Shown here one piece after another: positions 1 to 64,000 of a stretch of 64,000 bases of DNA. Made by a program: the position numbers and the translations under genes. Source of the DNA: Microbotryum violaceum (lineage: Eukaryota). The stretch is from NCBI GenBank assembly GCA_001244265.2, contig CDLV01000005.1, positions 1,426,001 to 1,490,000 of the forward strand, read 5' to 3'. The notes under the pieces are model-generated. The model was not told the origin of the DNA and searched no databases. It worked only from the letters and a program-made list of their open reading frames with translations. Position 1 is the first letter of the stretch. Every line of letters begins with the position of its first letter.

Positions 1-129
1 TATATCCAATTACACCTTTACCAGCACTTTCCCACTGCCACTACTACGTCCTGTCTATTGCCCATGCATGCTCCCCCACGGCATGCCGCCGCTTCAGCGC
101 TGCCGCCCACCACCCCTCGTGCTCGGCCC

Positions 130-1508
130 CTAATCCGAATAGGCGGCCCTTTCTTGAGTTGCGGGGCGGTCACCATCGAAAAAGGCCCGTACGGCTGATG
201 CAAGCGCCGTAGTCTCTTTTTCGAAGTCTTGTTCTGAGCATCCAGTGCCGGCTGCGCGACGCTCGACCGGATCGGGGGCGGGTGGGAGGTCCGGTTTGGC
301 CTTGACTTTTTCGACCGCCAATACCGTTCGTGATGTCCCAACACCACACCAGCCCGTCAGATCCCTCCGGGTCATCCGGTCCGCTGGCTGTTCCGCCCGG
401 GAGTGGATGCGCCATGTATCTATTGACGGTGTGAACGAGGTAGCTGGTATCCACGGAGCTGTGGGTATACTGCGCGTTTGCCTGCTTGTTGTTGGCATCC
501 GGATTAGCCCGCTGATCTCTGAAACTGATTGATTTGATCCGAAGCACATCCCTTAAGCTTTCGGCCCTCATATCGGGTGACCCAGCACGCTACTTCCCAC
601 CCAATCAACGCGACGACGGTGGTGATCCAGCGTCGACGGTAAGGAAGGTCGACTTTTCGATGTGTCGAGGCCTTGGTGCCTCCAAGCAAAAGAGGTCGCA
701 AAATATTATTCACAGTATCGTCATTCCCGTAGAGGGCAAAAATATGCTCCCGTCTGCCGAACCTCGAAACGCTCTTTGCCCTCTACGGGAATGACGATAC
801 TGTGGAGAATATTTTGCGTCCTCTTTTGCTTGAAGGCACCAAGGCCTCGACACATCGAAAAGTCGACCTTCCTTACTGTCGAAGCTGGATCACCACCGTC
901 GTCGCGTTGATTGGATTGGAAGTAGCGTGCTGGGTCCACCTCGAGGGACGGGAGGCAGGTTGCGGCGCATCGTCATTGCCAGCCGCGCGCGCGCTGCAGT
1001 GCATGCAGCGCCTCGCTCAGCATCCACTCGGCCGAGAATTTGACAGGCGCAGGGGCACCCACCGGTGCTGTTCCAGGTAAGGATTGCCATATATAGTCGC
1101 TCTCCAGGAACTCCTTGGCTCGAGTGGCCGCTAGCTTGCGCACGTCCTTGAGATTCGTCGAAACATAGATCTTGGCCATCGAGACCAGCTCGGACTGCCA
1201 GTTCGGAGATGGCGAACAATTTGATGGTCATCGTGGCATCATAGTAGGAGAAGCGGGTCAGAGAGGATCGCGTTTCTTGCCAAGCGCGGCCACTTGCGTT
1301 CACCTCGTAGTTCTCTAAGTACTTTGGGTCTTGGCGCAATTCATACGGAACCACTTCCTGGAAGCCAGCACCACAGTACATGCGCGACAGGATGAATCGA
1401 AAGTCGCTTAGATGATCGGGTTGGATCTTGAATAGCTGGTATTGTCGTACCAGGGCCCTCAGCTCGTCCCGGGCCTCCTGTTGGTCGATCGGCTCGCCAT
1501 TGTACGAC
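130..1508 (-). pseudogene. Fragmented coding remnant of unknown family, possibly with a D..ExK (PD-(D/E)XK-like) segment
   Basis: Protein-like frames on the minus strand: 1508-1180 (PIDQQEARDELRALVRQYQLFKIQPDHLSDFRFILSRMY...), then after a frameshift 1179-973 and 939-721 in one frame separated by a single TGA (...ARGWQ*RCAATCLPSLEVDPARYF...RKVDFSMC...IVIPVEGK), with more fragments at 571-130. Mismatches between the duplicated copies are mostly synonymous or conservative in these frames. Confidence 0.55.
579..936. repeat. Long inverted repeat 1: arms 579-740 and 775-936, 34-nt spacer
   Basis: GACCCAGCACGCTACTTCC...CCCGTAGAGGGCAAA is the reverse complement of TTTGCCCTCTACGGG...GGAAGTAGCGTGCTGGGTC. 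Arms are 162 bp with about 8 mismatches and no internal indels (manual alignment). Confidence 0.97.
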
Positions 1509-1822
1509 GTTAGCTCCTGATGCGATACTCCGGACCAGCTCGTCAGTGTACCTTACAGTCTTCCATTGTGGCTCTTCCTTTGTCTTCCTTCGCTTCCGAG
1601 AGGTCGCACAAAGGCGGGCCGATCGACCAACAGGAGGCCCGGGACGAGCTGAGAGCCCTGGTACGACAATACCAGCTATTCAAGATCCAGCCAGACCACC
1701 TTAGCGACTTTCGATTCATCCTGTCGCGCATGTACTGTGGTGCTGGCTTCCAGGAAGTGGTTCCGTATGAATTGCGCCAAGACCCAAAGTACTTAGAGAA
1801 CTACGAGGTGAGCGCTAGTGGC
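1289..1822. repeat. Long inverted repeat 2: arms 1289-1508 and 1603-1822, 94-nt spacer
   Basis: 220-bp arms with about 11 mismatches and a perfect run of about 109 bp. The peptide MYCGAGFQEVVPYELRQDPKYLENYEV appears in both ORF 890..1381(-) and ORF 1520..1957(+). Confidence 0.97.
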
Positions 1823-2613
1823 GAAGCGGCGGCATGGAAGCAACTCGAGCATGGGCAAAGGACAGGACGTAGTGGCTGGCCGGTTGCCAAAGGCGACCAA
1901 CGGGCGCGCCGAGCGAGTCGAAAGGCGAGTGCGGTGGGAATCATTCCCTCTTACTAGAACCAACGATTCTCGCTCGCAACATCGCCTGTTGCTCGCTCGA
2001 AACTCCATAATTTTTTGCTTTCCCGCCCGCCTCCCCGGTTTGCCTCCCCTTGCTTGCGCTGCCCCGCCGGTTTCTTCGCGGGGCCGTGTCGTGGGGAAAT
2101 TCGCCCCAAGCCCAAACCAAGCCATCTATTATGTAATCACTATTTATATCAACAGAGTTCGGCACAAACTTCGTTCAGTCGGATACTGTTCGTCGTATTA
2201 CTTGGCCGACACGAGACGCTCGACGAGCGACCAAGCACCAGTGCTTGTAACCCATCTGGCTGTGTGGGCTTTGGATCGACCCTCGCGCTCGATCTCAATA
2301 CGAGGCACCCCTCCAAGTTGGCATACTACGTCTCGTCCACTTTGTGCAATAATGAGATGACAAACATGCGTTTCGGTATTGAGGCAATTGCACTTGCAAA
2401 ATCTGCGAGAAAGCTTGTATTCGGTACGCGTAGCATCCCCACATCGCCGAGAATCCGAAATTCTGAATGGCGAATCGATTCAAACTCAAAAGATCCACTT
2501 ACAAGTCCCGGTAAACATAATTCTGAATCCGATGCGACCCCCTCGTCCTCGCCTCGCCTCGCCTCTTGCTTGTCTCCTCCGCGCCAAAGCTCGCTCAGCA
2601 CCACATCGAGATC

Positions 2614-3642
2614 ATGTTCGGCAACTACCTCGGCATCGGCAACAAAGGTGGTCCCTCCGGTAAACGTAATTCGAGACCTTCGAAAGCTTCCGTAAGTACC
2701 TTAGCTGGACGACGGCTCAGAGAGTGTGCTGCGGTCAAGGGATGAGCTGACGGGGCCTTGGGGACGTTTGACTTGGCTTGACTGCACTTCCATCATGGTT
2801 GGTATCGTAGCCGGATACGAGGTGTCAGAAATGTGAAGGGCTAGGACATTATACCTACGAATGTACTGGACAACGGTACGCCCCACCTCTCTCTCTACCT
2901 TCACTCACATGCTCGCACCTCCAACCACCCCTGCTGACCTTGTTCTCTCGCAACCACCCCAAACAAAAAAAGACAATACAAAGAACGCCCTACCCGAACT
3001 CAACAATTGAAGAACCCCAAACTGTGGACCAAATCGAATGGTCAAGCACCTCCAGCTGAAGTGGATCCTAGGAGGTCTGCGAGTGCTGCCACTTTGAGCG
3101 CAATGATCGAATCGTCCTCGACTGCTGTTGAGTTGCCACCCAAGTGAGTTACACCTTTGGTTTTTGGTGTTGCTGCTTCAGGTAAGATGGGGAACGTTTG
3201 CTGACTGATTTTTTTGTTGGTGTGATCGATCAGAGAAGGAACGGCGGCGATGATCCTCGCTGCGAATGAAGCTAAACGAGCTCGACGATTGGCGAGGGAA
3301 AGGGAAGAAGCTTCTAGGCGGGGGAGGTCCAAGAGTAGAAGTTCCTCGAGTGGGAGTAGTAGTCGGTCTAGTTCGAGCAGTCGGTCGTATTCGAGTTCGA
3401 GTAGTAGGTCCAGGAGCAGGAGTAGGAGTCGGTCCAGTCGTCGCTCGAGGTCAAGGGATAGTAGGAGTCGTAGCCGATCGAGAAGTATTTCGAGGAGTAG
3501 AAGCAGGAGTAAGAGTCCAGTGAGGAAGACGAAGAAAGGTCGTTCAAGTGTGAGCAGGAGTAGGAGTCGATCGCGCTCTGTTTCGAGGTCGAGGTCGAGG
3601 TCAAGGTCGCCACCTGTTAAGAGGAGCCGAAGGGATGATTGA
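2614..3642 (+). CDS. ZCCHC10-like zinc-knuckle protein with RS-rich C-terminus (about 4 exons)
   Basis: ATG at 2614 (MFGNYLGIGNKGG...KAS|gtaagt). Exon from 2811 reads PDTRCQKCEGLGHYTYECTGQR (CCHC knuckle), the next reads QYKERPTRTQQLKNPKL, and the last exon is an RS tract ending in TGA at 3642. Confidence 0.85.
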
Positions 3643-3953
3643 GCCACGGCGTGAAAGGGAGAAGGGGTGGTCCGTGTGGTATTTGAGTTTGACGGGGTGT
3701 ACAAGTACGAACAAAAAAGTGTTTCCAGGTTTTTGCGTCGTGTAATGCCAAAAGCAATAAGATTCTTCCGTGTGCGATGAAAAGGGCGAGTGTCAAAAAT
3801 GCCTTGAAACATGTCCGTCCACACATAGAAACACGCAATACCAAAAGACTGATGTCCAACATCCCCTACGATAATTCTTTTGCATCTCTTTCGCAATGGT
3901 GCCTGCGAAAACTACTTCAGCCCGACCCATCCAGGTTCCCATTATTCCGCCTG

Positions 3954-5569
3954 TCAAGCCGCCCTACGACTAACGATACTTTTGCCGACCTCCTCATACT
4001 CATCCTTCCCAATCCAAAGTTGATGGAACGTACCCAAACTAGCCAAGATACTCGCACCCAACCAACTCGAATGAACCCTCTCACTCGGACTCGAAGCCGC
4101 ATGAATCTTGACCTTTGCATTGCCCGCCATCAATGCCATTTCTGCGGAAAGACGATCGACGAAGCCTTGGGAGAGCGTGGTTCCACCTGTGACGACGATG
4201 TTGCTGAAGAAGGTGGAGTGGAGATCGGGGTCGATCTGGATGAGGGACGAAGTGATGAGTTTTTGGAGGGGGAGGAGGGAGGAGTAAGGGTGCGAAGGGA
4301 TGGTCGAGGCCGAGCTGGGGAGCGGGAGGGAAAGGAAGGACGAGGGGAGGTATTTGGAAGGGTTGAAGAGCACTTCGGGGACGGTGTTGCGTGGTGTGGG
4401 GCCGAAATACGAGTTGAAGCCGTTGGGGAACTCGAACGGTCGCGTCGGCTTGGTCGCGAGCAGTCTGTGCGGGGTGGGGAAAGGGCGAGTCAGCACGGGC
4501 GGGCGTGGCGGAATATGTTAGCCCTACCACGCACTCGTCGCTCCAGTTGGGTGTGGTGAGGAACTCGCAGGTGGTCTCTTTGAACTCGTGCATGACGCGC
4601 ATCTGCTGCGAGAGGTGGTACGAAGGCGTAGTCGGGCACGAGGGGTCCTCCGGATTGGGCATTCGTTCGTCCCTGTGATTGTCACGAGAGATCATTTAGT
4701 GTGCTATGTATGCCCAACTGGACATGATGGCTTACCTAAGCTGAGCCTTTGCTGGCTGATTGGGATCGACGGCGGTCTTTTGTTGGACGAGGTAATGCGG
4801 CACAATCTCGACGGGCGGTTCCTGAGTCTTGAGGCTGTCGAGCAGCAGTTGCGACAAGAGACGACCGCCGGTCGGTTGTTTTTGAATAGCTGTGCGATGC
4901 CAATCCAGGTCAGCTTCTTCCCATTGGCTTGTTCTAATCGGTTTCGGTTTCCGCGTGCGCACCTTTTCGGAGCACGAATCCGTCATAGATGGGGGTGATG
5001 GTCGTGAGTTCGTGTCCTACATCGACGACGAGTGCCGATCCTTTTCCAGAGGCAAAGCTGTGCCGGTAGGTTTGCAGTCAAGTTAGTGAACAAGGCTCAC
5101 AAGCCAGTCTGTCACCAGCTTGGACTGACGCGGACATGACGGCCTTGTCGACGGCATAGTACGCCGGTGCGTGGTACTTTTCGAACGCCAACTCGCACAT
5201 CTTCTCCTTGTTGCTCTGCGTGTTCCAACTCGGTTCGGTCGTCAAAAGGGGAAACTCGGCGAGGTTCTCGAGGCGCATCCGGTCAAAGAACGCATGGTCG
5301 ATCGCCCTCTCCGCTGCTTCCCAATCGGTGACCAACCCATCCGAGATGAAAGTCGAATGCACGGCGTGGGGGCGGTAAAGGTGCACCGAGTTGCCGTGGC
5401 TGTAGGAAGGGGTCGGATCGGCCTCGGACGCGGGTACGGTCGAGTAGACGGAGGGGAAGATCGTCTTGGGCGTGTCTTCGCCAGCGTAACCGGCGCGTAC
5501 CGTGTCCGAGCCGATGTCGAGTACGAGCGCGGATACTTCGTCGCCACCGTATTGCACGGGTGGAACCAT
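3954..5569 (-). CDS. ARP4: Nuclear actin-related protein Arp4/BAF53 (multi-exon)
   Basis: N-terminus YGGDEVSALVLDIGSDTVRAGYAGEDTPK; also LLTTEPSWN, NIVVTGGTTL and SWLGASILASLGTFHQLWIGKDEYEE. Confidence 0.95.
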
Positions 5570-5851
5570 CGTAGAGGAGAGAGGAGTGGGGTGGGTGGAG
5601 GTCGGGCTTGAGCGGGTGGGAGGCAGGAGAGCAAGTGCCGGCCGGGATTGCGATACCGACCCGCGACGGCGACCGTGATCGCGCGGCCACAACTTCTTCC
5701 GCCGCTTGTTTGCGCTTGGACCTCTTGCCGCGACTTTCACTTTGAGAACCACACTCGACTCGAATCGAATGCCGGCCTTTGTTTTCTCCCCCAACGGCCC
5801 CACACCAACAGTCACCCAGAACTTTGGAATCGTCAACACGTGGACCATGTC

Positions 5852-6939
5852 ATGACCCTACCTCCAGCCAGCACATTGCAGATCCATGCCGTACACGTGC
5901 CGACCACATTACCCGATCACGAGGCGTACCGGTCACACCTGCACCTGCTCCGCCATGACCCGGAAGCCGTACAAGAGATTCAACGATACCGCTTGGTCGA
6001 CGATTCGAAGCGTGAGCCTTGCCCCTTAGTCTTTTTCACGACCAGAAGCAGCGCACTTACAATCTCACTAGCATTGTATCATCAGGCGCTCTCGTCTCTC
6101 GACTCCTCCCTCGATACGTCCTCGCCTTACAGGGACTAGACTGGCGTCAAGTCCGGTTCGAAAAGGGCGAATACGCAAGACCTCTAGCCGTGAGCGGTTC
6201 ATAGCCTCCGAGCCATCGACCAAGTGCAGCCCGAGCTCATCGCGGCTGACGTACATATCACAGATCCACCCCAATCTACCTAAAGACTTTCAGTACTCCG
6301 CTTCCCATGATGCCGAGTGGGTCATCTGCGCTTCGACTTTTGGGACCACCGAGCACGGCCAAGATTTGCCTCGAGTCAAGAACGTAGGCGTAGATGTGAT
6401 GCGCCTTGCGATCCCTTGGGAGAACGTCGATCAGGAAGGGATGTTGGACATCATGAAGGATCATGTGTGTTACCTATCCACGAATCTGACGTTCTTTGTG
6501 GGCTCTTTTCTGACACCACTGAGAATTCTTTACCCAGCTCTCCCCAACGGAACTCGCACACATCCAATCTGATCCAAACCCCCACCTCGAAACGCTCTTT
6601 TCATATTGGGTCCTCAAAGAAGCCTACATAAAGGCACGCTCATTAGGTCTTCGTGGCTTTCCCGAGTTGAAGAGGATCGAATTCCATCTCGATCCAAAAG
6701 CGTCGGATGCAAGTTGGGAGTGGAAGACGGTCAACGGGTCCCTGGACAGAGTGCAATTAGATGGGTGGTGGTTCGGTTTAAAGACGTTCGATGGAGGTAG
6801 GTATTTACTTGGGGTGGCTTTGGAATTGGATGGGGCAGGACAAGTGGAGGAGCCGAGTTGGGAGGTGGACGCTTTGGATCGGGCCACGATATTGGACACG
6901 CTGCAGTGCAGATGGTGTGAGCTGCAGTCTCCACTCTGA
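5852..6939 (+). CDS. LYS5: Sfp-type 4'-phosphopantetheinyl transferase (Lys5/NpgA-like)
   Basis: Spliced product contains FQYSASHDAEWV, VGVDVM and YWVLKEAYIKARSLGL, the hallmark PPTase motifs. Confidence 0.88.
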
Positions 6940-7296
6940 ATCTTTGGGCCGGAGAATGAAGGACGATGGGATTATGTGCGCAGCCGAGCCAAGAGGTATT
7001 ATGATCGAGCACAAGCGAGGCTCCCCATCCGAAATTGTCCGTCCATTCAGCAAAAGGCGCCTCGTCGGATGATCCCAGTCAGGAAAGCCGCTTCCGTCGC
7101 GCGCGTCGCGGCTGCCTCGAATGCGCCGATCCGGTCTCGATTTGGGAATTGGTCGGCTGCGACCAGATCGACATTTTCAACTCGGTTCACTCGAGGCTGT
7201 TCTGTACGCGTCTTGAGCTTACCCTTGGTCGAGCTCCAGCTATCATCGTCTTCTTCGCTCTATCGGCATTCCGTTCCACCAGTGTTACGTCGAACG

Positions 7297-9092
7297 ATGA
7301 ATCGGCAAACCGCCTCCGGGACGGCTCGTCTCGCCGCCGTCACGCTGCTCCTGACCGCCCTGCTTCTGGCTCAGTGCGGTCCAACCCTCGTCAATGCGAT
7401 CCCCACACCCGCCGGCGAGGGACAGGCTGTCAAAGTGGCGAATGTTCGACCAATAGATTCGACGGCAGTCAAGTTTTCCGCTGAACGTGAGTGGCTTTCA
7501 TCATGCTTCGGGTGGGCCATGTTGTGTGTTTCGGACAACCTCCAGTTAGGAGCTTGGGACGCGGAGCATTTCCGACGGAGGTGGTTCGGCTCCACTTTAC
7601 TTTGATTTTGAGCATGTTATCGCCCCATACCCAAGGAACGCAAACTAACTAACAACGTTTTATAATTTACGTACCCGTGTTTTGTACCGGCCTGCGATTT
7701 TACTAGTTCCGCGACAACTTCCCCAATGCGGATCGGCATGGATCAAATTCGGTAACTCGGGCAACGTGCGACCGCTGACATTGGTGCTCGCCTTGCAAGA
7801 GAATCTACCCATCGCACTCGTGAAAGCGAATGCCAAGACGACGCTCGATGAGGTGAAAATGCTAGGCCCTTTTCAGGTGATCGATAATATCCGCAGTCTG
7901 GACAGAATTGTTCACCCATTTCAACCTCACCGTAGGAGAGGCGATGTCGTCGAGGTTAGCCCGCTCCGTTCTATCCGAGCAGATTGTGTGTCTGTCTCTG
8001 AATTACGTCGCTCTCTTCCCCTGTACAAACAGTTCTTTGCATTCTTCCCCAACGGCACCGGCTACAACATGAACCTAAAGCGCGTGATTCAAACGGGATC
8101 GGCGAGTTGTCTCACGCCGAAATGCAAGAAGGGTCAATACCTGAGCGCGGCTAGTAAGGTCCAGGCCTGAGATCGTTCCAAACCGAACCACAAATTCGAA
8201 CCAAGAAAAACTCGGCTAATGAAACGCATCTCTCTCCGTCTTCGTCTTTCAGCGAACGAATGCACGTCCTGTCCACCCAACGCCTCGGAGTGCGATACAT
8301 CCGGTCGAGCGACCAAATGCAGTTATGGTATCCTCACGAATGGCGAGTGCATCAAAAAGTTTTGTCAACGCTCCACCAACATTCGAGGTGCGTCCGAGAA
8401 AAACTAAAGCATTCACGGTTCTAGATCAGTGTACTGGAATTGACGTCGTGTCGCTCTCGCAGGTGATGAATGTTGTACCGATGGGATGGCCGAAACGTGC
8501 TCGGATGCGAATACCACTCTGACGTGCAGGAAAGGTTGGAAGCTGCTCAAGCCTTCGAACGATACGGTGCTCGTGGCCCTAGACGGTTTTGCGAATGGAA
8601 CCTTGGTCGATGCTGATCGTTGTCAGGGACCGTATGCGGCTCACTTCGGCGGTGAGTCTCCCCTCAGGGAGGACCAGTACTCTCCACTGGTCGTGTTCTC
8701 GAAGCTTATCAACTGACCCGACAGAGCTGCCGTACACTCTCAATTTCTTAGGTTCGAAACAACAGTTCGTAGCCCCGAAAGACGCTCCTTGGAACTGGAA
8801 AATCGGCAACCAGTTATCCGTTGAAGAATGTGCACTCGCTACTCTCTTCCCTTCCTCACAAAACAACGATCGCGTCTTCTTGTACGAACGAAAGAACGGT
8901 TATTTCAATTGTCGAGCTTTTCATCGACAGGAAATCAAGTTGGAATTCAAGGGATCGGGGGGGAGGTACGATTTTGGGACGGGGGGAACTTGTGCGGAGG
9001 CGAGAGTGAGTTGGCCTTTCGCGGCGGAGTATTTTGATCGGGTGGGTTGCGAGGACATTGTGGTTCGTGAGACCCGTCAATGGGAGTTATAG
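7297..9092 (+). CDS. Secreted cysteine-rich protein with furin-like repeats (multi-exon)
   Basis: Signal-peptide-like LAAVTLLLTALLLAQCGPTLVNA-IP. Cys-rich exons CKKGQYL, ECTSCPPNASECDTSGRATKCSYGILTNGECIKKFC and ECCTDGMAETCSDANTTLTCRKGW. Final exon ends RQWEL*. Confidence 0.7.
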
Positions 9093-9499
9093 CAGTTTGG
9101 GAGACGTAAGGCAAGTACAGTTTGAGCTTGGTGATGGCGGCATGAGAAATCATGACAATCTATCGATCATGTTGGTGAGGGGAACAGGAGCACATTTTGA
9201 GTAATCGCCGGAGCCGGATCCACTGGCCGTGTTATGCATCCAGGAACTTGGTGAAGGGGCAGGCAGTGAATTTGCTGCCTCCACGAGACAGGGGTTCTAT
9301 ACTCTGATGCTGTAGTGGTTCCGTCCGGCAGGTCGGCGTCGGTTGGCGATCACTCGATCACTCGCAAGCCGCCCCCCTGCCGTTCGCAGCTTCGCAAGAC
9401 CCGCGCGGCGAATCACGTCAGTCCTCTCTGGGTCGCGCTCGCACTCGACGACCTTTGCCTCCCTACAGCGCAGGTGTCGAACGAGTACACCATCGAACC

Positions 9500-12485
9500 A
9501 TGGCTCCACCACGACGCTCTTCCTCTCTAGGGAGTAAACCCAACTCACAACGTCTGCCCGCTACGAACTTTGCTGCCCCTTCATCTTCTACGCGGAGTGC
9601 TTCGCAACGAGCTTCGACCTCGACTCCGAACGCGCCTACTACTTCTACCGCGGCTGCATCCTCGAGCAAGAAGAGGAGAAATTCTTCGTTCTCTGGCTCT
9701 GGAGGGGCCAAGCTAGATGTCGCTGATTCGCTAGGGTTGGATGGGGAGGCGTTGGATTTCGGTTCGGACGAAGAAGGCGACGATGAGGACGAGTTCACGG
9801 GCATTGCCGATGATGAGGACGAAGAGGATGATGACGGTGATTTCCCCGAGTTGGATCTGGAAGAGTCCGAGGAGGATGAAGATGGGGACGAGAATGAGCA
9901 GGAGCTGGATTCAGACGAGGAAGCGATTCTGGCTGAACTGCGAGCCGAGGCCGAGGATGAGGGCTCATCATCACAAAATACCGACGACGAGGATGGGTCC
10001 GATTTCGATGCGTTGATGAACAAGTATACGAGCAAACCGGATGAAGCCGATCGAGCCGCGTTCGAGACGACCTGGGACGAGGATGAGTTGCCGGTCGATT
10101 ATATGAAGAGGAGCCGGACGGTCAAGAGTCGGATCACGGGGCAGGACAAGACCGAGTGGGACGATGAGATCGAGGCAGATTATGCTAGTGATAGTTCGAC
10201 TGAGGAGGTGAGTGATGGTGTCGGATGATGTTACGAGGTGGTCACTGACTCGTGCGCTACGAGTCTCAAACAGACCACGAACCGAATTGGCAACGTCCCG
10301 GCCTACTTTTACGACGAGATGCCTCACATAGGCTACGACATTGATGGCAAAAAAGTCATGCGGCCCGCTCAGGGCGACGAGTTGGACAAGTTTTTGGAGG
10401 GCGTCGAAGATGCCGATGGAGGATGGTCAGTGACTACTGTTCTAGATCAGTTCTCGGCGAACGGCTGGCTGACAGCCATTTGTGGGGACGATGTAGGACC
10501 ACGGTCAAGGACAAGCTGCATCAGCAGAATGTCGCGCTCACTGAAGAGGAACTCGACCTCATACATCGATTGGCCAAGGGAGAGAACCCGGATTCGAGTT
10601 ACGATCCGTGAGTTTGGGATCTAGGTCAGAGTCTTGCTGAAAGCCACAAGCTCATTTGTCATTTCCACTTCTGCATCATCAGCTACGCCGATCAAATTCC
10701 TTACTTCTCTTCTCAAGTCATGGCCACGCCTTTGACGCGCCGACCTGAACCCAAGAGTCGATTCTTGCCCTCCAAATGGGAGCACAAGAAGGTCATGAAG
10801 ATTGTCCGAGCTATCCGATCGGGTCGCATTGTCCCTCGGCGCCCGGGGGCCCCTTCGACTTCGGCCAACAAGGACGATCCGGCCAAACGCTTTTATGGTC
10901 TTTGGTCGCAAACCGATGCCGAGGCTGCCCCTCATCCCATGCACATGCCTGCTCCCAAGATGGCCTTGCCTTCGCATGAGGAGTCGTACAACCCCCCGGA
11001 GGAATACCTGTGGACCGAGGAGGAGAAGGAAGAATTCCTCTCCAAAGAGAAGGAGGATCGAAGAGGGCAAATCATCCCCGTCAAACACGCCGCTTTGCGA
11101 CAAGTTGGAGCTTATGGGAACTTTGTCCAAGAACGCTTCGATCGTTGCTTGGACCTTTACCTCGCGCCGAGGATGTTGCGGAGGAAACCGAGGTTAGACA
11201 TCCAGGACCCGTCCGAGTTGATCCCCAAATTGCCTTCACCGCAAGAATTGAGGCCATTCCCGACGACGGCGAGTGTCGAGTACCGTCATCCCAACGGTGT
11301 GAGGATTCGATCCGTCTCGATCGACCCGACGGGGATGTGGGTCGTCACGGGTGCCGAGGATGGAGAGGTCCGACTATGGGAATGCGCCATTGGTCGATGT
11401 GCGATGAAGTGGCAATGCGGCGATGGTGGACCCATCTACGACGTCGAGTGGTGCCCCGATCCCGAGAGGTCCATCTTTGCCGTTGCTTCGGCGCACAAGG
11501 TCCACCTCATCTCCCCACTTCCTCTGCTAGGTGAGGAAGTTGCATCCAGGACCAAGACTTATGCTCTCGCTGGATTCAATGCTGCTAGCACGGGCGACGA
11601 CGGGGAGAAGAAGAAGCATGTCCAGCCTCAGGAGGTGAGGTGGTTCAAGCCGAAGGGCGATTCAGAGAGGGACGAGGGGAGGTTGGTCGTCGTCGATGTG
11701 CCGGGGACATTGAAACAGGTTACGTGGCACAAAAAGGGTGATTACTTTGCGACTGTGGCTGCACCCTGTGAGTTTGGTCTGCTCGATAGCGTTGTATGTT
11801 GAACGGATTTACTGAAGCGTTTATGCTATACCGTGCTCCCAGCTGGCGCGCGCTCGGTCCTCATTCACCAACTGACCAAACACCAAACCCAAGCCCCCTT
11901 CACCAAGATGAAGGGTGACGTGCAATGCGTCTCGTTCCACCCTTCGCGCCCGCACTTTTTTGTCGCGACGCAACGACACGTGAGGATGTACGACCTGATG
12001 AAGCAAGCGTTGGCCAAGACACTCAACCCGGGTGTCAAGTGGATCTCGTCGATCGATGTTCATCCTCAAGGAGGTGAGTGCAAGGTGTAACGTTGATAGC
12101 AACTTTAGAGTACTCATTCATCTTGTTCCTATCTTTAGATAACGTTATCGTCGGCTCTTACGACCGTCGTCTCGTCTGGCACGACCTGGACCTCTCCTCG
12201 ACGCCCTACAAAACCCTGCGCTACCATGCCCGCGCCCTCCGTCAGGTTCATTTCTCGCGTGCCTACCCTCTATTCCTCTCCACCTCCGACGACGGATCCA
12301 TCCACGTCTTCCACTCGACCGTTTACTCGGATCTCCTGACGAACCCTTTGATCGTGCCTTTGAAGGTGTTGAATGGCCACGAACCGAAGGAGAGTTTGGG
12401 TGTTCTGGATGCTGTTTGGCATCCGAGGGAACCTTGGATCGTCAGTGTTGGCGCGGATGGAGGGGCCAAATTGTGGTGCCCTTAG
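9500..12485 (+). CDS. ERB1: Ribosome biogenesis WD40 protein Erb1/BOP1
   Basis: [77 protein letters not shown]40 repeats and [14 protein letters not shown]. Confidence 0.97.
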
Positions 12486-12969
12486 GTCAAGGAGTAGAGC
12501 TCTTGGGTGTGTGTGATTTTTGTGGGGTTGTTGGTGTGATGTATTTCACAGTTCTCGAGCACAGAGTCTGAGGCTGGTGGCCATGGAGAGAGTTCAGAAC
12601 TCAGCCTTGAGAATATTGTCTGCCACAGCGAGCCGTGTTTATGGGTTTCTCCGTACCTGACTGGTCTTTGCTTGGATCATACCTGACATATCCCATCCAC
12701 CATAGCATGACTTGACCGAGAAAGAGAAGAAAAAAACCTGCCGATCTCAAGCCTTTTTTTCTTTCTTTCTTGGCGCGCTACTACTACTACACAGTGAAAC
12801 ATTGATGAAACAGCATCCAAGTCGTCGTCGCCGGCTCCCAGGCCGATTGAGCCCGCGCCGCGGCTTTTTAGGCTCTTCAGAGCAGGGCAGGGTTCTTGCT
12901 TCGGGCTAAAGCGCTAAAGACCGCTCTGCTTCCCGCCTGTTACGGTGTGTTGCGTTGCGTTGGGCTGCG

Positions 12970-15900
12970 ATGCGAGGCGTGAGATGGATTTTGACGGTTG
13001 CGATTCTGCTAGCTGCTGCTACGACGAATGCCGAGCTCACGAAGGAAGGAGAGTCGAGTGATCAGGTACGTCCTCGCCTCTCTCGGCCCGTGATGAGGTG
13101 GAGGGTACACGTCAGAAGCAACCGCTGCTCTCTTTGTGGAGATTCGACGCGGAAGCTGATCATCCTCCACCTTCCATCCACCAGTCATTATTATGGGGAA
13201 CCTATCGACCAGGTCTCTACTTTGGTGTACGCCCGCGTATTCCGGCGTCGTTGATGCACGGCATCATGTGGTTCGGGCTGCAAGACTACCCCTCCGCCCA
13301 GAACGCTCGTCATCGATGCTCACAGGACGATGGCATGGTCTACACCTACACCGAACACGATGCGAGGACAGCGGCGAAGCAGTTCATCAAGGATCAGATG
13401 AACAATGTCGAGCTGACGACCGAGTTCTTGAAGGCTCCCGCGGGGGACAAGGGTATGTCTCAGCTTGCGACACCGGCGTGGGGGCCCTTAGTTGGCCCGG
13501 TGTCCAGAGAAAGGGGTCGGGTAACAACTGATGGCGCATTCGTTCCATCTAATCGTAATCGGTTTTCAACTCGTTTAAATAGGTGGCAACTGGGCCGTAC
13601 GCATTTCAGGCAAACCTCTCGATGACCGTAAGTCACATGTCTCATCGCAGGCTGCAAAATCATCTCCTAAGATGCTCGGTCCCCTTTGATCAGTCAAACC
13701 ATCCCGGATATCGCTCTTGAACTATTTTGGGAACGATGCTAGTCTTGGCTTCCTGGATCTGGAAAAGCCTGATCCCGAGGTTCGTCAATGTTCTCCAAGA
13801 AGGTCCGAAGGAGGTGCTGATCCTGATTTTCTGATTTTCTGATTGTGCGCCGAACTTAGGGTATTGTCGGACCTATTACTATTCGAGGAGAAACCCAAGA
13901 GTTAGGATCGTTCAAAATCACCGTCGTGAACGGTGCGCTATTTTCGATTCCGTCGTCGGCAGCATTGGCGCGAAAACTGATTGTCAAATTCGCCTGCGTG
14001 AACAGGTGAATCGAACGAGGCCGTAAGCGAGGGCAAGCATGCCGCGGATTTTGGGGACGAGTTGGAACGGACCCACTTTTTGGGCCTCAACGTCCCCCCA
14101 GGCGAGGTGTGGAAAGCCAGGGGTAAGTAGTTGCAAAGCCACGGACGCGGATGCTCATGTGTACAGCCGCTCATGTTCTTCTGCGCTTGTGCTCCTACAG
14201 CCGAGGTAATGCCGGTGATGATGGAGAACGCCGTACGCATTTTCAAACCCTACGGCGAACGCAACGATCACCCCGATCCCGCCTACGTATTCCTGCTCCC
14301 CGACCAGGTCCGCTCGGGATCCAACTTGATCACGCTGCAAAAGACGTACGAAGGGACATGGTCGGTCGACATCTTTTACGACTCGGACGCTTCGCCCTCC
14401 AAGCTCGATTCGGCGGCGCTCTCGCTCGGTCTTTCGGCTGCTTCTCGAAGCTTCATCGATCGATTCGAGGCGACTTTCCCCCTGAGCAAAGAGTTCTCAG
14501 CGTCGCAGCGTGCGTTCGCTCAGCATATCACCGCGAATCTCATCGGTGGTGTAGGCTACTTTTACGGGTCTTCGATCATCGATCGTCAGTTCAAGAACGA
14601 GTGGGACCTCGATACCGATGACGACGATCTCCTAAGTACGATCAAGAAACCCGAGTTGACCCCGCCTCGCGAGTTGTTGACCGCGACACCGAGTCGGAGC
14701 TTCTTCCCACGTGGGTTCTACTGGGATGAAGGGTTCCACCTCTTGCCCATCGGAATTTGGGACAACGAACTTAGTCTCGAGATCGTCAAGAGTTGGGTCA
14801 GCCTAATTGATGAAGATGGGTGGATCGGGAGGGAACAAATTCTCGGGGAGGAAGCACGGGTGGCCGTTCCGGAAGAGTTCCAAGCCCAATACCCTTACAT
14901 CGCCAACCCTCCCACCCTCGTCATCGCTATTCGAGCCTCGATCGAGAGGGCCCACAAAGCCGCAGCGGGTGAAGCCAACGTCGGTGCCGATTTCGTGGAT
15001 CAAGGATCGGCACTCGGCAAGGCCTCTACACAATCGTCGGCGGTCGCGAGGGAGTTCTTGGCCTCGATCTATCCCAAGTTGAGGTTGCACTATGAATGGT
15101 TTCGCTCGACGCAACGCGGCCAAATTCGTGAATACGATCGTGAAGCCCGTTCCTCGACCGAAGCATACCGTTGGAGGGGAAGGACCAAGGACCATGTCCT
15201 TGCGTCGGGCTTGGACGATTATCCGCGTGCTCGACCACCTCATGTTGGAGAGTTGCATTTGGATCTGCTGTCATGGATGGGCGAGTTTGCGAGGATGATG
15301 GAAGAGTTGGCCGAGTTCTTGGATGAAGAGGATGATATTAATGATTATCAGACGCATCACAGGGATGTGTTAAACAATATTGAGGGTCAGTCCCGGATGA
15401 GAAGTGACGGTCATTGTCATTGGATGATGGGCTGATCTCGGGTCTTGCGTCGACAGATTTGCATTGGAGCGAAAAGGACCAGATGTACTGCGATGCCAGC
15501 GTCGACGAGAATGGTGCGTCCGGCGAGTCTTCTCGACCCACCTAGGTTTCGTCGACTAACGTGTTGTGTTTTCGTTATTTTTGGGCGTTCAGACGAGTCC
15601 TACCACGTCTGCCACAAAGGCTATCTCTCCCTCTTCCCCTTACTCCTCGCCCAAATTCCCGTCTCGTCCCCCAAACTCGGCGCGACCCTCGATCTCCTCC
15701 GGGACCCCGACCATCTTTGGTCTCCCTATGGCATTCGCTCGCTCGCGAAGAGTCATGAGCTGTATGGCAAAGATGAGAACTATTGGAGAGGGCCGATTTG
15801 GATCCAGATGAATTACATGGTGTTGTCGGCGCTGCATAAGGTAAGGCTTGGCGTTGCTGCTTTAGACCGGGAGACACTTGCTGATTCGTTTGAGAGTTCG

Positions 15901-16272
15901 TGAGCACAGACCTACGCCAAACAGCCTGGACCTTATCAGACTCGAGCAGGACAGATCTATGCCGAGCTCAGAAATAATGTTATTGACAACGTCTACAATG
16001 TCAGTCCAGTTTCCGAAAGGCACCCCACCGCGGTATTGTCACTGACCCCCGTCCGTTCGTCACACCAACCACAGGAATACGTCCGAACAGGAGCGGTGTG
16101 GGAACAGTACGATCCCGAAACTGGGAAAGGCCAACGCTCCCACCCTTTTACGGGATGGTCGAGTCTGGTCACGTTGAGTGAGTCGGGATCTGTAGTTTCG
16201 GAGGCGACTGACGATTGTGCTTGAGCTGATGTCAAAATCACATCGCGTGCAGTCATGACGGAACAATACTGA
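12970..16272 (+). CDS. CWH41: Mannosyl-oligosaccharide glucosidase I (GH63)
   Basis: SLLWGTYRPGLYFGVRPR, TATPSRSFFPRGFYWDEGFH, LASGLDDYPR, YWRGPIWIQMNY and WEQYDPETGKGQRSHPFTGWSSLV; last micro-exon MTEQY*. Confidence 0.96.
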
Positions 16273-16683
16273 GCGCGTTTTGCTCGGAATTTCATGTAGA
16301 GTTTGTAGTTCTGTGGGATCTGTCATCGCAGTGGTTCCTCTGTTTGCCGGAAAGCATCGCCATCCCGTCGATATCCATGAGACCCCCATCTTTTCTGGCG
16401 TCGTAGGCGACCCATGAAGCGCACAGGCGCGCAGCGTTGATTCTGCCCGAATCGAAAAGCTCCTGTTCACGAGAAGATACGTCTCCTCTCTACCGACTTA
16501 CGGGAATGGAGTGGGCAAGAATTTATTTTCTGCACTTTGAGAAGACGTCAACTGTCTTGCGAAGTTGTTGCACACAAAGTTGTTGCAACCCGAGGACTGA
16601 TCGAGCGTCGGCGCCCGCCGTCTAATTGGTGATTTGTGGTGAGACATTCATCCACGCGCCTCCCCCCCACACGCGCGCTGGGT

Positions 16684-16724
16684 GCAGGCACTGCGCAGGC
16701 ACTGCGCAGGCACTGCGCAGGCAC
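16684..16724. repeat. 11-bp tandem repeat (GCAGGCACTGC) x3.7 upstream of the PARP-E2 gene
   Basis: Read directly; ends about 75 bp before the ATG at 16800. Confidence 0.9.
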
Positions 16725-16799
16725 GCGTCCATTTCGACTTACCTAAGCGTTCGCTGACCCGCGTGCTTTTGCCTGGTCCCCGTTTCCAAACTCGGGACC

Positions 16800-17072
16800 A
16801 TGTCAGCTCCGCCCCACAAGAAGGCTCGCATTGAGGCTTCTATTGCTTCTCTTCCTTCTACTACTACTGCTGCTTCAACTGGCCCCGCTGCACCCGCCGC
16901 TGGATTCGCAGCTACGTCGTCTTCGAGCATGGGAGCCGGACAGACCTCGTCGTCGGCGGCGTCATCGACCTCGTCGTACGCGACTCGGAGCCGAACCAAG
17001 GTCGCTGCTTCACCTGATATTGACTTGACCATGAACGAGGACGAGATTGATTTGGAGAATGCGGGTGCGAAC

Positions 17073-17113
<41 letters not shown>

Positions 17114-20100
17114 GGAACCATTCGAATACGAGTCGTACGACGAGCAGGAGCACGAGATTGCCGTCGCGAAGGCTTCTGCGTCACGCTTAAAGCCAAAAGA
17201 ACAAGACGAACACGAGCAAGACGACGGCGACGATGAGGATGGAGACGTTGGCTTTGAATCGGACAATGAGACAATAACTGTTCATGGACCTCGGCCCATC
17301 ATTGACTCGATCACGCTCAGTGACTCGGCAGAGGAGGAGTTTCAGATCAGTACCCCACCCGAGCCCACGGCCGGCAGCAGCAGTTGTACCGAACCACTCA
17401 ACGGCGCAGCTCCCGAAACTTCCAACGTCGTCGGTGGGGGCAAGGGCAAGATGTCCTCGAGGAGGCAGTGGCAGGCTGATGTACAGGCCATGGTTAAGAA
17501 GTTTGGGGCCAAAGATGGGGATGCTATTAGGAGTGAGTTGCCACAAGGCTCCACTCGGCCCGAACGGACGATCATCCAAGCTGAGTTGGGTCTTTGGGAC
17601 ACGAACAGACTTTCGCAAGGACGAGGACATGGTGCAGTTCACGCTCGCACATGCGGGGAACAAACTCCGCTTCGTCATCATGTTCCCTGAACTGGGTGGG
17701 TATCCTCGCTCGCATCAGTGCGTTTGCTATAGCGAAAACGAGGCGATCGAGGGCGAGATTGAGCAGGTCATGTCCGAAATAGCAAAGTGAGTACAATGGT
17801 TCGTATGGACTTGGTCCGAGAAGGTGGCGCTAAAACCAGCTCTTCTCGGCAAACAGTCTTCCATCTCAAGCCGATCGATCCATCGCGGGTCTGATTGAAT
17901 ACCTCGTCGGTCGAATCGTCCATGGCCAGCCGTCGCCGTATGCCGACCTCTCGCAGACCCAACACGATACCGATACCGAGGATGAGGATATGGACGACTA
18001 CATCGAGGATGACGACATCTTCTCGATCGGCGCTGGATTCGGACCTCGATCGGCGTTGCGGGTGGCCCTGCGCAAGGACTTTAGGGAGTTACTCGCTCAA
18101 GGCTACCGACCCGGGTTCACGCGACTGTCGGAGTTCGACAATGTCGTGTCCGTGTCCAAGAAGGTCAACGAGCTCGGTGTTCCCGTCGGAGCGTTGCAGG
18201 CTTGGGACTCGGAACTGATCACGGGCAAGGTTGTTTACCTCGTCCTGCTCATCAAATTTGGGTGCAAGTACCCCATCGACGCCGACAATGCGACCCGGGG
18301 GCAGGTGCAGTTCAAGGTTGTCATCGCGCCAACGTACAAGCCTTCCAAGGCGTCTATCGCGACCGCATTTAGTATGCGTGGAAGCTCTGATACCTTGAGA
18401 CGTGACTTTACTATCTTATCAGCCAGCTGAAGTATTGTTCACGTGCTAACCCGTCTATGATGCTCACACAGAGGGCGATATGCAAGCCATCTCGCTCAGT
18501 GCACCGCTCGATGCGCTCTTCAAGGAGAAGTTCCAGGAGATTCTCTTGACGAGGCGTCAACAATCCAAATGTGGATGGGCTGCCGCTGAGCATCATTGCA
18601 TGGCTGATAACCCGCATGGCAAGGCTTACGATAGTAAAGCTGGTCAAGCGGCCGATAAGGCAGAGGCAGAGCTTGCTACTTCGGGGTCGTACAATGTGGG
18701 TATCCCAAGGGGAGGAGGGGGACCTTGAACGTGTGAACTATGCAACTGATAGTGATGGGGCTTGAACAGCTTCCCGTCGATCCCATGGCGAAGGATGTGA
18801 CGGACAACTACCCATGGCTGGCGATGGCTTATCTCGTTCGTCGCTTCGTGATGTGCCCCCGATTTTGCCTCATCTGCTTCAAGTGAGTGCCATGGAAGGT
18901 GTCGGATTGGAAACATAGATAGTTGATGCGCCTCATTTGGCTCCGACTCCCCAGGGAGGTGAACCACAAATTTAGCGCGCTCAAGCCTTTCGTTTGCAGC
19001 TCGTCGTTGTGCCTCTACCAGCTCATTTCGCTCGGTCTCGGACCTTCGCTCGAGCACGAGATTCGCACGAATGGACCCGCAGTCGATCTGCTCATCCAGC
19101 TAGCGTACACCGCCGCCAAGGACGACGTACTCAAGGGCGAACACCAACCTATCGGTATCGCTCTGCAGGTGCCGGTGACGACACATCATGCGGACGGGAC
19201 GTCGACGACGGTCTACAAGGATTACGATCAGCTTGGTGATGCAGACAAGTGCTTGGGAGTCGCGGGACTGATCTCTGATTTGCCTTCGGTCGTGAGTCAC
19301 CCTGCATTGTCGATGTGTGTGCGGTATAGCCGTCGCTGATCTCGTTCGAGGTACATCGTGGGCCGCAGACCGAGATGAAGAACTGGCTCGAAGGCGAGGG
19401 GATGACGGACGAAGATCGCATGCTGCGCCGTGTGCGCAAGCTGACCGATCTACGCTCCGATGTGATCAACCCCTCGTGCTGGAGACTGCTTCGGTGAGAT
19501 CGGGTTGAATCATTGCAGCGAGGGGTTGCTGACTTGTGTACCTTGTGTGTTGCAGCTGGATCGTTGCTTCCAACACGAGTTACCTCAAGGCCATCGATGA
19601 AGATGACGAGCTCGTGCAGCAGGTTCCCAAAGGATATCGTCAGTTCCGGCTCGTGGTCGGGTCTCCGGCCAAGGAGCACGTCTTTTCCGAGAGCGTGAAG
19701 GACGCCAAGGCCAAGGTTGCGAACGCAGCTAGGTACCCGACCCTGTTCGCCTGGCATGGCTCTTCGGTCAAAAATTGGCATACGATGTGAGTGACCGTAT
19801 CGAGTGAAGCTCATCTAGTTCTGCGAATGTCGACTCAAGTTTCGTTGACGAAACGACCATCACAGCCTTCGCGAGGGCCTTCATTTCCGACAGACCATCA
19901 ATGGTCGCGCGTACGGCCACGGTCAGTACAGCTCGCAAATCTGTCTCTCGTGCTTCTTTCGGTGCTGAAGTGCTTTCCTTAATACTTACAGGTGTTTACT
20001 TTGCCAAAGACGGGGAAATCTCTCTCGGCCACTACGCTACCCCGGCAACCTACACGTGGAAGAACGCCGAGTACCCCGTCGCCAAGCTCGCCGCGCTTTG

Positions 20101-21570
20101 CGAGATTGTCAACTTGCCCCATTCTTTCGTGTAGGTTGCATTCCAATTTTATTTCATTGAGTCTAGCAAAGTGAAAACTTCTGGGTTAACGTTTTTGGAG
20201 ACTCCTGCAGATCGCAAACGCCGTATTTCGTGGTCAACCAAGTCGATTGGATTCAGTGCCGCTACCTCGTCGTTGAGCGCATGGTCGCCCCAAGTATCGC
20301 TGGCAGCGACGCCAAAGATCCGAAAGCCGTCACGACCGGGGTGGTGCACGAAATTGAACTTGATCCCGCCCATCCCATCACTCTGGGTAACAAGAAGATC
20401 GGGGTTCCTGACCTCATGCCCAAGCTGGAAGCGATTAGTCGTCGAATCGATGGCGATGTCGAGGAGTTGTGAGTCTGGATACTAGTGTGCTACTTCTTCC
20501 CCGCGTTCGCGGTGTCTAAATGGATGCCTCTTGAGTGCAGGAACCTTTCGGACGTCGAATTACTGCGCGAGCCCTCGTCTGTCGTCGAAGTTTCCACCAC
20601 GAGTCAACCCAGATCGTCCCGAGCAGCGACTCGCAAAGCGTCGGCAGCACAGGTCAAGGCTAGTCCCCGCAAGACCAGCATAACCGATGCTACAGTAGCC
20701 GTCACGACTTCGACCTCAGCCGACCCTGAGGTCGATCCCTTCGAGCCCGCCGATAATGACCGATTGGCATTGGTGCGATTACTCCCTCCACCAAAGAACC
20801 CGAGTCGATCGGCCATGTCGACAATTCAAAAGGAGATGAAGGCGATGCTCAAGGTCCAGAAGGAGAAGGGACCCACCGCGGTGGGATTCTACTTTGATCC
20901 GGAGCGCAGCAACGATAACATGTTCGCGTGGGTCATCGAGTTGATGGGTTTCGATCCGGACTTACCGATCGCAAAGTGAGTCAATTGAAAACGTACCGGT
21001 CGCCTGGTACTGACGTGGGATACTTTTGTTGTCTTGTAGGGACATGAAGGCGAAAGGGGTCAAGAGTCTGTTGTTCGAGATCCGTTTCGGCGATAGTTAC
21101 CCTCTCTCGCCACCCTTCTTCCGAATTGTACACCCTCGCTTCTTGCCCTTCATTCAAGGAGGTGGCGGTCACGTCACTGGCGGAGGCAGTATCTGCATGG
21201 ATCGTGAGTCGAACGATCTAGCCTGACGGCGTCTGCCGTCGTTTCTGATCCACTGATGGCTTCTCTCGCACTTGCGCAGTCTTGACCTCGACAGGATGGT
21301 CGCCAATCTACCAAATGGAGGCAATCCTCTTGCAGATCCGAATGGCCATGTGGGTTTAAGTGGGGACCGTGCCAACTAATCTCGAAGCTGAACTTATTCC
21401 GTCCCCTTTCCCACAGCTCCAACCTCGAACCACGTCCGGCTCGCCTCGACCCGCATCATTGGGACAAGAGCTATACGATCCAAGAAGCCGTGGATGGCTT
21501 CCAACGTGCTGCAGCGACACATAACTGGACTGTTCCCGACGATTTTGCCGTCATCACTCGTGCCGGCTGA
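16800..21570 (+). CDS. PARP6/8/16-like ADP-ribosyltransferase fused to a C-terminal UBE2Q-like ubiquitin-conjugating (E2) domain
   Basis: PARP motifs LFAWHGSSVKNWHT, GRAYGHGVYFAKD and PYFVVNQVDWIQCRYLVV. Cys motif CLICFK...KPFVCSSSLCLYQ. E2 segment EIRFGDSYPLSPPFFRIVHPRF...GGGHVTGGGSICMDLLTSTGWSP. Many introns. Confidence 0.9.
17073..17111 (+). repeat. (GAT)13 coding microsatellite (poly-Asp)
   Basis: Perfect GAT run in the first exon of the PARP-E2 gene. Confidence 0.95.
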
Positions 21571-21799
21571 TAGACCATATTGGGCCACCGGTGTTGTTTT
21601 CTCATTTCGCATCCTCCTTCGCATTTTTCCTTTAGTAAATTTTCTCTTTGGTTTCCTATGATTCCTCAGCTGCAATCAGTACTTTCAATCGTATCAGATA
21701 TTCTCGAGGGGTTGGACCAGGCCCTGTGCATGTTTAAGAATCCGGGGGGGGGATCAACTTTCGCCCATCAGGCACCAGTCGGAAAAGGAGGTTATTTAG

Positions 21800-22926
21800 G
21801 GTGTTGTAGGGTTGTACACCTCATTCATGGCTTTCATATATATTGCATACCTCTTGCACAAGCTACAGCCATCCACATATACCCCAGGGCAAACAACTCT
21901 AGGTCAACCGGTGGGGTTTCGTCAGTCTCGAATCGGATACTAGGCGTCGAACGACGACAACGCACCTTCACCAAAGAGGCGAAGCTGATCCTGTAATTTC
22001 GGTCCTCAACAACCTCCAAACAAAATTTCTGAATTGGGTTTTAACAACGCGAGGGTCGCAACGTCTTGATCCCACATGACAAGGCATGACCAGCGCAAGC
22101 TGATCCGTCAGGAAACTGTCGCTCACGACGAGGCCGTCAGTTCATCCTCGGACCTTTGAAAGCAGGTACCTGACTGACTTGCGGCCCACCAATGTTGGTC
22201 AAAGTCATTCCCGATCTTGTACTCTTCCTCGATTTAACCTCCAGCTTCTGCTTCCACGCGGATAGTCAGAACAACGCTTCACCTCAGCTGTTCCCCAAAG
22301 CTGTTCGGGTCGGACTTGAGTGGTGGTCATCTCTCGGTGTGTGCAGCCCCGTCGCATCAAGGACGAAACTGAAGTTGCAGTCGAGCGGTCGGGTAATCGA
22401 AGTTAGAGCGTACTATATCGGCCATGGTGGTAACACAGGGCTGCACATGCTTGGCGAGAAGTCGTGGCAAGGAGCCAAGGCGCACGCCAGCCTGCACGTC
22501 TCGCGCGGTCTGACCGAGACAGGAGGCTGCAGGACGCTGGACGATATAACTCCCACTGCCCCGTCGGATAAAAGCTCGATTTGTTCCCCAGTTGTCATGG
22601 GACATCCGTTGATGTCTTGATTCCGAGTGGCTCATCGTGGAGGTCACTGGCTGCGCGTCCAGGCTTGAGGACTGGCCGAGACTGCGCCTCGAACAATTCC
22701 CACCACTTTCGAGAGCATCTGCAGATACCTTTATTCGAGGAGACAGCGTGTCGAGAAAACTGGGGTGCCCATGACTTACTAACTCCAGGGCGGCGCGAAG
22801 GAGAGGAGGTGGGGCTCCTATGCCGTGCTCCTCAGTCGAATTCTCGCGCGCTGAGCTGAGCGCTCCGAGACTCTCATCGCCTGCGGCGGTTGCCGCGAGG
22901 GTCGGGCCCATCTGTCCCCCGGCCAT
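21800..22926 (-). pseudogene. Possible highly degraded gene remnant
   Basis: The frame of ORF 22357..22926 continues through scattered TGA/TAA stops with protein-like text (LKSDPNSFGEQLR*SVVLTIRVEAEAGG*IEEEYKIGNDFDQHWW). No family recognised. Confidence 0.3.
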
Positions 22927-23516
22927 GGCACTGCCAACTCGCTAACTAGCTGCCTTGGCCGGTACAGATGGACTGTGAGCTCTAGAACGCGACAACTGAA
23001 ATGTTTCGGGAGCCGTGTAATACACCGTTTACATCGATATGGCTCGAAACAGCAACTTCTGCTCACTACTGCTCACTCGGCGACAGCTATTTTTCTACTA
23101 ACGGAAGCTGTACGGCGAGCTTCTTTGGCGGGCACTACGAATCTGGTAACCCCATACGGATAATAAGAGGAAGCGTACGACAGTCATTGAAGAAGAACCT
23201 CGATTTTTTCCTCCCTAGGGAAGACATACGGCGAGTTCTGCCTTTGGGGATCAATAAGTCTCACGCGCATTTTGCTGGCTGGAGAGCCGAGTGGGGCAGC
23301 CGCATACATCCAACCTGACTCGAAAAGCTTAAAATGCCGTGTCAGTGGCAGATCGGACCTGGGGGTTGAAGAACTCTAGTGCCGATGGAAAATGAACAGT
23401 GCATCCCTTGGTGCACGTGGGACAGACACTGAGTTTGCCAGAGTCCCGAGAAGCCGAGTGCCAACGGCTTTTCGAGGGCGGGTCGAACCGAGGTACCGAT
23501 TATTTCATTGAAGTGA

Positions 23517-23558
23517 TGCAGGCTGGTGCAGGCAGGTGCAGGCAGGTGCTGGCAGGTG
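23517..23558. repeat. 10-bp tandem repeat (TGCAGGCAGG) x4, imperfect, upstream of RasGAP
   Basis: TGCAGGCTGG TGCAGGCAGG TGCAGGCAGG TGCTGGCAGG TG. Confidence 0.85.
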
Positions 23559-24434
23559 GGTGCCGCGCGCCGGGAGCGCTCGACTAAGCGCTGCTGCGCG
23601 CCGCTCAGTAATCTACCGCCCGGAACAAGCAGAACGTCAATTACGCTCACTCGTCGGAACGGTACGACCTAGCCCCTCAAGGCCTCAAGGGTGCTCTTAC
23701 TCCTCTCCTTCTCACACACGACCTGGCAGCTAGCTCATCTACGCTCTTGCATCGCCGCACTGTCTCCCGCTTGGACGTGTGGGCAGCCGAGGCTTGCGAT
23801 CCATCCAGGTTGGGCATTTGTGTGAGTGTGCGTGTGAGGCCTGTGAGGGTCGACCGGCGCCGCGGTGCGCCCTTTGTTGCTCCCGGGTCGTGGGTCGAAG
23901 AACGGGGGAGCGATCGCCTTCCCTCTCGCCGCCGTATTTAGCTGGGCCACGCCATGGCGCCGCCAACGCCAACGCCAACGCTGCCCAACTTGGATCTGGC
24001 CGTGGCTTCGTCGAGGCGAAATCCCATACGACGACAAGACATGGGTGAGTCATCGTGCTTGGGATGTGCTTCCTCTGCTGCTGGAGCAAAATAGGGTTTG
24101 GATGGTGCTAGGGTTGAGCAGGAGGGGCGCTAGCCATCACGTGCTCGCGTGGCAGCTACTGCTAGCGGTCCTAGCCTAAGCGACTCAGTCGGCGGCTGGG
24201 CTCATAGGACACGAGTACAGCCAGCGGCGGAGGGAGCCATCTGCGGCTTGTTGCAGCCCCCCTGGGCCGTTGCAGACCTCTATGGCATCCCGAGTAATGT
24301 ACCCGTTGTGCACCTCTTCTTCGGCTTCCGCCAAACACAGCGGCATGCGAAGTTGAGCTGACCTGCTTCGACTTCCTCCCTGTCTCAACGTCATCGGTCG
24401 CTTTCGCCCGCCCGCAGACGCGCTGCAAGACCTG

Positions 24435-27400
24435 ATGGACGCTATGGAGGGTACTTCCAAGTTCGTCTACGACCTTTCACCAACTCGAACGACTGCAAGT
24501 GCGTCCCCTGAATCGAGGACCCGGCCCATGTCGGCCGCGTTTCCAGCCCGTCCCGGCTCAGCTGCCTCGTCCGCTTCTGGACGGCTCGTCAATGAAGGTG
24601 GCGGTCGATCGTCCCCTTCGGGTAGCACCGACGATGAGGGTCGTCTACGGCACAAAGCCTCATCGAGATCATTACGATCACTCGCCAGCAATACGAGTGC
24701 AAGGGATAGGGCCCACACGAGTAGCTCGACCAAGTCAAGTACGTCGCGTCGCGTGCCGCCGCCCGTCGATGTCCGAAGCGACTCGTCGAACCGTGCTTCG
24801 GTGGCGCTCGACGACGACTTGACCCCTTCTATGGCCCAGGGCGAGTGGGCCTTTGCCTCGCGAGTGTCGTCTCGGAGTCTTCAACGGGATGGACGGGATG
24901 GGAACTTCCTGGTACCGACGACGCAACCTTTGCAACCTAGACCTAGCTCTCCGTCGAGTGCGTCCATCGCCACGACCTCTTCGTCGACTTCGGGAGGACC
25001 TTCGAGTCCGGCTCGATTGATGCCGAAATCTCCTCTGAGCGACCGCGACCCCCTCGACAACTTTCACTTTCTCAAACAAATGGGTATTACAGACGATCAT
25101 CCGAGCATGCACTTGACTCGGAAGCGGATCGACTCGCCCGTGCCTCCGGCCGGCAACCACCCCGACAGCCCTTCCACGCCATCGAGCCTTCGGAGCGAGC
25201 GCTTGCGAGAGGAGATCCAACGCACCGCCGAACGGTATCGTTGGCTCGGTGTCTCATCGGAACGAGTCAGTACGGATGGGACTGCGAGTTCGGGTTGCGC
25301 CGCGACCGGGGTTCGGGACTTGGGTTCGACATCGAGTCTGCCGCTTTACCCCGGAGCGCCTCCGCCCCTCCTTCGTTCAAGTAGTGGTGGAAGGAGGATG
25401 TCTTCCGACACCCCAAACTCGCCGTCGCTCGGCGCGAGTAGTAACTCGGTCAGCCACGTGCGGTCATCGAGTACGGACATGCCGGCCTCGCTACGAGGCG
25501 TGTTCCATACTTCACCATTTACATCGGCCTCGGCTTCGGCACCGGCGAGGTCCACGCCATCCAGTGTGTCCGCATTCGCCGGTCGCACCAATCTCGACAA
25601 CACATCCAGTTCCATCGCCCCCAGTGGAATGCCCTCCCTACCTAACCCCAAACCTCGACCACGCGAGTTGCGCGAATGGAATCAGGTCTGCCTGTTCTGG
25701 CAGCGCGAAAAAGCGAGCAGCGGCGTGTCAACCGTCGCCGGCGTCTTCAACAAGGCCAACAAGTTCGGCGACGTGCCCGCGGCGATGAAGCGCAAAATTA
25801 CCAAACGCGATTCGTCGCAATTGCTCAGTCCGGCCGAGGCGGTCATGTTTGGGTATGACGATCGGAGCAAAGATCGCGATCGGGAAAGGGAGAAGGAGAA
25901 GAAGGAGAAGGACAGAGAGAAGGAAAAGATCCGGAGTTTTGCAAATGGTGTGGATGTTGGCAAAAAGGACGGGTCGTGGAAGAAGGTCACGGCGCTGTTG
26001 AAAGAGGATGGGACGTTTCGGATACTGGGCGAGGTACGTGCTGTTGCCATCTGTCTGCAGCGGCGAGCCTGAATTCTTTGCTCACGGTCGCAACGTGTGT
26101 GTACAGGACAAGACCGTCATACGGACTGTCAATCTTGGAACGACGCCTCGGAGCGATGTTCGGCTTGTCGATCCCTCGCTGTTTGGGGCCTCGAACTGCA
26201 TCTCGATTCGCATGCAGTCGACCGTCACCCCGTTCCCGCCTTCGCCGTCCGGTATGAGCCATTCGAGCTCCTCGCTCGGCCTAGGGCTGTTGTCTTCGTC
26301 ATCCTCGTTCTCTTCGAGCCGACCCGTAGGGACGAACATGTCAGCTGATGCTGAAACGCTCTACCTACGGATGCCATCCATCGTCGCTACTCAGATTTGG
26401 CTCGGCATGGCCCATTGCTGCGCAATGCCTGATGTTGTTCAGGGCAATACGCTCGATTCGACGTACGAAGTTTGCGGTGGGCTGGGTATTGAAGAAGGCG
26501 TTGCAGGCGGGAATATGGGGTCCGAGGTAGATGGCGCTGGTGGTAGCAACGAAAGGGGTTTCCGCGTCTTCCGCAGCTTATCGCTCACCATCTGTGAGGG
26601 GCGGTCGATAGGGGAACCTGGGACGGAGAAACTGCGAGCGACGCCGGGTACCGAACACGATACCTCCTTGTCCGAGATGTTCGCTGGGTCCGAATCGACG
26701 GCCTCCCCTATCAAGGGCAGTGCATCCTCCACGGCCAGCTCGATTCAACGGATACCGGGCCGGACGGGTCAAGGGTGGCATGAGAGTAACAAGGACGCGG
26801 ACAGCTCGCCTGACACGTATTGCGAGATCATCATTAATGATGAGGTCATGGCTAAGACGACGCTGCGCAAGGGAACTGCATCACCGTTTTGGAACGAGTC
26901 GTTTACTTTCGAGTGAGTTTGTGGAAATGGCGTGTTTTGATTGAGCTGGTTGTTCTGGTCACTGATCCGTTTCGGTGTGTTGCAGACATCTGGCAGGTTT
27001 CTTCGAGCCCATCACGATTCGGGTTTTCCAGACACACAAGCACTCCAAGACGAGTCTCGTCGGGATTGCCACGGTTCGGATTGCCAACCTACCCCGCGGC
27101 GAGTTAATCGAGAATTGGTGGTGTCTTAAGCCGATCAGTTCCGACTCGCGCACCCGATCCTACGACACCGTTGGCGAGCTCAGTTTGAGCATTCGGGTTG
27201 GCGAGGAAGTGATCCTCCCCAGCAGCGGATACGGGGAGCTCCTCGACCTATTGAAGGACGACGAAGCGGCCGAGCTTGTGACCGATATCGCTTCGGAGTT
27301 CCCAGCTGAACTCGAAGAGATCGCCAAAATCATGCTCAATATCTATATCTCACAAGATCTGCTGCTACCGCGGATCTTCAAGCTCGCCGATCTCGAAGTG

Positions 27401-29732
27401 GAGAAGGGTGCACAGTCCGCGGCGATCCTCTTCCGGGGAAATTCGATCTTGACCAAGGTGATCGAGATGTACATGCGCAAGATTGGGGTCGACTATCTCG
27501 AGGCTTCGATCGGCGAACCGATTCGGAAGCTCTATAGCGACAAGGTTGAGATTGAGATTGATCCGAGTCGACTCAAGCCGGGTACGAAGGAGAAGGAGAT
27601 CCAGGCCAACATCAATGATTTGTTGCAGTGGGCGATGACCACGTGGAACTCGATTTATGAGGCGAGGGAGCGGTGTCCGCAGTAAGTCACATTTATGTTG
27701 TCAAGTGTGGGAGGATCGCGAGGTGGTACTGACATGCCGGGAATGTTGAAACAGGGATCTGCGGCAGATCTTCTCTCACATACAAAAGATCGTGGGCGAC
27801 CGGTACGGCGAAGATCACAAGAACACGCGCTGGACCTCCGTCAGCGCCTTCATCTTCTTGCGCTTCTTCGTGCCGGCTATTCTCAATCCGCGACTGTTTG
27901 GTCTCGTGTCGGCTGCACCGGATCCGAAGTCGCAGCGCACGCTCACCCTCGTCGCCAAGACATTGCAAGGGTTGGCCAACTTTTCATCGTTTGGACAGAA
28001 AGAACCTTGGATGCTGCCGATGAACACGTTCGTGCAGGACAACACGTCGGCATTCGTCGATTTCATCGAGCACATTTCGCGGCACTCGGCTTTGGATCCA
28101 GCCGTGGCGAAGCAGGAATGGACGTCGTCAGCTGCATCGGTCTATGCTGCACCCAACGACTTGCGTGATGCGCTCTCGCCTCTGGCTCGCGATGGGGTCC
28201 CGACCTTGCCTCATCTGATCGATTTGCCGCGCAATCTCGGGCTGCTTGCGTCGAACGTGAACCGAATCATCGTCGAAAAGGCGCACTCACTGGGCGGTGA
28301 GAATGGCAAAAGTGCTGATCCGTCGGTCGCGTCTCGGGGACCTGTGCGCTCGCCAGGTTTCTCGACCTTCATCGAAGCCTGCGCCGATGTCTGCGATACG
28401 GCTAGGCGGCGTAGTACAGGGATGATCTGGCCCATCCAAGGAATGCTACCCATCGTCAAGCCTGACTTCCAGACGAGGGCGCAGCCAACGATCGTCCAGG
28501 TCGCCGCCGCCGCCGCGCCGCCGTCGCTCGTGTCGGCGCCGTTCGCCCATGACTCAGGTCCACGACCGACCACGAACCGGATCGAACGATCGCAGACGCT
28601 GTCTTCCACCATTTCGCCGCGCTCGAACTCGAACAAAGCTACTCGATCTCTTTCCGGCGCAGAGGCAGAGGATGCTGACGGCCCTGCTGAGATCCACATC
28701 CGCGCCAAGACTAAGCCGCTGGTCCACTCCCCGAATGGCTCAATTGCGTCGCGCCGTAGTACTCGAAGCAACACGTTCTCGGGTGAATCGCCGCGCGCGG
28801 GAATGACGGTGGGTACGGTCTTCAATGCGCACGACGGCTACACGGCGGCCGAGCTGAGCTTTGCTCGATCGCACGGGATCGTCGTCGCCGATAGCCCTTT
28901 CGCGGACGTACCCAGCAGAACGAACGAGAAGAGTCCTCGACTTGATTCGGCGGAGAACGACGTGTTTGGTGGTCCCCAGTCTAGTCGAGGGCCACCGGTC
29001 ACGTTTGCTCGCCGGCATCGGCACTCGTCCTCGGTCGAAGGCGGGTCGATGCCGCCACATGCCGAGCTCGACGAGCGCGAACCACCGCCGGCGAGTGCGA
29101 GCACAAGTTTTGCAGGGTTCGTACCCATCGAGGATTATGATGACTCGTCGCGAGCTATGGCCGATGACATCCTCGATTCGTACGCCTTCCCCGCTCGCAC
29201 TCCCCTGGCTGTGTTTACCACAGCTGGGGAGGAGTCGAACCCCGCATTAACCGAATCGGCGACCCTGTCAATCCGCGCCGTTGAAACGTCGTCCCTCGAT
29301 CACACGCCCACCTCGGCATCGTCGTCGTCGTCTCCAAGCGTCACCAGCGAGCACCCCGTGGACGATACCTCGTCGCTATTCTCCGTCGGAGCCGCATCGA
29401 ACGAACGGGGGGGTGAGATGACCCCTCAAATGAGACGAGGCTCGATGCAATACAGCTCGTCAAGCAAGGACTCGTCGTCTTCCCCCTTCTCGTTCGGCAA
29501 GTCCGTCCCCATGGCGCAATCTTTGTCGGCGCATTCATACGCCTCCACAACGAGCGATACGTCGAACGTCTCGGATCCGAAAGGAAGTAGTGCCGCTCGG
29601 AGAGGCTCGCTCAATCTCGATAAGATGATTGGCGAAAGTCGAGCGGGACAGAGGAGGAAGAAAGGTCTGTGGGGTCTCGGTGCTTCATTGTCGAGTTCGT
29701 CGAAGAGTTCAAAGAGTTCGACGGCATCATGA
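24435..29732 (+). CDS. Ras GTPase-activating protein with C2 and RasGAP domains (Bud2/Cla2-like); the true start may be in an upstream exon (ATG 23954)
   Basis: C2 segment YCEIIINDEVMAKTTLRKGTASPFWNESFTF; arginine finger LFRGNSILTK; SAFIFLRFFVPAILNPRLFGL; RTLTLVAKTLQGLAN. Confidence 0.93.
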
Positions 29733-30845
29733 GCGAATTTGATCGTTGACTAGATTCGGAAAGGGTTTCGGAAGTGGGTTCAGTTCATGGACAGGGGTTT
29801 AGGGTTTTACTTTTGTCTCCTGGAGAGTGGCTTTGCTGGTGTGGAATGGGTGGGAGACGATTTTATAATATGTCCTAGCAATTGCTTTTCTTCTTCTTTT
29901 GTTTCATCACATCATATGATCTACCCTATAGATGTTATGAGGCTTGTCAAATTGGCGGTGAGAGAGTGCTCGGAGCGCCACTAGGTTGCTTCAGCTCTTC
30001 TGATCTGCCTGGCACTCGCTTACCAGCTTCCGCTCGTCTAAATCATTACCTTGTCTCTAAAGGGTCATGACTGGTGGGTTTTGCGTTACCAATGCCCGGC
30101 CCCTGCGAACGGCCTCTGTCAGCTTGGGTGCCGGGCCATTATGTCAATCTAAGTCGATTTGGCACCGGCTACTATTCTCGGCGCTGACCACCCACGCCCC
30201 GGGTTCTCTTCTCCCCACCTTCGCAGAACTTGACGTGGCACCGTTCGACTAGTCAGAGCCAGAGGAGGCGTACGCATCAGTTTCATCGGTGAGTTAGGTT
30301 CATTTTACGAGCTGTACCGCTTCTCAGCGTACAGGGCATTTCTTCCCGTCGACTCGGCCGCCGCTGCCTCTGCCTTGGCCCAAAGTGGGGCGACGATCGC
30401 GCGCTTACCGATCGCTGACGATTCCCGTACACGGCCACGGATACGGCTTGTTAACAGTTTCATCCTCCACGAGCATCGACTCTACGACGCGGGCTGAAGC
30501 TGGGCTGACTTGAACCTGATAGAGAGTTACAACGTCAAGCAGTGACGACACCGGAACCATTGGCAGCAGCTCCCCCGCGGCGCTCGGTCTATGACCACGA
30601 TCGTCGCACCATTTGGACTCAAGTCAAGAATCGCCCGTACTTACTACTCACCTCCTCCGTGGGCTCAGTAACACAGCACGGCTAGGATACTCCGTCAACC
30701 CTTCCCCGCCCCGGCGTGAAGTACTACACCTACTTCGGCATCACACCCGGCTAGCGCTGTCCCAGACCGCGGTAGCTGCTGCTCTCCTTCCTCGGCATCT
30801 ACTTGCTGGTCAATCTGTGTAGTCCGACAAACCTACTATACGGAC

Positions 30846-33800
30846 ATGGACTCCGAGTCACCTCAAGCTTGGCTCCGAGACCAAAAGCTACAGATGGACC
30901 GCTCCTCTCGATCGCCTCGCGGATCATCCGCTTCATTTTCGCCTCCAGCTCCAGCTCACACCGGCCCGGTGCCCGAAGGCGGCGAATCCCGTGAAGGTAA
31001 AGCCGATGACGCCCCAATCGCAGCTTTAACAGTTACCAAGAGAGTATCCGGTTTCGGTACAATTTTCTCCTCGGTCGCTGCACTCGCATCAGGCCTGCCA
31101 CCTTCGACCCCGGACCAGCAGCCGCCAAAATCGCTGTCGCCTCCACTTGCCTCCACTTCCGCCGCCGCCGCCGGTCCCAGTTCGGTCACAGCTGCACCAG
31201 GTCGAAGCGCCGTCTCGACGCACCAGATCCTGTCAAGCCCTTGCTTCGTTCATTCACATCTCGATCATTCCCTAGGTAGCGCTTCAGCGTCTCTGAGTCC
31301 CCCGCCTTCGGCTCGGGTCCAACTCAAGCATCGAACGACCGAGTTGGCGCAGCAAGTTCGGGATCGGATCGAGGTCGACCAAGAGGTCGTCCTTGTCGAT
31401 GGGGATGGTGAGGGTGGGGAAGGTGAGGAGGAAAGAGAGGATGGGGAAGGGGACGAAGGGAGGAGTTTGACGAGGCAGTTGGCTGAGACCGCTGTTTCGG
31501 TCAGGCAGATGAGCAAGCAGTTGGGTGGGTCGATTCTCTCGACGCGCCTTTGGTTCGGGGAGTCGGTGTTTGCTCATGCGTCGTGCTTGTCATCGACCCA
31601 GGGCGTGCTCGCGTGGTCTCGCATATTCAATCGGTGCTCATCATCACCAAGGTATGAACCTTGGTTGATCTCGCGTGACTTGAACCTTTCGCTGATCAGT
31701 AAGATCGTCCACTAGGCGCGCGACAACCACTTGATCCGTCTAACGCGGGAACTTGCCCTCTTCTTGATGGAAACCCCACGTAGTGGTCGGGATCGTGGAC
31801 TCATCGTGTGCGTCTCGATACCTCGTCAAACTTGCTTGCCCATGTGCAGAAGTTGCTAATTGTAGTATGTGTTTCCACAGTTACGTCGATAGCCAATTAC
31901 GCAAGTCGAAACGCTTCGATGCCGAAGGGATGGAGCGGTCGAACCCCGATTTGTTCCGCCCTTTACAACGGCGATACTCCCGCACGTCATCGTCTGCTTC
32001 ACTAGCTACAACCGGTCCGAATGGCTCGGGCTCGAATGAAACGCCTCTCAAGCGCATGACACCTTTGAGTCAGCTCAACGATGCGATGAGACGATCGGGC
32101 GAATCCGGGTCCAGCTATCGGCGCGAACCGAGCTGGAATAACTCGACAGCGTCGTTGAATTACCAGACCGAGGAGGGGCAGTTGAGGTATTGGACGAACG
32201 AGATGTGTTCCAAGAGCCCGCATTTATTTGATTTCGTCATCACGGTGAGTGATGTTGACGGGGAAGGTTTTGATCCAGAAAACTGAAAATTTGCCTGATC
32301 GCTCCTGCAGCTTGGAGGAGACGGGACCGTTCTTTATGCGTCGTGGCTCTTTCAACACGTCGTCCCACCCATCATTCCCTTTGCATTGGGTTCCCTCGGT
32401 TTCCTCACCAACTTTGATTTCTCCAACTATGCGTACACACTAAACCACGCCATCGACCACGGCATACGCGTGAACCTGCGCATGCGTTTCACCTGCACCG
32501 TTTACCGCGCGATCGAGGACGAATCGTGCAAACAACGTCGCGCGGTACGAAGTGGGAAAACGGGAGGGATCTACATGAGCAATTTGAGTAAAGATGGGTG
32601 GGAGGCGATTGAGAGTGGGGGTGTTGATCAGGCGAGGGAGAGGATCAATAGGGCTGATAAAGGGGGCAAGAAGACGAGGGATAAGGAGATCAAATGCTTT
32701 GTTACCAGACCGGCGGAGTCGTTCGAGGTTTTGGTGAGTCGGGTTGAGCGGATGGGATGAGAGATCAAGGCTGATCAAACTCACGTGTGTTTCACAGAAT
32801 GATCTTGTGGTTGATCGAGGACCGTCGCCTTACGTCTCTTTGCTTGAACTCTTCGGAGACGAGCACCACATGACGACTGTCCAGGCCGATGGGCTAACGG
32901 TCTCCACACCGACAGGCTCAACGGCTTACTCTGTATGTTCCATCGAGGCTCTCTCCGACTTTGATTGGAGCTCACTCTCTTACTCTGTCGCATCAGCTCT
33001 CTGCTGGAGGTTCGCTCGTCCATCCCGAGATCCCCGCGCTCCTTATCACACCCATCTGTCCCCACACCCTCTCCTTCCGTCCCATGCTCCTCCCCGACAG
33101 TATGGAGTTGCGCATCTGCGTACCCTACAACTCGCGCAGTACAGCCTGGGCTTCGTTCGACGGTCGAGGACGCGTCGAGTTGCGTCAAGGTGATCATATC
33201 AAGGTCACGGCGTCGCAGTACCCCTTCCCCACCGTGTGCGCCGAGAATCAGTCGACGGATTGGTTCCAGGCCATTTCGAGGACACTCAAGTGGAATGAGA
33301 GGGAGAGGCAAAAGAGCTTCGTCGTTGTAGTGAGTTCGGGTGGATTTCTCCACTTTGATGTTTTCTTTTGGACGTTAACATCGCTCATGTTCGGGTACAT
33401 GACGTACTTGCAGGAAGAGAGTCGGAAGAAGGCATCCGCCGACGCTAACGAGAAAGCCGCTTCGACCGCACGGGCTGCTCGTAAAGCCGCGATAGAGAAA
33501 GCCCGCGCCAACTTTGGTGACGAAGAGGATGAAGTCGACGATGAGGAAGAGGACGACGACGAAGAGGAAGACGAAGTCGATACGATGGAGGAGGAATTTG
33601 ATATTGATGATATATCTTCCGAGAATCAGACGACGAGCTCGTCCCCCAACGTTACGGCGACCGATCCGACATCGACGATTCCGGCACTTAGTAGCTCACA
33701 CCGGCCAAGACCTGCTTCACGAGAGAGGGAACATTCCACTGCTTCGTCCGTCGCGGAGCTAAGGGACGACTATACCGAACGCTTCAAGGATCCTGCCCCT

Positions 33801-34245
33801 CGACCCCCAAAGCTATCAGCAAGACATTCCTTTAACCAAGTCCCGAGCGCTAAAGGTCCTTCGGGTAGCGCTTCTCCAACAGGTGCTCAAGGCCTGACGA
33901 TGGCGACAACGCGTCGTCGTGAGCGAGGCGAAGAAGGTGATCGCGATCATTTAAGGGAAAGCCTGAGTGTTAAACGTAATATTGGCGGTCAAGCAGCGAG
34001 AAGGTTCGGTGCGAGTTCAAGTCTGCTCAGTCCGACGAGTCAGTGTGCCGAAAAGACTTCGTCGAAGGGTGGGGACGAGGACGAGGACGGCGACTCGTCC
34101 AGGATGGAACGCGCTTTCGCTGTCGTTGGTGTTGATAGCGATACCTCTGCTGTGAGTCGGAAGCAACTCGACTGCGCATCCTTTAGGTGTAGTGCTGACT
34201 CGCGATTTCTCTTTCGTTTTTACGCAGAGCGAATCTGAACTTTGA
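30846..34245 (+). CDS. ATP-NAD kinase (Utr1/Yef1-like)
   Basis: LGGDGTVL, FALGSLGFLTNF, NDLVVDRG and [45 protein letters not shown]. Confidence 0.95.
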
Positions 34246-34946
34246 ACTGACACCTCTATAATATGTAGTACGATTGCTGAGCACTGTTGCCTAATTTATG
34301 AGAAAAGCAAGCACGAAACACTCGAGAAAACGACGAAGGGAAAGACCTGACCAAGCGTCAAGAGCGGACATGTATACCACGTGACAAAGTCTACTGACGA
34401 AGAGAAACGACGTGCTTGAGCAGCAGAAGAGATCACTCAGACGACGCCACATAGCCTGCTAGACTTCAATAGTCCAAGTCGGGATTCGGAATCATCTCAC
34501 AAATTCAACCAATGCTTGATTGCCTGAGTTCGGCGATCCTGGACGGAGAGGCGAAGAGGCGAAGAGGCGGCGAATTTCCGGAGACGTGCCAAATGGTACG
34601 AGATTGGTCGCTTACCGTTCCCCGCGCTCACCGCTTCACCGCCGAAGAAGACTAGTAGTTGCAGCAGGGCTAGAATGAAACCCGGAAGGGACCGTAGTGT
34701 AATGCGATGAAAAGAAAAAGCAAAGAAACAGAAGACAAAAGTACTACAGGGAGGATCGTTTTGCGAAGCGTAGCGCGTAGTCATGCGCGTAGCGCAAGCG
34801 TCAACCATCGCAGAGTGGTCGATCGTATCAGGAATACTAACAAGATCAAGTCTGACCTCCTAGGGACGAGCGAGCCGCTATCTACACAATCACCATGCAA
34901 TTCCTGTCCAGCCACCGAACGTGAGCGTCGCTCAGCCGGGCCCACT

Positions 34947-36633
34947 TCAGTCAACAAGAGCGAACCTGGACGACCCACCAGGTCCAAACTCGTCCTCAGA
35001 GTCGTATCCGTCTTCCGAGTCGTCACCGTCGAGATCGTCGCCGTAACCCCAGTGGTCAAAGCCTTGATAGCGGTACAAGTCGTCCTCGTCGTGGCCCCTC
35101 TCGGCGTAGTACAACTGCGCGTCCAGGTCCTCTTGTCGATAAGTGTCATCTTCGTCCTCCGAATCGGAGTCGGGATCCCTGACGACGAGATCGATCTTTT
35201 TATGGAATGCCAACAGCTCGAGACTTTCCATTTGCGCCGGGGTGAGGAAAGAGTCTTGAATAACAATCAAGCTCTTCAGCGTTGACTCGTGCATTGTGAT
35301 GAAATCCTCGACAGTGGAGTATCCGAAAAGCTCGCACATCCCGAGCTCAAGCTGCTTGATGGGGCAATCGTTGAAGACGGTCAGGACCGCAGGGTCATGA
35401 TCCGTCTCGAGGACGAGCGTATCGAGTTTGGGCAGCTTCCACGGTCGAAGGAGCCGCTCGCGTGGACCAAACCCACCCTCTGCGTCCCCTTCGGTTTGGG
35501 CACTGTCTAAGAGATCCGCGAATTCAAGAGCAAAACTGTCGAGATCGAGCACCTCCAACGTCGCTGACAGTTTCTCGACGGCCCGTCGCAGCGCGTCCCA
35601 CGTGATCTCCGTCGCATCGGATAGCGCAATAAGTTTAAGCGGGCCTTTGAATTCGTGGTTGGCGAAGCGCGTATCGAGCCAATACGCATTGTCAAGAGTG
35701 AAGCTCTCAAGGTACTTCAACTCGGCCAAAGCCCTGTACACGCATTCGGGACCGTCGTCCTCGTCATCTTCCGAGGTCGGCTCAAAGCCAAGGTGGAGAC
35801 GCTTCAAGTTCGGGAATGCGCCAAGCATCACTTCGAGCTCGTTGAAGGGTATCATCGAATTCGAGTCGCCGTAAAGAGTCAGGTCGATGATTTGAGGACC
35901 GACCCCTCCCTCTTCCAGCAATGAGCCCGGGAACGAGTCGACGACCGGAACCCTCCTCGGATCCGAAGGGCCATCATTTCTCGGAAAGTGGGCCAACAGG
36001 TCGAAATCGAGCGTCGTGAGTTTGGGAAGTTTCCGAAGGATCTCCTCGAAGAGCAAAGCCCTCGCTGTCGCGTATTGGTGCCAATACAAGGTGTCCTTGG
36101 ATCGGGGACAGATCCCTGCCGCAGCCAGGGCGTCGAGAACTTTGATGTAGTCGGCGGGCATGCTGCTCTTCTTCTTTGCGGGAACCGCGTTTCTCTTCCG
36201 ATGCACAACTTTCGCATCGGTCGAAGGATCGTGATGGTCGGCTTCGAGTTCGTCGTCGTCGTCGTCGTTGTCGTCATCGAGCTCGGTGTCCTCCCAGTTC
36301 GTATCGTCGCCTTCGTCATCCGGCCCTTGTGTGCAAAACTCATTGATCGAGAAGCTGAGACCTTCAATGTACTGCCCATGTCGAGGAATGATGGTCGTGT
36401 AAAAGTAGTAGATATCCGGAAGGGTCTTGGTGTCCATATGAACGGCCTGCATGGTCGATGGAGAGGGTAGAGAGGGGCTGCATGAGTGTTGGGTCCGAAG
36501 CGGTCGCATGAGAAACGGGACCTACGCTCCAAATAAAAGGCTGAGCCAGAGCGGCAAATTCCCTGTTGACGAGGGAGAGCTGGCACATCGTCCTGTGCAC
36601 TGGAACGCGAGCGTACCTCCCATCAAAGCTGCT

Positions 36634-36667
<34 letters not shown>

Positions 36668-36978
36668 TCAACTGGTTTCCGCTCCGGTATAATGGCTTTC
36701 GGCGGCATCTCGACCGACTTTCCTTTACTCGACGTATTGTTCTTGCTGACTTGCTTTACGTTCTCCTTCTCCTCTTCCACAACAACCTCCTCGACCGGGT
36801 CGTCATCGTCATCGTCATCATCATCCTCCTCATCTGCGAGCGCGGCTTCGCAATCGACCTCGTGCACCATCGCGACGATGATCGCCTTGAGTTCCGGTGG
36901 CAACGTGCCAAGTGAGGGTTTGGGTCGCTTCGTAGGGGACGAAGTAGAAGCTCCCGCTGAGCATTCCAGGTTGCTCAT
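34947..36978 (-). CDS. F-box-like / LRR (RNI-like) protein with acidic tracts (2 exons)
   Basis: N-terminal LGTLPPELKAIIVAMV...LSLVNREFAALAQPFIW resembles an F-box split by an acidic insert. LRR-like units LPKLTTLDFD, FPNLKRLHLG, LKYLESFTLD and LPKLDTLVLE follow. Confidence 0.75.
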
Positions 36979-37910
36979 CGTGGCGGAGATCTGTGGAAGA
37001 CAGAGCGAGTGCTGCAAGGCGACGAGTCAGTCGTCTTCCACGCGCGATGAGGCACAGGACCCGAATGAGGTATGCAGCATGAAACGCTAAGGCTCACGAT
37101 AGGCCCTAAAGAGTCACTTGGAACAGGAAGATACGGACCTGCAGCCCAGAGCGGACAGATGGGGGTTGAGAGAAGAAGCTGGCACGGCTGACTCGGTCGA
37201 GTGGGGCCGAAGTGAGCCGTCAAAATCGCACGCCCAAGTCCGAAACGTGACTTGGCACGATAGGGATGATAGGACATAGTATATAGGTCGGGCTTTCGGG
37301 GGTCCTCATAAGCCGCCCCCCCGCGCAGGAATTTCTTCCCAAGCCCGCTCCTCCAGCCTTGTCAGTTTCGCACTGCTTGCCGCTGCTGTACTAGTTCATC
37401 GCTGTGTACCTCTACCACCCTCCTGCCAAGGACCTTCCCCAGCGATCACGGAAGCACCCGCATCAGTCTCTGCCAGACTGCTTGGACAATAGCCCTCTGT
37501 GTACGCTGCTTCTTCAACTCTCTTTCAGTTGGATGGTTGACTAACTGCTTTTACCCCTGTCTGCAGCCCGCGCCCAACGCCTGCCAAGCGTGGCCGTGCC
37601 TCTCGTCATTGAGCACCGCGTCTTGCTCCAGAGCTAAGGTACATCGCCGTTCCTCTCCCGAGCTCTGCCCCAGGGTACTACTCCTACTCACAGCTGTCCT
37701 TGTTGGGCATGCTGACTTACTTGACTACCTCGCTACGCAGACAATCCTCATCCCCCAACGTGCCAGCGGCCCGGGTTGATTATCTCTGTTCGTACGCGAC
37801 GCGCTGTCCAAGCAAAGGTATCCCAAGTCTTCCCAGTTATCTGCAGTAATCCTAGATACTGATGGGCACCGCGCTGTCCAAGCAAAACCGTTACATTTTC
37901 TGGGTCAGAT

Positions 37911-38312
37911 ATGGAACGTGCAAACATGATGGTAGCTAAGATGGTGCAACTGTCATACGACGACGCGCTGAAGCTCCTGAAGCAGCACCCTGATATCGAG
38001 AAGCTAGTATTGACGCAAAGAAGGCCCAAGTCGGTCGAGAAGCACGTGGACTTCATGCAGTCACTTATCGAGATCATTGACAAGTATGGGGATGGAGTGT
38101 TGAAGTTTCATTGGAGGTGGGGCGAAAATGGATCCTGCACGTACTTCATATCATTCGATGTGCAGGAACTCAAACTCCCTGGCCCACCTGAAAAATTCTT
38201 GTCAGCGGTAACCAACTCGATGACAAGGGACCCCCCTGCTAAAAGGGTCTTTATGGCCCATACCCCAAGGAAGGAGGACTGGAAAGTCGGAATGTATGGA
38301 GACGGCAGATGA
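37911..38312 (+). CDS. Small orphan ORF (133 aa), possibly preceded by a spliced leader
   Basis: Open frame with natural amino-acid composition. Intron-like gtacgc..ctgcag (37501-37566) and gtacta..cgcag (about 37675-37740) lie upstream, with a TATA-like element near 37280. Confidence 0.45.
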   Translation: MERANMMVAKMVQLSYDDALKLLKQHPDIEKLVLTQRRPKSVEKHVDFMQSLIEIIDKYGDGVLKFHWRWGENGSCTYFISFDVQELKLPGPPEKFLSAVTNSMTRDPPAKRVFMAHTPRKEDWKVGMYGDGR

Positions 38313-38379
38313 TAGGAGTGTGGGAATGGTGTCGCGCATAGATCATGTCTGATCTGCAGGTTGACGTAAACCAGGATAC

Positions 38380-39755
38380 AAGGGAGACCGTGGTTGCAAT
38401 GCTCCAGCGCCCGATGAGATACGGGTCCCAGGTCAACGAGGTCACGACTATAGTCCTTGTCAGCCTTTTCGACGGGAGCTGTAGCGAGAGCAATCGGACG
38501 TGAAGTTCAGCAGTAATCTTCAGCATACGGTCGCACGGCCCATAGCCACGAATGCGCAAGGCGTGGTGTCTGCGCGTAAGGCATGGATGCAATTGTCAAA
38601 ATGTGCGGGCCGGGTGATGGAATTAATACGAGCCGCCGCTCCAGTCTCGAGCTTAATCCGGCGAGCCCAGGGGACGCTATCGGGACTGAAGTTCGCATCG
38701 TAGTAGTATACATCGAAGTGTCCTTCGCTGTCTTCGTCTAGTAGGCAATCCGAGTTGGTCCAGTCTTCGACGTCCAAACAGATGTCCAATCGGTCGGCGG
38801 TAGCGCGCAGTTGGTCCACATCGGGCCGGCTGAGCATTTTCAATCATCGTTTCAGTTCGAGCGTCCACAGCGGCGTTTCAGAGTACTAGCGCAAAAGCCT
38901 GCTCAGCATCGGAAGGTTGATATGTTTGCTGGGGCAGCAATACCTAAATGGAGCTTTGCAAAAAGACCTTTAGAATCTCGCTGGGATCATAGCTGGTGAG
39001 GCACGATTTGAACGCTTGGGTAGTACTCATACAAGCTGCTGGTCGGTCAACGCGCAACTGAGGTGGTCGAATAGAGGAGACTTGGGCAGCATGATCGCCC
39101 TCACAATTTGACGCATCGTCCCTTGACCTTATCCGACGGCCGTGTGGTCGGGGCGCCCCTTACAGAGTCTCGCGGGCTCAATCGCGTCTAGTGTCTTTTC
39201 GAGGTTAACCACACTGAGCAACGAGTGGAAAGTGGGATCATAGGGAACGTCGTACCCTTCTCGCAGCTCTTTCTTGAACTCCGCAATCTCCATTTGCGGC
39301 TGGGTCAAAAACGCGCTGCTGGGATCGAAGTAATAGGCCTTTAATACGTACTGACCATATTGGGCAAGGAGGTCGTTGTAGAAGAAGAGCGAATCGCCCA
39401 GATCATGGTGCGCGTGAACGACTCTCTGTGATAAATCATGACAGGTGAACTCGAACGTAACCCACTGTGATCCCCCCGCGAAAAGCTGTGCTTGAGGCAA
39501 CTCACCGGACTCACGAGTCCCAGATGTAAGGCGCAGCCCGCGAGGGCTGAAAACTTCCTGTTGACGAGCGAGAGAGGTTTCATCACCGGATGCTAAACAT
39601 TAAGGAGCAAGATCGACTTGGTGCACTTGATTCGTTTGACGTCGTCTCTATCTCCACGGGAATCAAGACAGAAACCAATGTGGGCCAGGAACGAAACGAT
39701 GAATGCTTTCAGCTCGGTCGGGACTCGGGAGGCTCGTGATCGAGGCGGATGGCAT
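38380..39755 (-). pseudogene. Pseudogenised paralogue of the F-box/LRR-like gene at 34947-36978
   Basis: PTELKAFIV vs PPELKAIIV; LSLVNRKFSALA/APYIWD vs LSLVNREFAALAQPFIWS; FFYNDLLAQYGQYV vs YFYTTIIPRHGQYI; KTLDAIEPARLC vs KVLDALAAAGIC. In-frame TAG at 39593 and frameshifts near 39725 and 39538. Confidence 0.75.
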
Positions 39756-40661
39756 GGTGGTCCGTCATCTTCGCTGCGGGTGGGTCGGGGGGTGTGCGGA
39801 CGCAATGATAATCGATGACACGCGAGGTGAGAGCTCAGGGCGTTGGAATGGGTTGGTGCAACAGAAGACAATCTCATCTGTGAGCACAATGGGAGCCAAC
39901 TGGGTTGAGGCAGTGATCATGAGTGAGAGCGAGGCCAGGGATTCTTGGGCTCAGTATTCATTAGAAAGTGTTCAATTGGGTATTGCTTAGATGTTGTTAG
40001 GCTCCGCACGCAGAAGCAGCTTAGTTTCTCCCCATCCGCTTCTCAATGTGCTTTTGCTGATCAGGGAGTCGATTTCCTCAACGTCTCTAAGAACTCTATA
40101 CAGGGGGCTGAAAGAGGCCACACAAGCAACGAAGTAGTCAGTCTCGACATTGGAACAGTTAATTTTCGACTTTTAATTATTTTATCCTTCTCACCTGTTT
40201 TATCTTCAAAAACAGAATAAAATCCGATAAATAATAAACGTACTGTTCTTATATCTTGGTTTTACTTTAGCCTCCTCGCCCGTTTCATTCCAGCCCTTCA
40301 TTCTCTTTTATTCCTAACCTGCTCTGTGCCTAGAATGTATGCGCTCGAAAGGTATGCTGAAAGACGAACTTGGCGCTGCCTCTCAAACCACCTACGCACC
40401 CGATGAAAGCGAGTTTATGCCACCTTCGAAGTCGGGCTGCGAATCGCGATCAGAGATGGAATGGAAGGAAAGGGTAGGGTTGCTTAGGGATGTGTATATG
40501 GTGTCAGCGTAATCTGTCTTCTCTCCAACTTTACTGCCAAGTTTGCGACGGTGAAAATTCTCCACTCGAGTCATTTAGAAGGGAAAGCGGACCCACACTT
40601 CAATAGATAATATAGAAATACAATCCATTCCAAGATGGCCATAAATTATCACAGTCTCTAT

Positions 40662-42313
40662 TCACATCACCACACACCCGCAACCCCCCTTCTTGCCATG
40701 TTCATCCACCAAGCCGGCCCCATAGCTCATGCTCGCGTTCCGATCCAGCCCCAAATTCGGGTTCTTCTTCCTCAGCGATCGCTGCTCGTCCGAGACTTCG
40801 ACACGTACGGCCGGTCGTTCCATCATCGCGACATTACCACTGAAGTTGCGGTCATCGCCGCGGTGCGTTCGGAGCCATTCTTCGCGGGCGAGTTTGGCGC
40901 GGGCCGTGGAGCGCACGATCGATTGAAAGGCCGAGTCGATGTTGACGCTCATCTTGGCTGAGCATTCGGTAAACTGAGCAATCCGGCATTTGTATGTTAG
41001 TCGAGCTGAATTGGGATACTCGAGATCATAAACATTGGGCTCACAAGTCCACCTGCTGATCGTGCGTATGCCATCGCCGTCTGCGCCGACACGACCCTTT
41101 CTTTCGATGGCTTGTCGCATTTGTTGCCTGGGGAAGACTCGCCATTGAGGGGCTACAATCAGGCTTCCACTGTCGAGTTTGTTGAGAAGTACCACTTACC
41201 TAGAATTAAGAATGGAAAGGGTGTATTTTCGGGGGTATCTTCGTTCGTCGGATCGTCGTGAGGCGACTTGACTCGTCGGATGCTATCGAGTCAAGGGTTG
41301 CAATAAGTGAGCGGACCGATCCCCAAGTCGGACACGATGGAGGGTTGTTTTACATGTGTAGGAAGGTCGGGAGTTGCTCGAAAGAGCTATGTGAATCTAT
41401 AGAATACCTGTGGGGTATCTCGACAAGAGAGAAGTGAGCTCATGAGTTCTTGACTTCCTCGATTTGGTAGGGACTTGCGCCACGATGAATCCATCTCCTT
41501 CCCTCGCTGTTGCCTCTTCCCAAGCTCCTCGGTACTCTTCTTGCCCCTGTATGCGAGAGTGACATGGTATGCGTGATAACCATCAGTCGATATTGCAAGG
41601 CTGACTGACTGGAACCCCGCTCGTCGCAAAGACGTACTGCCGTGTCGACGATGTCAATCGAGTATTCCTGTCCGTCGACCGTCAACTGGGTCGTATAGCA
41701 ATCCTCAACCGTCGGATCATAATCCTCCGAAAACTCTCGCTTGAGCAGAGCGAGTACGAGTGATGACTTTCCGACACCACCGTCGCCTATAAATGCGTTC
41801 GATCGGGCATTTGGAGAAGGGGGGAGCAAGAGAAGGTATCGTCATTCGTGTCAGGATACGTCATTCATCTTTCCGTTACGCGCAGTCGCTTCGGGATCAA
41901 AGCTGGGTGAAAGTTGATCATGATAACTTGAAAAATGAAAGATCGCCGGTCGAGGCCGACATTGAAAGGATGATTATCATCGATTGGCATGTGTCATGTG
42001 CTCGACATGGCCTTGGTGGGCACAGTGCGGCGCCAAGCTTCCCGTAAGGAGCTGGAGCGTAGGCTCGAGCTGGCAAGTATCCAACATCAATGGCGGTGTA
42101 ACCCATAGACCAAGCCGTTCCTTCTCCTGCGGTGCCGTATGTACCTTGTCGAGCGTGCTATAGGGGAGATACACGACCAGATCGGCGCGTCCTTCCCGCG
42201 TTACACGCGACGGAGTCCGAACTCATCCAACGTCTTGTCCCAGGAATTCAGAGTTCAGATGAGCACGACTCACCTACGACCACAATTTTGAGCTTGATCG
42301 GACCAGAAGCCAT
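40662..42313 (-). CDS. Ras-family small GTPase with CAAX box
   Basis: MASGPIKLKIVVVG|DGGVGKS (G1), YDPTVEDCY (G2), DTAGQEEY (G3), GNKCD (G4), ECSAK (G5) and C-terminal GCGCVVM*. Confidence 0.93.
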
Positions 42314-43221
42314 CTCTTAGTTTGAGGTTCCGGATGCGGGGGGAATGGTAGGGAGGGGAACTGGTCGCTGGTCAATCACTCGTCGTGATCGAGAGAGTTT
42401 GGAGCTCAGAGCTCAGAGCTTGGCCCTGCCGCGCGGCCGTTTGGAAGATCCGAATCTCTTCGAGAATTAAGAAGGTCGGGAGCGATCGCTGAGACTTTCC
42501 GGCCCGGCGCTATCCAAGCTGAGGATCGATCACCACTGGGATCGATATTCCAAATTTTTCAGAATTTTGAGCCAGGCCGGTGAAGCTTATAATACCCCGG
42601 CTTTGTTTTACAATTTACAATTGTCGCACGTCTTCTTGACCCCCGCTTGGTAAAGTGCATGCGGCGATCTTTAATCGGAGAAAGTCGGGAATGGGAAGAT
42701 CGCATGCCAAAGATCGGGGTAGGTGCCACCTTTCCGGATCCGATCTATCGAGCTGAAAGGAGTAACTAGAGCTCTTGAACGATCCCTAGGGTTTTGCTCC
42801 AGTTGAATCGGCTTTGAAGTCACCGACACGGGCCGCCCGCCTCCTTAAGCTTTGCTCCGAACGATTTGCCCGAGCCGACTTAATTCACGCGGAACATTAT
42901 CGGCGAGTATGTGCTGCATGACATTCGGTATCTGTTGAAAGTGAAAGTAGTTGGACCTTTAACAAAAATATTCCCTGGTGGATGGTCACTGCATCAGCCG
43001 TTACAAGTGCATTCGGCCGGGCGTCAGGCCGTCGGGATAGCCGCGGGTAGTCGATTTCTTTTTAGCAAATTGAGGTCTCAAACCGAGTTGGAGGCAGCGC
43101 GAGCCTTGAGAGCTTGAGAAGCCGCTGTTGCCGGCTCTGATTCGACGTCGACAGCGGTTCCCACTACTCGTCTGCTTGCGTGGGAAGCATTCCTCCGCCG
43201 CTGATCGTCTTCGTCACGTGA

Positions 43222-44850
43222 ATGCCTAGCTCCAGCTCCAGCTCCAACTCCAGCTCGACCAAGAAGACAGCGGGTGCAGCCGAGTCGAAGCTTCCCTCTA
43301 CGTCTACCCCTTCAAACGGTGCTCAGCGGGCGCTTCCGCTCTCCAGCGGCATCAGCAGCGGCGAGTCCGGCAAAGGCAACCTCAACCCCACCACCACGGA
43401 GACCACGACGAACGTCCCGGCCTCGTCTGCGTCTGTACCTTTGCCCAGTCGCACCAGCTCCAACTCGTCGACCTCGTCGTCCTCACGCTCACGCCCGCCA
43501 CTGGTCGAAGGCACTCCGGTGCTGAAAAGGAGCGGTGCGACGACCGTCGTAGGCATCCTCGTCGGCCTGGCCGCGATCGCGCTCGTGTCGATGCCGGCCT
43601 CTCCTCTGTCCCTGTCTCTGTCACGCCAGTCCAGTCTCGGCCTCGGCACGCTCGCCATACCCCTGCTTCTCTCCAACTTCAAGATATTTGGCCGCGTGCG
43701 CTACTATACCCGTCTCACCTTTTTTCTCCTTGGTACGTAGTAGCACCCGGCGAGGTGGGTCAACGGGAGCGGGCAGGGATAGATGGCCCACCCACCCCGT
43801 AGCATTATATACAGCACGCGGCAGCTCACCCCGGCCGCTCTACCACGCACAGGTCTCGCAACATGTTCGGCATGGGGAGTCGTCGTCTCAGTCGTCATGG
43901 CCCTGCTCGGGAGAGCCTCGGATGTCAATTACGTCGTGGGGAGGTCGTTCCATGCGCTCGTCGCTCCTCTGGTCGGCGTCAAGTTCACCGTCGAAGGCGA
44001 GGAACATCTCAAGCAGACCAAACCCGCCGTCGTCATCGGTAACCACCAGACCATGATCGACATCCTATGTCCGTGCGAAATAAACTCAATCGCGTATCGT
44101 GAAGATCCTTACTAATGTCGGGCATGTTCCCACGCTGCACAGACATCGGTAGGATCTTCCCGAAAGGCACCTCCATTATGGCCAAGAAGGAACTCAAATG
44201 GACGCCCTTGCTAGGCCAATTTATGACGCTCTCCAACGCCGTCTTTGTCAATCGATCCAAGCGCACCGACGCAGTCGCGATGTTGGCCAAGGTCGCTCAA
44301 ACGATGAGGGAGAAAGTGGTGAGTCTGAACAAAGAAACGGGCTCTTCCTACCGAATTTCGCACTGAACGCGCCGGACTTGTCACCCCACAGCTCTCCCTC
44401 TTCATCTTTGTCGAAGGCACCCGATCGGCCTCCCCCGTGCCTTCGATGCTGCCGTTCAAGAAGGGACCGTTTCACCTGGCCGTCGCGGCGCAATTACCGA
44501 TCGTGCCCGTCGTGTGCGAGAATTACGCCGCCGTCTACTCCGCCAGGCGGAAGCGGTTCGATGGTGGCGAGCTGGTTATTCGAGGTCAATTGCCGATTCA
44601 GAGATGGTCAATAGGAACTACACAAAGACTGACACCTCTCGGAATCGGGGTTTCTTTTTCCTTCGCAGTCCTCCCCCCCATCTCAACAGAAGGTATCACC
44701 TCTTCCTCGGAGGACATTAACGCCCTCGTTGAGAAGACCCGGAGCGCGATGTTGGAGGCGATCGAGGATTTAGGGAGGAGGAGGGCCGAGTTGAATCGGT
44801 TGAAGGGCGTGTTTGGAAAGAATGAGACGGGGAGGATTACCATTTCATGA
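43222..44850 (+). CDS. SLC1: 1-acyl-sn-glycerol-3-phosphate acyltransferase
   Basis: GNHQTMIDI, AKKELKWTPLLGQFM, FVNRS, FVEGTRS and LPFKKGPFHLAVAAQLPIVPVV. Start codon uncertain. Confidence 0.93.
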
Positions 44851-45321
44851 GCGGAGGAGGATTTGGATGGATATTTGAAGTGGAGAGAGCTTGGGTCGGA
44901 GTTTTATGAGCATGTTTGGGTCAGCCAGAGGGTCCAAGATGGGACTTCAATGTCGTTGGATTTACGAGGGGATGCATGATGGAGGTTTTCTCGAGTAGAA
45001 CGATGAGGGGGCAACTTGGGGACCTTTCGGGTTTGACCCTCTCTCTCTTCTTTCTCAATGTACCAACACGGAAATCAAAACAGTACCCAAGAATGTGTAG
45101 TTATTGGCCAAGCTGGGAATCATTCCATACCGGACCAATGCTCAATGGTTCCTTCTTTCCACCTTGGCTCACGAGCAGCGCTTAAAATTGTATATTAACA
45201 AGGGCAAATTGCCTACTACTTCACTCCATTACCGCAAGTATCTCAAAAACGAATGGTCTGTCTACACCACCTTCCTTCGGCATCCAGGGTCACGTCCAGG
45301 TTCCCAACCACCTCCGAGGTT

Positions 45322-48001
45322 TTAGAGATACTTTCTCTCGTCCCACACGGCGTTATTCCTCCTCTTGAAGAAATGCCACACCCCTCCAACAACGACGATT
45401 CCACTGACCCACGTCCACAGAGGAATCTTTTGCGCGCGTTTCTCAATCGCTTCGATCGTGTCCGCTATAGTGTGCAAGAGTTGAAGGATCTCGTGATTGC
45501 GCGAGGAGAGGGCTGAAACGGAGACGGTGTTGGCGTTCTTTGTTCGAATGTGAAACGGTAAATCAGTGGGGGGGGTCTAGGGTATGATGAAAGGAACGCA
45601 AGGGGGTATGCTTACGGATGAAGTCTCGAGCTTCCTTTCTAACGCGGCAAGTTCGACCAAGATTTTTTCCTGCTGTTGCGTCATCAGCGCCAGGGTTTCG
45701 TCCTTGGCGGAGGAGGATGGACTGCCAGCATTGCCGGGGGACGAAGCGTCGATGTGGCGCGACGTCGAGAGGAGACGTAATTGACTTTCGATGCGAGCCA
45801 GTCTCGAGTCAACGCTGGATCGGAGAAGGGAAGAATGTAAGGGGTCAGTTTGAGGTCATTCGTTAAAAAGTCTGTTGCGTCTCAAGGAAAACTCACCCAG
45901 CGGAATCTATCGTGCCCGCCACTTTACCCGCTCCCCCACTCCCCGGCGTCATCCCCGTTAATTTCCCAACACCCTTGGCCAAAAGATCAACCCTCCTCGT
46001 CAACGCATCGATCGCTTCAATCATCTTGGACTGCGATACGAAGACTTCGGCGACGAGCGTCATCTCGGCGTCGTTCGAGGTGCCTTCGAGTACGTGGTGC
46101 GTGTCTTTGATGACGGGGGAGTCGTCGACGACCGGTTTGTTCGGGTTCACTATTTCGCCCGGGGTGACGGTGAAGATGTCGACCTGTTTGAGTGAAAATG
46201 CAAGGTGGTGAGTCGAGGCTCGATGCAGCGTGCAGGGGGGCTCGCTTTGTCCAACTCACGGCGTAGATATCGATCGCATCCGGCTCCGAGTTGCCACCGG
46301 CAAGACCCGACTTCAAGACGCACGAAGGGTATCTATATCAGCATCCGCTGATTCAAGTGGGAGCTTAAACATCGCACTTACGATACCGATATAACCCTTG
46401 GGAGGAAGCTTGATGCCCTCCATGAGGAAGCAATTGTGCGCATAGTCACGGCCTATTTTATCTAAGGTCGTGTGGGGGGCCAGGTCGAGGTCGACCTGTA
46501 GAGAAAGGGGATTACACCATCCATTCTAGCTCGCAAAGGGGACATTTGTGCTTATCGGCGAAGACGTACTCGGACAGTGTGGTTGAGGTAACTGATTCGA
46601 GCCCACAAAAGACCTTGGGCGTTCCTGTCCACTCGGCAAATAATCGGCATCAGTATGAGGACCCCGCGTCGAGACTCTTCGAGCCCATTGGTTTCTTACC
46701 TGAAGGTGGCTTCACATTCCCCGAATGCCTTTGCCAAATAGCCCGCCTCCTCGTCCTGTTTGATGTCCCTCGAATCTGGATCCAACCACCTCCCGTGTCC
46801 ATCGTCCATAATACCACTAACGACGCCCGACGTCCCCACGCCATAGCTCATCGAAGAAGCCAAGTTCTTGATCTGCGTGCGACGGTACAAGGGAGCGGCG
46901 GGTGAGGTGTCGAAGATGACACCGAGACCTTCGAAGGTCGTGCGCGATCCGAAGAGCGAACACGAGTCGTCGGTACTGCTTTCGCTGGGGAACGGGAGCG
47001 TGTGCGGCGGTTCATGCGTCTTCGTCTTTGCGTTCGCTGAAATAGTTACCGGTCCTGGTAGTCCTTCCTGTGCAGGCCGGTTCACGGTAGGAATATGCAG
47101 GAGAAGAGAGCGAAAGAATTTTGGTCAGCTCGGTGAATCGAGTTGCCCACCTCCTCCGAGGACAGGGGAAAGGGATGTACCTTTGTGAACCAGAACGCCA
47201 AGCCTCGACCACCCTGTGACAGACCATTCGTCGGTTAGTGGATATTGGAAAGGCGTTTGTGCATTTCGAATGCGCGCTCACCTTGTTCATCCGCTTCGTC
47301 GTGCCGTCGGCCAAGGTCTCGACCAGTCCGATCGCGGGTACACCGTGCACGCGGAATGCGACTTCGACGACCCATTCTTCCGACTCGAGGGGTTTTGTAG
47401 TATAGATGGCACCGTGGGCCAAAGGGAAGGACTAGCGATGGGGGAGGAGGAGGAGCGAGGGAGGATAAAAGCGAGCGTCAAAGAAAGGAAGGGAAACGAG
47501 ACCACGTCAGCAGGCCCGATTGGAAGCAAGGAGGGATTCGAGGGGAAGCATTGGACAGTTTTCGGAACCACTCACGGGTATTAATCTTAGGAAATCATGG
47601 ATTGCTGGTAAAGGTGTACTGTTTCGATCCAATATGACACGCGCGTCAGTCCACCCGGCCATGAAAGGAAAGCGAGACTACGAGCTCAAATGCAAGTGGG
47701 GAAGGTTCGCGGGGCCTCGCGCGAGGGCGATTGGAAGATCAGGCAGACCAACGCACGTGTGACCGGACATGTCAAAGTTCTTGATCTTGTAGTCGGGCGT
47801 GAGTCCCCGGAACGACAAGGGCGAATAGTGCAGTGGCGGACTGGAGAAGTTGGGCGTCACTTTGGGCTCGCTTGCACTCGCGGCCGACGAAGCTGCCGCG
47901 CGGGTCGCCGGCGCCACAACCGCACAGCACCACAGCAGGCCGATGGTTGGCAACGTCCATAGCGCGGAAGTGTTCCTCTTTTGGTGGTACAACTTGACCA
48001 T
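45322..48001 (-). CDS. L-type lectin ER-Golgi cargo receptor (Emp47/ERGIC-53/VIP36-like)
   Basis: Signal peptide; GAIYTTKPLESEEWVVEVAFRVHG, LFGSRTTFEGLGVIFDT, AFGECEATFR and SGLAGGNSEPDAIDIY; C-terminal TM LWTWVSGIVVVGGVWHFF with tail ...ERKYL*. Confidence 0.85.
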
Positions 48002-48549
48002 GGCGGCGCACTGCGGTGGGATGCGATGCGGCCGGGGGATGGGGGTGAAGAGGGAGCGTGAGAGCAGCGACCCGTTTAGACGTAGACGGCGCGCGACAGG
48101 AGCAGCAACCGAGACCGAATTGGTGGCCATGCAGAGCAAAATGGCTTTTCCCTTTGCCGCCCATTTCACAACGGCTAATCTGGATAATCCGAGGTTGTGT
48201 CGCGAAGACATAATCTTCTTTTACAGCTGTAGTAAGACAAAAGCTGAGTTGGAGTTCGACATCACAGGTGTTGTTCTGTAGGATATGTCCTCCCTCGACA
48301 GGTTGTTATATATTGACCAGCCTGAGGTCGATGATTAGCGAAAAACGAGATCGGCGCACGGACCTTGTTGAGTGAGGATTCCACCCGATCGAAGCGAGAA
48401 AGGCGCGAGAGGCGGAGCAAGTGATTTTCGCCCTTCTCGTTCTCTTCGCTCATCATCCTTCGCACCCAACACCATCTCACACCGCGCCTCACCAAGACTA
48501 ACTTGCACATACACCCATTCACCCCGCATCACCATATCCGCTCCACAAA

Positions 48550-49327
48550 ATGAACTCTTCCGCCGCGCCTAGCATCTCGGTCTCGTCCGCCCCGGCCTCG
48601 ATCGAAGCCATGCACGTTCAACCTTCCGAACAGGCCCAGGTCCCCCAGAACGCCAACCAGGTCGAACCGGGACATGGAAAGATGACATTGGGTGCCAAAG
48701 GATTCTTGATGAAGAAGATGGTCGCTGGAGGGTGAGTACTACTTCCTTTGGCCTTCAGCAACGGGTTCAATGGAGGCTCGGTCGGTCGGTCGGTCGAGTG
48801 AGGACTCATCATCGATATAGAGCGGTCACGCACCTTTTCTGGAAGAGGTCCTATCCCGTTTCCTGGATGAGGTTATTTGACAATCCCTCCGCCCGATTCC
48901 GCATCCATTCGCCGAATTTAAAATGACGCCGTCGGGTTCGGGTTCACTCAACGCTGACTCACCTCGTTTCACTCCCCACTCAGCTCGTTCTGCTCACCGA
49001 CCGACACCATGGTCTCACCGTGCACCAAGAAGCTCGCAGAAAGCAAGAAGCGTCACTACGCCAAGTGAGTGTCTGCAGCTTCTCGGTCCGGGGGCCAAAT
49101 GTCGTTCGGTCTTGCCCCTCACTGCGACCGAAGCGAGCACCTTGCTTGCTGGAACACTGACTCTCACTCGTCACCATCAATAATCCAGGGGCAAACCGCT
49201 ATCACTCTCGTCGTCGTTCCAGTCCGCTCAAACCGGCTCGCAACTCGTACCAGGACCGAAACCGTCCGGCCTGCACCAATCCTCGACGCCCCATTACGGT
49301 TCCGAGAACGCTCCGATGGGATTGTGA
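48550..49327 (+). CDS. SPO12: Spo12-family mitotic/meiotic exit regulator (3 exons)
   Basis: Exon 2 encodes SPTDTMVSPCTKKLAESKKRHYAK, followed by GKP; this is the Spo12 signature. Confidence 0.8.
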
Positions 49328-50717
49328 ACCCACATCTCTCCTCGGCTCCGCTAGACCCATTTTTTTATGAGACTTTCTCTGTACAAGCGCTCCTACATGG
49401 ACGTCTTCCTCTCTTCCTCATTTCACGATCTCGTATGATTCTCGCCTTTTTCTCTGAATGTACTAGTTGTCTTTTTCTTCTTTGACGTTGGCTTGAGTGT
49501 AGTCGCTGATGCTATCCGAGAGCCCATACTCTTCGAACCCACTTTTTGTGCCTGCGGGTCTGACGGCGTCGGCGCCCACCCGGACTGACTCATCACCATG
49601 GCCATCCGACCTCTGATGACTGTAAACTCTTCAGTACTTTTGTAAAGACGGACTTTAAATCCTTGACAGACTGTTTTGCCACACCTTCTTGCGTACGGAT
49701 CCCCAGACGATCGTCGATCGTGAAGAAAGATTTGCGTCAGACCAAACCAGATTTGGCAAGTCCTACGGAATCTTCGGCCCAAGCGCGCGGCGCTCGCCCG
49801 CCCGTCAGCCGACAAGCCACATGCTCGATTATCTACGCAGAATGAATGGTTGCTGAAAAGGGGGCCTGCACTCGTGTGAAAGTCAGATCCTCTGGATCTA
49901 TGGCCTCTCACTCAAAGAAACTTCAAAGTTGTGAATACAAAAATGTGGGTTTTTTGTATCGAGCACTGAGCGCCCTTGGCCTTCCCAAGGAGGTCCAAGC
50001 GGACCGCGGCCGAGAGGGGGGGAGCCTCTGCCGAACCCGGGTCGCGCTCCCTCGTTTCGTCTGAGACAAACTTCCTTTCTGAAACCTCCCTGACTCAGAT
50101 TGAAGGGGAAGGATGGGATCGCGCGGGCGTTCCTTTGGGCGCTAGGCAGATTGGGTAGGTCACTCTAGACCCAACTTACAACTCATTGTGTTTTGCGTTT
50201 TCGAGGTTCAGTGCGTCCTCGCCGTCGGCACTTGTTACTCGTACATCCCTCTTCAACTCTTCTCGAAGCATCTACACTCTTTTCCTCCAACTCGGACACT
50301 TTCGTTACACACCACACTCGCTTGGAAACCTCGCTTGTCAGGACTTTGGAGCGTTCAGCCTCCCCTTGCAGTGCCCCCTTTCGAATCGATTTTGTCAGGC
50401 CCGCACTCCGCCTTTCCAAAGTGAGACCTGCTTGAACCCACGCCAATTCGTTGCGTCGCACTCTGCTGCCTGTAGAGACTTGAAGAGGGTGAGTCGGTAC
50501 GATGAGTGAGGCTTGCAGTGTCAACTGGGAACTGATGTAATGTTGGTCCTTGGTATGAGCCCTATAGTAGTCCTATATCTTTCTCGGGTCATCTGAAACC
50601 TCTCTCCGGCCGGCGATCCAGCCCATCCGGCCGCACCGGACCTCTCAGCCGGCACGCGCGCGACGCCCCCCTGCATCGAGAGCCAATCCAATTCCACTTC
50701 GAGGCCAACGCGCAATC

Positions 50718-52107
50718 ATGTCGCACGACCTTCACCACAACAGACGTTTCCTCATCCACCGTCGAGCTTTGCCAGTGCTTTCGGATGGGGCAGTCGTCCA
50801 GGGCGCCACGCCTGCGGTCGAATTGACCGCCCCGACGTTCGCCGCTGATTCGGGGATCGTTGTCGCTTCGGCTTCCGGCGTCGATGCTTCGTCCGCGGTG
50901 GTCGGCGCCGCGGACTCGGTGGTTTCGACGACGTTCTTGACGACGACGACGACGACCACAGCTCCGGCTTCACCTTCCGCCACAGATGGGTCTTTCGCCA
51001 TCTCGATCATCCAGGATGAGCCGTCTGTCACGAGTGCGTCGACGACCACCACGTAAGTTCCGCGTTGTGCCCCCCTATCCGCGCGCTTCGAGCTTTTCTG
51101 ACTGAGTTTGATCCCCTCGCAGTACGGCGGCAGCTGCATCCGTCTTCTCGGCGGGACCGGCTTTGATTTCTGCGAGCCAAGATGCCCCTACTGGGATATC
51201 GACGGTGGCTCGAGATGGATTGATTGGTGAGTTCGACGAGCAAGTGAATAGCTTTCCACCTGTTTGAACTTGCGCTAACTGGTAAGCGTCCTCATCCTCC
51301 ACAGCAGGAGCAGTGGCGATTGGCCTCATGCTTATGGCCTGGGTCATCTACCGAGGTTGTCGACGTCGTCGAGCTCGAGCAGCTCTCACCGCGTCCATCA
51401 CGTCCGACTCGAGCTCCTCCCTTGACGGGATGTCCGAGAAGTCGCGCAAGGTGCTCTTCCTCTCGCCACCTTCCCGAGCCAAGACGACGAGGGATTTCAA
51501 GTCCTCCTTTGACAACTACACGGCAACTTCACCCGGTTTGACGACGCCCGCGGGATGGGCGACGTTCTCGAACACTTCGATCCCGGAGACGATGCATACT
51601 GGAGTTAGTACTATCCCTCCTCTTCCTCAGCCGCAGCCTTCGCGTTGGTCGGCTTCGACGTACGGTGATTCTCGTATCCCCATTCGTCCCACGACGCCTT
51701 CTACCGCTCCTCTTTCACCTACCCTCTCGACTCCTTCAACTCCCCCTATGGGAATACCCATTACCATCGACCCTTTCGACGATCGTCATATTCCTCCTAC
51801 GCCTTCAACCCCCAGCCCTTCAGCAAGGGGCCACTCGATCAAACGCAAGTCGCCGCCGATGTTGCCCGAGATTCGTGTGTCGGTTTCGGATTCCGAGTCA
51901 GAGGAAGGGGATATGGGTTTCACGGGGACTGGTTTTAGGCCTGATTATGCGATGGGGACAGCCGCGCCTGTTAAGGCGGCCGAGGAGACGCTCGAGTCGC
52001 CTAAGTCAGGGTCCAAGATTATGAGGGGGACTCAGACGGTGTTGAGGGTCCACAACAAGGGAGATGTTTTGGACGATGAGTATGGAAGTCCTCGTTGCAG
52101 AGAGTGA
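50718..52107 (+). CDS. Single-pass membrane protein with Ser/Thr-rich ectodomain and Pro-rich cytoplasmic tail
   Basis: S/T/A-rich exons, then TM AVAIGLMLMAWVIY followed by RGCRRRR (positive-inside). Confidence 0.7.
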
Positions 52108-52318
52108 GGTCTCTTTCTGCTTTCTTGGTTATGCTTTATTTTCATTCCCCAGTAGACGTGGTTCACGGGTCGAGCCTTTTCGCGTTTCCGGTTTATAAAG
52201 CTTGTTTGCTCAATTACTACCCATACCAGATTTACTGCTCAACCTCGCTTGTTCCCATGGATCATCGAGCATTAGATCGGAATGACTCGATGCAACGCAT
52301 TCTTCCCCGAGCTTCGTA

Positions 52319-55300
52319 TCAACGACTTTCCACCGCTCTGGCAGAAAATTTGATCACCGTCCTCATCGCCCTCTGCATCTGAACCAACCAAGGCCCAAAA
52401 TGCAAAGCTTTCTCCACCCCTCGACTCGCCTTATCCACATCTTCGTTCAGTGCGAATGCGAGACCGCTCATACCAAGACTTTGGAGCGCTCGAATACCTT
52501 CCACTTGCGCTGTGGGTGGGATCGGTGGGAGAAGGCGCAAGACGACTGGAATCGCGATGGTGGGGGAGGGGACGGTCGTCGAGTGCTTTGGATCAGAGAG
52601 AGCTGTGGGGAAGTCCGTGAGGAGTCGAGCGAGACGCGCTCGATTGGGTCGTGTCCATGGTGCGACATGGAGAACTCGACTGGTCAACCGTACAGCACCG
52701 TGAACATCACCTTGGATCAACCGACCGAGAGCGGTGAGTTTGGTCGACGCGGGTGAGTATTTGATGATGGGGTCCGAACGTTTCATTCGACTGAGCATCT
52801 CGTCCAGTGCTGGTGTGCGAGTGATGATGGAGAGAGCTTCCAGAGTGAGCTTGATGAAGAGCGGGACCGAAGATTTGGTGCTATCATGCCACGACAAACG
52901 GAATGGGTCAGTCTATTCGCAAATCCCCTTGCCAGGTAGCGAGATGAAACTTACATATCAGGTGAATCCAACAAAGCGCCCAACGCCCTTGTCTCATCCC
53001 CTCCGGCAAAATAAATTTTCGCCAACGCAGCAGCGAGGTGAACCGTCCGATCGTTCTTGTACGAATCCAAGTCGTCAATCGCTTCTTCCAAAGTCTGTTC
53101 AGCCATCGAGGTCTCTTCAAGGAAGTAGTGCGCCAGTGCCGAACCGAGCTTGCAATGAGAAAATAGGATGACGGCTTGGTCCTGCGTCAAGGCATCCTTC
53201 TCGGTTGGTCTGGCCTCGAGGTCGATGAGGGACAACGCAGCGTCGAAAGCTTCGAGGGCATCCTCGTAATTCTCACTTGCTAGTCGGACCCGCCCCAAAT
53301 TGGTCTGGGCAATAATGAACCTCCCTTCGACGCTTGCGCTCTCGTCCTCTTCGTACAACTCCTCCAACAACGCAGCAGCACGTTCAAACGACTCGCTCGC
53401 CGCTTTCCGATCACCCAAATGTTCCAAGATCAACGCATTGACGTGTAGAGCCGAAACGTCATTGGGTCGTCGTGTGAGGTATCGAGTGATGGCGAACAAA
53501 GGTGCGGTCAAATTCTTGGCGGCGTCTGGACGAGCGGGGTCGAAGCGGTCCGCTACCAAGTCTGGGTCGACCGACGTCGAACGACGATACTTCTCCAATG
53601 CATGGGAAGCGAAAGCGATATCCGCTTCGGACGTATCCGCCCCCAAGGTGAAGGCATGCTCCAAGAGGACCGAAGCTTCCAATGCATGACCGGCCATATC
53701 AGCCAAAGTCGCTTGTCCGATCCATGCGGCGGCCCATTCGGGATCGATAACCTGGGCTTTAAGGAAAGCTTGGTTCGCCAGATCGTCGTCGTTGTACACG
53801 AGGTAGAATAGGCCGAGATTCGTCCAGGCGATCGCATTCTGCGAGTTGTGCTCGATCGAGCGGATGAAGCAATGCTGGGCAAGACGACCACTGATGTCGA
53901 AAGTCAATACACCGAGGGCGTTCCAGAACGACGAATTGAAAGGTTCGTGATGGAGACCGAACTTGAGCGCTCGAATGGCTTGGTGCAGAGCAGTTTCTGG
54001 GGTAAAGCGAGGCGAGAGCTTCGACAAGTAAGGGCGGAGATTGGCGACGCTCGTTCCGAAATCTGCCCAAGCCGACCCGATTGCTGCTTCGTTATGTGTA
54101 TCGAGGACCACGCGCGCTTTATGTGCCAGCACTGCGACTCCAGCGAACAAGATCGGTGACTCGGACGATTGCGCGACGTCGAGGAACGCGGCTACGGTGA
54201 CGATGTCGATCCCATCGACTTTGGTATCGACATCCATTTCACCCGCGAGTTTGACAAGCTGAATTGCAAGGCCCTTGGAGCGTTCGAAATGAGCGCACTC
54301 GCTGATCTTGACCAAGTTGCTCGACGCCTCCCCAGCGAGCTTCCAAGCGACCCTCTTTGCACCACCTGTCTCAATGACCCGAATCGCTTGCTCCAGCGTC
54401 TCAACGAAAGATTCTTCAGCACGCGAGAGGAACCCCGTTCGGAGTTGTTCCATACCGGCGCTCAACAAGGTTTCGGCGTAAACGACTTGGACGCCGAACT
54501 CGTCTGGCCTTTCGACGAGCAAGTCTTTAAAGGTTGTGAGAGCCGGTTCGAACAAGCCCATCTCGCGTTGAACACCGCCGATCGAGAACTTGGCGAACCA
54601 GTTATCCGAATCGATGGAAAGCACTTTAGAAAATACCTTGAGCGCGGCAACATGCTTGCCTGAACCTCGGTACGCGGCACCGAGGCGAAGCCAGGTATGC
54701 ACGTCCTCGGGTTCGCCGCGAAGAGCCGTTTGAAAAGCCACGATCGCTTGCGGGTACTTTTGAGAGTTCTGAGTACACCCACGCAACGAAGACAGTTGAT
54801 TCAAGCCGATACAGGTTCAATGTCAACATCGAAAAGCCACTCACCATCTCACTGCCCCCGATAGCCTTATAAGCCCAAGCCAACTTCTTGGCCGTTGATA
54901 CACCGACAGCCGCCTTGGCCGCCGCAGCCTCGACGACTCTCCTCGCCACCTTTTCAACCAAACCCCAGTCGCCGATCTCGGCAAACTCCTCGGCCATGTA
55001 GCGGGCCGCGACTTCTTGTGACTGATCGAGCTCGAAGGCCCTTTGAAAGCATTTCAACGACCGCGACCAGTCGGGTGGTTCGATACTTCGATAATAGATA
55101 CCCAAACTCGTCCACGTGGGAGCAAAGTCGGGACAAGCCTTGATTGAATCGAGATAGGCTTGAAATGCGCGTAGGGTCAAGCTCTTGTCTTCCTCTGACA
55201 AGACCCAGTCGCATTCACCCAATCTCCACAACGCTTTGGCTCGTTCCTCGGCCTCTCGTGACGATTCACCTTCTTCAAGTCCGGGAGGTTTTTCGACTCC

Positions 55301-57695
55301 GGCCTTAGATCGAGCAGTCTCGTTCCGCCGCTGTTGTTCGAGTCGGAGCTGATACCGCGCTTCCAGTGCGATGACGGCGTCGTGCAAACCAACTCGAGCG
55401 GCGTCAAATTGCTTGGCATTGAAGAGGGACCATCCACGTTCGCTTTGAGCGGTGATACGAACGTTCTCGGTAAGCGTCGAGAAAGAGAGAACTTGATCCC
55501 AGAGATCGACGGCTTCCAACCACTTCTCCGAGCTCTGGTAGACCAACGCTTTGGCGACCAAAAGGTCGGAAAGTACGACCGCGCCGTTCTGCTTCGCTCG
55601 ACCCAAAAGCGAGTCGAGCAACCTCAAAGCCTTGACATGGTGTGTTGGGCTTGAGTGATGAACGAGAGCGATCGCCAGATGAGTCTCGAGCGTAGTACGA
55701 GAGGAAGGGAGTGCTCTACCAATTTCGGCTTCTCGTTTGCGCAGTAGGTGAAGCCCTCCTTCGCCTAGGGAAACGACGGTGGCGTAGTCTTCTTGATCAG
55801 AAAAGTACCGGATCAGCAAGAGGTGCGCAAGGATCAAGTCGTTAGACTTTTCAAGGCCGGACTGTGTGATCATGTCGCATCAGTGTGGTGTGGGCCTGAT
55901 CGATCACCTGTCTCGTCATGGACTCACCTCGGCAACTTCAGCAAATTCTTCCGCCGAGGGAGCGACAATTTTGTCCTCGTCGTTTTTGTCAAGATCGTCC
56001 GGAATGGTGGAGGCCTCGAGGTGAGCGAGATGATACCGATGTGCCACTGAGATAACAGCTGCCAATCCCGTACTGCGTCCGTCAACCAACCCAATGAGTC
56101 AGTTCAATTCCAACGAGCGCTCCCTTGGCTCATGGCAAACTCACTCTGGGAACTTGTCTTTGAATTTGTTCAACAATCTCCAATCGATCTCTTCCCAATT
56201 CCCAAATCGATCCCCCCAATCCAACTGAACTTTCCACGCCAACTCGTCTTCGACCTCAATAAGGACCATTCCTTTGGTCAATTGTTCGATCTCCCACCGT
56301 ACCGAATTCTTGACCCGGTCATCTTCCTCCTTTCTACCGGCGACATCACTCGCTTTGCCTTTGCCCGTTTCCCCCAGTTTCGAAATCGACAAATCGAGAG
56401 AAGCTTCATCGAACGACGAGGGTAAAGCGAAGAGTAAGGTCTGCCAATGCCGCAACAACTTGCCTTCGACTTGACGCCTAAGTTCTTCCCTTTCACTCGC
56501 GTCGGGGTCCTCCAGAATCACCTTGTACAAATCTGGCAGTTTAGACGAAAGCATGTATTCCCTCTCGACGAGTTTTCGTGTTTCCGAGGCGCTCAGTGAT
56601 GGACCACCAAGTCGCTGACGACGTTTCTTGATCTCGGATTCGATGAGGTTTGTTTCTTGCGCTTCGGTTAGGGAAAGAAGTTCTAGGAGGGTCGGCAGAG
56701 GTGAGAAGAGAGCCATTTGGATCGAATGATAGGTCGTAGCTGTCGGATTCGTCGGTTGAGGCGGTGGAAGGGTTTGTAGGATTGGATAGAGGGGTGAGGA
56801 AGGGAGCAAGAGCGACAGCACTTGGGCGAGCTGGGAACGGGTTTCTCCCGAAATGTCAGTCTCGTTCCTCGATTCGAGCTCAAAAGGCAAAGGAAATACC
56901 CACTTCGGCAGTCGTGCCATGTGTTCTCCGGACCTGAATCAACTTGGCCAGAGATTCTGCGCATTTTGGACCATCCTGTCTGTGAGATGGCCATGATCGA
57001 CCGCTTGAGCTTCCAGCATGGTATGGTTTCAAACCACGAGCAGCTCGAGGGAACCCACGCTTCCTGGGCTTGTTGAACGAGCTGATCCAACGCTGCGGCA
57101 TAGTCCGTCCATCGTTGTTGTTTCTCATAAAGTGAAGCCAGACCCTAGTCACAAGAATGCGTATCATCCGCTCCCAAGGGTGATCAGCTATCGACTGAAT
57201 GTCCCCGTACGATCGACACGAAAGCTGAAACTGACCTGTCGGGCCAAGAACTGCGAAGGCGCCAACTCGATCGCTTTCTGGTACTCCCCTTGAGCTTGGT
57301 CGAAGCGTTCGAGGTTCGTACATGCCAAGGCGAGGAAGACGCGACTGGTTGGAGGGTGAAGAAGACGGCGAGTAGAGGGTGAGCTCGGTGTGGGGTCGGA
57401 TGAGGAGGGAAAGGAGATGGGTGCTCACGCATTGTAGTTGCTTGGTTCGAAGCTCAGCACGATACTATTCATACATCAAGCGATGATTTTATATTTCCAT
57501 AATAAAAAGTCAAGGTAGGCGAGGCGCACCGAACAGTCGACAGCAGCGCGGGCAAAGAGAGGAGACGTAAGCATGACGTAGCCGATCTCATATCAAGCAC
57601 TGCACTCACCTCGCATGTTTCTCAACATTGGTCCAATCTTTGGCCTGTACTGCTGTCTTGAGCAGCTTTAGCTTGTCCTTGATTAGGGCCGACAT
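52319..57695 (-). CDS. SKI3: Superkiller complex TPR protein Ski3/TTC37
   Basis: MSALIKDKLKLLKTAVQAKDW, many TPRs, APTWTSLGIYY...KCFQRAFELD, WLRLGAAYRGSGKHVAALKVF and FWNALGV...LAQHCFIRS...WTNLG. Confidence 0.92.
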
Positions 57696-58064
57696 GTCGG
57701 AGGAGGGCGGAAAGCTGCGATGGCCGAAGCCGAGGTCAGGTGCGAAGAGGAGAGGGGGGGGGAAACAGGAGCGCCTCGATCGAAGCCGATTCATTCGTTT
57801 AACGTGTTACGCGGTCAAACGACGTCGTACACCACCATGAAGTATTCTCTACCGCCGCATCGAAACGGATCAGCAAAGTAGAATTATCTCCAGTCTGATA
57901 TGTAGAAGGCTATCGAGTTGTAACGGTCCATATTGGCACCAAATGGTCGTACAGGCGACCCCGACAGTCGACCACACCGTCCCATCGCGGAGGATCCCCA
58001 CTACAACACCATATTCCAACCAAACCCACTCATGTCTAGATAAAATACACCCCCAACCCATCCT

Positions 58065-59634
58065 TCAACTTCTCCTTCCTCTGTGCTCCACCCGCCCGCC
58101 TAACTCCTTCCACTGCACCTTGAAGTTTCTCACCCTCGTCCATTCGGTCTGCGACATCCCGACGTCATACCCCAACCCTTCCCACCACTTTTGACTCTCA
58201 TCCTTACCCATCACCGAGTCCTCCAACGCTTCCTCGATATCAAAGAACCGATATTCGACATCCAATCCACTCTCCAACCACCAGGTCAAACTCCTCGTTT
58301 GGCCGTAGCGCGTGGCGATGAGAATGACGTCCTTGTCGTAGTCCATTTTGAAACGCGAGTGCTTCCACCAGTCCAAGAGGGCGATGTTACCCATTTGCGA
58401 GATGTACCGCAAGGCGGCTTTGGAGTAGGGGCAGGGGAGACCCGAGTTGGCCCACCAGTCGAGGTACTCCAATGTGCCCTCTTTGGAAGCGTAGTCGAGC
58501 TACAAACAAAGTATTGGCGTCACAGAGTAGATAAAATGGATAAAAGACTCGATGGGACTCACCACTGGACCAATCTTGAGATCCAAACCCGAATTGCGCC
58601 ACCATTCCAAGCTCGCCTTTTGGCGCTGGATCGTCGCCGAGAGCAAAGCCGCCTCGGTGTAGGCTGTGGATCTCCCCCAAAAGAATTAAGTAAAGTGACT
58701 AAATCTTTCTTGAACCGCGTTCGACTACCCACATGGTGTCAACCCCGAGTCTTTCCAAAAGTCGAGAGCTGAATGCAAAGGGACCGAGCGAGTGATCAGC
58801 CTTCGGACAAAGTTTCGTCAACGTCCAAAAGGGAAAAGTATCACTCACCCGCGACTTGGCCATGACGACTCGCCTCATCCATCGACTCTGCAATCGTTGT
58901 ACTGTCCGGATCGAGACCGTACGATCCCTCCCTAGCCCACTGCAGCACGTTGACACGTCCCCACGCGCTCGCGACGACGGGTAACAAGCGACGACACTGG
59001 CCGCGCAGTTGGTGTGGATCGTGTTGGAGCAGGTATTCGAGGACGTGGATGTAGCCGAAACGGATCATGACGCGGGTGCCCCATTGGGAGAAACGGGTCG
59101 AGGCGTGCGCGATGGCGAAGCGCACTGGAGTGATCGAGGTCGAGGAGCGTAAGATCGCTTTGTCCTGTGGACGGGGGGTATAGACTTTAGTATTCTATGA
59201 GATGATGGCAAGAGGTGTCTGGACTTGCCAGCGGAGTAGCAAATTCCTGCCATGGTGCAGTCATGCTGAGACTCGGACAACGGACGCCCAACGTGGTCGC
59301 CAGTTCCCAGTCGCCGACTTGTTCGAGGAAGAGTCTGGGTGAGAGTTGAGAAGGTTCAGTCTACTACACCCTCAGAAAATGTTCGTGACCGTGGATCCAT
59401 TCGAATTGACCTGACAAGTTCCTGCGGCAACTCTACGGGACCGGAGCCCCGCGCTGACGGCGGCGGTGTCGTCATCGCGCTTCCGAGCTTCTTGCTCGTG
59501 CCGATTGTCTCCTGGTGATCGGCTTGAAGAGCGGTGGGCGCACTGGGTGGTGGTGGTGGTGACGACCTGAGTGACAGTTTCTCAGCCTGTACGAGCGTCG
59601 CCGTGGACGACTGGCCACTCGATTGGTCGTACAT
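58065..59634 (-). CDS. Ankyrin-repeat protein
   Basis: Repeats ASAWGRVNVLQWA, MDEASRHGQV, ISQMGNIALLDWWK and ATRYGQTRSLTWWLESG. Confidence 0.8.
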
Positions 59635-59685
59635 GTGGCCTCGAAGCGATCGTGTTCTTTGCTCGGTGGGAGCGGTTGCGAGACG

Positions 59686-59729
59686 GTGCTCGGTCAGTGC
59701 TCGGTCAGTGCTCGGTCAGTGCTCGGTCA
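59686..59729. repeat. Perfect 11-bp tandem repeat (GTGCTCGGTCA) x4 in a divergent promoter
   Basis: Read directly; lies between the ankyrin gene start (59634) and NMNAT (60292). Confidence 0.95.
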
Positions 59730-60291
59730 AAGGAAGCGCATCCACGGTCTAACAGTGAGGTGATTAGAGGCGGAGAGGGTCCGTGCGCGAGTCGCGCGCC
59801 TACTTCAAATGCTTCAAATCCCGATAAGCCAGCCCGGGTCCAGATCGATCTAGATCGATTAGAGGAGCTGCTGGGTCGGGCTGGGTGCAGCAGTGGAGCA
59901 GCTGCCTCCTCCTCTTCCTCTTTGACCAAGGCTCGACTCGTCCTGCTTCACCACCCCGTCTCTTTACACCACCACCTTTGAACCGAAGACACACCAAATC
60001 ATCAACGTACCTTCAACTGTTTCTCTTCGAGTGACTCGTTCTCACTTGTACAGTGCGTGCGTGGCCGTGTGGCCCCGAGCTGGTTCCAGCGCGTCGTCGT
60101 TGTCGTGAATCAGCCCGTTTCAAAACGCCGCCGTCGCCGCCTGTCGCAGCAGCAACGCATCATAGATCGATCCGCTTACCGCCGCTGCCCCGCCTGCCCG
60201 TCCAATTCGGCCGTAGCGCTCACACAGCGTCTACTACGCACCCAACTTGCTCAGGAATAGACCCTACTCCACGCCCGCCAGTCTACCCAAC

Positions 60292-61601
60292 ATGTCACTG
60301 ATGGAAGGCGCTTACTCGATGCCAACGCAACGGTTGCAACCCGTGATGGGCGCCGATCGAACCCCGCTCGTGCTCGTCGCGTGCGGATCCTTCTCCCCCT
60401 TGACGTTCTTGCATTTGCGCATGTTCGAGGTGAGTGCTACTCTTTACTTTTGGTGGGATTCTTGAGTTAAGGTGTCTGGGTCTTGTGATAGCATGGTAGG
60501 GGTTGCTGCACGGGATCGCACTGCCCCGCTTCGGTCGCCATGGGACGGTGATCGCGTGATTTGTGACACTTTCCCCCCCTCCCCTCGGTCAAATGACTCT
60601 TTGCCGGGTGTGGAAACGCGTGATTGTTTCACCGCCTCGCCATAATCCGAGTGCAAGTTTTTGAAAAACACATGCTTAACCAATTTCTAAACACTCTCCC
60701 ATTACAGATGGCCAGAGACCACGCCCATTTTCACACCAACTTTAACGTCATCGGCGGATACCTCTCCCCCGTCAACGACGCCTACGCCAAACCAGGTCTC
60801 GCCTCGGCCTTGGACCGCGTCAACATGTGCGACCTCGCCGTCAGGGACACGTCCGAATGGATCATGGTCGATCCTTGGGAAGCGCGACAACCGACCTACC
60901 TCCCCACCGCGCAGGTGTTGGATCATTTCGATCACGAGTTGAATACCATTCGAGGAGGCGCCGATTGCTTGATCGTCGATCCGGTCACGGGCTTGACCAA
61001 GGTCGAAAAGAGGAGGGTTAGGATCATGCTCCTTGCCGGGAGTGATTTGATTTTGACCATGTCCGAACCGGGCGTATGGGCCGAGAAGGATGTGAGTTTT
61101 CGTGCCGAAGGCGGGGTCAGAGATTTTTGCGCCTGAATTAACCTTTACCCCCTTATCAATCAGCTGCACCACATCCTCGGTCGTTACGGCTGCTACATCA
61201 TCGAACGCTCCGAATCCGAAATCGACAAGACCATCTTCTCCTCCTCTTCCGTGCACTCGCGATCGCCCCTCGCCTTATACAAAGACAACATCCACATGGT
61301 CGACCAACTCGTACGCAACGACGTATCGTCGACCAAGGTGCGCATGTTCTTGAGGAAGGGCATGTCGGTCGAATATTTGATACCCGGGGTCGTGATCAAG
61401 TATATTCAGAGGCATGGGCTGTATAGGGCTTCGGATAGGGTTAGGGTGGAGGCGAGTAGGAGTGGACAAGAGGTTGGTGCGGTTGGGGAGCGGGAGGGGA
61501 GGGAGAGGGAGGGAGAGGTGGAGAGGGAACGAGAGAGGGGTAGAGAGAGGGAGAGGACACGGAGAGAAGAGGATGGCTTGGCGGAGAGGAGAGATCGATG
61601 A
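60292..61601 (+). CDS. NMA1: Nicotinamide/nicotinate mononucleotide adenylyltransferase (NMNAT)
   Basis: VACGSFSPLTFLHLRMFE|MARD, GGYLSPVNDAYAKPGL, MVDPWEA, MLLAGSDLI and NDVSSTKVRMFLRKGMSVEYLIP. Confidence 0.96.
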
Positions 61602-62314
61602 GTGGGTGAACGAAGGAGGAAATTCGTTTCCTTGGTGGAAGAAGAGGAGAAGGAAGTGGGGTCCGGGGTGTCGTCAGGCTCATCCTTCATCGTCGCTCTC
61701 GTACTCGTCCTACAAGATGGTGGTCGGTTCGGGACCATGTTCCCATACAAGATCATGCGACATTTGTCGGCCCAAACTTCAACAACAACAACAACAAACA
61801 GGCGTTGCTCAACTGTGCCCTAATCGTGCCTCACCGTGTTCAATGCGCCCGCGACTTTGAACGAGCGACCACCCCCGTCCCTCTCATCATGACAACGGTC
61901 AACGTCAAGACCACCACCAAAACACGCACCCACCCAGACACATAATGGCGACGTTGCGACGCCAAGTCCAGTACGGCGTTTTCCCCCGTGACTCGGGGCG
62001 TTAGTGTATTTTTTTAGTTTCCCTTTTCAGTAATCGGTCTCATTTGCGTTGGTATGGACCTGGTAGTGATGTTGTTTCCAGACTCCATAATGCCAGTTCT
62101 CTAATTGAAGACCTTCTCTCTTACAGCTTCGTGAGAGTTAAAAGTGTTAATCGACTAGGTGTGATCGGAATTATTGGACCGAGTCGAAGTGAAGCAGGCG
62201 GGATTGCGTCACTCGGTATCAGTTTCCTCCATCCTCCTCTCTTGACTCTCATTTCATAAAACCCCGTCGGGGCGCTCCCTCCCCCCTAGCTTCCCCCTAG
62301 CTTCTCCACTAGCA

Positions 62315-63729
62315 ATGACTCCCTCCTTGGAAGACGAAGAAGATATCGATTTCGACGACCCACGATTCTTAATCGATCCCGCACCCTCCTCCTCTTCCTC
62401 CTTCGAATTAACCTACGCCGATCGTCGAAGAAAAATGATAGGAAGGGGAAGGGAGAAAGCTCGGGCTTCGAGTTTCGAGCAGAGTAAGGTTGGGAGAGCG
62501 GAGAGGGAGAGGGAGGTGAGGGAGGAAGGGTTGAGGAGGAATTTGATTAGGGAGGAGGTGGAGAGGGAGCCGGGGCAGGAGGGGAGAAGTGGGAAGGGAA
62601 GGGGGAATGTTGGGTTGAGAATGATGAAGTACGTTTCAGGACGTCAGCGGATCGGAGGGCGGTGGGAAAGCGGGTGGAATATACAAAGAAGTAGGTGAAA
62701 ACAGTCGCTGATGATCGTTTTTTGCGTGATAGGAATATGGGCTTCGAACCAGGGCAAGCCTTGGGTAAGAAACGAACGGTCGCTCAAGCCGAGTTGGAGA
62801 CGGATGCGTCACGTGCCTCCTCGGGATCGCGGTCGGGATTGGGCGAGGATGATCGACCGAAAGGATTGGGATTTCGAAATGAAGCTGGCACGGCGAATAC
62901 GGGGACCGGTGAAACGACGGGGCTAGGACAGAAGGGTGGGCATCAGCCGAGGCTGGAACCGATTGCGTTCGAGATTCGGCAGAGTGAGTGTGAAGAAGAT
63001 CTTTCTCTCTCTTCCGACCTTGAACATGCTTCACCTAATTCGTTCGCTGAAAATTCTTGACGAAACGATCCATAAAAAGAACGAACCGGCCTCGGTATAC
63101 CCCAACCCAGTACACGACCAAACTTCTCCTTCCTCAACCTCAAGAACGGCTCCTCCACAATCGATCCCCGCCCATTGGAAAACGTCGACTCGTACCTCGC
63201 CAACGTCAAAGCCACCCTCGACTCGCGAAAAGCATTCGGTTATTTACGATCCTTGAGAAGGACACTGGAGACATTGGATAGAGGTGCTGGAGTGGAGGAT
63301 TCGGTCATGTGGAAGGATCCCGACGAGGGGGAGTGGGATGTGGACGAGGGCTCGGCTTTGGCGAAGAAGAGGATCTTGGGAAGGGAGAAGGTTTGGGCTT
63401 TGGGCGATCGGGGGGAAGAGGAGGAACGAGGGGAGGTCGGTCGCACGAAAGATGGTGGATCTTTGGGGTATGCGAGAGGACTCAATAATGTGGTCGTGGA
63501 GCTGGAGGAAGACGAAGAAGCGGGGCAAGGGGAAAAACCTGACCCTGCGGCAGTGGAAGAAGCCCGTGAACGAGCAGAGTGGATGGCACTGGATACTCGC
63601 ACACGACTGGCGTATACACTTTCGTACCTTAGGAGGGAGTATCAGTATTGCTTTTGGTGTGGGTGTAGGTATGAGGGGAAAGAGGATCTGGAGGCGAATT
63701 GTCCGGGGGAGAATGAGGAGGATCATTGA
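62315..63729 (+). CDS. G-patch domain protein, GPATCH11/CCDC75-like (DUF4187 C-terminus)
   Basis: NVGLRMMK|NMGFEPGQALGK, EPIAFEIR..RTGLG and YLRREYQYCFWCGCRYEGKEDLEANCPGENEEDH*. Confidence 0.9.
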
Positions 63730-64000
63730 ATTTGTTTTCCTTCTAGCGATGGTTAGGATCCGTGTTGTATAATTTACATGCATCGCTTCAATCGCAGATG
63801 TACATCCTGCTATTCGTCTGTTTCGAGACTTCCATCCAACGCTCTCGGCCAAAGTTCGATAGGCAGCACTTCAAGAATCTTGCTTCCTCAATGTGACGTC
63901 CGAGTACACGTCAAAGCGACGTTGTACGGTGACCTAAGAATTGGTCGGGAAATGATGTCAGCAGGCATAGTTGCTGCCATGCCCAAATGGCTAACTCACC

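What the first reader, a model, noticed from the sequence alone, without database searches (positions are those of the whole stretch)
579..1822. Broken gene fragment folded back at both ends: twin long hairpins, candidate hpRNA/siRNA locus
Seen: a central minus-strand coding remnant (775-1508) has an inverted copy of its 3' end on the left (579-740, 34-nt loop) and an inverted copy of its 5' end on the right (1603-1822, 94-nt loop). A transcript from either strand would form 162-bp and 220-bp dsRNA stems of about 95% identity. Established: long near-perfect hairpins are Dicer substrates, and closely spaced palindromes are usually unstable. Inference: this may be a retained silencing locus aimed at a multigene or selfish-element family, or the scar of an inverted triplication or template switch.
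Basis: partly seen in the sequence, partly recalled or inferred. Interest (0 to 1): 0.75.

Follow-up and report, generated by a model that had tools for sequence, protein, structure and literature searches.

The report
Transcribed twin-hairpin transposon remnant in smut
A scrambled, transcribed copy of a transposon-borne gene in an anther-smut fungus folds into two long hairpins that match the only intact copy of that gene, so it may act as a natural silencer like maize Mu killer, although no small RNA or silencing has been shown.

Summary
Both inverted repeats are real (162 and 220 bp, 95%) and not a misassembly: their junctions recur in a Microbotryum silenes-dioicae annotation and in sequencing runs. 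579-740 is native sequence and 747-936 is the inverted copy, and the rearrangement extends 2 kb upstream of the window.

The locus is a broken, inverted copy of a five-exon orphan gene carried at one end of a low-copy TIR transposon. One RNA run covers it with locus-exact contigs across both loops, and Dicer and Argonaute domains are in the genome. The only intact gene found lies on one mating-type chromosome, with no copy on the other. The right hairpin shows arm-to-arm homogenisation; the left has decayed neutrally.

Best reading: a template-switch scar that works like a Mu-killer hairpin locus (0.5). Rivals: inert scar (0.38), mating-type drive suppressor (0.08). Small RNAs, transcript strand and silencing are unshown, and no transposase was found. 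The scan had not noted this element, but it noted similar fold-backs in other transposons of this genome.

The parts
1..740 (-). Native, collinear 3' part of the broken gene: 3' flank, exon 5 (about 133-512, frameshifted), intron 4 (513-552, donor lost) and most of exon 4. It continues upstream of the window to a transposon-like terminus at G000:C3:1424571.
   Evidence: 92% to C2:3171940-3173035; tblastn with P0001; splice signals; terminus
43..111 (.). 3'-flank stretch that is complementary to 1807-1873 (a weak outer third stem)
   Evidence: 72% over 69 nt, 92% over 25 nt
579..740 (-). Left hairpin, left arm: native exon 4 sequence
   Evidence: collinear with the C2 copy; 70 of 142 21-mers match the intact gene exactly
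741..746 (.). 6-nt filler at the first template-switch junction
   Evidence: absent from the C2 copy; read through by P0003; bridged by RNA contig 652-863
747..936 (+). Inverted copy of 190 nt of exon 4. 775-936 is the right arm and 747-774 is most of the 34-nt loop.
   Evidence: 96% to the reverse complement of C2:3172874-3173063; 45 of 142 21-mers of 775-936 match the intact gene exactly
937..946 (.). 10-nt filler at the second junction; an 8-nt word is repeated on both sides of the inverted piece
   Evidence: bridged by RNA contig 885-1471
947..1604 (-). Native, collinear middle of the gene: start of exon 4, intron 3 (994-1062), exon 3 (frameshifted), intron 2 (1195-1303), exon 2 (1304-1516), intron 1 (1517-1556) and part of exon 1 up to the inversion break
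   Evidence: 92% to C2:3173056-3173713; introns defined on the intact copy and read in the window
1289..1508 (-). Right hairpin, left arm: native exon 2 plus 15 nt of intron 2
   Evidence: 11.5% diverged from the C2 copy; 7 of 200 21-mers exact
1509..1602 (.). 94-nt loop: the unduplicated tip next to the inversion break
   Evidence: bridged by RNA contig 1483-1637
1603..1822 (+). Right hairpin, right arm: inverted exon-2 copy joined by a 2-nt microhomology. It is partly of another paralogue's haplotype and has a 109-nt perfect run with its partner arm.
   Evidence: site patterns and permutation P=0.005; junction; 20 of 200 21-mers exact to the intact gene
1823..1876 (+). 54-nt inverted piece of the element's 3' flank, of the C5 paralogue's haplotype
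   Evidence: 94% to C5:1619139-1619192
1877..2241 (.). High-copy 365-bp dispersed repeat with TG..CA ends that closes the locus; not part of the element
   Evidence: 43 matches, 40 of 78 candidates scored; ends
2614..3641 (+). Neighbouring spliced host gene; used only as the control that run X7 is RNA
   Evidence: three GT..AG joints in X7 and none in X9, X17 or X20

Best explanation
The locus is the wreck of one copy of a low-copy TIR DNA transposon in a Microbotryum anther-smut fungus, and it now works like a Mu-killer-type hairpin locus. Shown: the element's five-exon gene was broken inside exon 1 and its body inverted relative to its 5' part. The right breakpoint carries an inverted exon-2 copy (right hairpin), and a local double template switch inverted and duplicated part of exon 4 (left hairpin). 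RNA crosses both loops, and Dicer and Argonaute domains are in the genome. Inferred: the RNA runs mainly on the + strand, antisense to the old gene. It folds into 162-bp and 220-bp stems that Dicer cuts, and the siRNAs (mostly from the left stem) can hit the one intact copy on mating-type chromosome C2. The locus arose by accident; its persistence may be passive or only weakly selected.
For: Anatomy and junctions with microhomology and fillers. The upstream 5' piece and the window piece abut at the same two bases of the intact copy (C2:3173712-3173713). Transposon-like terminus: 9 matches against 0 for the reversed control and 22 against 1; five 307-365-bp MITEs carry it at both ends. An intact 367-codon, four-intron gene exists on C2. 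RNA run X7 has locus-exact contigs 1-426, 406-604, 652-863 and 1483-1637 (0 differences) and 885-1471 (1 difference), and loose ends that match the upstream junctions. All four old introns are unspliced in them, and a C5-type paralogue contig is spliced at a + strand GT..AG intron, 461-544. Two Piwi loci and one Dicer-dimer locus. The junctions are shared with M. silenes-dioicae models P0002 and P0003. Right arms are homogenised: 4 derived sites shared by both arms and a 109-nt perfect run, P=0.005. Two residues are identical between the arms within each assembly but differ between assemblies.
Against: No small-RNA data and no silencing test. The left arms share 0 derived changes and differ by 2 synonymous and 6 non-synonymous changes (pN/pS about 1), which is neutral decay. 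G-U-compatible mismatches show no strand preference (5 on +, 6 on -). The homogenised right hairpin is 10-11% diverged from the intact gene, with only 27 of 400 exact 21-mers, so it is not being kept matched to that target. Arm-to-arm conversion is also a passive property of inverted repeats (established knowledge). No transposase or autonomous element was found, so there may be little left to silence. Unspliced introns do not prove the strand: one donor is lost and two are weakened, and Ac-killer hairpin RNAs also retain introns. No listed RNA contig bridges beyond 1637 (354 pieces not shown). One other long close inverted repeat turned up in 418 kb of held DNA, so such scars are not rare here.
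Confidence: 0.5

Rival explanations
1. Inert repair scar. Origin as above, but the RNA is ordinary read-through from decayed transposon DNA, yields few or no functional siRNAs and affects nothing. Spacers of 34 and 94 nt and 5% arm divergence make the repeats stable enough to drift to fixation.
For: Neutral decay of the left arms and no strand bias of G-U pairs. Poor match of the right arms to the intact gene. The C5 pseudogene, which has no hairpin, is also transcribed antisense. The intact gene differs from P0001 at 5 of 326 residues, about the rate of the pseudo-ORFs here (8 of 421), so it shows no clear present constraint beyond an open frame. Another close inverted repeat lies in held DNA.
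Against: RNA crosses both loops in a genome with Dicer and Argonaute domains, and such stems are hard to keep away from Dicer (established knowledge). The left arms give 115 of 284 exact 21-mers to the intact gene. The structure has lasted while its left arms diverged by 5%.
Confidence: 0.38
2. Autosomal hairpin suppressor of a mating-type-linked selfish gene, as Nmy and Tmy suppress Dox in Drosophila simulans. The intact gene on C2 would bias transmission or harm haploids of one mating type, and the hairpin would be kept by selection to silence it.
For: C1 and C2 each carry an STE3 receptor and share near-identical ends. The intact gene lies 237 kb from the C2 receptor, and none of 20 protein matches is on C1 (17 of 17 candidates scored). 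The frame is intact in two assemblies. In M. silenes-dioicae it is on the same contig as the orthologue of its C2 neighbour. Mating-type-linked haplo-lethals are reported in Microbotryum (passage).
Against: Non-recombining regions collect transposons anyway (passages). The gene sits at a transposon terminus and has only one intact copy, with no expanding family. No drive phenotype or toxin-like domain is known. The hairpins do not track the target's sequence. The two genes on contig C006 are 337 locus tags apart, so synteny is weak.
Confidence: 0.08
3. Assembly artefact (fold-back chimera).
For: Closely spaced inverted repeats are a known long-read artefact (recalled). No raw long reads could be laid, and no listed contig spans the whole stretch.
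Against: The arms differ by 5%. P0002 and P0003 from another assembly read through the same junctions and fillers. RNA contigs bridge both loops, and a DNA contig of X17 bridges 1720-1904.
Confidence: 0.02

Closest known systems
Mu killer (Muk) of maize (PMC3440606, abstract seen)
   Same: A rearranged DNA-transposon derivative with an inverted duplication of the element's coding sequence, transcribed through the repeat and homologous to an intact copy elsewhere.
   Different: Muk is one hairpin of about 4 kb made of transposase and TIR sequence, with silencing shown. Here there are two short side-by-side stems made from an orphan non-transposase gene, no TIR in the stems, no known active element, and no silencing data.
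Ac-killer composite insertions of maize (bioRxiv 10.1101/2020.01.07.897926; abstract and section 17 seen)
   Same: Inverted fragments of a broken element, transcribed from the element's own or a flanking promoter, with introns retained in the hairpin RNA.
   Different: Those arose by alternative transposition at element ends and have dsRNA and siRNAs shown. Here the junctions are internal, carry microhomologies and fillers, and mix paralogue haplotypes.
Drosophila simulans hpRNA loci Nmy and Tmy against the Dox family (PMC10292708, abstract seen)
   Same: A hairpin locus derived from a gene whose intact copy is confined to one sex-type chromosome.
   Different: Dox genes are an expanding, protamine-derived family with proven drive. 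Here the target is a single transposon-borne orphan with no phenotype known.
CMCT clade of DNA transposons (EnSpm, Plavaka, ESTA; PMC12730594, passages and section 16 seen)
   Same: CA..TG termini. Short subterminal repeats are also present, which I recall as a CACTA trait.
   Different: No consistent 2-5-bp target duplication and no transposase found. Kyakuja also has CA..TG ends, so the superfamily stays open.

Membership tests
Mu-killer/Ac-killer-type silencer | Inverted duplication of sequence from a transposon | tested here: met
   Both stems are exon sequence of a gene lying at a repeated TIR-type terminus. Transposon status rests on the terminus and dispersal, not on a transposase.
Mu-killer/Ac-killer-type silencer | Transcription through the inverted repeat | tested here: met
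   One RNA run (1 of 4 laid): locus-exact contigs bridge both loops. Strand not shown, and the far part of the right arm is not shown bridged.
Mu-killer/Ac-killer-type silencer | siRNAs from the arms | not testable with these tools
   Only assembled contigs of runs were served.
Mu-killer/Ac-killer-type silencer | Heritable silencing in trans of a cognate active element | not testable with these tools
   Needs genetics; run X7 cannot decide it because its mating type is unknown.
Mu-killer/Ac-killer-type silencer | A cognate autonomous element with a transposase exists | tested here: inconclusive
   An intact cargo gene exists. No transposase domain among 63 of 95 long ORFs (plus one shorter) scanned in held flanks. 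The nearby DUF6589 element is a separate insertion.
Drosophila hpRNA drive suppressors (Nmy/Tmy) | Target gene confined to one sex-type chromosome, hairpin elsewhere | tested here: met
   STE3 on C1 and C2 only; intact gene on C2, no match on C1, hairpin on C3.
Drosophila hpRNA drive suppressors (Nmy/Tmy) | Expanding family of intact targets | tested here: not met
   One intact copy; the other C2 and C5 copies are fragments or carry stops.
Drosophila hpRNA drive suppressors (Nmy/Tmy) | Target distorts segregation when derepressed | not testable with these tools
   Needs crosses.
CMCT (EnSpm/Plavaka/ESTA) transposons | CA..TG termini | tested here: met
   CATAG..CTATG ends on the MITEs, partly decayed; criterion.
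CMCT (EnSpm/Plavaka/ESTA) transposons | 2-5-bp target-site duplication | tested here: inconclusive
   Of 5 decayed MITEs with both ends, 1 has a 2-bp match, 3 a 1-bp match and 1 none.
CMCT (EnSpm/Plavaka/ESTA) transposons | Transposase with C(2)C and H(3-4)H motifs | tested here: inconclusive
   No transposase found in held flanks.
AcademH-like DUF6589 plus helicase element | The DUF6589 and helicase genes lie between this element's termini | tested here: not met
   That unit has its own termini and a 9-bp duplication at two loci, and is nested beside this terminus at C2:3668594 (duplication length from a passage).
Inverted triplication | One segment in three copies, direct-inverted-direct | tested here: not met
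   Two different segments are each duplicated once; only an 82-nt exon-2 piece has a third copy, upstream.
DUF6532 (PF20149) proteins | Profile match | tested here: not met
   No Pfam family for P0001 at E up to 10. The Atlas feature score of 0.96 is a lead that the tool itself flags as probably wrong (5 of 10 best hits agree).

The most novel reading that the evidence does not exclude
The locus is a selected, autosomal hairpin-RNA suppressor of a transposon-derived selfish gene confined to one mating-type chromosome. That would be a fungal counterpart of the Dox/Nmy conflict, and could offer a molecular handle on the mating-type-linked haplo-lethality reported in Microbotryum.
Probability: 0.08. 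Interest if true: 0.9.

Novelty: new variant of a known kind. Interest (0 to 1): 0.5.

Why it matters
Natural 'killer' hairpin loci that start transposon silencing are described from maize, and hairpin suppressors of sex-chromosome genes from Drosophila. My two searches for a basidiomycete case gave none (0 papers; 4 papers, none on this by title and abstract start), within a library that lacks most subscription journals.

This locus is unusually testable. It is transcribed, shared by two assemblies, and its one intact target sits on a single mating-type chromosome, so the two haploid mating types are natural with-target and without-target controls. If fold-backs in dead transposons of this genome generally feed RNAi, they would be a route by which a fungus first recognises new elements. 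If not, this is a well-dated repair scar.

Tried and rejected
Link to a DUF6589 plus helicase (AcademH-like) transposase: followed, rejected because that unit has its own termini and 9-bp duplications.

Protein function: no Pfam family. HMMER over 1.84 billion representatives gave only 3 hits, all M. silenes-dioicae models of this locus. The structure model was unusable (pLDDT 37.5), so no fold search was run. Atlas structure matches all had TM 0.34 or lower.

Viral origin: no relative in viral contigs. Known RNA family: none. The bacterial promoter scan found no promoter-like site and is uninformative for a fungus. RIP-like decay is not evident: 4 CpG transitions among 34 lineage-specific changes.

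An apparent deletion in the sister assembly's left arm was rejected; it coincides with a GT..AG stretch and is most simply a predicted intron in the gene model.

Runs: no RNA holder was listed; X7 proved to be RNA only when laid. No C2-type alleles appear in X7 contigs. This is not used as evidence of silencing, because contigs drop rare variants and the run's mating type is unknown. Contig depths were not used to rank expression. X20, guessed to be RNA, is unspliced and was treated as DNA.

The element's other terminus and its transposase were not found, and further flanks were not examined. The primary AcademH paper was not available, and no supplements were read.

Full report
1. Observation. 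Both inverted repeats are present at the stated places: 579-740 with 775-936 (162 nt, 8 mismatches, 34-nt loop) and 1289-1508 with 1603-1822 (220 nt, 11 mismatches, 94-nt loop). They are far beyond chance, with E 4e-135 and 8e-176 and folding z-scores of -36 and -40 with 0 of 100 shuffles as stable. Both strands fold about equally.

2. Setting. The window is G000:C3:1426001-1490000 of a 33.2-Mb, 20-contig eukaryotic genome. The only proteins related to the coding remnant are annotated in Microbotryum silenes-dioicae, so this is an anther-smut fungus close to that species. STE3 pheromone-receptor genes occur on C1 and C2 only, and those contigs share near-identical ends. I infer that they are the two mating-type chromosomes and that C3 is an autosome.

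3. The parent gene. An unrearranged copy lies at C2:3171565-3174180. It has four GT..AG introns and an open frame of 367 codons, and from its second ATG it differs from P0001 at 5 of 326 residues. Its history shows coding constraint: pN/pS is 0.22 against the window copy and 0.38 against the C5 copy. The other copies are a LINE-interrupted pseudogene on C5 and three fragments on C2. A protein search gave 20 matches on C2, C3 and C5 and none on C1 (17 of 17 candidates scored); the DNA searches scored only 40 candidates each, so fragment counts are lower bounds. The protein has no Pfam family and no usable model. DUF6532 is a weak lead only.

4. It is transposon-borne. Downstream of the gene, unrelated flanks begin at one sharp terminus followed by short repeats. 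The terminus pattern matched 9 places against 0 for the reversed control, and a looser pattern matched 22 against 1 (some of those are probably unrelated). Five MITEs of 307-365 bp carry it at both ends. The CA..TG ends fit the CMCT clade, but target duplications are inconsistent and no transposase was found among the ORFs scanned. A DUF6589 plus helicase element next to one terminus looked like the autonomous partner but is a separate, nested AcademH-like element.

5. True anatomy. Left to right on C3: the gene's 5' flank and first 27 codons or so, now on + (1424004-1424489); an 82-nt exon-2 piece; the terminus (1424571); the native 3' part, running to window 740 with two later repeat insertions upstream of the window; a 6-nt filler; an inverted 190-nt exon-4 copy (747-936); a 10-nt filler; the native middle (947-1604); an inverted exon-2 copy (1603-1822); a 54-nt inverted 3'-flank piece (1823-1876); and a high-copy repeat (1877-2241). 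The upstream piece and window position 1604 abut at the same two bases of the intact copy, so the gene body was inverted in place. Microhomologies of 2 and 8 nt and short fillers point to template switching during repair or replication (inference).

6. Not an artefact, and old. M. silenes-dioicae models P0002-P0004 are adjacent genes that match the window at 413 of 421 residues. They read through the 741-746 filler, part of the 937-946 filler, and the 1603, 1822 and 1876 junctions. A DNA contig of run X17 bridges 1720-1904. The left arms differ by 4.9%, more than the two assemblies differ here, so that hairpin predates their split (inference).

7. Transcription. Of 24 runs listed, none was on record as RNA; I laid 4. 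X7 is RNA: it has three GT..AG joints in the neighbouring gene and no cover at 2279-2546. X9, X17 and X20 are unspliced. X7 contigs match this locus and not its paralogues: 1-426, 406-604, 652-863 and 1483-1637 with 0 differences, and 885-1471 with 1. They bridge both loops, and loose ends match the upstream junctions. Contigs give no strand. A + strand (antisense) RNA is inferred from three things: all four old introns are unspliced, a C5-type contig is spliced at a + strand intron, and the old 5' flank now points into the gene body. This is weak, because intron 4's donor is lost and two others are weakened, and hairpin RNAs can retain introns anyway. Two Piwi loci and a Dicer-dimer locus are in the genome, in line with the RNAi set reported for M. 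lychnidis-dioicae (PMC4469406, passages).

8. Is it being maintained? The evidence is mixed. Right hairpin: the arms differ mostly at synonymous sites (6 against 3), and 4 sites ally the right arm with C2 while the left arm allies with C5, so the arms probably stem in part from different working paralogues. They share 4 derived changes and a 109-nt perfect run (P=0.005). At two residues both arms read Y,Y here and H,C in the sister models, which means arm-to-arm conversion after the split. Left hairpin: no shared derived change, pN/pS about 1, and a longest run that is unremarkable (P=0.65). G-U-compatible mismatches favour neither strand. Exact 21-mers to the intact gene number 70 and 45 of 142 for the left arms, but only 7 and 20 of 200 for the right arms. 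So the hairpin being homogenised is not the one that best matches the target. Conversion needs no selection.

9. Background. In 418 kb of held, transposon-enriched and partly overlapping DNA (37 sequences) there was one other close inverted repeat of 100 nt or more. Earlier scan notes, unchecked and read after I had formed the Mu-killer reading, list fold-backs in dead KDZ, MULE, LINE, Ngaro and copia copies of this genome. None concerns this element. They are leads only, but they made me treat such scars as common here and lower the odds of selection.

10. Mechanism and verdict. Shown: the anatomy, sharing between two assemblies, RNA across both loops, RNAi domains, and an intact homologue restricted to one mating-type chromosome. 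Inferred: the strand, folding in vivo, dicing and silencing in trans. Best reading: a repair scar that works like Mu killer or Ac killer (0.5). Membership is not established, because siRNAs, silencing and an active cognate element are untested or not found. Rivals are an inert scar (0.38), a Dox/Nmy-like suppressor (0.08; transposons pile up in these non-recombining regions anyway, PMC10502011, passages) and an artefact (0.02).

11. Papers. Abstracts seen: PMC3440606 and PMC10292708. Abstract and one section: 10.1101/2020.01.07.897926. Passages: PMC4469406, PMC10502011, PMC7898863, PMC10045372, PMC10799480, PMC12210899, PMC11343200, and PMC12730594 (plus its section 16). The AcademH description itself was not seen. 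No supplements were read; the terminus tables in the PMC12730594 supplement may bear on the superfamily. Statements on Dicer substrates, palindrome conversion and CACTA subterminal repeats are recalled. The absence of a printed basidiomycete case rests only.

Noticed in passing
G000:C1:2889439-2900520, C3:2996283-2999044 and many other loci (L167, L192-L211): A multi-copy AcademH-like DNA transposon family: a DUF6589-like ORF facing a DEAD-type helicase piece, imperfect termini and 9-bp duplications at the two loci named; 75 protein matches genome-wide. 'Academ' does not occur in PMC10502011. It suggests that DUF6589 is the Academ transposase (inference).
   Followed up: partly
L211:2024-2414 (G000:C9:508023-508413): Another close inverted repeat: 124-nt arms, 95% identity, 143-nt spacer.
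   Followed up: no
L217/L218, L220, L227, L231, L232: A decayed 307-365-bp MITE family with the same termini as the element studied and no clear target duplication.
   Followed up: partly
G000:C5:1618729-1622102 (L033): The C5 pseudogene appears to be transcribed antisense and spliced at a cryptic + strand intron equivalent to window 461-544, which hints at an inward promoter in the element's 3' end.
   Followed up: partly
L035:8261-8657 and 7607-7953 (G000:C3:1425260-1425656 and 1424606-1424952): Two multi-copy MITE-like insertions with TA-flanked ends inside the upstream part of the locus; the first has long terminal inverted repeats and could itself form a hairpin.
   Followed up: no
window 1877-2241: A high-copy 365-bp repeat with TG..CA ends that also occurs as separate 147-bp and 175-bp halves elsewhere, as for split direct repeats; LTR or Ngaro type was not resolved.
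   Followed up: partly
L169:3233-4900 (G000:C5:714232 onward): A related terminus followed by a different coding-like sequence with no Pfam match, suggesting that the family carries different cargo genes.
   Followed up: partly
L222-L225 (G000:C1:3277558; C2:3802003, 3823253, 3868598): A near-identical segment of 1.5 kb or more, three times on C2 and once on C1, starting with a terminus-like motif but with shared flanks.
   Followed up: no
L143:1281-1811 and 4396-4983 (upstream of the window): Tandem secretory-lipase genes 14-18 kb upstream of the window, beside the transposon-rich patch.
   Followed up: no
window 2614-3641: A spliced gene with an Arg/Ser-rich C-terminus directly right of the locus; three introns seen in RNA.
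   Followed up: no
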